Shown: positions 1 to 63,409, numbered from the whole stretch's first letter. The stretch is DNA of 63,409 bases, filler included, from Reticulomyxa filosa (GCA_000512085.1; 12 parts of 12 records of this genome joined end to end with filler, not necessarily neighbours in it); one strand, 5' to 3'. Numbers and translations are program-made. Notes: generated from the sequence alone by a model not told the origin.

Positions 1-817
1 TTTTTTTTTTTTTTTTTTAATTAAAAAGAAAAATTCCATGACAAATTTCTTTTCCCTCCTTTCACTTTTTCTTTAGTCCTCTTCGAAACAATCATGCCTT
101 AGCAGTCCAGCATATTCTCCTGCAACTACAATGTCATCTTCCTGAAATGTTACTGTTTTATATTGGTAATTGCTTCCGTCCAAGTGGTACGTCAGTTGCA
201 CACCTAACCCGCTCAATTTTTCCACATCCACTAGTGTCCCTTTGGACTCTTCACTCAATGCATGTATAAAATCCAACATTTTGCGCTGTTCAAATCGTAA
301 CTGAAAAATTTCAAAACGCAACAAAATCTTTCTCTTTGCTTACCCTTTTTCTAAAAAAAAGAAGTACAACTTTGGACGTACATTTTAAATTCCAGGACTT
401 TCAAACTTACAAAATTGCATCCAGTCATCTTTTAGACGGATTTTGCCTTGGATTGATGACAAAGTGACTTGAATATTTTGAAGGATGAAACGATCGAAGT
501 GTAACCCAAAAAAAATATCATAGTGGCTATCTACCTCTCTTGCACTACTAATCGCAACACACCGATTTGTGTTGGCAAAGATAAAGCAATGAATATGAAA
601 TGCTAATAACAATTGATAACATTTGTCATTCAAACATTTTCTATCATTATTTGGGCATTTTAATACTCTAATTTATGAAAGTTGACTTTGTTTTAAATTT
701 ATACTTCTTTTATTCTTTCAAATTTAGATTTTGGCATCATATTTTAAAATTTGAAATACTTTCGAAAAATACTATATTATTATCAATCTTGTTGAATACA
801 TAACTTAGGTACTACAC

Positions 818-1042
818 TGTCGTTTCCTCTGACCGTCAAAGGACAAGACCTAGCAAGGAAAGAAAATTCTGTTTGACTTAGAAAGATTGTAAGAAAAAGT
901 TTTATATTATGCTTTCAATTTGTATTAATTCCATTTTATTAAAATAGCTTCAAAGGACAAAAAAGCACATTAGGTAAGGCTTGTGAGTTACATGTCAGTC
1001 AAAGACAAAATCAGTCTGACAATTCTCAGGTCAGTGGCGACA
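818..1042. mobile_element. 225-bp solo-LTR-like or short inverted-end insertion
   Basis: Starts TGTCG..CTGACC and ends GGTCAG..CGACA (TG...CA, imperfect inverted termini); ACACTGT occurs at both junctions; no clean TSD. Confidence 0.45.
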
Positions 1043-1049
1043 CTGTGGA

Positions 1050-3230
1050 GGCATAGACTCTGAAACGTGACCAAAGTATTGAATCCACGCAGCACGACCA
1101 ATATCAAATCATTTTTCATATTCGCTTAAATTTTTGGGTTCCACAATCTTCTAAAAAGCACCTTTTTTCGAATGCATGGAATAAATGGAAGCCAAAAGTC
1201 TAATGCGTCATCAAGGTTCCGTCCAAGACATATATAAGATGAATTCAATAAATAAACAATAAATCATTGGTAACTGTTCATTTTCAGTACTTGGCTATTT
1301 CACAGACAAAGGATAATGCCGCTCAAATTCTTGTACTGACTCAAATCAATGAGTCTCTTAGTCAGCATGTTGCGCAACAATAGTCATTTAATGTTTGGAG
1401 AAAGTTGTAATGTCACTCTGTTTTCAATATCTTTCACTTCTGTGGCGATACGTCCGCTTGAATACTGACAAAAAATGCAAGTAAATTTGGATATACGCTT
1501 AAAATTGTGTTTATAATTTCAGCTTCTTCCTTTCTGGCTGTCAAGTCAATATTTAATTTTGTTCTTTTCTCACTTTCCAGAGTCACATAACGTACATGTT
1601 TCGATATTTCAAAAAGATGCTCGACATCAACTGTACTTGTACGTTTTTTGGCAAATGTTATGCCAGTAATGCTTAAATACGAAAACGTGGCATATTTATT
1701 GCATTGATCCATTGGATTTTCTTGGCAAAAAATAGTCCTGGCAATGGCAAATGAAACAGATTTGCAAAGGAAGGATATTGGCTTATCTTAAAATGGGCGT
1801 TATATATTTGATGGTAGTGATTGGACGGATTACACCTTTCTAGAATCTTGGATATTGCTACAAGTCCTTTTTATTCTCGCTTTTGTTGTATTAATTTTAT
1901 TACAAACACTGTTTCACTTTTCTAAAAAAAATAAAAAATGAACGCTTACTATATTTTATTGCTAAGTTGAAAAATTAATCTTAAGCAAAGACATAAGATC
2001 TTTTCTTTGATATTCGCCGTCACTTCTCAACATATCGTATATATTCCATCTATCAACAGCCACATTTTTTGGTATCATAGCAAATGTCAATGTTTGTGGG
2101 AAGTACTATCTCTTTTTTTGATATTTGAAAATCAATAAATGACCAAATACAATATATTGCACTATTCAAGCTGCTCACTCCATCTTTACAAATTTGTGAA
2201 GATTCATACATTGACCCAATCAATTTCATCATTTGTATCTTCTTCATCATTTTTTTGGTCAAGAGAGACTATTTGTTCGTTGCTACTGTCCATGATAAAT
2301 CCAGTTATCTTAAATATATTTTTATCTTTTTCCTCATCGACTTGACTCATTACACTTTCAATAAATACTCTATCCTCACATATAAGACGTGATCAAACAA
2401 AAATTGAACTTGTTCAAAGGCATTTTTTGTTTTCATCGTGGAAATATATCCCAGGTTAATCCATTTGCGTAATTTTGTTACAGCTTTTCAATGATTTTTT
2501 CCAATTACCTAATTAATTTCATCATTTTTTTCTAGTGATAGGACGAACAAATCGAAAATCAATTGTGACAAAAAAAAATTAAAAATTACATTAAAAATCA
2601 AAACAATCACTATGATTATCGTTAATATTTAATCCGAGAATCTTATCATTGTCATTTTCTGTGATACGAAAGGTCATACGATCGGTGTTTACCCCATTTA
2701 CTGAATCAGTTACAGAAGGAAGTTGCTCGACATACATGAGTTCTTCTAAATCTGATGATATCTGTAATCAAGTTTAATCTTACATATCATTTGAACAAAG
2801 AATTGAGATTGCCTTTGATACTCAGCATTTGTTAAAATATCACATCGTGCATATGGCAAACATAAAATAGAGGAATAATCAATAAAGCCGTGATTTTTTC
2901 CAATTTACATTCCATCTCTTCAACAATTGAATCATGGTGTTCGTTTTACCTCTCCTTAAACTTTGAATTTGGATCAAATAATGACCGATACAAGAGACAA
3001 GGATTTTTTTTACAATGCCTCATAGTGCTGTCGCACCGTAATCACTGACTCCCAATCTTCGAAGGCTTTACCAAGGAATTCGTATTATCAAAGAGTCTGC
3101 AATATTATTAAATTCTGTCTAATTTTTTTTTTCCAATATCACTATCAATAGTGATTGAGACTTGCTTTTCGGGATGATCAATACTTATTCACAAATACTC
3201 CTTGTGTTTGTACGTCCAATCAAACATTCG
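1050..3230 (-). pseudogene. Degenerate coding region of unknown family
   Basis: ORF 1434-1712 continues after a frameshift as EVKDIENRVTLQLSPNIK*LLLRNMLTKRLIDLSQYKNLSGIILCL* with in-frame stops; similar broken protein-like text lies upstream; boundaries approximate. Confidence 0.35.
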
Positions 3231-3931
3231 TGGCTCTCTCAAAAATAATGCATACTATCATTTTTTATTAGTTTTGATTTTTTTCTTTTTTGTTTTTTTT
3301 GCTTAACAAAAAGAAGATTTGAAACGCACAGCAGCCGAAATGAACGCGAAAGTAAAGGCACTCAATGCCATGAGTTTAAATTCGAGAAAATATGAAAAAG
3401 GACATTCGTTGGCAAAATTTCGTCAACAGATGACGTCCGTAAATATGTACAATACAGTTTTTCTCTGATAGATTTAAACTCATTTTTATTTTCGTCTTCT
3501 TTTTTCGTGTTTTGTCAAAACTTCGACTTCACACAATCCGCTCAACTATATCAATGCTTCCTATAAGCCTCTGGTAGCTTTTGCCACACGTTCCACATGT
3601 TGATATCATATAAATAAGAGCCAGTCATCCAGGATTTCATTAAAAGAAGTTCACTCAACAAAACTTTTCCTTTTAATTTCTTAAAGTAAAATACTATTTT
3701 TTTTTTTCCTTTGACAAATAGCAAAATTAATAAAAATTGCCTTTTTTTACAAATTATAAAAATAGTAGAAAATAACGTTGTAATTATCACTTTGGTTATT
3801 GATGTTTAGCACATTAATTTTAAAGTCAGACAAATATGTAATGCTTTTTGAATTGCCAAGGGTGAGAATGTCACTGAAGACTTTATATAGTTTCAAGTTA
3901 AATATTGTTTAAAAAAATAAACAAAAAAACA

Positions 3932-4848
3932 TTATCTCATGGAAAGTTTATCTTTGACTTCGTTCACAATAACACGCACATTGTCATATTTCTATTGTTT
4001 TATGTTGCACCAATCATTAAAAAAAAATAAATAGAACTTTTTTAAAAAATTAACTTTGAAGTTCTTAATTACTTCAAAAACTTGAACTTCGCTCGTACGT
4101 TTTGCATCGTCAAAGTTGACAGCGAAGCGATCGTAGGTCTTGACAGGACGATACATGGCTTGAATGGATTCATCAACGCATTGCTTAACATATCTAGGAA
4201 ACTCTTCGCTACTTAGGAGCATAGTGGTGTTTTGGTCATGTTTTTGCAATTCCAAGTGTCGTTTCCATTGAATATAAGCATTGTAAGCATTTTTATGAAA
4301 ACAATAGGTTCGATTGTCCCAATAGCTGGTCTCATACAAAACGTTTTTGAGATATAACAATACATCACGAGAAGGACATTTTGGATCTTCGCATTGGATT
4401 GATGGGTTCCATGTTTGAAATTTGGCGCGCAAATTCAGTTCCATTGTCAGAGGATCCACTAAAGGATGGAATATCGGAGTACAAAAGATAATTTGAGGCG
4501 GCTTTTCAGGATATCTATTTTATTTTGCAATATTACGGAATTATAGCGAATCGGACTTATAAGTGACAAAAAAAAAAAAGGGTTAGTAACTGCAGCGGGA
4601 ACGAGAGGACAAATTTGAAAACACCTGACACATAAAATCCTTGATGAGGAAATATAACACCGTGCCACTCGCGTACATTATCTGCGCTTGGTACAATGTA
4701 AATGCCTGAAATTGGTTTCTCAATTAAAACTTTGCTGTAGTATAGTGTTGTTGTGTGTCGACACAAGCCCAAGCTATTTTAATTAAAGTTTACTGAACTA
4801 CTCAATGATAAAGCGCAGATTCTTGATTTCATCGACAGAACGTGCCAT
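3932..4848 (-). CDS. AKTIP: AKTIP/Fused toes/crossbronx-like ubiquitin-conjugating enzyme variant (4 exons)
   Basis: Spliced product MARSVDEIKNLRFIIEYKVLIEKPISGIYIVPS..WHGVIFPHQGFYVSGVFKF..YPEKPPQIIFCTPIFHPLVDPLTMELNL; UBC fold with no catalytic Cys; GT-AG introns restore the frame. Confidence 0.85.
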
Positions 4849-5388
4849 TTGTCGAATGTATTGTTGGTCAAATATAGAAAAATCAAACAAACAACAACGT
4901 TCAAGTGAACGCACATTTTTGTTTTTTTGTTGAAGTTAGAAAAGAAAAAAAAAAGTGTGCATGAAAATTTATAAAAGGTAAGTGAGCAATGACATAATGA
5001 GATTTGTCACTACCTGAATAATAGTGACATACAATTAATAGATTTGATGATTTTTCTGTCTCGTTCTTCAAACGTTAGATCAGACCAATGAGGGATCCAG
5101 CCAGATTAAGAGTCTGGTCTATTTTTTTCACTTGGCAAAATCTTTTTTGTCAAATCGGAAAAAGAGCATCTTATGAACAAATTTTTTGATGCTTTTTGCG
5201 AGGATGCATGTAGAATTTTGTTTGTGTATCAAAACAAATGCGACATATCTCCATAACTGATTCAAATGCAAAAATTTTTTCTTTGCACAAAAAGAAAATC
5301 AATGTCGAAATTGTTTTTCATTTTGACAGAAATTAAGATAAAACAATTAATGCTTAGTCATTGCAAAGCCAAGCATCCTAGGAAAATA

Positions 5389-8300
5389 TTAAAACGTTTG
5401 AATAAAATCATTTAATTCACGAAATTGTTGTTTTGTACCTCGAAGAGTGGTGTTCATTTGCTCAATTCGTGCAACACGTGCAGTATGTGAAGCAGCATTT
5501 TTTACAATTTTGAGTTCGGCTTCTTGCAACTGTCGCGTCTTAGTTTGTGGTTGCGGATAAAATCCTTTCAGCATTAAGACTTTTTTTTCTACTTCATCTT
5601 TTGTTTTTTTCGCTGGGAATTCAAACCAGTCAATGATTTGCGATGTTTTGTTGGCAGAGTTCCACATTTCAGGAGGATGTTTTGCTGTGGAATAAGCATT
5701 AATTTTTCCTTGTTTGACAGCTGGGGTAAAGTTGCCACCACTGCAGTCGTACTTTTCAAATAAATCAATAGGTTTTGCAGTTGCTAAACCAAGAGGCACT
5801 TCAGACCCTGTTTTTTTTTTTTTTTTTTTTTGTGAATGATAACATTGGGGAAGGACCATCAACAAAAATTTGTGTAAATTGAAACGGTTGTGTCCTTTGA
5901 CTTTTTTGAAAAAGGAAAAAAAAACAAACAAGAAGCCAAATCTCTGGAATAAAGTTTTTGGAAAGGATGATAGCTTTGTGATGTGCACGTAAGTTCAAAT
6001 AGACACGATGCGCGAGCATTTGCGTGATCTGGATGTTGTGCCAATGGATCAAAGGTCTGATCAAATCCACCTCCGTGTTCCAACATCGCATTTAATCGCG
6101 AGTCACTTCGGATCAATTTCCTTGCCATGTGCAACGCTGGCAGACTCCACTGAGGAGGTAAGTGGCAGGCAATGGTTGTCAGTCGCTTGACGAACGCGGC
6201 TGTTCGGTCGATAGGTACGTGATGAGAGCGACCAAACATAAGATCTAAGCAAGTAAATACCAAGCGCAAGTACGTCCAATTTTCAGGATAAATTACTTTC
6301 AAAAGCGTCTGATAGATTGTGGAATAATGTTCTTTTATATCCTGTGGAATATATAGAATAGTTGTGTGCATACTTTATAATAATAAATAATCTCCTTTAT
6401 GTTCTTATAAAAGATACAAAAAAAAAAAACAAACCATATCGACGGACGAGCCTCTTCCACCCAAACACCGGAATGTGGTGATGACGCAATGCAATTTACA
6501 ATCCAAAGACATGGTGTCTTTTTCGTTGGCCAACTTTTCGCTGACGACGGCGACTAAGTCGAGCAACAATTCCACATTGATCAAATGACAGTACTTGGAC
6601 ATTCCTTCCAACGCCACTGGTAACAATGTGCGATGCACGTCCACTTTTAACACATAAAAGTATACTGCAAATAGATTGTCGATTATCACTTTTTGTCTCT
6701 CGTACTCGCGTTTTTTGTCGATGTCTCCGTCTAGTTCTTTTAAATCCTTACTTGCGAGTTTTTCCAATTTTTTCTCTTGTTTGTTCTGTTTTGTTGTGTG
6801 CATGCACGTATGTGTGTATGTTTTTTTTTAAAAAAAAAAAAAAAGAAATGGAATATGCGCAGGTAACAGTATATTGAAAATGAGAAAGACCAATGATGGA
6901 AAAAACAAAAATAGCAATGGAATTTACCTTGGTTGGCTTTTCTTCCTCCTCGCTCTTGTCTTTGCGATCAGGTGGTTCCAAGTGCTTCATGGACAGTCCC
7001 ATCAATGACCCGATCATCTCTGGAAAGACGTCGAAATTACGCTGCTCAATTTTTTTGGTGATTAAACGGACACACTCTACCGTCACATTCGAAATGGGCG
7101 TTTGCGAGAGAACATGGGACATGGCATCACATATTTTTTTACGAACGTCTTCATCCGCGGAATTCATTAACGGGATACAATGTTGAATCAAGTCTGTGTA
7201 CGTCACCCATTTTTGTTGTTTATCATAAAATAACACAATAATAATAATAATAATTTTACAAATACAATATGTATATGTATGTAACCTTTGGCACAGTTAA
7301 TAACATTGGAACATTTTTCCAAAAAAAGACTGAGACATTTTGCAGCGCATCTGCCAATAATAAATCGTTTTGGATTTTCGCGTTCGGTTTTTTTCTTTGT
7401 CTAATGTTTACAAAAAGATTGCATTTTGTTTGTATCATAGCTCTCCACAAACAAATGGCGGACATAGAGAAGGTCAACTTGCGCATGAAATATCCTCGAA
7501 TACTTGAACAAATCAAACAAGAAATTGCGATATACTTTGAGTACAACAGTTTCAAATTGTTTTACTTGTTCATTTTCTTTCTTCAGCGCCGAGACCTCCG
7601 CGAACGTACCAATTTTGTACTGTGGCATGATGTCCGACAACAAGCGAGTCAATGATAACATTGCATATTGTACAACTTCAATGTCGTTATCTTTCGACAA
7701 GCCGAATAATAATTTTAACATTGCTACCTGAACATGATCAAAAAAAAAAAAAAAAAAAAAAAAGGGAAGGAGAAGAGAATGACTCCTGGTATCCATTTGT
7801 ATATACACTCTCTCACATCTTTTGTTTTTTTTCCTATTTTAAGCAAAAGATACAAATACATATACATATGTATATGCATATATGATAATTTAATTAACGT
7901 GAGCATAAGGATCCTCGGACATTTTCTCGCAAATACTGGCCATCTCTAACTTTAACTTGCTTGCTCGTAATTTCTTTTGAGCCAACCATTCTTCTGGATC
8001 AGGTAGCTCTTCGTTGGCCTCCGTGTTCTCTTCTGAATCAGACTGGTTGGCCATTGACTCATCTTCTTCAATTGCGTTGACTTTTTCATTCGAAGCTCCA
8101 TCTCCATCAGCGTTCGCTTTCGAGTCCAATCCAATTTCCATATAATCCGCCACCATATCTTCATTCATTGCGTCCAACACATCGCTCATCGCCACGTCTT
8201 TATTCACAATCTCCTCCTCTTCCGGCAATGACGTCTTTGCATGTGCATTCGATGCGGTCCATTCACCTGAGCGTGATGACACTACTGGCATTTTTTGCTA

Positions 8301-8934
8301 CAATTTGATTAACAATTGCAAAAAAAAAAAAAAAAAAACGGGGGCTTGTAGTGATCAATGTAAAAAAAAATTTTACCATAGTGTGTAATTTTGACTTGAC
8401 GCAACACAATAATAATAGCAATTTAAAAAAAAAAAATCAATGATGGAGATTGGAAGAGGAAAAAAGTATAAACTTTGGTGTCGTTCCAAGAAAATGGTTT
8501 TCGATTTATTTCATGCAATGCGTTGAACTCATCGTTCTCATGCTCGCCATCATGTTCATCTTCCGTATCTGATTCGACGCGGTCGTAGGTCGAAAAATCA
8601 ATCATGTCCGATGCTTTGCTCTCTTTTTCTGAGGGCTTTTTCGATCCGTTAGTCACTGGCTTGTTGGCCTTGCTGCTCTTTGATTTTTTGTTGCGATCAG
8701 ATACTCGTTGCTTATTCGATTGAAATTTTTGCCAACTCCATTTATTTAGTGTCATTTCTGCATTCGCATGAATCTTTTCCGTTTCGTCAGCTCCCTTTTT
8801 TGCTTTGGTCTTTTTTGTTTTGTTGTTTGCCTCGTCAATTTTTATGCACTTCTTACAATTATATAGAGCTTTTTGTTTTTAAACAGTTTTGTAACTCTTT
8901 GCTTTTTTATTTTTTTAGGGGTTTTTTGAGATCT
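5389..8934 (-). CDS. NOC3: Nucleolar complex protein 3 (NOC3, CBF domain), multi-exon, 5' end truncated by the contig edge
   Basis: LLSDIMPQYKI, LLPVALEGMSKYCHLINVE, RTAAFVKRL and FDPLAQHPDHANA..LFEL..SYHP match NOC3/CBF motifs. Confidence 0.85.
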
Positions 8935-9034
8935 NNNNNNNNNNNNNNNNNNNNNNNNNNNNNNNNNNNNNNNNNNNNTTAATTAATTAANNNNNNNNNN
9001 NNNNNNNNNNNNNNNNNNNNNNNNNNNNNNNNNN
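8935..9034. other. Artificial contig spacer N44-TTAATTAATTAA-N44 (first of 11; others at 26600-26699, 29323-29422, 33533-33632, 38434-38533, 40973-41072, 49487-49586, 50786-50885, 56138-56237, 58717-58816, 62153-62252)
   Basis: Identical 100-nt N-padded linker with stops in all six frames; genes are cut off at its edges. Confidence 0.98.
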
Positions 9035-9092
9035 TTTTTTTTTTTTTTTTTTTTTTGTATTTGTACCCTCGCCAATCCTCTTTTGCCTGCAG

Positions 9093-12000
9093 TATGAACA
9101 ACGAGGTGAACCTCTGAGCGAAGAAAAAGTTCAAGAGTATGAAGAATTTAGAAAGACCATTGGAGAGGGTGTCGAACTGGATTATTTCTGCCAAAATCGT
9201 TGGAAAGCTAAGTCAAAATACCCACATACACGCACACACATTTGACTTTGTTTGTATGTAATCAGCAAATAATTGAAGCCAATGTATTGGTTTTGTTTTA
9301 TACAACAATGTGTGAATATCACAGATGGGCACAGTTCGTCATATTCGACAAGAAGAAGTATCGAGTGGAAAGTATGAAACAATAATGGACATAGTCTGCA
9401 GTGCTGGTGTAAGACGAGCTGATCGAATGAATCGTCGGAACACCAATGATGCGGGTGGCCTGTTCGTAGACTCATGTACTTTTGAGCCCAAGGAATACTG
9501 CAAATTTGCTCCTCCGGGAACACAGCTGAAAAAATTTCATCCATTTTTATCTAAATGGAGGGCCGGGCTGACATTAAACTCACAATGTGACTGTTTGGAC
9601 AGTGTGGACAAATGGTACACATGTCACGTCATCGATGCGGATGAAAACGCCAATCGAATTCGAGTCAATTATGACGAGTGGAGTAGTAAATATGACGAAT
9701 GGATTTTCAAGTTAAGATTGAGAGAGAGAGAGAGGAAAAGGGAGGAAAGAACCAAACAAGTTGTTATATATGTATACATATGTATATACATATAAATACA
9801 TATAAATACATATATACACATATATGACTCAAAAGTCTATATCATGTCATGTAAACATCTGTGTGACCTTGGGACTGACAGAGACGATCCTCGCATTCAA
9901 AAGTTGTTAAGTCAAGCTACGGGTGGAAAATCCAGTGGAGGTATTTTTCGCTTGTTGTCGGAATTGGGACCCGCTGTTGATGATGAAGACGATCCCATCG
10001 ATGAGAATGTCTTTGCTGTTTATCGAGTTATTGATTTGTATATATCTGTCCTTTTATTCTTATTTTTTTTATTTTTTATTTTTAAATTGCTGTAAAAATG
10101 TCACGAAAAAACTTAATACACACATTCAGGGAAACCTAGGGGATACGTCATTTCATTTGGTGGCCGTATTGAATGAGTTTGGACGAGCCGGAGGCTTTGA
10201 TGCGTTTGTGCGGCGCTTAGTCAATCACAGGCCTAACATGCCTGTGAAAAATATGCGACATATATTGTCTGCCCTGTCAAAATCCGTAAAGACATTGACA
10301 CGACGTGCTTATCGCCAATTCATTTTGGACGTGGAATCACACGTATGGAATTCTCTCGAATCGATGACTGACGTCGAACTACGTGAATTGAAAAAAGATA
10401 TTTTAAACCCCATCGTCCAAGCCATGGACATCTTATTGCAACGAGAGAAATCCGAAAAAGAAATTGCTCAAATTACGGAAACCTTTCAATTGACAATGGG
10501 TTTGTTTTTATTGAATTTCCCTTTAAGCTCTTTTCATGTTCAAATCATTTGCTACTGCGTTTAATGTTGTCATTTTTGTTATTTTGAAAATAAGACGCGC
10601 TTTTTTTTTTTTTTTTTTTTTATATTCCAAACAGCACTGCGGCGTTTGACTTCTCAAAACATTGAGCGACGTGTGAATGGTGTGCAACACATTGTTGATA
10701 TTTGTTCATGGGCGGGAAAAAGCTATTCACCTCACGCGCTGAAATTTATAACGTCAAAATACTTATTAAAATGGATCGAAGAGAACAAATTACTAGAAAT
10801 ACTTTTTGGACCCAAATCTCATCCACAATTGATGAAACAAGCAACTGACATACTGAAATTTATTTCCATGGAAGGGGGCTTGACTCTTGGCCACTTGTCC
10901 ATCATCTGGGGGGCTCTGGAAGTATTTTAATATATCTACATTTATATTTTATATGTAAATAATCATTCACATATGTGTGTATTGAATGGAAAATAATGAA
11001 TGAGAAAAAAACAAAACAAAACAAAAATCAACAGAGAGCCGCAAGCAAATTGGATGATGTCGACAATGAATTGCAAACATTGTGTAAAATAATTGACGAC
11101 ATTGCTTACCACTTGACGAATGAACACTTTGAGTTTTTGTTTAAGAAATTTGAGGGGATATCCTTGAAAGAGTTGACAACACATCACTTGCAATTGATGA
11201 AAGAACTCGGAAGACACTCTTACAAACACACAATTGCAAATGACCCGACCGAACGAGTCGTCAATGTCTTATGGAATGTCGTACAAGACGACAGTAGTGT
11301 AGATGACAAATTAGTAAACGAGGCCAAAAACCTATTGAAAGATGTGTTGAATTTGTATTATTCCAGAGAACTTCGCTTGCCGACTTTAATGAAATGTGCC
11401 AGCAATTTGACCGAACACAAATCAGTGGTATCATCACTGCAAATTTTGGAGAAAATACTTGAGCTATATCCAACCTCAGCCACTGCCACTGATGATATGG
11501 ATCGATGGACAGTTGTTGAACATTTGAACTCGGAATTTAAATTGATACAAAATTTTTTTGAAGACATAAATTACTTCAAAGAGAAAGCACATGCAAAAGC
11601 CAAAGAATTGCGCAAAGTTTGTGAGTCTGACACGGAATACTTTGCAATGATCAATCAAATGAAGTGTATCAATGGGGCCCGATTTACATTTTTGGATGAG
11701 ATTAAAGAACGATTAAGCTTTTTGGACTGTATTTTGGAACAATCTCACATTCGTTTGAAGAAACAGCACATTGACATAATATGGGATGCAATGATTGTCA
11801 ACTGTCTCACACCCGAAGAAAGAGAGGAGGCATTCAAATGGTTCCGAAAAATGATGGTTGGAAATCGATACAAATCCTTGGACGATGATATCCCTGAACA
11901 TTTATTCATTCAAAAGTTTTTGAAGGACATCACTGCAGAATCAATGTCCTCATCTGCCTATGACTCGTTTGAACGATTTTTTTTGTTTGTGAACCGAACC

Positions 12001-15000
12001 AAAGGGTACATTCAGATTGTTGATGGCGGAAAATGGTTTTATGTCACCGATTTTGATAATTTGATTGGTGTCGATTATTTGTGGCAAATTGTCTTGAATG
12101 CACGTGAAGAAGGAGTAAGTCAAAAATCAATCACATTTTTAAATGCCGTTGGTAATCAATTGGGAAGTGAACTTAAGTCACAAATAGGCCGTATTCGCAA
12201 AGCCATGTTAGGTCAGTCCATGAAAGAGCTATCCAACACCATTGCAACCTTCAAAAAGACACACGAAAAAGCAGCTCGAAATCAATGTGTCCGGGTATTG
12301 CATTTGCTCCACCAATTTTTGAGTGCCACTGAATTGAGAGGATCGGGACCCTATCGTTCGCACAATGCCTTGTCTCGTGGCAAAAAATGGTACCTGGATG
12401 TGGTCGACATGACACGATTCAATGGATATGGGAAACCCCCACACTTTCGCCTGTCCATTCACGAAAATGACACATTGTGGGACTTGAGATGTGCGATCGG
12501 GACTAAATTGGATCGAATCCCGGAAATGATTCAATTGTATTCAGGCGTCAAGTTGGAGGAAGAAAGTAACTGGAGTACCATTGCATCTTTAAATCTACGG
12601 GATGGCAGTAATGTTCATGCGTCACTTAAGGATGACAAATCGCAAAGAATGCCTTTGATCACATCAACAAAACCTCCTCAACTGATCGAAAAAGCAAAAG
12701 CGGCACTGGAAAATATTTTTAAGAAATTTGCAAAAAATGATGATGGGACAATGTCTTTGAATGACATGCAAGCCTATATTCGCTTTTGTGGGGCTGGGGA
12801 ATCCTCTGCAAGCAAAACAAGGGTCCAAAGTATCTTTACACAATATGGAGACTTTGACGAACGTTTGGACGTGGGTGGATTCCAAAATTTTTACCGACAC
12901 GCCGCAATAGATCGTCCAGAGAATGTATGGAGTGATTTACAGATATTCAAATATCGTTATGATTTGAGACTGGCTGATGATGTGAGAAAAGAAGAAGAGG
13001 AATTGCTACTTGCCAATCCGGAGATATTACCTCGTTGTATATTGGCACACGAAACGGAGGTTAAGTGCTCTCACTTTCTATCTTTTAAAACAAGTGCATT
13101 CTCGAAATGATTTTTGTCAAACAAACAATGCATTACAAACAGTATTTCAATTTACTATTCGATGATTGCCTTACTTCGGAAGATCCTTTGATCATATCGG
13201 AAGCGTGGAAATTAGTGCTTCGTTTGCCCACAAACAAGAAACTATGGAGCGACGTCCTAACGCTGGAATCAGTTGAAGATGAAAGCAAATGGTCCAACTT
13301 GCTACCCCCTGACAATCTATTCCGATTAGTCTATTCATTGTTGATTTGCGAAGCCCTGACGGAATTACCCAATTCCGTTGTCGATGACAAGGTGTTGAGG
13401 GAAAGAGTGGAGTGGCGTTCCAACTTTTTAAATAAGAAAGGCTTTGAGCATTTAATCAAATTGTTGGGTAGCATTAAATATGACAACAAACATCAGACGT
13501 GGAACAATGTCATCAGCGCAATGGAGATTGATGTAGTAAGTAAAACTACAACACAATTGGCCATTTCATCCCTATTGAAAATTATACATTCCTTTTTCTT
13601 GAGCGCTATTGACTGTATCCCTGGCATGGAAGCTGTCGTTGAACAAATTCGAGATGTGTCCACCAATATTACCAGCGCAGAAGAAGACAATCGAAATGAA
13701 CCCAAGACCAAAGAAAAAAAAAGGAAGAAAAGGGAAATTCTGGAATTGCCCCGATGGCTCCTTTGCGTCGCAACACCAATGATGATATGAGAGACTTTGA
13801 AGGAATGGACTGGAGTGAAATCGATTGGGAAACGGGTTATAGTTATATGGAGGCTCCCTTTCCTGAGGAAGAGAAGGAAGCCGAGGCAAATGATGAAGAC
13901 AATCAAGAAGCACAATTAGACAAAAAGTTTGAAGAAGATATCAAGAGAATTTCAGCCATTCCAGCAGAGTTGGCTTCCTTGAATCAAAATAATGGAACAG
14001 TTGCTGCTTCTCAAGAAAGTTCATCTTCCAAAACGATTGCCTCCGAAATCAAAACAGACACTAAGTCCACAAAAGTGGAGGAACAAAACCGCCCCAAATC
14101 AGAAGAGAAAGCTGATCGAGAGGAAAAAATTCCAGAAACAAAGAAAGATGAGGCAAAATCAGACTCGGCTCATAAAAGTGAATCGATAGATGGAGAGAAA
14201 GGCCAGCCTACAGCTCGGGAAACTTTCATCAAGTTCAATGAATGGATAAAACTGACTATGAAAACATTTGGCGAGAATCTGGTGAAACACTTAGACTTTG
14301 ACGAATTGTTGCTGCAAATGTTGAATATTTTGAAATCAGCAAGTATTGATTCCAGTCCCACACCAGAAAGAGATTGGGTGGTTAGACATACAGTACGATT
14401 GTGGATGTCAGTGTTGTTGGCACGACCTTCGTTATTGCCAGGCCTATTCAACACATTGAAAAAAGACCCATCCTTTGTTTTGGGCGTCTTACATTCTACC
14501 GACAGGGAAATCAGCAGTGAGTTTGCTAAGTCTGTGCGAAAGCTGTGTCGAATTGTGGACGAGTCACCAATGTATTCTCCAGAGCTAAAGAAAATATTGC
14601 CTGGCGTAGAAGTGACAAGATTCTTTTTGAGAGATATATTACTGAATTACTTACCAAAAGGAGAAAAAACAGGTATTAACCCTGAGCAACACTTTTACTT
14701 GCTCATTTCATTGATGCAGGAATATACGGAAAAATATCAATTACCTCTTTCCGAGTTTGGGGACTTATTCAAATATTTGGCTGAAGAACTAAAGAATTAC
14801 AAGAGTCGAGAGGCTTTTGATGATACCACGAATGATAAAGTGTTGACCGGTTTGATGTCGCTATTGTCAGTATTATTATCCGGCGAAAAATCCTTCCGAT
14901 ATCTGGCCGGTGAAAATGGATTGCTCGAAGAAATCTTTAATCATTTCTTATTTGCAACGGGAAAAGCTGATGAAGACAGAGAACGCAATTGGCCGAAATG

Positions 15001-18000
15001 TAAAACCACCATTTGTCGAAAATTAGGATTTCGTTTGCTGGTCCAGTTCTGTATGGAGTCACCAAAGAATTTTGAGCGCTTACATCAATTGATTAATGAT
15101 TTGCATGAAAAAGTGCAAGTGCCCGCCGAGTATGACTTTTCACCGGAACGCTCCACTCGCTCGACTCGTGGATATGTGGGATTGCAAAACTTGGGCTCAA
15201 CGTGTTATATGAACTCGTTATTGCAGCAATTTTATATGATGCCGCATTTTAGAAACGCATTAATTTGGAGCGGAAGAGAAATCGCGAAAAGCATGACAAC
15301 GGAAGAGCAAGGCAATTCACTTTTGTTCCAAGTGATGCGTGTGTTTTCATTTTTAACCATGTCCGAAAGGCAAGCGTTCAATACAAAAGACTTTTGCCGA
15401 TCTTACAAAGATGAAACGGGCAATCCAGTAGATGTAAGAGTCCAACAAGACGTGCAAGAATTTTTCAATATTTTGACTGACCGACTTGAAAATGAATTAA
15501 AAGGATCCCAATTTCGATATTTGCTGCAAGATTGCTTTGGTGGCCAAGTTGTGCATCAAATGATTTGCCAAGGAGGCTGTGGCAAAGTGCGGGAGAGAGA
15601 ACAAGACTTTGCGATGTTGTCGTTGCCCATCAAAAACAGAGCCAATATGAAGGAGTCGTTGGAGGCTTACGTACAGCCTGAGCATTTGGAAGGGGTGGAA
15701 TGTGATACTTGTAACAAAAAGTGTAATACATTGAAACGAGAGGTGCTGAATAAATTACCCAATACTGTTTTTGTTCATTTAAAGGTTAAAAAAAAAAAGT
15801 GTGCTTTAATTGAAAACAACAACAACAAAAAAGTCTATAGAGAATTTATTGTGGTAAACATAGAGATTTGAATTGAATTTTGAAACGTTCCGTCATGAAA
15901 AATCCAATCAACGTTTTGAATTCCCAGAGGAATTAAACTTGGAACCATTCACCAAAGAAGGACTAAATCGAATAGAAAAAGCAAAAATTGCGGAATTGAA
16001 TCCAAATGTCGAAGTGCCTCAGCCTTACAGCGCCCATCCGGAAAAATATTACAAATACAAATTGGTGGGTGTAACTGTCCATTCCGGAAGTGCGGACGCC
16101 GGGCACTATTATTCGTACATCAAAGATCGTAAAACCGGTCTGTGGACTGAATTTAATGATACATTGATCCGGCCATTCAATAACAAGGATTTGGACAAGG
16201 AATGCTTTGGTGGAAGGAAAAACACAGAGGACAATGCATGGAACATGGAATGGGACAATCAAGAAAACATTCGTAATGGATACTTGTTAGTCTATGAACG
16301 TGAGGAATATCTTCTGCAAGACCATACCAAGCCGAAGGTAAGTGTGGAAGAAAAGCGCGAAGAAAGCAAGAGAGAGGAAAAAAATCGCAAGACAAGAATG
16401 ACAGCAAAGAATCTGCTTCTGAAGACTCCAAAGTTGATCAAGGAGAAGTGCCCAAGAAAAACAAAGACCTAAACATTAGTAATTTGAAGAATGACCAAGT
16501 TGAAATTGAAACCAACAAGCCCAGCTTATTGTCGCAAGAGACAACACAATCGAGTCAAACAGAAGAAAAGAAAGAACCCGAGCCCATCGATGTACTAGAA
16601 TTCACAGATACTGACCCCACCAAGATTATTGCGCCCGAGATTAAAACTGATATTATTAACAATAACATTGAATTTATGCGTGCGCGGCAAGTGTTCCATC
16701 CTCTATATTTCAAGTTTATTTTTGACGTCTTGCGAGTTGCTCCAGTGCCTCCATTCAAAGAGTACGATGACCAAGAAAAAAAAAATATTGGGTTTCCAGT
16801 CATCGAATTAGCAACTAAAGTTTGTTTCCAGTTTGTTGCTAGGACTTTGGATAAACAACCTATTTTTAACAAATTTATTCCTTATCTCAAATGGTTGTTT
16901 GAAAGTTTAGTAGCATTTTTTTATATGCAATCAAACGAGAAAATGGGCCATACATTGTTTTCTGTCACATAGATAACATTCCCGCATGCAAGTGGTTTTT
17001 AACTTTTCTAAGCAATAAGCCTCTACTCGTTGCAGACTACTTGCTGAAGATACCTGACAATGCAGTGATACGTGGATTTGGCGAACTTTTAGGACACGTA
17101 TTTAAGACTTTGAAGCCATTTGAAGAGAGAAAATTGCAAATCGTTCAAATTGTGAAAAAAACGATAAAGATAAAAAATGAAGAAAAAGAAGCTGAGGAAA
17201 TTGTCAGCGTAACATGTTCCGCTCAAATGATGAATACATTAATACTTTTGATTGACGAGGCTCCAAAGTATTGGAGACGATTTCTACATTTCTTTCTTTT
17301 GTTCCGCGATTTTGCACAATTGGGTCCATTCCATCGAGCCTTGCTAGTGCATAAAAAATTAATTGAAAGATTGGGCGATTTGTTTTTAGGCAGCTCCTCT
17401 CCCTATGCGAGAGACACTCCAAATAAACAATATGTGCAAATGACAACAAGGACATCCTTTCCAAAGTTTTATCCTGTTGTCCAAACTTTGGCAATGTTGA
17501 TATGTTCATGTCATAGTCAGGCAACACGTACACGTTTACAGCAAAGAAAGTTATTGATGGAAAATGATGGAAATGAGTTGTCAAAGCTTCCAGAAACATC
17601 ACTTTCACACATAAATGACGATGGCGAAGAAGACTTACTTACGATGTCTCCACAAGACGAGAGATTGGTCAGAGTACCCGAGTTTTATTCGCGGTTGGTA
17701 TATCACGCCCATTCCTCGAAGGAGATACTGGATGCATTAAACGATATTGTATGTCACTGGTCATTTGAAGATGAAAAATATAGCTCGGAGGTCTCACGCA
17801 TTATTCTTGAAGGTATAGATCGCAGTGTCGCTGACCAGGTCACAACATTTTTACGAATCATGGAGAGATTTATTTCTGTGAAAGATTCCATTCAGCATAT
17901 TCGATTGGAACAACTTCATGGAAGAGGCGCCTCCATTTTGTATACAATTAATTACTATCGATATCAAAGTCAAACTTTTTCATTTGTTTGCATTCGATAT

Positions 18001-18546
18001 ATCGTGGAAATTATGCAAAGAAATGAAGTATATCGTCGCTTTATGTTACAAAAGCGTAGTGATTGGGCTTGGTGGGACTCATGGTTAGAGAACTACATCC
18101 ACATGCGATCCTATGGATCTTCCTCGATTGCAGTTGACACTTCTTATGACAGCATATTCTTGGAATCCTACTTCAAAATGCTTATTCAAAATAATATTGA
18201 ACCCATTCGAAATACTCGTGACGACTCAAGACACTTTCAACATAGTCCAAGAGTATATGATCACGAGTATGAAAGATTTAACCGTCCCAGTACCAATATA
18301 CCCTTTTCGGAACCACATACCCAATCTGGTCGATCAGATGAACTGGCTGAAGATTGGGATGAGTTAAATGAAACGTCACATGTAGCGGACCCAATTCCCG
18401 GATATGAAGGTGGTCTTACATCTGATGGTCGTCGAATACCTTCCCAAGAACGTACAACGGGAAGTGGCATACACCATGGAAACCCGGCACTAGCCGATTC
18501 TGATTATGGCTTATCCGCACAGCCTCCTAATGGACCACGTATGTGA
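9093..18546 (+). CDS. Giant ubiquitin-specific protease (USP9X/USP24/USP34-like, peptidase C19), multi-exon, 5'-truncated
   Basis: Cys box GYVGLQNLGSTCYMNSLLQQ, QQDVQEFF, zinc-finger CDTC and His box VHSGSADAGHYYSYIKDR; long helical N-terminus; two apparent frameshifts at A-runs (13714-13722, 16378-16384). Confidence 0.93.
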
Positions 18547-19309
18547 GACGATCGAAAAAAAGAGGAGTAAAAAGAGAAAAACGAAGAGTAGGAATGGAAC
18601 AAAATTTATTTTACTCGTATCTCAGATGAAAATGGGGGTGTGTAATCGTCATTCTTCATGAACAAAGTGTCTGAAAAAAATTGGGAGCAGGGTGAGGGTT
18701 GTGATAAAAATTTGTACTGCATTACTTGAGTGCATGAAAGCACAAACGACTTTTTGAAAAACACTTCTAACTTGAGACATAATCAAAAAAGAATTTTTGT
18801 TTTATGGCAATTTGGTCCAAATCATCGTTTTGGCTTTTGGTCGCACTTAAAATGACCTGTCTTTGTTGTCAAATATAATAAACTTTTTTGTTTATTGTTT
18901 TGTTTTTGTTTTTTGTTACTTCAAGAATCGGTACTTTGGTGCTGGCTCCTTTTGTTTTGTCGCGTGCCGGAGCCATGAAGATATCCATGACTTTTTTTAA
19001 AATCAACAATGGACTTAATTATGTTGAAATTTTTTCAATAGTGAAAAATATGTGTATTATATGCTCTTCCTTTTTCATTGTTTTAAAATTATTGCATTCT
19101 AGTTGTAGCCTACAGCTTTTATCACATTAATAAAATAATCATTTAGATTATATACAAATAAATTAAAATTTAAAGTAGTAGCGAGCCCTCAATTGTACAA
19201 TAGAAGAAAAAAAAAGCACAATAAAAACGATCAATTTTCTACAGAAAAATATTTAATTAATTGGATGTAGTTGTGAATGGATCAAGTGGCCAATCTAAAT
19301 ATCGATTTA

Positions 19310-19384
19310 TTACACGATCAATTATATGATTTAATGGAATTGTTAAGAATAGGTGGACAGCAATTAGATGTCAATTACCTTTTC
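19310..19384 (+). pseudogene. PP2A/PP4/PP6-type phosphatase catalytic subunit fragment
   Basis: Translates LHDQLYDLMELLRIGGQQLDVNYLF, compared with PPP consensus IHGQFYDLMELFRIGG.sPDTNYLF; the GDxHG motif is broken and the rest of the gene is not visible. Confidence 0.75.
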
Positions 19385-21289
19385 GTTAAATTTTTATTTA
19401 TGCATGTATACATTGCCTTTGACCAAAGGGGCAACTAAAAATATCTCAAAAAATTATGTGACTTACATTTGCTTGTGAAATGCAAGCAGTTCGTCCAACG
19501 TATTTTTCAGAAAATCCTTTTTTTATTTCAGTTTCTTAATTACTTCAAAGAAGGTAAAACTCTGGAGGAAAAAAAAACGAATAAATAAAATCTTTATTAT
19601 TATTGAAAAATATATAAATAAGATTGTGATTATTACGAGAGTCTCTTGAAAAGGGTCTAGTTCTAGTTTTTAATTTTTTTTTATGTCGCATCATTTGTCT
19701 ATTTCATTATTCACAAGGTTTAGAAAGTAAATTCTTTCATTCCAGGTTTGCCAAAGAAATATCACGTACAAAAATGTTTGTAAACTTTCAAAGACAGTAT
19801 TTTTTTTTAAAAAAAAAATTTAGTTTATCTGATATGTTGATAAAGCTAAATATCTAAAAATTATATTTTTGTCAAAATGAAAGTAGTAATTAACAAACAA
19901 TAGTAATTATACATTATCTTTGGAACATCACAATAAATATGCTGGTTTATGTTGTAAATGAGTATATTTCAGACTTGTCGACTTCGATTTGTTTTTAATT
20001 AATTCCCAGACTTAGACGTTCTTTTGTGGAAGAGGTCAATATTTTGTTTAGTGAATATTCATTGTTGATAACAGTCACCAATTATCGAAGTTTTATCAAC
20101 ATTGATTTGAACAATTATTTGAAGATTTGCGTGACTACAGTTATCTTTATATTGGATTAGCAGTTGTAGTAACAATATTTACTGACTGGGTTTCAATGTT
20201 TTCTTTTTTGTCAGCAACAGTTGCAAACGTTTTTCAAATTGCCTTTCTTCAGCACTTTCTTATAAGTATTGTTCTTGCCCACTGTTGAAAACTTTTTCAG
20301 TTTTTTTGTTGTTTCTTAATTATACCAACACAATACAACATCCACTTTTCCATGTTACAGTTTTAAGAAGTTGCAACCTTCGAACAAAAACGTAAGTTTT
20401 GCCATTCACTTAGTTCTTTTTTTTAAGCTACTTAAAAGTCTATCCACAAATACAATATTACAATAGCGTAATATTGTAATATTGTAAAATCAATCGATGG
20501 ACAGAAAATTGCAATATCATGCACAAACGCATGACTAGCAAAGTTGTACCGAAAAGTTTGTCAAAAAAGGATTGTTTCTTTTTTTTGTGCTTGTTGTGTC
20601 TTTTCCAGCATCTAGTGGCGAAAGTTATTGGTGCGTCTGCAGAAGCAAGGGTCATGTACTAAACTAATTTATCTTGAGTGAGTGAAGTCGTTTTGCGCAC
20701 ACTAGTTGAAACGAAGAAATTTTTTATTATCAATATCAATTTGGAGAATTTGACATTCTCGTTTGGCTGAGATCTATGCCTTGTCCCTGCATAATTTTTT
20801 ATTGCCATCCATTTTTTTTAAAATTAAATAATACAGTTATGCGTTTAATACAAAATGACAAATGACAATTAAATAAACAAAATTGGTAAGACATATATAC
20901 AACCACAATATAAAGCGCAGCAAGGCCAATCAAGCACATTTTCGTCTTCCACTACTACAGTTGCGACCAAAAAAAATTAAAATATGAACTTTTTGTGTTT
21001 CTAACAAAAATTTTAGTAGCAAATTGTGATTATTTTTTCTAGTTTACTGGATATAGTTTAAACTTTTATAAGTAGTTTGTAAAAACAATAAACAAAAATT
21101 TAGAAAAATTGTTGAAAAATGATTGAAAGTGAGTAGTTTTCCTGTTGGATTTGCTTTAGTTGATGTCAAAATTTTAATATAAACTTTTCTTTTTCAATAT
21201 TACAACAATTTTTTTGTTTTTGTTGTTATTCTTTGGCTTATAGTCATGACTCACAAGCTATCTGTAATACAACAAATAATTTTATTTGA

Positions 21290-21760
21290 AAGAATATGTA
21301 TGTGAATGTCGTATCGTGAGGGTGACAAGCAATTTGTGATAAATCATGATACAGAAAAAAAAGTTTACCCAGCATCCTCAACAGTGGAACGATTAAATTC
21401 AAAAGAAGCTCTGGATGCCCTAAAATGCAGACTGATAGAGATACGCTTAATTTACTCTGGATAGGTACAAACAGCAGTAGATTTGCAGCGACTACTATCA
21501 CGAACATATAAAATATTGTTCTCATTTAGAACTGTGAAGAACATTTTAAAATCACATGGTTTAAATGGTCGCATAAGTATCTGTTAACTAAGCCATAAAA
21601 AGTTACGTTTATAGTTCGCCAAAAAACTCAAATCATTGACCAAAAGTGAGTGGAGAAAAGTGATTTTTTCCGATAAAATGAAAATAAATCGTTTTGGAGA
21701 ATATATTTGGCGAAGACCTAATGAAATGATTTACGATCTTACTACTAAGCCTTCCAATCA
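21290..21760 (+). mobile_element. Degenerate Tc1/mariner transposase remnant
   Basis: SGCPKMQTDRD (GRP-like) then LSHKKLRL*FAKK..EWRKVIFSDKMKINRFGEYIWRRPNE, matching Tc1 'W.kVifSDEtKinrfG..vWRr.gE'; stops and frameshifts; later DDE residues not seen. Confidence 0.8.
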
Positions 21761-23412
21761 TTTTTCAACAACTTTTCTAAATTTTTGTTTATTGTTTTTA
21801 CAAACTACTTATAAAAGTGTAAACGTATATACAGTAAACCAGAGATATAATTTTTTCTTTTAAAGACAAATTAGAAGATCTTGTTACTTACTTACCTTGT
21901 TAGTGGAAATGAAGACGCTTTCTTGTGACACAATCAAAGTTTTGAATTTTTCTTTGTTCAGCGTAAATTACCATTATGAAGCTTTGGTGAAAATAAATGT
22001 ATGTGATTAGAATATATTCACGCGACAGTGTTCATCATTATTTGTAGAATAAACCACATTTAAGTTGTTGTTTGTGTGAAAATACTTATCCTCAAACTAA
22101 TTTATAACCCATCTCACAAGAATTTTTTGAAATGGGTTGCATTTCGTTTAAATGCCAATGCAATTGACCAACTTTTGCATCGTTAAGTCTAGATCAATAA
22201 TGACAAACACAAAATTACTCGGACAAAAGTCTTGTACGAACTACCTTTATCTTTGATTCTTCTATTTATCGATCGACAACAAAAGAACTAAAACTAACAT
22301 ATGGTGTTCATTGCAAATTTTTAAAAATTTATTTATATATTTTATGAGAACAAAACCAAGTTAGTTTGAAAAGGACACATCAAACTCATTTAAAGGATCT
22401 GCCGTGCCTTTTTTGTTGTTTTTTTGCTGCAAATTGTTTTAAATTGAACTTCTTCAAATTTTTTATCAGTCATTTTTATTGACTTATCAAAGTTTTTGAT
22501 AATGCTTTCAGATACGCAAAACAAAATATTACCAAACATGCAAATCAAAAAGCACTACAAACTAGTAATGGTGTTTATGAAATCATTTAAAAAATTTCAT
22601 TACTAAGAACGACAGAATCAACTCTTGTTTTTGAGATAATTGTTTCATTTCAATCTTCCAAAAACTAGGCTTACAGCCAAAATAAGTTTTAATTCAACCC
22701 TGATCAAAATTAAATGATGTAAATAATCTTTGAAATGTTGTTTAATCTTTGTTCTTAAAAACAAAAGAAGTAAAGATAATTAAAAGGAATCCCATCAAAT
22801 GATAATAATCAATAAATTCTTTAGGCTTTCCTACACTTAAAATAGGCATTCTGACAACTATTTTTGAAACATACACATAAAATTAGGAAGACTTTCGTGT
22901 TCTGCGTTGTCTGTGGCAAGGGAGAGGGAAATCTTGTGGTTATGCATTTTTTAATTGAAAAAAAACATATTTAAGTCGCGGTTATATCCTGCATCAAAAC
23001 CAACGATGCAGTACTTTATCCAATGTGCTCTAAAAATGCACATATGCAAACTTGAAAAGAACAAATGGCCACAATTTTATCAAAAATACAAAGATAGGAT
23101 TTCTTTAAAAATTTTTTTTTGTCTTTCTTATTTTTTAGGAGGAAAAGAACCCTCTCCACCACACGGTCATTGTTTTTGTGTTGGTTCAGGTGATTTTTTT
23201 TTTTGGATTTCCTTCTTCAAAGTGAGGGAGAGCAAGCAGAAAAAAAAAAAAGAACAATAATAACATTGTAAAAATAAAAAAATAAAAATTCCACAACAAT
23301 GAAAGTTGCAGAACTCCCTCAACTCTGCTTCCCCTATATAAAAAGAAACTGTATTTGGCAATTTTTTTTATTTATTAATATTTATTATCATTATTATTTT
23401 TATTTTTATAAG

Positions 23413-24905
23413 TCACTTAACAACATATGCAGAAAGCAATTCTATAACACGTCCTATTCAAACCAAAATAGAGCCACATTTTGCAAAAACAGCCAACAAA
23501 ATAAATAAATAAATTTTTGTTGAGATCTGAAATGTTTGGAAACAAAACTGGTATTTTCTTGTGACAACCCCACCAATTGATCAGTATGTACAAAATATGA
23601 AGCAATAGCTGGTAAACCTTGTGTATCTTGATTGGAATGAAGAATGGCATGGATAATATTCATTAAGCTTTGAAAAATGACAAGCCAATGGTCATTGCTA
23701 TCAATCCAATGGTTCAATGGTGCTTCATTTAACAAAGCGAGTACTTCTTGTCCAAGGGTGTGGTCTGTACAAATTTCATAACCGAATAAACATGACCTCC
23801 ACGAAAACAAACTGTTATGCAATTGCTTCCAAAAGTGGTTACGAACCACCGGAATCAATTGATAGGCATAAGCTGGAGACCAACGAAAACAATTCAAATA
23901 AGTGCCAGTCAAACGCTCCGCAACATCATGAGCGAGTTTTTCTTCAGGAACATATACAATATTTGCGGATGAAAGTGGCAAATCATCTAACACTGCCCAA
24001 TGGGTTATGAAATCTTTCCAATATGTCACCACACTGACAATTGCTTGTGCTCTTTATTTATATACATATATGTGTATATGTATATAATACACATGGTGTA
24101 TCATGACATAAAAAGTTGCGAAATTGCGTGTCAGGAGGGAGGAAAAAAATAAAAAATAAAAAAAAATTTAGAAAAAACCTTGATTTGCAATAAGGAGGCT
24201 TTTCATAGGCCGATTTGCTCAGTTCATTGGGTAATAACATAACCAAGCGATGAATTTGTTCCTTTTTCCATCCGCACTTGACTAAGAAATGAACTAATGA
24301 CTGCAAGTGTTCTTCATAAAATTGCCAACTGCTGCTAACAACAATATCACACTGAGTGTGTTCATAAATTTCCTTCATTCGTCTGAATCTCTCTTCGTCA
24401 AACCGAACATCTTCTTGTTCTACCTCCCCTTGTGTCTGTGTCTGTGTTTGTGTTTGTGATTGTGATTGTGATTGTAATTCCGAATCCAATTCTTGTTGAT
24501 CTTGTTCCGTGTTCTCAGGCTTTCCACAGTGCTGTGGCTTATCCATTTTGTCAACGACATGATTGGCGTGTTTTCGAAAGTTTTGTTGCTGATGCAGGGT
24601 CAACAAGACTCCATCAACGTCCAAAAACAACAATTTGGTCGATATGAACGGGCATTTCATTGGCTTGAGAATGGAAGCGTTTTCCACTGTTGTCGTTATC
24701 TTTAGGTGTTGGAGTTCCATTGTTGGGATTGTCCTTTTCGTCGCTATCTGAGCTTCCATTTCATTTCCAATTGTGTTGTTCTCACTGAAATTTGAGAGTG
24801 AAAGTGAAAGTGGGTGTAATCTGATATTACTTTTGTCTTTGTCTTTACCTTTTTCAATTGCAAATGTGTCTGTATTTTTATTGCTTTTTTCTTTTATCAT
24901 TGGTA

Positions 24906-24952
<47 letters not shown>

Positions 24953-25890
24953 GTTAGTACTGTTATCTTTATCATTGTCTTTATCCTTAATCTTGAGTTT
25001 GTGTTTGTGCATCTCTTCCTTGGTATTATTCTTTTCATTATCTTCTTTATCTTCATCATCATCACTATGATCATGTGCTCCTTCTTTTTCATTATCATCG
25101 CCTTCATCCTCGTCATCTTCATTATCATTATCATCATCATCATCATCATCGTCGTTATCCGACTTTCTGTCGTTTCGAACGGCCTTTGAGTCTTGCAAAA
25201 CACTCAAGTGCATATTGGCAACGTCAAAGAGGACTTCTTTGTCAACAGAATTATTTTCGTCGGGACGTGGAGTATTGCCAATGTCTTGGTAACGATTGGC
25301 CGCGTTTTTGGTTTTGATGGAGGAAAAGCCGAGGCTTGTCGTCGACAAAAAATACTCTTTTGTCAGTTGCGATGGCGGCTCCGATTTCGTTTTTTCGATC
25401 GCAGGTGCTGCACTTTTCTCCTTCTCCGATAAGACTTCCAAACACGAGAGTGAATGCAAAGACATTTCTGTGTTTGTACTCCATTGAGAATTGTTGGTAT
25501 TGGCATTGGCATTAGTATTGATGTTGATATTGATATTGACATTAGAATTGGAATTGACAGTGGAGTCGCCACTCGAACTTGAACTTGGAATCAAAATGGG
25601 AAATGAACTTGGATTGGGGTTGGAATTGGGAACGGATGACAGCTCTTCTTTAGTTAATCCATTGTGATCTTCAACAATTTCCATTTCGACTATTTCCTCA
25701 ACAAACTCTTCTTCTTCTTCTTCTTCTTCATCATCATCATCATCTTCTTCTCGTTCTTCGTTTTCGTCTTGGTTTTTCCCTTTTCGTTTGGACATTTCTA
25801 TCCGTGTTTTATTATTTCATTTTGTTTTGTGTTTGTATTGTTATCGCACATGTGTGAACTTTTTTTTTTTTAATATACCATTTGGATATA

Positions 25891-25921
<31 letters not shown>

Positions 25922-26599
25922 AGGGAAAGACATTTCTGTGCCTTTTTGCCTTTTGTCTTGGGATTGTGACGGGATGTGATCTATAACCCCTCCTTCTTCT
26001 CCTCCTTGCTTCATTTCCACGGAAGGTCTTTTTGGTAGTCCAGGGATCGCCATTGGTGACAACTCGGAGGTGTTGGTCATCGTTGTCGTCGAACTCATCA
26101 TGGTTGCGTCAATTCGAATGGTCGGTCGCGCGAGGAGCTTCGGGGGTGCCATGTCATTCTCGTTGTACTTGGAGCCAACCAGGTCACTGTGTGGCGTCGC
26201 TTCTGTTTTCATTTCGCTGGGGAGCGCTGGCAGTGCCATTGTCACTGCCGTGGCCGCAGTCATCGATGGCATCATTGTCGTCGTCGTCGTCGTCGTCGCG
26301 CTCTGTCCGTAGTTGTGGCCAAGAGCAGAATTGAATGTAGGTCCGTTGTTGTAATTGTAATTGTAACCATAGTTATAATTGTAGTTGAAGTTATAATTGG
26401 AATTGCTATTTGCATTGGGATTCGTATTGAGATTTGGACTGGCATTGGATATTGGTATTGGCATTGGCATTGGCATTCGCATTGATATTGATATTATTGG
26501 TATTGTGATTGTGATTGTGATTGTGATTGTAATTGTGATTGTAATTGTGATTAATGTTCATGTTGTTGACATTGACATTAGTATTGATATTGGCATTGG
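23413..26599 (-). CDS. HAD-superfamily phosphatase (Swiss-Army-Knife HAD_SAK_2-like) with a very long low-complexity N-terminus, multi-exon, 5'-truncated
   Basis: LLFLDVDGVL (motif I), IVVSSSW (II), WAVLDDLP (IV) and FVHTDQLVGLS; poly-N/D/E/T tracts; that all pieces form one gene is inferred. Confidence 0.75.
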
Positions 26600-28705
26600 N
26601 NNNNNNNNNNNNNNNNNNNNNNNNNNNNNNNNNNNNNNNNNNNTTAATTAATTAANNNNNNNNNNNNNNNNNNNNNNNNNNNNNNNNNNNNNNNNNNNNT
26701 TTCTATACCAAGCTGATTTAAAAACGGTTCTAGTAATGTTAACAAAGAGTCTTGTTCATAATCCCTTAATCTGTGTTTAAAAAAGAAAATTATTTTGAAG
26801 AAATTTATCCTTTTTATTTGTCTCTAATGTTTTTTTTTAACTTTTTTTTTTTTATAAATCGTAAAACCGCATGTGTTTCGTCAGGACTTTGATTGCACAA
26901 TTTCCAAATCTTTTGGATGATGTTCGGTTGAATTTGTGGAAAGGATTTTTGAAGTTGTTCCATCTTTAAAAAAAAAAGGAGTGGTGATTGTTCAGCCCCC
27001 TTTGACTCTTTAAAGGGGCTTAATTTATGGAAAAAATCTGATTAAAAAAATTAATACACTTTTTTTTATTGTACTTTTTCCACTTTTGTCGTATGCGAAG
27101 GGGATCGCAGAACCGTGCGTAATTGAGCCGCTTTACTTGACCTTTTCATTGGAAATGAGCGTTTTTTTAAAATTAATATTGTTGTTTTCTCCCTTTTATT
27201 TTCATTAAAGAAAAAAAGACAACGGTTATTTCCTATCGCAAAAACAGGTACAAGACATGACGTAAAACTCAGTGCATTTTTTTTGAAATCATTAGCAACA
27301 TTGACAACATGTGCAGTCAAAACAAAACATAAAAACCTTCTGAAAGAAAACTTTCTCTACACAAACACGAAATCGTCATTGTAAAGATGTTGATAAAAAT
27401 ACCATTTTTGTCATAACTCACAAATGATACAATTTTATCTGTTTGTGTTTACCTAGAAGGACACTGTGTAGAGAAACTGTAAGTAATAACAGCATCAAAG
27501 ATAAAAATTAATTACTTTATTGTCTTTTGATGAAGAATATAAACATACATTAGGAATGAAATATGTAGTAATAACAATGAATGATAAATCAAACAATTAA
27601 AAAAAAAATACAATTAATAAATTCCAGGTAATCACAATTATCTACTTCGCTTTGGAAGAGATGAAGATTATTATAAATAAACACTTTTTAATGCCATCAA
27701 CTATATGTACTGATATTGTATCAGTTAAGTTTTTGATGTAATACTTAATCTGTTTCAAATATTCAATTCGAGAAAATGTTTCAAAATACCACATTTAAAA
27801 TTATTGAAGTTTATTTTGACAGCCAATAAACTTCGTAAAGACATCTATAAATATAATTATTTGTGGAACAATATATTGACAACATGTATCAATTGATGGA
27901 TTGTATATAATTTGATTGTGATAAAATAGAATCTTTTAAAGATTTTCCTAAAGTCCTTATCATTGATCCTTATCAAGATGAAAATATCCAAAGTCATATG
28001 GAATTATAGCACTAGGAAATAAAACTTTATGTAACAATAATGAAAGATTTTTGGCTATTGATTGACTACAAAGGATATGAATTATTATTATTTATTCATG
28101 AAAAAGTTATTGTATCGAAATACAAGAAAGGCTATCTATTCAAGAACATTTCTAGTTTATTTATTTCATAGATGAAATATTGTTTGATAATTTTTTTTTG
28201 AATATTTTTTTGCGTAAAATCAGTAATGACATTTATAGCATGGATAGAGAATTTATTTAAAGTGATTTCTCAAAGATAATATTACATTTTTTCAAATATA
28301 CAAAAAACTTGATAATGACTGATAAGTGATGTTTCAGAAGAAAAGTTTGAGACTATGTTTTTTGTAATAACAACTAAAACCTTTTTAGACAAAAAATTTC
28401 TTGATTTATCTATGTCTCATTCTCTTCATTTTTCAAACCTCTCAAAACGTTTCAGAAATAGCTTAAAATAATAAAGGCAAAATTCATTGTTTATTGAAAC
28501 CAGATTAAGTGATCTTTTTTTACTATTACTGTATCAAAAAAATCGCTATAAATAGTACATATATATACAGACCAAAAGCTATAAAAGTTCAAAATCCTAA
28601 GATATAACTGCTGTCAAATTGATTAGTTGGATGAAAAATTTCACTTAATTCACTCAAAAAATGCTAAATTAGTCAACAACTTTCTTTGTTTTTCGAAAAA
28701 TCATA

Positions 28706-29322
28706 CTACCCCCAAATACGAATAGGACCATTCGATGAACCATAACAAAAATAAAAACCACAATTACAATCTTTATTGCTTTTTCTTTTCTTTTCTGTAT
28801 TTGTTAATTGCAAAAATTTAAGTGATATTATTCCAATATCTTCTTCATCATTTCCTTTGATCACATACAATACATCCTTATTTGATCGAATATCCCAAAA
28901 ACAAATTGTATTATCATCTGATCCAGAACATATCACATTTGAAATACCACTAATTTCATTATTATCTGTTACAAATGGTGAATATTCGACAGTATTCACC
29001 CAATCTGAATGTATATTGAACACTTGAATTTGTTGACCAGATCGAACATCCCATAAGCGAACACTTTTATCACTTGATCCAGATAATATTGTATTTGCAC
29101 AACCAATATTTCCTAATTCATTTGATCCATATTTTACACAAGTTATATTTCCTGTATGTCCTTTAAAGTAAACTAATTGTTTAGCTGTTTCAATATCCCA
29201 TACACAAATCGTTCTATCGCATGATCCAGAGCAAATAGTGTATCCATTACCACCAATCACGCCAATGCTATTATTTTCGTTATTATTGCTTTGTAATGGT
29301 GAAATATCAACACACAAAACAC
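28706..29322 (-). CDS. WD40-repeat protein, 3' part
   Basis: GGNGYTICSGSCDRTICVWD, GHTGNITCV and SGSSDKSVRLWD repeats. Confidence 0.9.
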
Positions 29323-29422
29323 NNNNNNNNNNNNNNNNNNNNNNNNNNNNNNNNNNNNNNNNNNNNTTAATTAATTAANNNNNNNNNNNNNNNNNNNNNN
29401 NNNNNNNNNNNNNNNNNNNNNN

Positions 29423-29663
29423 ATCCAAAGAAAATGGACAACAGTTCGACTTTGACTCAGCAGCCAATAACACAATCCGCCGAATGCCATCCGAAGAAAA
29501 TGGACAACAGTTCGACTTTGACTCAACGGCCAATGATACAACCCGCCGAATGCCATTCAAAGAAAATGAACAACAAGATAATAGAGGGGAATACAAAATA
29601 AATAAACCATTGAGGTCATCCGAAAAAGTCCAACCAGAGGATTTTAGTGATAATAAATGCTGA
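29423..29663 (+). repeat. 66-bp tandem repeat (2 full units plus a partial one), probably the 3' end of a CDS with a 22-aa repeat
   Basis: Units start at 29423, 29489 and 29555; the frame SKENGQQFDFDSAANNTIRRMP/SEENGQQFDFDSTANDTTRRMP stays open to TGA at 29661-29663. Confidence 0.75.
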
Positions 29664-30529
29664 GGTCGTCTGCAATCCATTACAACACACGATCAAGCTT
29701 ATATTACTTTATATCGTGCAGAATAATACTGGGAAAAAAGAAACTTAATTCCAAAGACTTATAAAGCTGATATGATCAAAGCACTCTTTAAACAGTGTTA
29801 ATTTGCTGCATTTCTTTGCCCTTTTATGATGGACATCGAACGGGTCGTTTGGGCTTCACTTTCCAAAGAGTGTTTGCCTGTTTCCTCTTTAATGCTTTGC
29901 GAGAGCGTCCGAGGCTTTAGTTGTTTATTCAGTGTTTTGTTGATCCTTAATACTTTTTCATACGTTAATCCAACAATCTTGTGTATTGAGTATTGGCAAT
30001 CAAATTTTCTGTGTGCATATTCAATAACATTTTCAACAAAATGTTGCGAGTATTGGTGTTAGATATTTGAGCTAATCTTTTTTTTCACAACCAAATCGCA
30101 TTCGTCTCTTGCACAAATAATATTTAATCAATTTTCACTTAGCAAATTTTATTTGCTAATACTAGCGCCAATTTCCAGTAATAATACCACTATAACCAAC
30201 AGTATGGTATTTCAAAATGATTAGTATTGCATATCATAATTGTAAATGTTTTTTATTGTCAGTTTTATTTACGAAAACAATTGTAACACGATTACAAATT
30301 GTCAGGTGATGTGTTTGGTGTCAGTCTCGCTCCTTAATCGTTCAAATACAGTTTTAATCTATCTAAAATAATAGTTCAAGAATTTGCAAATTTACAATGA
30401 TTTTTATCCAATCGTCTTACAGAAGACAAAAATTTAACTTTTCATTGATTTTATATTCTTTTGAAAAGGTTAATTTATTTTTTGATAATGCCATTTTTGA
30501 ATAAATATTTGGGTCATAATTGATACTCT

Positions 30530-30753
30530 TGTGGGGAGTCTGCTGTGGAGAATCTGTACTAAATGTAATACGAAAGGAACTTAGTTCCAAAAAACAATTT
30601 CAATAAAAGGAAAGTAAATTAAAGAGAATTAATGACAAAAGGAAAGTAAGAAAAGACAAGGAAGTAAGAAGTAGTTAACTGAGGAAGTTTAACCAAAGGG
30701 AGCTCCTCAGTTCCATACAAGTTCAGCTATGTGTGATAAGGGCTTGCCCTACA
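30530..30753. mobile_element. Solo LTR, 224 bp
   Basis: TGTGGGG...CCCTACA termini (TG..CA, near-inverted), flanked on both sides by CTCT (4-bp TSD); related ends at 38823 and 50978. Confidence 0.8.
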
Positions 30754-31054
30754 CTCTTAATTTTGTAAGAACCTTTGATTTAATACTTTTAACTTGTTCA
30801 CACGAATCCAATGCCCTACTTTTTAACAATCTTTATTTATCTATATTTAAAATATTTTTTTTCTAAAGCAGCTAAATACCAATTCCTTGTAATGCCAATC
30901 TTTGAAAAAAAATCCACTAAATTTTTCGAGGAATATTCTATGCATTTTTGCGGCCAGCTTCACAGCAGAGAAATCACTTGACTGCGCACTTTCTTTTTAA
31001 AAAAACCTTGAAAAAAAAAGAAAAAGACGGAGCAAAACATTAAAATTAACATCA

Positions 31055-33532
31055 ATGTCTATCCCATTAATAGCATGTTGGCAGTATTTTGATAGTACCA
31101 AGAAATGGTGGCTTACTTATCCTGGATATATAAATGCGAAAATAGAAAGAGCGTACCAGAAAAAAGATGAAATAATAGTGATAGACAATAAGAGTGGGAT
31201 AGACTTTTTAACAATGTTACAAAAGCAATTGTTAAATCCGCACATTTCCAACCCGTCCGACGACTTACAGTAAGACATTATTATTTTTTTGTGTTTGTTG
31301 CGACTGGACGGACGATTATGTTTACGTGCCTCCCGCTGGGGTTTTTTATTTTTTTTAAAAAAACAAAATAAAAAAAAAAAAAAGGAATTCTTCGGAACAA
31401 TAGTACAATTGGACTTGCACAAGGGCATGGGTTATGTGACATTTCCAACGTATTTGAACGGAATAATCGCGCACACATTAAAAAAAAAAAGCACAAAAAA
31501 ATGGAACCTCTTTTGTTTCGCGTGAAAGATATATTGTGCACGGATATGTCACTGATTCACATTGACGGACGAGTAGAGTATGAGGTTGAGTATCGCATCA
31601 AAAAAATGAGCAAAGACAAAACGAAAGGACAAGAACAGGAAGAGTTGATTGAACTCGACGACGAAGAAGAAGAAGAAGAACAAGAAGAGCAAGTCGAAGA
31701 AGAAAAAAGAAAAGAAGAAGATACAGGAGTAGATGCAAATGTAGAAGAAGTCGAGAAAGAAAAAAGACATTAAAGCAACAGCTGAATGGTGAAACAGAAA
31801 AAGGGGAGAAAGAAGAAGAAGAAGAAGAAGAAGAAGAAGAAGAGAAAGAGAAGAAGGACTCTATGTTGTCACCACACCACCACGGCCATCACGATCACCA
31901 CGACAAGACCGGACAAGGAGTGTTGTATGCGGTGCGCCTGACCTTGTTCCGTGGGATGTACTATGAGACGGGTGAGACGCTAAGTCAGTCGATGCTGTTG
32001 AGCTACCACAAGAAGTCCAAAAAAGGCAAGTCCAAGAGCAAAGACAAAGACGAGTACAGACATGACAGCGAGCATAAACACAAGCATAAAGACAAGGATA
32101 GAGACAGATACGAAGCAAGCAAAGCCAAGAGCAAAGACAAGAGCAAAACCAAGAGCAAAGACAAAGACAAAAGCAAGAGCAAAAGCAAAGACAAAGATAA
32201 AGACAAAGGCAAGAATAAACGTAAAAATAAAGATAAAGACAAACACGAAAAAGAAAAAAAAAAAGGCAAAAAGAAAGGCAAGAGCAAAGACAAAGACAAA
32301 GAAAAAGAAAAAGATAAGACGGGAGCAACAGCGACGATAAGCAACGTGGAGGCAACAGCCATCGCCATGGCGTTGAAGAGGAAAAAGAAAAAAGCAAAGG
32401 CAAAGGCGAAGGCGAGGGCGAGACTGAAGGCCAACGCGATCGCCAGCGGTGGCACCATGACCACGTCGGCTATTTACGACAACGGCACCAAGCAAGCGCC
32501 CGATCAAGACGGCGACCAAAAATTTGCCACGAAAATGTCCAAGAACCGTCGTAAGAAAAATGTACACTTCAATGCATCGTCCAAGTCGCCCGCACCACCA
32601 TCATCATCACAATCGCAATCGCAATCGCAATCGCAATCGTATTCTTATCAATACCAATATAAAAAAAAAGACACTTCTACTACTACTGCTACTACTACTA
32701 CTACTGTTGCTCCTCCTCTTCCTCCTTCTTCTTTTTCTTCAAAGCTGCAATCGAAAGGGCCTTCACGAGCGTCTTCGCCTCCATTGCCCATTTCCACCAA
32801 GACAATGAAAAGTAGACCTGCTGAACTGACCTACCCCTCCAAGTTCAAAAAACCCAATGGCTTTCAAAATCGATTGAGTGACGATACCTTCATTTATGTT
32901 CCCAAAAAGCAGTTTAATTTTTTTTTTTTTTTTTTTTTAAAAAAAAATTATTTGTTTAATGTTTGAAGAATTGCGTTCTCACTCTCCTTTGTTCTTTCTC
33001 TGTCCGTTGGAAAACAATACAACACACTAAAATCTTGAAGAATGGATGCACAGAGGTCTCGAGACCGCACTCCTCAACCGTCGCGCTCGCCGATCCCCTC
33101 CCCTTCCTCCTCCTCCTCGTCGCTGCTGCGCAGAAAGGCGGCCAGCGAAACGAGCGTGGCGGTGGTGACGGCGGAGTCGACGTTGAGACCGCCCTTGTTG
33201 TTCATTGATGCCAAAAAAATGTCAGCCGACACAAACGTGTTGAAAGTGCCCGACCTCCCCAAAAGGGCCGCCAAGTCAGTCCCCACCGCCAAAGCGGCCA
33301 AGGCCAAGGACGAACAGGGCGACCAAGGCACCGCCGAAAAACGACCGTCGGACGAAGAGCGCTCAGGCGCTGGACTGGAACAAAAACAGACGTGGACAAA
33401 GATGCTGTGGCGACAGCAGTTGCTACAAAGAAGAAGACGAGATACAAGCCGAGGTACAAAAGAAACAAGCACAAATAGAAGAAGAAGATCAAGAAGAAGA
33501 AGAAGAAGAAGAAGAAGAAGAAGAAGAAGAAG
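31055..33532 (+). CDS. WWE-domain protein with acidic, Lys-rich and Ser/Pro-rich low-complexity regions, multi-exon, 3'-truncated
   Basis: WQYFDSTKKWWLTYPGYINAKIERAYQKK..IDFLTMLQ fits the WWE consensus; downstream ORFs join through introns and one A-run frameshift. Confidence 0.7.
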
Positions 33533-34553
33533 NNNNNNNNNNNNNNNNNNNNNNNNNNNNNNNNNNNNNNNNNNNNTTAATTAATTAANNNNNNNNNNNN
33601 NNNNNNNNNNNNNNNNNNNNNNNNNNNNNNNNTTTTTTTTTATTGATCACCTTCTAACCTTGACGAAATGTTCGAAACTCGATTAAAAATACAATGAAAA
33701 AATTTAAAAAACATTAAAAGATTTATAACTAACATTTCTGTAAAACAAAGAGCTTTTTTGAAATAAAGAAAGTACTTTTTTACTTTGAGTAGTTTGTATG
33801 AAGCAAGAAACTAATGTTTTATATATGACTTTTATCACAAAGTTTTGCTGTTTGTTTCTAAGTAATTATCTATAACTTAGACGAAAATTAAAGACTTTCT
33901 AATTAAAAAAAAAAGTGTTTTTCATGAAAAAATATATAAGGTAAGTGACCAATAAAATAATGATATTTTGTACTACATTAAACAGTAGTAAAATTAAAAT
34001 TAGATATTTATGTTTATATTAATAATGCATGTCTGTCTTGATCAAACTTGGTCGTTTGTTAGCAGACTTCACATTATATAATATAATAATTATCTAATTT
34101 TTTAAATTTTTTTTACAAAAATCATTATAAATAAAGTAATTTTAATTGAAATGTTTTCATTTCATTCAATATTTTATGCAATGATACAATTAAAGAAACG
34201 AATTTATTTATTAGACTGTATTTATTGACATCAACGAATACGAAAAAAAAATGCTTTTCAAAGCTTTACAAATTTCAATAACAACTGTTGAAGTTTTGAT
34301 AGTGCAAGTAAAAGCTATAAATACAACTTTTCCAAAATTTACAAAAATATGTAAAATGATATTTCGTTTCAGTTTTTTAATTTTTCAGGCTATTTGCATT
34401 ACGTCTTAGCGCAGAAAATGGCCAGAGCTGCAAAAGCGATTTGGATTACTTAAAAATGAAGAAGAAAAGACATCTAGCAAATCTATTTTGCGCGTCAAAG
34501 TTGTTGTTTTTTGAGGATTTTCGAAGTTGATAAAACGGAGCTCTTTTTGAACA

Positions 34554-36326
34554 ATGAAGAAGTCACTTTCGCCAAGCAACAAAAGATCACATTTTGATTG
34601 TTGTAATTTCCACTTGATTGTAATAATCGCGTGCTGCTTGGTGTGTGGCGTGTTAGTACTTGAATTTGAGATCTTGCTAGATATTTTCTCTTCCACAAAC
34701 GATTCAGGCAGTGTTGTCGGACCCTCGATCATCCAAGTTGTTGAGTTTGATTCAAAATCGACATCTTGGCAGCCTCAACAAGACAAAACTCCCATTGTCG
34801 TGACCGCTGTGGAATTGCCGCAGGTATCGCCCAAAAATTGGGAAGGATGTATTCCACCAGTGGGCTTCCCAGTGAAACCACTAGGAGCGTCTCAAGTGCC
34901 ATACGTGTGCCTAAACTTTGAGAACATCAACGGACTGTTGGGGAACTGTATGAGGAACAAGTCTATTTCAAATTGGCAACGTTGTGAGCCATGCATGCCA
35001 CCTAAGCACATGGAGACATTGCCGGAGTGGTTGGCGACAATGACAAGCACCGTAGTAAATAATGAATTGGAAAGTAGAAAGCAGCGTCGCCAAGAAATTT
35101 TGAACCTAATCAATTCCGGCAAACTTACGCCCTCTCCTCAAGGGATTTTGCTCATGACCCTAAATTGGGGATATAAACACCTGTTCTTGAATTGGTTCTG
35201 CGGGCTTGAGGCTGCAGGGATCCACGACATTCAACAAAACACTCTCATTGTCGCGTCAGACCCAGAGTCGCTTGCGCTAAGTAAGAATCGGTTAGGATTT
35301 TCTGCTGTTGTCAATTCGTCTTGGGTCGAGGGAAAATATGTAAAGTTACTTTGGGCGCGTGTATATGTGTATAATGTATATTTTTAATGAATGTTTAATG
35401 TTAAATGTGCTTGTATTTATGTACCTATCAATGCACCAATTGACAAAAAAAAAAAAAAAAAAAAAATATGTACGTACGTATTACTTCTTGGCTCCCCCCC
35501 CTCTCCTCTATTGAGACTACGTTTTTTTGTTTTTCACTCTTCTACCTTCGTTCCTTCCTGAAATTCTAAATAGTTTCTTTTTTTAAAAAAAAAAAAAAAA
35601 TTATTTGTACTGACGCATACGTAGGTGGAAAAAGAACCTCCCGAATATTTTGCACTTGGCGCTCATCGCTTTTTAGTGGCGTTCCAAATCATTTACACGG
35701 CAGATTTAATATCTTTAGGCTATGATGTGATTATGCAGGACGTAGATGTGGTTTGGTTGAAGGATATGCGTGAATATACCAAATATGGAAATCCAGACTA
35801 TGTGGATATCGCCATGTCCTTTGATAACCGGTTTGATCATGCTGGTCCTGGCAACAGCGGCTTTATCAAAATCAATAGCAACTGTAAGACAAAGATATTT
35901 ATGGATACACTCGTTGATTACATTGCACTATTGATAATTGGGAGATCTGACCAAATCATTTGGAATGTTTTCCTTCGCGAATACCAATTTCGATTGTTAC
36001 AGCTTCAAATTCTATCTGCTGAGGAGTTTGTTGGTGGATGGCAATGGTCGGAAATTTTAAAAAAAAAAACAACCAAAAAATTACCAAAAAGAGAAAATAT
36101 TTGGTTCATTCATGCCTCATGGACTGACGAGCATATTATGAAAATTCCTAAACTCAAACTTATCAATGCATGGTTTTTTGATGAAACATGTGAATATTTT
36201 GATCCCGGATATTTGCCTAAACAATCAACACAAGTTGTACATTCAGATGAAATATTTGACCCAAATACAGACTACAAATGGACATGGGCCGAATATGCAA
36301 AATCAGCGCGTGATAGTAAAAAATGA
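34554..36326 (+). CDS. Nucleotide-diphospho-sugar transferase (GT77/Nucleotid_trans-like), type II membrane protein, 2 exons
   Basis: N-terminal TM; NWGYKHLFLNW, LIVASD, LGYDVIMQDVDVVW (DxD), NSGF, DQIIWN and FIHASW motifs. Confidence 0.85.
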
Positions 36327-37094
36327 TCACTTTTTGTTAATTGCTTTATTTTTTTTTCCAAAAAAACTTTTCATGTCCTTTTTTTGCTTTCTTGTTTTAG
36401 TTATATCTGAAAAAAAATTTCAATCAGCTATTGTTTTACAAAGCATTGCACTCTTTTGATGAATAGTTGTTCGGGTTTAGAATTTTCTGAAGTCTCTTTT
36501 TTTCATATGCTAACACATCTTTCAGTACAGTTTATCCCTTAATAGTTGATTCATCAATTACTAATTTTGTCAATATGTTTTTATTTGAAGATATGTATTG
36601 TATTGACGCAATAAGATACCATGCATTTTGGAAATAGTCAAAATTTTCTCGGCAATGGCTTAATACATTTTGATTTCACAATTTGGGTTTGTTAATGCAC
36701 ATGTGTGAGCCACAACGTGAAAAATTACTGCTCCTTTTTTTTTGACTTAATTTGTTACTATGCATTCTTTCGTTATAGTTACACAAAAAACGATATCACA
36801 CTACAAAAAAAGTAAAAGAATAAATTATCAGCGCAGTTATAATATACGTCGTGTTTAAGAGCATAAATCGTGTGTAGGCATAAAACTTCACGAATGACAA
36901 ATGTTTGCTATCTTTAGAAACCAGGATTATAGTTCTGAAAACTTTCGATTGAAGACATATTTTAAAACCCAAAATTTGGGTTTGTTGTATTGAAAGAGCA
37001 AAAACGTTCTTACTGTCATTTACTATTTTGTTGCATTTAGAAGTGTATTAAATTGGAAAACGAAACAAAATAAAACAAAAAAAGCAAATGTGTA

Positions 37095-38349
37095 TCATGT
37101 GTAAACAATTCCTTTAAAATCTTTTGACAGTTTCTTTTCTTTAATCCTTTCTCCAGCTTTAATTAGATCCTCCATTTTTAGTACACATTCTTGTTTTTGT
37201 CGCAAACAGGCCAAGGATGCCGCTCTGTTTTACAAATCACGTCAAACTGTTGAAGTTATAAAAGAAAAGACGATCCAAAAAAAAAAACTTGAATTAACAT
37301 GTGAATTGTTGCCATGATATCTGTTTGTACAAAATCACTAAAGAGACGTCCCAAAGCTTCAAAATCAATATCCGAACTGACTGGCGCATTCGTGGGGATC
37401 AGTGATTTCCACAATTTAATGCGCATTCCCAGCAACGGCTGTTTAATGCGAAGGACAAAATTGAACAAATCGAGGAGATCTTTTTGAGTTTTATTTAAGC
37501 TGACGATATCTTTATGTTCTAATTCTCCATCGAAGATGAAAATGAAAGTGCTGGTAGTTCGTTTCAGTTGATGGATGACATAGCCTAGTGTGCCAAAGTC
37601 GAACATGGATTTACTAAACAGCAGCTCAAAGTTTCGAACAATGAACAGCGCGCCAGTGTTGACATCACTAAAAATTCTCTCCCAAGATACTTTATGACGA
37701 CTGCGATCGCCTCCAACGCTCAAGCTTCGATTGCCAGATATCAGCATTTCAGCACAACTGAACACCTTCATTGGTTTTCCACACTCATAGGCAATCGCCT
37801 CTGCGACACTGCTCTTTCCACATCCCGACGGACCTTTTTTTTTTTGCATCAATGAATATTCACAACAAGAATATCTCCATATGCATAAAAAGTGAAAAAA
37901 AAAAAAAAAATTTTTTTATCTCACCCATTAACAAAACACGGGTGCCAAGGTCTTTGAATCCCCATTGCCCTGTCAACACCTTCTTTGCCTTTAATAGCCC
38001 AATGATCTCTTGACACTGACTCATTGTGGCTTGTTCCAAAGACAAATCTCTCAATTTTATCCTCGGCAAGACGCGCTCGTCAAACCCGGTCAACTGAAGC
38101 TGGCCCATAATTTGCTGCTCGCAACTGCTCGTGAGATCGGCGTGTGTAATTTTCAATTGCTTTTTATCGCGCAGCAGCGCCATTTGCATCGCGCTTAGCA
38201 TCGCATTGCGAATAAAACCGCCTGTCAGTTCAAATTTCATTGCCAACTCCAATATATCCACGTCATCTGCCAAAGGCAAAGTAGAGGGGAAATGTTTCTC
38301 CCAAATTTTCTGACGTAAATGCATATCTGGTGGTGGAAACTCTACCACC
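37095..38349 (-). CDS. AAA+ ATPase, C-terminal part (lid of one AAA module plus a divergent second module), 5'-truncated
   Basis: VEFPPPD..RQKIW..ELTGGFIRNA lid; spliced LLMG/PSGCGKS Walker A; degenerate Walker B (LFIVRNFE). Confidence 0.85.
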
Positions 38350-38822
38350 TGTACTTATATATGTATATAAACGTACATGTACACACATATATATATATAT
38401 ATATATGTACATATATTCATCATATATGTACACNNNNNNNNNNNNNNNNNNNNNNNNNNNNNNNNNNNNNNNNNNNNTTAATTAATTAANNNNNNNNNNN
38501 NNNNNNNNNNNNNNNNNNNNNNNNNNNNNNNNNGGAAATATAGTCAGTTACAATAATGTAAATCATTCTCAATTTGATAAAATGAAGATTTTTAAAAATT
38601 GTTTGGTTACTTCTTCCTTGTAAAAAATATAAAAATAGTGTAAAACCATTCAAGTACAAAGGGTAAACTTTATGAAGATACTAAAGTTTCAAAAATTTTT
38701 AATTAAAGAAAAATTTTAGTTCTCAGCCGAGTAAATTATAACTTAAGGTGCAATCTTTCGCTATTGTAAATTTCTTTTTATCTATTTGTTCAGCCACCCT
38801 TTTGGGTTGATTAAAGTAATGA

Positions 38823-38872
38823 TGTGGGGTGTCTAGTATAGAGAGCTACACTAAATGTAATACGAAAAGGTT
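38823..38872. mobile_element. Fragment matching one end of the LTR family at 30530
   Basis: TGTGGGGTGTCT..CTAAATGTAATACGAAAAGG compared with TGTGGGGAGTCT..CTAAATGTAATACGAAAGG. Confidence 0.65.
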
Positions 38873-39399
38873 TTACTCGAATTTAGAGTGGCTTTCAGTA
38901 AAACAAAGCAAACTACTAAAAAAATTTTTTACTGGTAATTTTTTTTATACTAGTTGAAAATATCAGATGATTTGAAATGCGGATATGTCGACTACTAAAC
39001 GAGCCAAACGAAGATGCAAGGAAATTAGTACAACTATGAACAAAAATTGAGCAAATTTGTTACTAAATAAGCAAATAATTTAAAACCTTTGTGATAATTG
39101 TAAGAATCTTAAGTTTGTTATAATTTTAAATTGACCGGATAAATATAATGCAAAAGAATATTGCAAAATAACCAAAAAGTAACTTTGTCAATGGGAAGAA
39201 CATAAAGTCTGGAACCAGGACCTTCTGCTGCAAGTAAGACAGCTAACAAACTAAACTTTAATTTAGATAGCGAGTGCCCTTCATAAGCTATTTTTTCTAT
39301 AAACATATACATTTTATAAGTAAATGTTTTAATTTTTTAAAAAGATTATACTTTAAAAAAACAACTTAATTTTCTTTTTCTTTGGTTTCACATATCAAT

Positions 39400-40420
39400 T
39401 TCTTTAAGGCATATTCTAGCAAATGGTGAACATCGTGTTCGCCGATGTAATCATCAACTAAAAACAGGACGACTTCCAAGTCTATAAATTCTTCATTCGC
39501 TACTTCTTTCCCAGTTGACTGGTTCTTCTTGTTCAGCAGGTACCGCTTTTCTTTATTTTTTTTCTTTATATTTTTATTTATTTATTAATAATTTCACTTC
39601 CGCTTTGTCATTGCCTTTATCATCGTTCTAAATTAAACATGATCAAATATTACTTTTTTTCTTGTCTAAAAATAAAATAAAATAGTAGAAACACTTCCCC
39701 CAAATGTATATACGTATATAAAAACAGATAAAAACAAAAACAAAAACATTCTTCTTCTTTCATTGTTACAAATTAACCGGACATGCTACAGCTAGAGTTT
39801 AACAATTTCTTTTACATTTTTTTTTCATTATAAAAGTTTGCTCAATTGTCATTTAAGTACAAATTTATCTCAGTCCTCCGTTTATCTTACACGGGTTATC
39901 GCCATCATCACGAACAGTGAAAGTGCCGCTTGCACTACTTTCACACACATGTTGTTCATCATCGTTGTGAATACTACTTATCACCACCACGCGCTCACTT
40001 ACTAAATAGGCGCTATAAAAGCCAACATCAAACTGGCCTTCAATCAATTTTTTTTGTAACTTTTGGCAATTGTTCCAAGGTTATTTATAATAACATTTTC
40101 TTTCGTCATCAGAATCGGAATATTAACATTTTTTCATCGGGATCGGGTATTATTTCAATTTTTAATTCTTTCTCTGTATAAAACACTTCAATGTTCGTTG
40201 GCGATACATATCTTACTTTGTCAAGCGCATTACTTGCATTTGGTATTAACTCTATATCAAAAATTTCATATTAAAGTAAACAACATTGACATTAATAATT
40301 AAACTATTTTTTTTTTATCATACGTACATACGTTTTTTTTTTGCGAATTCGTCGCGTAAAGGAATTTCTTTAAAGAAAAAAAAATACATAATCAATTGTT
40401 CGCTGCTCGACTTCCAATGT
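39400..40420 (-). pseudogene. HSP90: HSP90 pseudogene (N-terminal ATPase region)
   Basis: [22 protein letters not shown] and [38 protein letters not shown], with stops, frameshifts and deletions; boundaries approximate. Confidence 0.85.
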
Positions 40421-41072
40421 TCTTTTTTTTGAGTTTTGGTTTTCTTCAGGATCTCTTCGTTCTTTGCTGGTTCTATTTCTTCGTTGAAACGAATGCCGTT
40501 TCCTCTTGAGATTTTTCTTTATTTACATTTTCTGTTGTGGGCGTGTGCGCTTTAAGGAAAAAAATGCTAAAATTCGTCGGATTACTTCTGTCGAACATCT
40601 CCGATACTTGTGATCACACAAGTGAATGTTCAAAAATCAAAGAACCGATTTCGTAAACGCTAAGGAATTGATGATGTAGGAAACACAAGAAATTTATCCA
40701 CGCAATTCAAGACCAGCATTAGTGAAGGAGAAAGTTCAGTTTTTGGTTTTTCATATATTTTATTCTAATTCTATGCAATTAATTTTTGTTTAATCTGAAA
40801 AAATGATTTTTTTCCAATCATCTACAGTCCAGTGTTTATATAAATTTGCAAATTCTAACCTTGCTTTGATATGACTATCATCTAAATCTTTCTTGATGTC
40901 TTTTGTAGTTTCGTACTTTCCAATTTTACGCTGAACTCGGAAAGGAATATTCTCAGATTTAAAAAAAAAAAANNNNNNNNNNNNNNNNNNNNNNNNNNNN
41001 NNNNNNNNNNNNNNNNTTAATTAATTAANNNNNNNNNNNNNNNNNNNNNNNNNNNNNNNNNNNNNNNNNNNN

Positions 41073-43332
41073 ATCACAGCTGTGAATGAAAGGTGATCTT
41101 CTCATAGAAGGATGGAAATGTAAAACACATCCTTGATCACTTCTATACATTTTTGCAACTTCAATATCATCAGAAGTACTCACATGACTTATGAAATATC
41201 CTGCTTTAATTTCTTTAACATCCTTCAATCTCACTCCTTTCAGTCCACAATATAACTCAATACTTTCTTCCTCCCTTCTTTCATGACCATGCAAAACACG
41301 AATGGTCTCCTTTAAATACCCATCCAAAAAAGACCATTTATGATGTCTAAATTGTATTTGATCATAACTAAATTCACAATTACATGATTTACCCAATACA
41401 ACAAAATTGCACAAATATGATATAATTGAAGTGGATATCCCATTTGTTTATGAATGTCATCATGATATAATATTTTCAATTCATTTAATATTGTCAATAC
41501 TTTATCATCTAATACCAATTTATTCACTTCATTTTCATTATAACAAATTTGTCTTTTGATATCTTCCTCAGAACGTGATGGTCTTTTACTAATTAAATCA
41601 AGCAAATAAGAATTCTTTATCACTTCGTGTAATAATTGTTTCATATGGTTTCTTGATGATTTTGGTACCATACAGCTATCTTGAATAAGTTTAAGTTTAT
41701 GTAAATCACGTTCATATAAAAGTGGGTTAAATGCAGGTTTTATATTTACTTTATTGGTCACATTTTCATTCAAAATACTTTTGATAATATTAGTCCTTTT
41801 TATACCAATGGTATGTCTGTAGGGTACAATAAAAAACGCATTGATTTTCCAATATACTTGAATATTTGGATAATGAGGGGCATATTTGTAAAGATCATGT
41901 AACAATACATCTTTATTTACATTCGATGCTATCGGTGGTTTCCATGTATTGAATTCATAGTTCGAATGTGTCAATTCATCTGTTCCAAGATTATAACCTT
42001 CTTTCATTTGCAATTTATTTTTAAAGTGTTCAATTCCTTGTTTCAAAGTCATTGCATAAGGATTCATAGCCTCTCTGTATATTTTATCACCTTCTTTCCA
42101 AATGACATAAAATGAATTAAATTCCTGTTCATACGTAAATATAAATATACATATATATTTTTTCTTTTTGTAGTGACATTTTACAAAATTGTTAACTGAA
42201 CAAGCGTCTGAAAATGCTTCTCTTTCACAAGCACTTATTACACGAAAGTACCAAGAGTGATTGAGAATAAGGCCAGCCCAGGTAGTATTAGTAGTATTGA
42301 CATCATCAAAATCATTGTAATATTGAATATGAATATTGAATTCTAATGATAATTTCTTTGGATTGCCAACTTGTAATACTTCTACTTTTTCTTCTTTTGT
42401 ATTAAATAATACAATTCTTCTATATTCATAATCAAATAAAATGAGATATTCTCTCCATTTCTTATTCTTCAACATAAATACGCATCTTGGAATTTCAGGT
42501 AGTCTTATTCTGTATCTATTATCAATAGATTATAAGTTACTTATTTACACAGAAATTTGTCTATTAAAATAAACATACAATACATTAATTGCTGATGAAT
42601 CCATTTATCGTAACACACCCATAATCGTGCTAATTTTCTGTTATCAGTATTATTATAAAACCAATAGTAATCATGTTTTTCAAATCCAAATTTTGTCAAA
42701 TTACATTGCATATCTGTCCATATTTGCTTAATATCCACATTCAATAGCTCACATTTTCGTTTTAAATTTTGATATAAATAATCATTATTAATTTGACGAT
42801 ACTTTATATTTATTGGACTATTTAAAATATTTCCTAAGATATAAATGCACATTTCTCTCATTATTCTCAATTTATTGTTTTCCTTTATTCTATTTCAAAT
42901 TTTCGATTATTAAACATACACAATGCATATAAAAATATACAATTAAAAATTTAGCAATCCTTTCAAATACGTATACAATGGTTTAACTGCCCGACGTCAA
43001 GATTAGAATAAAGACATTTCAAGTTCCAAAGGGTATCAGCATAAATTTGGTTACATTTCATCCAGATGTCTAAAATAGTTTTTTTGGTGAAATGAAAACT
43101 AAAATCTCTCAGTAATTGAATCAAATACTGTTGTTGTTGGGCAGGTGTCCTGAAATTGTATAATAATTATGTTGTTTCCAAAAACCATAGCCAAGACAGA
43201 CAGTAACTTGTTTTGGGTGATAAAATCGAGAATTTGTTTTGTCTCGTTTAAGTCTCCACGACAATAGTCCAAAGCATATAAAATAATTTCCTTTTTAATC
43301 TTTGGAAAAGATTGTTCAAGTTGTGACGACAT
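41073..43332 (-). CDS. CUE/UBA-like + PUB-like + C-terminal ADP-ribosyltransferase-like protein; frameshift near 41395; 3'-truncated
   Basis: LEQSFPKIKKEII..GDLNET (CUE-like); ILGNILNSPINIKYRQIN..FGF (PUB); LYCGLKG..FISHVSTSDDIEVA (ART strand 1 and STS motif). Confidence 0.65.
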
Positions 43333-44523
43333 CTTTATTAAAGATAATAAGCAAAAGAGATTTTTTTTGTTGAAGTTACCTGCTGTAACCGGGAAGAATG
43401 ACGGCAAGGAAGAAAAAAAGGACGGTGGCGAAGGAGAAGTGTGTAAACTGGCTATGAAATCTGTGACAAAAAAAAGATAACGTGTTGAACAGGAGCAATA
43501 TCGTCGGAACGAGTTCTTTAAAAGATAATCTTGTTCAAATTTTTTTATATTTCAAAACCAATCCATTTTTCGACGTTTCTGGTCATTTATGTATGGCATT
43601 AACCAACAAAAATTTCATCTGAAAAAATTGTTTGCGATACAAAAGCAAAAGTCTCATTATCAAAATATGATAACCCAAAAAAAGTAAAAAAGAGCTAAAA
43701 AAAATTTAAAAAACAAAAAAAAGTCCACTGCAAACAAAACAGACACAAAAAATTGAGTTTGGATCATCTTCATAAAGGGCTTTTTAGATTAGTAATTTTT
43801 TCTGCAACATACTGTATTTTAATGATATTGCATTTATTCAGGCGTATAATAAACAAATGCTCGTGCAAAGATTGCCCAGTTTGAGGATCAACAGCTGTAG
43901 CTTTTAACAATAGTTTTGTAACTGCATCCAACCCGTTCTGTGGAGATTTGCAAAAGTCTTGGAAAAACTGCGTTAGATTCTAATCTATTAAAAATATTAT
44001 ATAATAAGTATAATAACTTTACAAAGCATTACAAACAGGAAACATTTTGATGAACTTTTTTGTCTTGTTGTTCAAACTTGCTTGTTGTTTTCTGATCTCG
44101 AGTTCATTTGCTTTAATGTTGTATTTTTTTTTAATATTAATTTTTTGAAGATATCGTGGTGTCGTAGCAAGTACCAAAAAAGAAAAAAAGGTTATGATGT
44201 TATTCTTCAATAAGCTTGCGACAGGTTAAAAAAAAAGCATGGAAAAAAGCTTGTGTTGCAAAAAAAGGCTCAAAATTTTTTTCCCAGCTACGTTATTTGT
44301 CCATGCTTGATTAGCACTGTTTTTTTGATAAAAAAAAAAAAATAGAGTGGCGTGGATAATGGATTGTGTTATAAAAACGAAGATGCATGCACGATTTTGC
44401 TTACAATGGCAGCATTCTAAAGATCATCGTATGGATGGATACAAGCATCTAGTTCGACAGGTTCTCCTCCTGTATTGCAGTCCGTTGATGTGCTCCTTCC
44501 TGAAGTTCTTCATTACTATTTGG

Positions 44524-44658
44524 TCCTGTGGATGTGATCCTGTGTTTGCGTTCCTGTTGGTATGTTTCTGTGGGTGTTCCTGTGGCCGCGTTCCTGTTGG
44601 TGTGCTCCTGTGTTTGTGTTCCTGTGGGTATGCTCCTGTGGATAAGTTTCTGTGGTTT
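44524..44658. repeat. Minisatellite of about 10 units, 14-bp period (core TCCTGTG)
   Basis: tcctgtggatgtga/tcctgtgtttgcgt/tcctgttggtatgt/ttctgtgggtgt/tcctgtggccgcgt/tcctgttggtgtgc/... Confidence 0.8.
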
Positions 44659-46194
44659 CTTCGTGGAATCTTTCCTTCATGTGCTCCAGATTTTTTTTGT
44701 CTGGAATTATACTCTATCTGTAACTACTGTTACTGTAATAAAGGCCATTGGACACATAAGAGAGTCAGAAGAATTTTTCTTTTTATTGCAAGCTCTGACA
44801 TAGTGACTCCAATGGTCTGGGATTGGATATCTTGGAGTTATTGCCTCCAAACTTCAATCACGTGTAAGAGATATTGCATTTGGCGAGCATATCAGTTAGT
44901 GCAAGTGATTGTTCGTATGGCAAATGGCTTTGAAATTTGTTTATAAACAGCTTGCGACAAAATATCTTAGTGATAGCATGAACACTATTCAAGACAATGT
45001 TGGAATATAAAGTATTGCAAAGAAAATCTTTTGACAATCTGTTATTAGCTACAGAAAAAGGCGAATCTCTGGACTTGTACGTAACGATGTGGACCTATTA
45101 GACTGAGAGAATAATTACTTTTTATTCCAATGCCCCCCCCCCCCAAAAAAAAATAAATGAAATGAGAGTCTCCAAAGATGAAGTGCTGTGAATGATTAAT
45201 CTTTTCACGTGTATTTGATTTGAAATATTGGTCCGAAGCAAAGACAATACGAATGGACGTATCGATGATATCCATTTGCTTATAGGCGGGATGATTAGTG
45301 CAAATGGAAATCATTTTGAGCCATTATTACAACTTTTATCAAAACGATTGCCTCCACTGTTTTACTATCAATCGTTTATCAAAAACAATTTTTGATGGAT
45401 ATTGTTTCATCGAATAACGATAACGAAGCTAATTTGCTCCTCTCATCATCGCGACATGTCAAAAAAAAACAAAAAACTTTTAGTCTTCTATCGTTTTTTG
45501 TATTGTATGTCCATGCATGATTTTCCAAATTTTAAGGTTCTTTTTTTTGAATTAAAATTTGTTTTCAATATGGTTAAATAATTTGTACTCCCGCCTTTTG
45601 CAAAAAAAAAAAAATTAATAGTTTGATTTTTTTAAATAATCGTTATTCACATCGTATTATATTAACAATTTATCCACTTGTTTTTTTAACAATTTTAAAC
45701 ATTTTTCCATTGATCTTATCGAGTTTTTTTGAGACAATAAACAGCTCAAATTTGTAATTGTATTCCAAAAAATATATTCAAACTAAAAACCAAACATTGT
45801 TTTACTAATAGAAATTGATAAAAATAACTATATAGTTTGTTGATCCACTGTTGATTTCTATGTTCGGAACTTCATTTTTAATCTATTTCGAATGCCAACA
45901 CACTAAAGCTGCTTTGTAGTTTTTTTGTAGCTTTTTTGCAAACGAAGGGATATGACCAGAAATCAATTTTTGCATCAAATTAATCCAAATCATTGCAGAT
46001 AAGAAAATAGCAAATTAAAAACACAGAAATTTGAGCAAATAACTTTATTATTGGAACATTGGCTTCGATCTTCATCAATTAAAAGAGAGTGGATTTATGA
46101 TTTTAATAATATCATCTCTAAATATTTTTTTTTTTTGTAAATTCAATTAAAAATGGGTTATGTTTGATTAATTATCTAATATCCAACTTTAAGC

Positions 46195-46470
46195 TAAAAA
46201 ATTTGCGTTGTTGAAAAGTCTGCAAGGACATTCTGCTGAAGTAAGATGCGTTAGATTTTCAGCAGACGATAGTAAAATTGTTTCGTCATCAGATGATACA
46301 ACAATTCGCATATGGGACGTTGCATCTGGAAAACAAATTCAAAATTTGAGAGGACATAGTGCTTTTATCTTTTCTGCAAAATTTTCACCCGATGGAAATA
46401 CTAATATTGTTTTCGTGTTCTTATGATAAAACTATATTCGATTGTAGGACGTAAGATCAGTAAGGGAAAT
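46195..46470 (+). pseudogene. WD40-repeat gene fragment
   Basis: GHSAEVRCVRFSADDSKIVSSSDDTTIRIWD followed by a second repeat broken by a frameshift and a stop. Confidence 0.8.
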
Positions 46471-46988
46471 AACGCAATTAAAGGGAATAAATTTTGATTG
46501 GTAAAGAAGCACAGTTACAACTTTTAATGTAAATCTTTTCTATGACGCAACAACTCGTAGACATGTAAGTAGCGCTGGGGACAAAAAAACAAGGAAAAAC
46601 GTTCAGTTTTTAAACATGTACAACGCTCTTTATTATTTTTTTGTAAAGGGGCAAATTTCAATGCTTTTGAGATTAACATTTATTTTTTTTTATGTTATAT
46701 TGAAATGGCAATACGCTTTACTTTATTCAGGGCTTGTTTCTGCAGATGTTAACTTTGAAGTTTTTGTCGCAAAGAGAAAACAAACAAGTAATTTTTTTCT
46801 TGACTCTTGTAAGAAAATCCTACACCATTTTAAAAAATACTGCCATTTTCTGAATCGCAATTTGTTTCTTTTAATTGAATATAAATCGTTTTTTCTTTTT
46901 CAAAAGGCGCTCAAAATTCCAACAACAAAAAAATCTTTATCTAATCTTTAATATAAGATAATCAAGAAACATATAGAATTAGCGTAGC

Positions 46989-49070
46989 ATGAGCGACTTA
47001 AAAGAGGAGGAACTGAAAGAGAGAGATCAAATTGGAGTGACTCCAGCTTTTTTGGATAACCAAGCGTGTTTTGACAAGAACTGGGTTTTGCATTTAAATC
47101 AAGAAGAGCAAATTAATTATTTTATTTGTTTAGTTTGCAAGCAAGTTGTTAACAATCCAGTCGAAATCAATTGTCCTCAACACGAAGATACGGATGAAAT
47201 ATTGATAGCAGGAGAGAATTGTTTGAAACAGCTACTAATCAACAACAATAATACGTGTCCAATTCAATCTCACGATGGCTGTCAGTACTCTATAATTAGA
47301 TCAGTGAGACAACTGATTAATGATATAACTGTAATGTGTCCAAGACAATTTCAACGAGATTTAAGGCAATTTAAATATGTGACAATGACATGTAATTTCA
47401 AAGGCAAAATAAAAGATCTAAGCGATCATTTGAATAACTCATGCTCTTTGAAATTGTCAGAGTGTTGGTTTCAACAATTTGGTTGTGATCATTCTTGTTT
47501 AGAGCGTGAATTGGAAAAACATTTGATTTCAAATATGAAACAGCATTTCGATTTAGTTATGAAGAACTTCGTATTTATGCAACAGACAATTCAACAACTA
47601 CAAGTTACATTTATTTATTTTTTTTTTACTTCAAAGATAAACATAAGATAAATATATACATATATATACATATGTATGTATTATAGGAAAAAGTATGTCA
47701 ATTACAATTGGAAAATTCAATGCTAAAACCAAATATAGAAGCAAATGAAAAGAAAGATATTTTAAATATACCTAGCGAAAATGTCGCTTTAAAACAACAG
47801 CAAGATATTCCCAAATCCGATGATGAACATGTGTGTTCTACACAAAGACAAGCAAATATATACATATATATGTATATACCAAGAGTAGCAACAAACAAAT
47901 CCAATAGAAAACAATACTCACTGGACTTGAGACACTGAAACAAGTCAAAGATAATGAAACTGAAAAACAGCGAATAATAGACGATGAAAAAAAAGAAGAT
48001 GATAACAATTATATATACTCAACAACTAATTTTAATATGTTTTGTCCGCCATCAAAATTAGTCAACACTTTCATTGGACACACCCATGATGTGAATAGTA
48101 TTGATTACTCGGCATCTGGTGATCTCCAATTGATTTGTTCTGGATCAGATGATGAAACAGTTCGTGTATGGAATGCAACAACTAAAAAACAGGTCAATTT
48201 ACTCAAAGGGCATTTAAAGTCTGTGTCTTGTGTGAGATTTTCACAATATCATTATCATAATCATCGTAGCCATATCATTTGCTCTGCATCAAAAGATAAA
48301 ACCATTCGTTTTTGGGATTTCACACATAATAAACAATTGCAAGTATTCAAAAAACATACGCATTGGATTACTGGAATAGAATTTTCATCATTTAGTAGTG
48401 GTCGATATTTGTGCTCTGGGTCTGGTGACAAAGAAGTTCGTTTATGGGATGTTGAAACATTCAAATCATTACATGTTTTCAAAGGACATGCAAATGCTGT
48501 TTGGTGTGTGGATATTTCACCACTGCAAAGCAATAGCGATAATAATAATACTATTGGTGTGATTGGTGGTAGTGGATATACCATTTGTTCTGGCTCAGAA
48601 GATATTTTCATATGGGATGTTGAGACAACTAAGCAATTAACTTCATTCAAAGGACATAACAAATATGTGAGTTGTGTAAAATATGGATCAAATAAACTTG
48701 GAAATATTGGCTGTGCAAATACAATATTATCTGGATCAGCAGATAAAAGTGTTCGTTTGTGGGATACTCGATCTAATCAACAAATTCAAGTGTTCGATGG
48801 ACATACAAGCATTGTAACATGTGTTGAATATTCACCGTTTGTGTTAATGAATAGTAGTGAAATTGCCGATAGTTCAAATGTGATATGTTCGGGATCATGT
48901 GATACTACAATTTGCTTTTGGGATATTCGATCGAATAAGAATAAATTGCGTGAGATTAAAACTAAAAAAAAGGAGTAAAATGTCTTAAATTTGTGCCATC
49001 GAAAAGGAAAAAAAAGAATACTATTTTCAAATTGTATTGTGGTTTAACGAAAGGTCTTATTTGTGGATAA
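46989..49070 (+). CDS. RING-like + TRAF-type zinc finger + coiled coil + WD40 protein (TRAF7-like architecture), 3 exons
   Basis: CLVC..NPVEINCPQH..C..CP; VMCP..CNFKGKIKDLSDHLNNSC..CWFQQFGC..H; exon 3 from 47908 is in frame with the WD40 ORF; the paralog-like tail continues to 49070 after an A8 frameshift. Confidence 0.85.
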
Positions 49071-49195
49071 TACATTTCTCAACAAGAAATGAATCCATTT
49101 TTGTATAGTTTTATTTCAAATTATAACGATCTAAAAAAAAAACAGTTGATTTAATAATGGTCAAACATTTTTATTGTTGGACAAATAAATGAACA

Positions 49196-49252
49196 CACAG
49201 TAGAATGCAAAAGAAAGTTGACACCTAAAATGGCACTTTATGAAGATAATTT
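49196..49252 (+). repeat. Dispersed ~45-bp repeat (also at 62258-62302 on the minus strand, and a diverged copy at 50745-50785)
   Basis: AAAGAAAGTTGACACCTAAAATGGCACTTTATGAAGATAATT compared with the reverse complement AAAGAAAGTTGACACCTAAAATGCCACCTTATAGAGATAATT. Confidence 0.75.
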
Positions 49253-50885
49253 TTTTTTATTTTATTCCATTTCAGTTTTATAAATTTTTCCAAAAAAATT
49301 TTGATTTTAATTAGCCAATGAAATGTTGGTTCATCAAAAAAAATCAAGGTATAAATATAAGTAAAAATTATATACTTTCTTTTCGCCAGTTTTGGGAAAT
49401 AAAGTCAGTCTCTTGAGCAAAGACACGAATAACTTGCGCAGTAAATCCCTAATAAATTTGATTTTTATGTTTTATTGTCGACTTGGNNNNNNNNNNNNNN
49501 NNNNNNNNNNNNNNNNNNNNNNNNNNNNNNTTAATTAATTAANNNNNNNNNNNNNNNNNNNNNNNNNNNNNNNNNNNNNNNNNNNNGAAAAGTTAATATT
49601 AATGATGAAGTGATAAATATTTTTTTTTTTGTCGAATTATTACATGTAAAGTGCAATTGAATTCTTTTGTGTACAAAATCAAAAGGTTATATTGCCGGAC
49701 TGTAAATGATGCAAAGATTAAGAAGAAACTGTTGAAAATTTCCTAATTGATTGTTCACGTTATAAAATCCTTATATAAACATTTGTGTCATTAACCGACA
49801 TTATTGCCTCATTTCAAGTTCAAGACATCGTGATAAGTTTTGTGATTTGAGACAAGACATTATAATCTGTAACAATAATTAAAGCTATCAATGGACTTGC
49901 GAAGTTCGTTGTTGCACGCTGAAGGAAATTTAAACGGTTTCACTCAATTTGAAAATTTTTTAAATTAATTGTTGTGTTTGTTGTCAATTTAATTATTTTT
50001 TCATATCTTTCTTTTATATTGGTGCAATGACCTATTTTGCTTTGGTTTGCACTTTCGTATAAGTAGTAAATGCGAATAACATTGATTAGTGAATTATGAA
50101 GTAAATAGTCTGAATCTTCATGCCCTCCGATTACTCTGGTTGGTACCCTTGTTATCAGTGATCTTTTATTTATCTGTCTTGTTACCTTTCTTTTTGATTT
50201 TCATTATCAATTTGTTTCTTGGCCTTGTGCGTTGTTTCTTGTTTTTCTGGTTCTTAGTCTTTATTTTTGATATAGAAGCGGCAATCTTCTTTTTTCTGGT
50301 ATTACTATCTTTTCCTTCGATTGTGCGCTCTCTTTGTCCATCTGACATATCAGACATTTTCATATATAGGATTTCGAGTTCAATCTTCCCCGTTCTTTCA
50401 AATTCTCTCCCGTCAATTGACTTAGGAGTCAGATGCTGATAAAGTGTTAAATTTTTTTACCAAACAAAGGCATAAACTAGAAAAAATTCCAATAGTATTA
50501 TTCACATTTGCAGATTAATCGAATGTTGTCGTTAATCAAAAGAATCCGAATATCCACAAAAATATTGAAAAATATTTGTTGCTGTAATGTTGTTTATTTT
50601 TTATTTTTTTATTGCATTGTGTCAACTCAACATTCACATACTTTCTTTGATAATAATATTGTTTAATTTTTTTTGTTTTAGCTTGCTTTAATATACTAAG
50701 CAGAAAGTGTATTTTTTAACAAATTAATGATTTAAAACAACTATACAGTATATTGCAAAAAAAACCGCCATACCTAAATGGCACTNNNNNNNNNNNNNNN
50801 NNNNNNNNNNNNNNNNNNNNNNNNNNNNNTTAATTAATTAANNNNNNNNNNNNNNNNNNNNNNNNNNNNNNNNNNNNNNNNNNNN

Positions 50886-50978
50886 AAAGTGGGTAGTGCT
50901 AAGAAGAGGGTTTTAATCCACCGGAGGTCCCACCGTTCCGTTAGTATTTAAGGAGGTAATGTAGTGACTTTCCCTACA
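50886..50978. mobile_element. Probable LTR end at the contig start
   Basis: GC-richer segment ending CCCTACA like the 30530 element, just downstream of a WD40 pseudogene. Confidence 0.45.
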
Positions 50979-51009
50979 CAATCAACATACTTTTTTTTTG
51001 GAAAACATG

Positions 51010-51635
51010 TTATATTCCCAAATAAATTTCCTTGAATGAACCATAGCACAAATTAACACTACAATACGATTATCATTGTTTTTGCTTTTATTTTCTTTCT
51101 ATTTTAATAGTAAAAATTTAAGACATAATATTCCGTCTTCTGTGTTTTGTCCCTTGATCAAATACAATTCTTTCTTATTTGATCGAATATCCCAAAAACG
51201 AATTGTATTATCTAATGATCCAGAACATATCACATTTGAACTATTACTAACTTCGATATTATCAACTACAAATGGTGAATACTTGAATTTGTTGACCAGA
51301 TCGAGTATCCTACAAGCAAACACTTTTATCGGCGCATCCAGATAATATCGTATTTGCACCAACACTAATTCCTAATTCATTTGGCCCATATTTTACACTA
51401 TTAATGCAGCCTTTATGTCTTTCTAATACAATCAATTGCTTAGCTGTTTCAATATCCCATATGCGAATGGTTTTATCATTTGATCCGGAACAAATGGTAT
51501 ATCCATTTCCACCAATTTCATCAATACGATTTTTGTTATTGTAATTGCTTTGCAATGATGAAAAATCAACACAACAAACAGACTATCTATGTCAATTGAA
51601 AACATGTAAGAATTTGTATGTTTTAATATCCCTTA
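51010..51635 (-). pseudogene. WD40-repeat pseudogene (same family as 28706 and 48037)
   Basis: GGNGYTICSGSNDKTIRIWD; W-to-stop in SVCL*, internal deletion and frameshift. Confidence 0.85.
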
Positions 51636-52116
51636 TTAATTTTAAGAGTTTTAAGAAGGCGCCAAAAAAAAAAATTGATAGGCTATTCATGTTGGTGTTT
51701 CGCGTTTTCAATTAGTTGTTATTTGCAATACATTTCTTCAGTCTGTAGTAAGTGACAAAGAGATCCATGACGCTTTACTCAACGTATTTTATAATAACAT
51801 ATGTTACATATTAATAATTCTTTGAAAACTTAAAATTTAAGATAATAATTTTTAAAAAAGTCAAATAAAATAACCTATTTAAAGACAGAAATTCCACCCT
51901 TTGTTACGCTAAACAAAAATTTTAATTTAACTCAAAGTTCCTCTTTTAGCGTTTCCATTGGTTGCATTCGATGATATTCTGATTCATCACGTAATATCAA
52001 ATTCCTTTCTTCAGTATCGCTTGTCATTGATTCATTTTTAAATTTTTCTTTGTCAAATATTTATTTTAATAACACAGAATATTTTATATTTTTTTATTTA
52101 TATCAGTGAAAAATAT

Positions 52117-55100
52117 TTAACTGTATTGTTGCAGTATTTGAATTCCATGAAAACGTCGTGCAACAATAGCAGCAACTATGAAACAAATATCAATAATAAG
52201 AAAAGCATAACCAAGCACATTCTTTATCAAGTAGGAGTGATTACTCAATGCACCGGAAAATGTCCAAATGAGTTGTTGCAATAAAAACGGAATAGTCAAC
52301 ACTGATATTGGGAATGCAGGAACCTCATCAGATAGTTTATAAATACTACTCTTTTCAATGAGATTTTCTTCCCGTGACGTCACGCGTTTTGTTTTTTTGT
52401 TCAACAAGTACTGGAAATTCAAGATATTGGATACAATTGTCATGGCAAACAGCGGTACAATCAACGGACAAAATAATCCTAACAAAATTACCAGCTCTAC
52501 ATTAACAAACAACCCCACAGTTTCAAAGTTTAATTTATTTGATCCAGCCAAGAATTTCAATGATTCACATTGAAATAAAAATGCACGAATGTTGGCCAAG
52601 CAAATCCATGGCAGAAATATGTTAATTGCCATCTTGGCTACCATCAAATTTCCCCATTTCTCCAGAATTTCACGAACACATGTACCTGGGAATACACATT
52701 TTATCACACAAAAAAAAAAAATGTTTTTGATCTGTCAATTATATTGTGTTATTGTTTGTGAAATATTTGAATCATAACCAAATTGAAAGCCTTGATATTG
52801 GCACAAATCACCCCAATTCAGTACTATCACATCTTCGCCTGTGCTCCATGATAACTGCAAGCTGAAATAATCCCAGTTATAACTGACAATAGCATCATTG
52901 TGATCTTTTCCAGCACAAGTCTCCCAATAATTTACCCATTGTCGACCGCAGTTGTTGTAAAAATACGATGCAAATATAAGTGGTATTATAATGCATACTA
53001 ATGTTTGTACAAATAATGCGACATAGCTGTACCATTTTTGGGCTAATTTGCGATTGGTAATACCGACAACATAAAATATAAATTCAATCGCATACATTGC
53101 AAGATTTGGTGCTATCAAAGAATTATGCAGAGATAATGCCAATGACATTATTGCTTGAATGGCATAAACTAATTTTGAAGATATGTGTAATGTGTTATTA
53201 TCTGGAAATGATTCAAATGTAAAATACAACATCACAATGGTAATAATTAAAATCCATCCCAGAAATAATAATGCCAAAATTACTCCTTTTTGCCAAGTAA
53301 ATGGATCTATTGCATCATCAAAAGTATCTTCGGTAGTACTTGTTGTAGTGAATGGAGGATTTATAATCCATTGAAGTGCATATATTAAAACAACAACATT
53401 GGATAATAAGATAACGATTATCAATAGAGTTGTATCAATCAATGACAAATCTTCAATGTATGCCAATGAAAAATGAGACAACAAATATCCTTGCTCATAA
53501 TATGTGGTATTCATTAAATAGATTATCACCAAGGAACTGATGACCACGACTGCAAACCAATTATTGAACCAGTTCAATAATACTTTCATCTGTTGGAATC
53601 CAACATGATTTGGAAGCTTTCGAATTTTGAAACATATCATCTTGCTATTACACAATCGTTTGACAATCGAGTATTTTCTTGATTTTCGTAGAGACAAAAA
53701 CAATATGGTAACCATAATAAATCCAATCAATATTATTTCAGCAAAATTACTTCCTTTTGTAATGTACAAGTTTTTTGCACTCCTTTCATCATTTGACACA
53801 TACTTTGGTAATTCCCGCTTTTTGAATACTTGATACCATTCTCTATTTTGTGAAAATCGATTGCCTAGCAAGTATAATCCATTCTCCAATTTGGTGCTGA
53901 TATTAAAAGACAACTGCAGTTCTATTTTTAATTCATTGCATGTAATGTTTTTTTATCTTTTGTAAAATAACGTGTAAGTTCATACAAAAAAAAAAAATAA
54001 ATAAATAAAAATAAACCTGAATCGAGATAGATGATTGTACTGTCGCTTAAATTTTTGACATTCGATGTTTGAATTAAATTACTTGGCATTGCACCAGACA
54101 AACGATTTTGTATTAACGTAGCAAATCCAATGCTTCCTTGAACGTCACTCCATGGCAATACTCCATCAATTGCACATTCATGTGCAAGAAACATTTTCAC
54201 ATTAGTGTTGTACAAGCTGCTTGGAAGGTGTCCTTTCAAATGTGGATTGTCATAAATGGATAATATCTTCAATGCTGGTGCTTTTCGAAATAATTCATCC
54301 AACCTTAGATTATTGTATTTAATTTGAATGTAAAGTCAAGTTATAAACAAATAAAACAGCTTTTTTTTTTTTTTTTGTTTTTGGGAAATACATATACCAA
54401 TTATGCAAATTGTGATCTGAAAATTGATTTATATGCAGTGTCAAGATTGATGTAAAATTCATTTGATTAGGTAATTTCGGTAAGTCTCCACTGAACATAT
54501 TCTTTTCCAAAGATAATATAGTCAATTCATTCCAATTATAAGAATCACCAAATGGAATAGTTCCACTGAACATATTGTTATTGAGTCCAACAACTGCTAA
54601 GAATGGAATTGTATCCAATCGCGGCAACTCACCACTTAGTCTGTTTTAACACAAAGATTTGTTTAAAAGTATAATTTTTAAAAATCAAATCAAATTGTAC
54701 TTTTTTTTTTTTTTTGGATAACTTATTGTAACCCAACATCAAATACCGCAAATCGTGCACATTTTCAATTTCTTTTGGTATTGTACCATTCAATTCATTT
54801 TGCTCCAAAATTAAAAATTCCAAGTTATGTAAATTTCCGATTTTTGATGGTATGGTCCCACTCAACTGATTTCGAGACAATTCCAATATAATCAAATTCA
54901 ATGCATTTCCAAGTTCTTCTGGTATTGTACCAGTCAATTTATTTCGATCGAGAAATAAATATATCAAATTATCTAGATTTCCAAGCTCTTTTGGTATTGT
55001 ACCAGAGAGCCTACAAACAAAAAGCAGAGCACAAGTATTCAAATTATCTAAAGAGCTTGGAAAAAGACATACCAATTTTGCTCCAAAAACAAATAGTTAA

Positions 55101-56137
55101 GTTGGGCCAAATTTTCAATTTCTGGTGGAATGGTACCATTTAATCTTTTTGTTTTGTATTTTTGTATAAAAATAAATAAGACAAATTCTTTTTAAAATAT
55201 TTATTTATGTATTTAACTCATTCTGTTCCAAATACAAAAATATTAAATTTGTCAAATTTGCAATTTCTGAAGGTATTGTGCCGGTCAAGCTAGTCAATTT
55301 CATTGCAAAAGTATATCTATTTTGTAATTTGTTTATATTGACAAAATGCAATAGATGTCAAACTCAACTTATTAACACTCAGATCGAACCCTATCAAATT
55401 CGTTAAATTTCCAAACTCTTTGGGTATGGGCCCAGATAATCTTTTTAGATTATTCAAGCAACCATTCATAATTCATTAATTTGGAAATTGTCTTTTGTGT
55501 TGTTTGCAGCATAAAACCAAACTGATTATTATAAAACGAAAAATCTACCAACTTGGTCAAATGACCAATCTCTGGAGGAATCGTACCACTTAGTCTGTAG
55601 TTCTCACAAATTGTACAAATACGTGTTTTATTTTAAAAAATAATTTCTCACTCAATCGCCAATATTTTCAAATAAAAGCAATATCATACGTGGGTATAAA
55701 TATACCATATATATATATATATATATATTCTATATATTTTTTAACTTCATTAAACGCATATACAAAAATTGTAAATTGGTCAAATTTCCAATCTCTGGTG
55801 GTATTGTACCGCTTATTCGTTTTTTTTTTTTTTTTTGAAAAAAGAAAAGAGATAATTATCGTTTACACTCTCAAGTCCAAAACACGTTTTTTTTTTTTTT
55901 TTTTTACATAACTCATTCATTTCTAAAGAAATAGATGTTAAATTGCTTAGATTTCCAATCTCCGGTGGTATTGTGCCAGTCAATTCATTTTCTTCGAGAA
56001 TTAAACATCCCAACCCAACAAGATTCCCAAGTTCTTTTGGTATTGTACCAAAGATCCTATAAACAAAAAGATAACAAAAGATTCAAACTATCCAAAGTAT
56101 TGCGAAAAAAAAAAAAAAAGCTTACTGATTATGGCCC
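52117..56137 (-). CDS. Plant-type LRR ectodomain fused to an approximately 10-11 TM membrane domain, multi-exon, 5'-truncated
   Basis: Repeated LxGTIPxEIGNLxNLxxLxLxxN; exons 56056-55913, 55817-55746, 55594-55523, 55440-55369, 55289-55218, 55144-55073, 55010-54723, 54640-54398, 54303-54017, 53921 to about 52770, and about 52686-52117; hydrophobic segments in the last two exons; no kinase. Confidence 0.88.
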
Positions 56138-56237
56138 NNNNNNNNNNNNNNNNNNNNNNNNNNNNNNNNNNNNNNNNNNNNTTAATTAATTAANNNNNNN
56201 NNNNNNNNNNNNNNNNNNNNNNNNNNNNNNNNNNNNN

Positions 56238-58716
56238 TTAACATTTCAAGAATGGTTTTCTGCTTATTATTTGGTTCATTGCTTATATCAACCAATTAAA
56301 TCAAATGATCACAAACAAGTTTTGATTAATGAGCAACTCAATCCCAAATATTCAATGATTATTCCATTTATGGCTGGAATATTGTATGATTTTATTGAAA
56401 ATAAAAAAGATCCTGATGGATCTGGTTTATTATCTTTTTGGAAATTATTACATTTTTCATCATTTTGTCAACTATCTCCCGTTCATCAAATGATATTAAA
56501 TATGCGTTGTCTGGATGTTTGCAAAGCAGATGCAGAGAGTAAATTTCTTTCATCTCAACTTCGAAATTGTCACAAGAATCTCATTAATTCATTCAAATCA
56601 TTTCTTATTGCTTGGATCAATTTTGACGAAAACATAGGTGATAAAGGATGCAAAATTATGTGTGACTCCTTCGATAGAGTGATAAAACCGCATTTATCCA
56701 ATTTGCAAGATATTCTCGCCCGTCCGGATATCTGGTTATGTTTCATAAATAAAAAAAAATTGGACAAATTAAATCAAACAGTTATACGACGACATCGAAT
56801 GATATTTATGGATATACTGGAAGCAATAGCATCGAAAATGAGTGAAATGCAAATGGATGATGCTCTTGAATTTTTATTGGATAAACTTCATGACGAAAAT
56901 GAGTATATCCATGGAAAATGCGTCCAATTAATTGAAAAAATATCGTGGAAAATGAATGAAAAACAATTGGGTGATACCTTTTAAATTTTTGATAGGCATA
57001 TCTAACAATAAAGTTCATATTTGCCATTTATGTGCAAAGACAATTCCAGCACTTGTAGTAAAATTAGATAAAAAACAAATGGACTATGCTTTAAAATATA
57101 TAGTTTCAAAATTAAACACTGATGATAAGGATCCTTTTAATTTGTGGGCAATGGTACTTGAAACAATTTTAATGATATTGAATAAGGAACAATTAGATAA
57201 AGTTTTCAAATCTTTGTTGAATCCATTAAAGAGTAAAAATAAATCATCTTGCCAGCCACTTGCAGACCTAATTGAAAGAATTTTACTGAAATTGAATGAA
57301 AAACAACAGAATAATATATTTCAATGGTTGGTAGATGGATTGCAAGATAAACAAAATGTTGGTCATCAATACTGTGTACACTTAATTAAAATACTTTTGA
57401 AGAAATGGAATAAAGAACAATTGAGTGTCGCTTTCAAGTATTTTATGGACAAATTACTCAACAGTGTAAACGGAAATGTGTATTGGTTACACTGGGGATT
57501 ATATCAAATTTCAGTGAAATTGAATAACACGTACTCAGATCTCACTTTCAAATATTTGATGGAAGGTTTACGATATAAGAGACAATGTACTCGCAAATTG
57601 TGTATCGATCTGCTGATAACGATACCAACAAAATGGAACCAAGAACAATTAAATGATTTTTTTATACATTTGCTAAAGAATGCATCCAAATACAAGAATG
57701 AACATGTTCGTTATTCATGTGCACAAGCAATTCAAAAATTATTACTATTGCAATTGAAATGGAATGAAAAACAATTGAGCGATGATGTCTTCAATTATTT
57801 GATGAATGGATTCAAAAATGATCCAAGTAAAAATATCCAATATTCATGTGCAGAATCAATTGGAAAAATATCAGTGAAATTAAATGAAAAACAATTGAGT
57901 ATTGCTTGGGAATGTTTGAAGAATAGATTAAATGATAAAAACGAAGATATCTTGGTTCGAATGTCATGTGCAGAATCTCTTGGAAGAATAGCAATGAAAT
58001 TGAATAAACAACAATTGAAAGATACTTTGGAATGTCTAATGAATGGAATAAATGATGATAATGAAAATACATTTGTGCAGAAATATTGTGCATATTCACT
58101 TGAAAGAGCTGTATTAAAATTAAATAAACGAGGTGTAAATGAATTTGCTCATAAGTTATCTATTCAATCACTTGAAATGATATTAATAAAATACAAAGAA
58201 AAAAAAATCGATAATATAATCTCCTGTTTGATTGATGGACTTAAAAATGAAGACAAAGATATTTACCATTACTATGTAGAATCACTTGCAAATCTTTTAA
58301 CAAAGTTAAATAAAAAACAATTGAATACTGAAAATTGTTATTATGAAGAAACACTTCGAAGAATAGCACTGAGATTAAATGAAACACGATTGAATAATTT
58401 GCACCAATGGTTAATAAAAGGTTACAAGGACAAAGACAAACAACTTCAGAACTCATGTTTAAAAATACTTGACACAATATCATCGAAGTTGAATGATCAA
58501 CAACTAGACAACATAATCCAATTTTTAAAATCTGGATTCAGTAGTACTGATTACAGTATTCGAAATTCATGTGAAAAAATACTTCAAATAATATCAAAGA
58601 ACTTGAGTAAACAACAAGTGGATGATACAGTTGAATTTTTGTTGAGTGGAATTAGTGACAAATATGAAAAAGTTCGTGCCTCATGTGCGAAAGGACTTGA
58701 AATGATAGCATTGAGA
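56238..58716 (+). CDS. NACHT-associated winged helix/HD2 followed by HEAT/ARM repeats (NLR-like STAND protein), truncated at both ends, with a T-run frameshift at 56979-56982
   Basis: Contig opens with LTFQEWFSAYYL (NACHT FxHxxFQExxAA motif), then PKYSMIIPFMAGIL; ~40-aa repeats such as VRMSCAESLGRIAMKLNKQQL. Confidence 0.8.
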
Positions 58717-61109
58717 NNNNNNNNNNNNNNNNNNNNNNNNNNNNNNNNNNNNNNNNNNNNTTAATTAATTAANNNNNNNNNNNNNNNNNNNNNNNNNNNN
58801 NNNNNNNNNNNNNNNNGCTTGATTGGAGGAAATGTTAATTTATGTTTGAGACTTAGTTTCTGTGTTAGCACGTGCAGAAACTTTAAATATTCGAGTCAAT
58901 GTTTCAAAGTCTCTTAGTTTTCGACGAGTTATTTGTTTCTTTTTTCGTTTATTTCCTTTTTTATTTGATAGAATTAGCTTGTTTATTAGGTAATGTGGAA
59001 GTTGAATGTATTGTTTTAATATTTTCATTTATCTCCTTCATTTGTGATTTTATCATTTTCAATGCTTATATTTTATAAATTAACTAAATTTGCTTACAAA
59101 AAAAAAGACAGCAATTGTTACCACTAATCAATTTGAAATCACATAACAAACAAATATTTTTAAAAAACTGTTTGTAAATTAGAAAGAAAACAAAACAATT
59201 TTAATATCTTCTTTTCAAAGGTAATTGAATCAATAAACAATCCAATCATTGTAGCGCATGTCCTCTATTACTGATTAAGGATGCACACTGTATTGAAAGC
59301 ATTACTATTTGTTTCCTTTCGTTACAATCTTGATTTAATATTGAAGATATCTTTTTAACTATTAATAACAAAACTTTATCTATTCATCTAATTGTAAAAC
59401 TTCACAAATGCAATTTTGTACATATTTTTTCATTTACTTTTAATTTAGCTGTTAATCTATCAATCCATTTGGATTCAATTTCTTTTTTCATTTGATAAAT
59501 CATTAGATATTAATTAAAAAGTGAGTGTTGCTTCATATTCAAAAACACACTTTTTATTGAGATTAGTAGTTAATGAAACAAAAGGACTGATTTCAAAATG
59601 AAATAAAAAAGAATCTGGAACACAATAATGGTGCAAAAAGTAACATTGAATCCACAGGTACAATAGCTTGTGAGTACTAATGAGAAGAATCTCTTTTGTT
59701 TGTATTTTATTTTGGCTAGTAATTTTGACGACGTACCAAATAACTTGAAAAACATTCCAGTGGGGCTGTTGATGTTGTAAATCTTTAGCAGATACATCTA
59801 ATAATGGAATTATTGCACTTGCCATGATTTTGACTTTTTAACGAGAGTAGCACATTCCTTTTACTACATCCACAAGCTTATGCACTGTGCTTCAAATCAT
59901 TGAAGTCCATGTGGTTAATAAGTGTACATTCAACAGAATGACACCAAAATAGAAAAAACATACAATCTTATCAAAAAATATGGTAATGTGCTTTTGCTGC
60001 TACTTTTTCGAGATAAGGCAAAAGCAACTTAGAAAAACTTTGAATAAAATGGAATTAGAAAGCAAATCCTGTCAACGCTTTGATTGTTGCACACAAATTC
60101 AAAAAGTTCCAATTTGTAGATTTTTCTCTAGATAATAACAATGAAAAAATTTAATATAAAACTGCGTTTGTTTGAGTAAAAACTAAAAATGTATTCCAAA
60201 AGAAAAACTAATATGATTGTTTGAACGGCACGGACATATTCAAAGCTTTTTCATGTTTGATCTTATGAATACTCCAGTGATTGTGTTCTTCAAAGCGTTG
60301 TAAAACTAAGTGAATAATGTTTCAAATGGTCGGGTTGATTGAACGATATATCACTGTCAACATCAAATGTGAGAATCAAAGTGTTGGGATGTTGTTCATA
60401 GCGCAAAGGTCCAATGTATCTTGTCATTGGGCCATAATCCATAAAAATTTGATTAATGCTAATGTTTTGTTGAGGAAGCATTTGTTGTAACGTTTTGGTG
60501 TCTGTCATTGTTTAAAATCGATCATTGTTTTCATTTTTGTTCATATCTTCTTTGTTCTTCACATTAAAGTTTCTCATTATTATATATGATAGTCCTTTGG
60601 TGAATGGTAATAAGATAGCAATGGATTTAATATAGTGTCATTTAACATTTACACTTCAAACGGAATTGCTGTTAATGATATTACCACTCGCTGTTCTTGT
60701 GGATTGTGTGTAGAGTAGAATCATTTGCGAACGAGTGTTGTAATGAAAAATGCCATTATTGCACTGTTTTAATTACTCATTTTGGTCAATCATCTCTGGG
60801 GTTTTAGTTGTCATGCCTTCGCTTGTCGGCGATTGTATACTGCTTGATGCTACCAAAAGGTATATACGAGTACAAGAATTGCTGTTGTCTGCAGGCAAAA
60901 ACTGTCCCATAAACAGTACTGAGCGTAAGAAGTTTGCAAAATACACATGCATTTTTGTAATCGTCTTTGTACAAGGAATCTCTCTTCAAGCGAAGTCTTA
61001 ATGTCGTCATTCGACTGTCTACTTCCAGGATTTGCTTATAACGCCTTCCTCTTTTCTTTTCTGTGAGCAAAGGTCACTGAAGCTGTATTCTTTGTTGTCA
61101 AAAAAGAAG

Positions 61110-61793
61110 CATTATATAAACCAGCATAAAAAAACTTGAACTACATCCCCCCATCCAACACTTTTGGAAATTTTTTTTTGAAAAAAGTACTTTTTTTATA
61201 AAAATTGGCTCAAAAATGACCCACAAATCACAAAAAATGACCCAATTCTGAAAAACTCAAGAACGTCTATCAATCGTCATTTCTCATTTTTAGAAAGAGA
61301 ACATTGATATCACTTTGGCATATACACTATTACATAACCACTTTGTGTATATGCGCATAAGACCGATTGATTGGACTACAATAATAATCTATTTTCCTCC
61401 CTACGTATAATGTTTTTTTCAGCCGGATCAGAATGTGAATTTGCACAATCCATACAATATACATACCACGTTCAAACTCACACATCGTCCAATGTTTTTT
61501 TATATCCTTCAAATCACACTTATGTGATTAATTGGAAATTATCTTTGAAATAACTAGTGTTCGTACGTATTTTTAAAAAATAAAAATTTAATTCTATTGT
61601 TAATGCTTTAATAAATACTTTTTGTCCAAATTTGTTTTGTGATTTTTGCTGTTGTATTGATGCTTTTGCATTTTTTGTCAGTAAAAAATTCTTGATTTTT
61701 TGAAATTAATCAGTTTTTTTCAAAAAAAAACTTTGAAAAGTGTTCGACGGGGGGGGATGTAGTTCAATTTTTTTTATTTTGCTTTTTGTAATG
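61110..61793. mobile_element. MITE-like non-autonomous element with ~80-90 bp imperfect terminal inverted repeats
   Basis: TTGAACTACATCCCCCCATCCAACACTTTTGGAAA (from 61136) is the near reverse complement of TTTGAAAAGTGTTCGACGGGGGGGGATGTAGTTCAA (to 61767); exact ends and TSD unresolved. Confidence 0.7.
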
Positions 61794-62670
61794 TTTGTGT
61801 TTCGAGAACAAACAACAAAGATTTGTTAACTGCTTGCTGTCAAAAATGTTCACTACAACTATGATGTTTTCATTAAGAGTTCTTTTGCACAAAAGACTCT
61901 TTCAAAAAGAAATGAAAGTTATAATCGGACTAACGAACAAATTGATTATATTATTTTGTGCAATCGCCGATAGAATTGTCCAATACTTATATGCTTCGTT
62001 GCTACTTTTTCAATGGCATAATGCATTTGACCGAGTTTTGTATCGAAACAATAATCAATGAAAATAGTAATAATAATGGTGATAAATATTAATATTGGCA
62101 GAATGGCATAAGTCTTTTTTCTTGATAATGCTCAATTTGATCGTCTCATCGANNNNNNNNNNNNNNNNNNNNNNNNNNNNNNNNNNNNNNNNNNNNTTAA
62201 TTAATTAANNNNNNNNNNNNNNNNNNNNNNNNNNNNNNNNNNNNNNNNNNNNAACACAATTATCTCTATAAGGTGGCATTTTAGGTGTCAACTTTCTTTT
62301 TTATCTTACTATACATCAAATTGTGACATGCCAATGAATTCTTAATACTTTTGATAATATAAATGTTATTGAAATATACGAAGACATTTTTATCAATTAT
62401 TTGAAAAAACATTTCTTCATCTAATCACAGTTGGAAAACAAATAGTGATTTGTTTGCTACACTGGAAAGGTTGGATTGCAAAGAAATCAGTTGCAGTATT
62501 GAAAGAAACAGCTTTGTTTACCGTTCAAGCAAATAGAAAAATTTGAATAAAGTTTTGTTATAACTCTGATTTTGACATTAAATACGTTTTTGTAAGTGAT
62601 AGTGTTCATTTTGGACAAGGTAACAAGGGGCAAGATTCAAATTGGTAGATTAATCATGAGCTGGCAATAA

Positions 62671-63380
62671 ATGGTCCTAAAAAAGATGTCAATGGAAATA
62701 GAGAAGGATTGCAAAGTCGACAAGGATGAAAAACGTGATAAACGGATGCTGACCCAAAAGAAGAAAAACAAAAACGCAATGAAAAAAAGCAAAAAACAGA
62801 CGGAAAGGAAGCCAAATTTGATGAATGAGCATAATGATGATCTGCGAGAAGCTCTGATAGATTTGCTGAAAAAAGGCAGCATAGGAAAAGAAGAAATTGT
62901 GGATATGGTCCATGACAGCAGCGTTTTACCACAAGTTAATATGTTCTTCCAAAAAAGCAAACAGTCAGCAATATGACATAATGCACAATGTATGCATCTT
63001 GTCGTTATAAAAACGTCAATGGGATTCCTATTCTTTGAAGTTAGAAGAAAGATTGGACGTAATTCGAGCAGAAGACATAGACACAAGCGAAGACGAGAGT
63101 AGCAGTGAAACGGACAATGATAAAGTGGTATGTTTTTATTTTTATTTTTATGTCAGTCAAAAAAGCAATTTAATTTGTTGATTTTCCAAGCAAATAAGAT
63201 TTTAAAAATCAGTCAATCAACAAAAAAAACAGAACGACGAATATGATCCTTCTATTATCTGTTCTGAAGGCAATGAGTACTGGGACCCACACAATATCGA
63301 ACTGTTGTTTGAAGAGGTATCTGATTTATCTCGAGGAGGTCCTGGTGGTCAATTTACGGAGAGATTCATGATTTCAGTTT
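62671..63380 (+). CDS. Hypothetical multi-exon protein fragment
   Basis: Lys-rich 101-aa ORF plus later exon-like segments; no recognisable motif. Confidence 0.3.
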
Positions 63381-63409
63381 CATTTTTTTTTTTTTTTTTT
63401 TTTTTTTTT

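Follow-up and report, generated by a model that had tools for sequence, protein, structure and literature searches.

LRRC8 proteins have cytosolic LRRs and four TM helices whose fold is unlike that of the TMEM16 superfamily, and LRR receptor kinases possess one TM helix and a kinase. In TMC proteins, which have 10 TM helices without TM0, force arrives via separate proteins, and Ist2 serves as an ER-plasma membrane tether. In OSCA1.2, the TMEM16-like helices TM1-TM10 are joined by an extra peripheral TM0, giving 11 TM helices; the cytosolic domain consists mostly of IL2, located between TM2 and TM3, and a structured domain on the extracellular side is not seen in the structure (PMC6235563). The permeation path of OSCA and TMEM16 proteins runs inside a single subunit, with TM3-TM7 as its lining (PMC6235563), and two further papers report that OSCA/TMEM63 proteins move lipids besides ions (PMC11534332, PMC13013810). 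A survey of the Anoctamin superfamily in 2018 recognized seven families and mentions neither an LRR fusion nor any taxon of rhizarians, telonemids or dinoflagellates (PMC5868767).

The window studied here, i.e., the whole stretch of DNA that was analysed (63,409 nucleotides, filler included), contains a complete 5252-bp contig from Reticulomyxa filosa (50886-56137, ~30% GC). R. filosa is a freshwater foraminiferan (Rhizaria). Everything of interest on this piece lies on the minus strand, where we predict an LRR-TM gene at 51932..56056, as far as the contig reaches; tRNA and Rfam scans of the 5252 bp found no non-coding RNA. Based on the structural models described below, we are confident in assigning to the gene's protein an LRR part followed by an OSCA-like TMEM16-superfamily fold. 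Like LRRC8/VRAC, and like GSO1 and other plant LRR receptor kinases, the protein pairs an LRR domain with a membrane signalling module. With the plant receptors it has in common the 24-residue LRRs, and its full-length relatives also show a signal-like beginning and a cap at the N-terminal end. It differs from both in that the LRRs are predicted to be extracellular and the output module to be a TMEM16-superfamily domain.

LRR ectodomain and fold of the membrane domain

The LRR part is encoded by nine exons on the minus strand (exons 1-9: 56056-55913, 55811-55746, 55594-55523, 55440-55369, 55289-55218, 55144-55073, 55010-54723, 54640-54398 and 54303-54017), delineated by splice sites and Pfam LRR hits. 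The repeats are of the plant type, following the 24-residue pattern LxxLxLxxNxLSGxIP. The LRR exons hold 16-17 matches to the G-x-I-P-type LRR motif, and ~19 repeats in all were estimated from the ~440-aa LRR region, in agreement with the count of at least 15 LRRs in an earlier note on this DNA. For the exon 55010-54723, Pfam returned LRR_1 (E 1.1e-11) and LRR_8 (E 3.5e-8), both above the cut-off. The LRR part also contains 11 N-x-S/T sequons. Many full-length homologs begin with a hydrophobic signal-like segment, followed by an N-terminal cap-like motif; as the 5' end of the R. filosa gene is cut off, no signal peptide is visible in this copy. The hallmarks of an ectodomain, namely tandem 24-residue LRRs seen by Pfam and a signal peptide before them, were found, the signal-like start being taken from the full-length homologs.

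Sequence searches with the gene itself used single exons, whereas the fold of the whole membrane domain was tested on a paralog, P0004 (RFI_13770), in place of the window protein. The two are 76.1% identical over 553 residues, and the window protein retains every family-conserved residue. AlphaFold2 yielded a model of P0004 with pLDDT 80.1 and pTM 0.82, using alignment A1 of 32 TM domains of the family, and a model of the Telonema subtile homolog with pLDDT 83.6 and pTM 0.84, using alignment A2. Both models have 11 TM helices, and that of P0004 ends in a disordered tail. In the Foldseek search against the PDB, the best 50 matches of P0004 were all TMEM16A/F/K, nhTMEM16, afTMEM16, Ist2, TMEM63A/B/C, OSCA or TMC-2, with modest E-values of 2.6e-3 to 0.1. 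VIA-align, run against 48,161 representatives, placed P0004 closest to TMEM63A (Z 21.0, 407 aligned, rmsd 5.6), followed by OSCA1.2 (Z 20.1), OSCA2.3 (Z 19.6), OSCA3.1 (Z 18.2), TMEM63B (Z 17.5), TMC-2 (Z 16.4), TMEM16F (Z 16.1), TMC-1 (Z 15.7), TMEM16K (Z 15.3) and Ist2 (Z 10.9), and the next unrelated chain after the superfamily scored Z 7.4. The Telonema model retrieved the same 13 entries above Z 8 with higher scores, such as TMEM63A (Z 29.4, 395 aligned, rmsd 4.1) and OSCA1.2 (Z 24.3), the next unrelated chain reaching 7.0. With both models, 13/13 PDB representatives at Z >= 8 belong to the TMEM16 superfamily (Z 10.9-29.4). In the ESM Atlas, the search by shape gave TM-scores of 0.59-0.60 to CSC1-like / RSN1_7TM clusters; the search by features suggested TMEM117 at 0.75 with low recognition, which we rejected.

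The 10-helix membrane core shared by the TMEM16 superfamily is present in both models. The earlier note had named a TMC/OSCA/TMEM16-like fold by eye and proposed an AlphaFold-Foldseek comparison of the TM region; carried out on the paralog, this comparison bears out the assignment, as the two AlphaFold2 models match only TMEM63/OSCA/TMC/TMEM16/Ist2 chains. A 7-TM GPCR or an unrelated fold, which the note had listed as speaking against its proposal, is not what the models show, and the GPCR reading is ruled out by the fold results, no such fold being among the matches. As a separate observation, the fold alone is no proof of conduction: some superfamily members, e.g. Ist2, are not known to conduct.

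Within the superfamily, the best structural match is the OSCA/TMEM63/CSC1 group (Pfam RSN1_TM + PHM7_cyt + RSN1_7TM), with Z 21-29 and 380-407 residues aligned. The LRR family resembles this group in having 11 TM helices, including the peripheral N-terminal TM0; a faint, sub-threshold RSN1_TM trace over M1-M2 is in line with the fold. The TM0 and the 11 TM helices imply an N-out topology. Accordingly with the extra helix, OSCA/TMEM63 alignments start at model residues 7-21 (M0 included), as opposed to 43-58 (after M0) for TMC/TMEM16. Unlike OSCA/TMEM63, the LRR family has neither IL2 (PHM7_cyt) between TM2 and TM3 nor a significant RSN1_7TM match, and it adds an extracellular LRR part (~440 aa or more) before TM0 as well as a putatively disulfide-rich hairpin between TM5 and TM6.

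TMC1/TMC2 have the same superfamily fold (Z 15.7-20.2) and the concept of a pore coupled to an extracellular tether in common with the LRR family, and the start of the TMC alignments after M0 agrees with the lack of TM0 in TMC. In contrast to TMC, the ectodomain of the LRR family is in the same chain, and neither a Pfam TMC domain nor the CWETxxGQE motif was found. The TMC-like naming in the earlier note holds for the superfamily, whereas the closest fold is OSCA/TMEM63 rather than TMC. Its equation of a YWETC stretch with the TMC 'CWET' is not supported, having no sequence-profile backing and no alignment to TMC. The 'YWETC' stretch lies in an extracellular loop, ~50 residues ahead of M6, and its W and C are family-conserved. 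TMEM16/anoctamin proteins share the common 10-TM core (Z 14-20) and acidic residues on M7 with the LRR family, which lacks, however, the Ca2+-binding acidic cluster of TM6-TM8 in M6/M8, a Pfam Anoctamin match, and the N- and C-terminal cytosolic domains.

In the searches made here, the membrane domain is invisible to sequence methods. Pfam found nothing significant in either TM exon, in four paralogs or in the 32 family members. RSN1_7TM gave no Pfam hit at E <= 10 with the window exons, the paralogs and the 32 family members; no Pfam hit was obtained for Anoctamin, PHM7_cyt or TMC (for TMC, with window exons, paralogs and 32 members), and no sequence-profile match to RSN1_7TM, Anoctamin or TMC was significant. 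RSN1_TM appeared below threshold in two of the 32 members (E 0.005 and 0.054, 13.6-16.9 bits vs a cut-off of 27), both matches covering the profile region 74-149 in the same register over M1-M2. Pfam matches of the TM part to DUF61, Ctr, EI24 and Bac_export_2 were dismissed as chance. Searching the PDB by single sequence gave no match to the TM part, and the hits of the PDB profile search, i.e., cytochrome b (E 0.018), a designed helical protein and seipin, were judged spurious. The LRR-TM family adds a Pfam-invisible branch to the TMEM16 superfamily.

The earlier note had counted about 10-11 hydrophobic helices, a number matched by the 10-11 hydrophobic segments in the hydropathy of the R. 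filosa protein and by the 11 TM helices of the paralog model. Exon 10 (53921-52779, minus strand) encodes the last LRR-like turns, a juxtamembrane segment, M0-M5 and most of the Cys/Trp-rich extracellular loop, and exon 11 (52685-52122, minus strand) the later part of M6 to M10. Mapped from the P0004 model onto the minus strand, the extra N-terminal helix M0 lies at 53751-53680, M1 at 53604-53512, M2 at 53442-53362, M3 at 53295-53212, M4 at 53178-53065 and M5 at 53052-52960. They are followed by the M5-M6 extracellular insertion (52959-52783), which comprises two short helices and a beta-hairpin and measures 59 residues in the model. M6 starts at 52782, spans the intron and ends at 52570; M7 occupies 52521-52480, M8 52461-52399, M9 52308-52246 and M10 52221-52123, all on the same strand. 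A further short helix follows M0 at residues 45-51 of the P0004 model. As modelled, the M2-M3 linker has only ~22 aa in P0004 and ~13 in the Telonema homolog, so that the cytosolic IL2 domain of OSCA is absent. As the earlier note had remarked, there is no kinase, and no other cytosolic domain was found in the R. filosa protein.

With the LRR part outside and 11 TM helices, the models fit a topology in which the M1-M2, M3-M4 and M5-M6 loops would be outside and the tail cytosolic. This topology agrees with the position of the Cys-rich loop and with the signal-like N-termini of full-length relatives, as well as with N-x-S/T sequons both in the LRR part and in the M1-M2 and M3-M4 loops. Most of what is conserved across the family is extracellular: the M1-M2 loop carries YYxCG and the M3-M4 loop SLPxDNxL, and the Cys/Trp hairpin is conserved together with the start of M6. 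Both the loop NNCGRQWVNYWETC...C...TC and the stretch FETVGLFVNVELVILLGLFCPLIVP, which the earlier note had singled out, are indeed present on the minus strand and hold the most conserved residues of the family. The M5-M6 insertion and the start of M6 contain the conserved cysteines C763, C774, C812 (invariant) and C822 (31/32); of the tryptophans in the insertion, W771 is invariant and W767 is found in 31/32. The four conserved hairpin cysteines presumably form two disulfides.

In alignment A1, P200, P274, C285, W293, C296, C334 and P415 are invariant, and Y95, N203, P232, R266, W289, C344, R346, K359, P367 and P419 are near-invariant. Residues conserved in exon 11 are R824, K837 and P845 in M6, E874 and E883 in M7, and P893 and P897 in the M7-M8 turn 'PLIVP', where P893 is invariant and P897 is kept in at least 90% across the family (model numbering). 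Polar residues conserved within the membrane are the M5 arginine, R346 and K359 on M6, and E396 and E405 on M7; the near-invariant M5 arginine is replaced by Gln (Q744) in the Reticulomyxa clade. Acidic residues are conserved solely at 394, 396 and 405 in the numbering of P0004, inside M7 or where it begins, and the family alignment shows no conserved acidic residue in M6 or M8. As M8 has none, a TMEM16-type Ca2+ site is lacking. The 'PLIVP' turn and the acidic M7 residues may resemble OSCA/TMC/TMEM16 motifs, a resemblance that offers a lead.

Proposed control from outside

On the strength of the models, we lean towards the view that the gene product is a receptor-like membrane protein with the LRR outside, joined via M0 to a TMEM16-superfamily core, and controlled from outside. 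The LRR solenoid, which would be secreted, is of plant type with at least 19 repeats and would face outward, and helix M0 would link it to a 10-helix core closest to the mechanosensitive OSCA/TMEM63 channels and scramblases. Along M3-M7, each subunit may harbor a path permeable to cations and/or lipid head groups, like that of OSCA/TMEM16; such a pathway would be expected because of the TM3-TM7 path of OSCA/TMEM16 and the lipid movement by OSCA/TMEM63. Opening would be controlled from outside by a ligand on the LRR domain or by a mechanical pull on it. We consider control by ligand binding to, or tension on, the LRR somewhat probable, favoring it because the proposed IL2 tension-sensor element is missing and because conservation lies on the outer face near the LRR. 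Ligand gating by the LRR as such, which the earlier note had suggested, is an inference.

Could the protein instead work like an ordinary OSCA/TMEM63-type channel or scramblase that opens under membrane tension, in which the LRR merely provides adhesion, localisation or a matrix anchor? The closest folds are mechanically activated channels (PMC6235563), and the short helix after M0 could equal the amphipathic IL1 helix, a proposed tension sensor. However, the cytosolic elements proposed as tension sensors in OSCA are largely missing in the LRR family, above all IL2, the bearer of the proposed tension-sensing membrane hook of OSCA1.2, and conservation is concentrated on the extracellular face beside the LRR domain. 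We therefore regard such gating as rather unlikely.

It seems still less probable that the protein is a non-conducting receptor or adhesion protein, whose fold serves as a membrane scaffold and which signals via partners or the conserved C-terminal tail. The occurrence of Ist2 among the fold matches and the conservation of the tail among Reticulomyxa paralogs would suit such a role. Nevertheless, R/Q744, K837, P845, E874, E883, P893 and P897 in M5-M8 are common to forams, Telonema and Symbiodinium, and these conserved charged and proline residues fit a working groove better than a passive anchor.

Returning to control from outside, we tentatively suggest, with less assurance than for the receptor-like nature of the protein, that the family might be the first TMEM16/OSCA/TMC group with a built-in extracellular receptor domain, i.e., a receptor- or tether-operated channel or scramblase. 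In such a receptor-operated protein, binding to or pulling on the LRR could be transmitted via M0 and the disulfide-braced extracellular loops to an M3-M6 gate. If true, a reticulopodial protist that touches prey, substrate or matrix would respond directly with a flux of ions or a redistribution of lipids. The family is a candidate for a sensory or adhesion-coupled permeation system in cells whose feeding and movement rely on reticulopodia. Without the hook-carrying cytosolic domain and with a covalent extracellular LRR, it could be a natural test case for outside-in gating, and for the question whether OSCA/TMEM63 and TMC are gated by the bilayer or by a tether.

Gene structure of the locus

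The predicted gene has 12 exons and 11 introns (all GT-AG, 62-151 nt) with a single 1045-aa open frame; donor and acceptor sites were found by string search, and the reading frame was checked by script. Its 5' end runs off the contig edge, where another donor-like 'ca|gtaag' occurs at ~56126. Exons 1-8 consist of complete LRR units, one or several per exon, with 72 nt to the unit except in exon 2 (66 nt) and exon 8 (243 nt), and the introns bounding them are all in phase 2 at the same repeat position (N-x|L-S-G). The last LRR exon (donor after 54017) is joined to exon 10 (53921) in phase 1 and in frame (...IIYLDS-E-LQLSFNIS...), which puts the LRR and multipass parts into one reading frame. 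The interval given in the earlier note started at 53921, exactly the first base past the AG acceptor. The junction of exons 10 and 11, QF-G-TCVREILEKWG, is built like the one in the annotation of RFI_13770.

The last intron (52121-52048, 74 nt, GT-AG) contains the stop codon 52119-52117, at which the earlier note had ended the protein with almost no tail. Exon 12 (52047-51932, minus strand), missed there, encodes a 38-aa cytosolic tail ending ...EYHRMQPMETLKEEL and the stop codon TGA (51934-51932); the tail matches the homologous, annotated ones of the paralogs RFI_13770 and RFI_29885. As the former stop is intronic and exon 12 follows, the gene ends at 51932, and the tail is short but not nearly absent. 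The translation of exon 10 (380 codons) shares 100% identity with RFI_00664, deposited as a hypothetical protein; that annotation leaves out part of the locus and runs on through introns. The deposited annotation at this R. filosa locus is fragmentary.

The R. filosa protein has at least five close paralogs with ~76-78% identity, and one might ask whether, in a genome so rich in duplicates, this copy is inactive or not expressed while the family as a whole is possibly functional. The adjacent WD40 gene has an in-frame TAG, and exon 2 of our gene encodes a short 22-aa repeat, both of which would be in line with such a copy. Since the ORF is intact over 12 exons with canonical splice sites and keeps all family-conserved residues, we hold an inactive copy to be very improbable.

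The LRR-TM family

The LRR-plus-core architecture is conserved in Foraminifera, Telonemia and dinoflagellates. HMMER, run exhaustively from P0004 and taking up the homolog survey across protists suggested earlier, retrieved 134 cluster representatives at E <= 1e-3, with members in Foraminifera, Telonema and Symbiodinium. They include several Reticulomyxa paralogs, the transcriptomes of Bolivina argentea and Nonionella stella, a Telonema subtile transcript, and many further members on marine metagenome contigs. A match in Ixodes scapularis (P0096, 11 short stretches) is apparently a low-complexity artefact and was not counted. Pfam LRRs lie N-terminal of the core in 22 of the 26 long members scanned. 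The LRR-TM fusion is seen again in Bolivina, Nonionella and Telonema transcripts, and a Tara Oceans 16.5-kb scaffold carries strong LRRs and the core in a single 4419-nt ORF without interruption.

That the locus holds two neighbouring genes, one with the LRR exons and the other with the multipass exons, an outcome the earlier note had allowed for and to which the partial annotation RFI_00664 with its read-through introns might lend some color, is hardly credible, because the LRR/TM junction is in frame, phase-compatible and GT-AG here, and because the same fusion is found in the transcripts of three other species and in the single Tara ORF.

In the literature, of which coverage was incomplete, we found no description of an architecture of LRRs with a TMEM16-superfamily domain, in accordance with the impression of the earlier note that it was not recognised as described. 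The protist LRR-TM family is apparently undescribed; it is Pfam-less, belongs to a known superfamily and shows a new domain architecture. This branch has many paralogs in Foraminifera as well as members in Telonemia and dinoflagellates. The Symbiodinium protein, auto-named 'GSO1', is a member of the family (hhalign 99.5% probability, E 2e-22, 334 columns) and is therefore misnamed.

Exon structure of the LRR array

The gene for the LRR-channel protein contains six consecutive LRR exons (window 55073-56056, minus strand), each encoding one or two LRR units. The LRR unit in these exons measures 72 nt, with the single exception of exon 2 (66 nt), and the six exons are flanked by phase-2 introns, all of which are placed at the identical position of the repeat. 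This pattern of exons and phases suggests that the LRR array grew as exon-intron units were duplicated. Many introns in the same region contain long runs of A or T.

Exon 2 (window 55746-55811, minus strand), preceded by an AAG acceptor, encodes a repeat of 22 rather than 24 residues and preserves the reading frame. Its splicing is the least certain splice choice of the whole gene model.

The deposited gene model and the C-terminal tail

The public gene model, deposited as the protein RFI_00664 (window 52735-54630, minus strand), reads through two introns, as in ...YMYFPKTKKKKKAVLF... and ...GLFLFIYFFFLYELTQ..., and terminates within the intron 3' of exon 10. The deposited protein is therefore missing M6-M10 and the tail, as well as the majority of the LRRs.

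The C-terminal tail (window 51935-52047, minus strand) is conserved among the Reticulomyxa paralogs (EYHRMQPMETLKEEL); in the alignment of 32 family TM domains, no conservation was found beyond the Reticulomyxa clade. The tail carries a Y-x-x-hydrophobic motif, YHRM, which may serve as an endocytic sorting signal.

Two further family members

An intron-free family member of 1472 aa is encoded on the Tara Oceans scaffold TARA_SAMEA6035044_METAG-scaffold_2155 (L001:3001-7419, plus strand). It has very strong LRR matches (LRR_14, E 3.8e-65) and would lend itself well to use as an expression construct. The dinoflagellate member from Symbiodinium sp. CCMP2592 (P0138, CAE7741147.1) was deposited as 'GSO1'. 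However, GSO1 is a plant LRR receptor kinase, whereas P0138 contains an OSCA-like core instead of a kinase. The name is an annotation error arising from the LRR part.

A WD40-repeat gene fragment

Downstream of the LRR-channel gene lies a WD40-repeat gene fragment (window 51099-51555, minus strand; Pfam WD40, E 1.6e-9). It is interrupted by an in-frame TAG at 51312-51310 (...DKSVCL*DTRSGQQ), occupying the position where the Trp of the WD-repeat 'LWD' is expected. The fragment could be a pseudogene; alternatively, the TAG could stem from an error in sequencing or from an intron that was overlooked.
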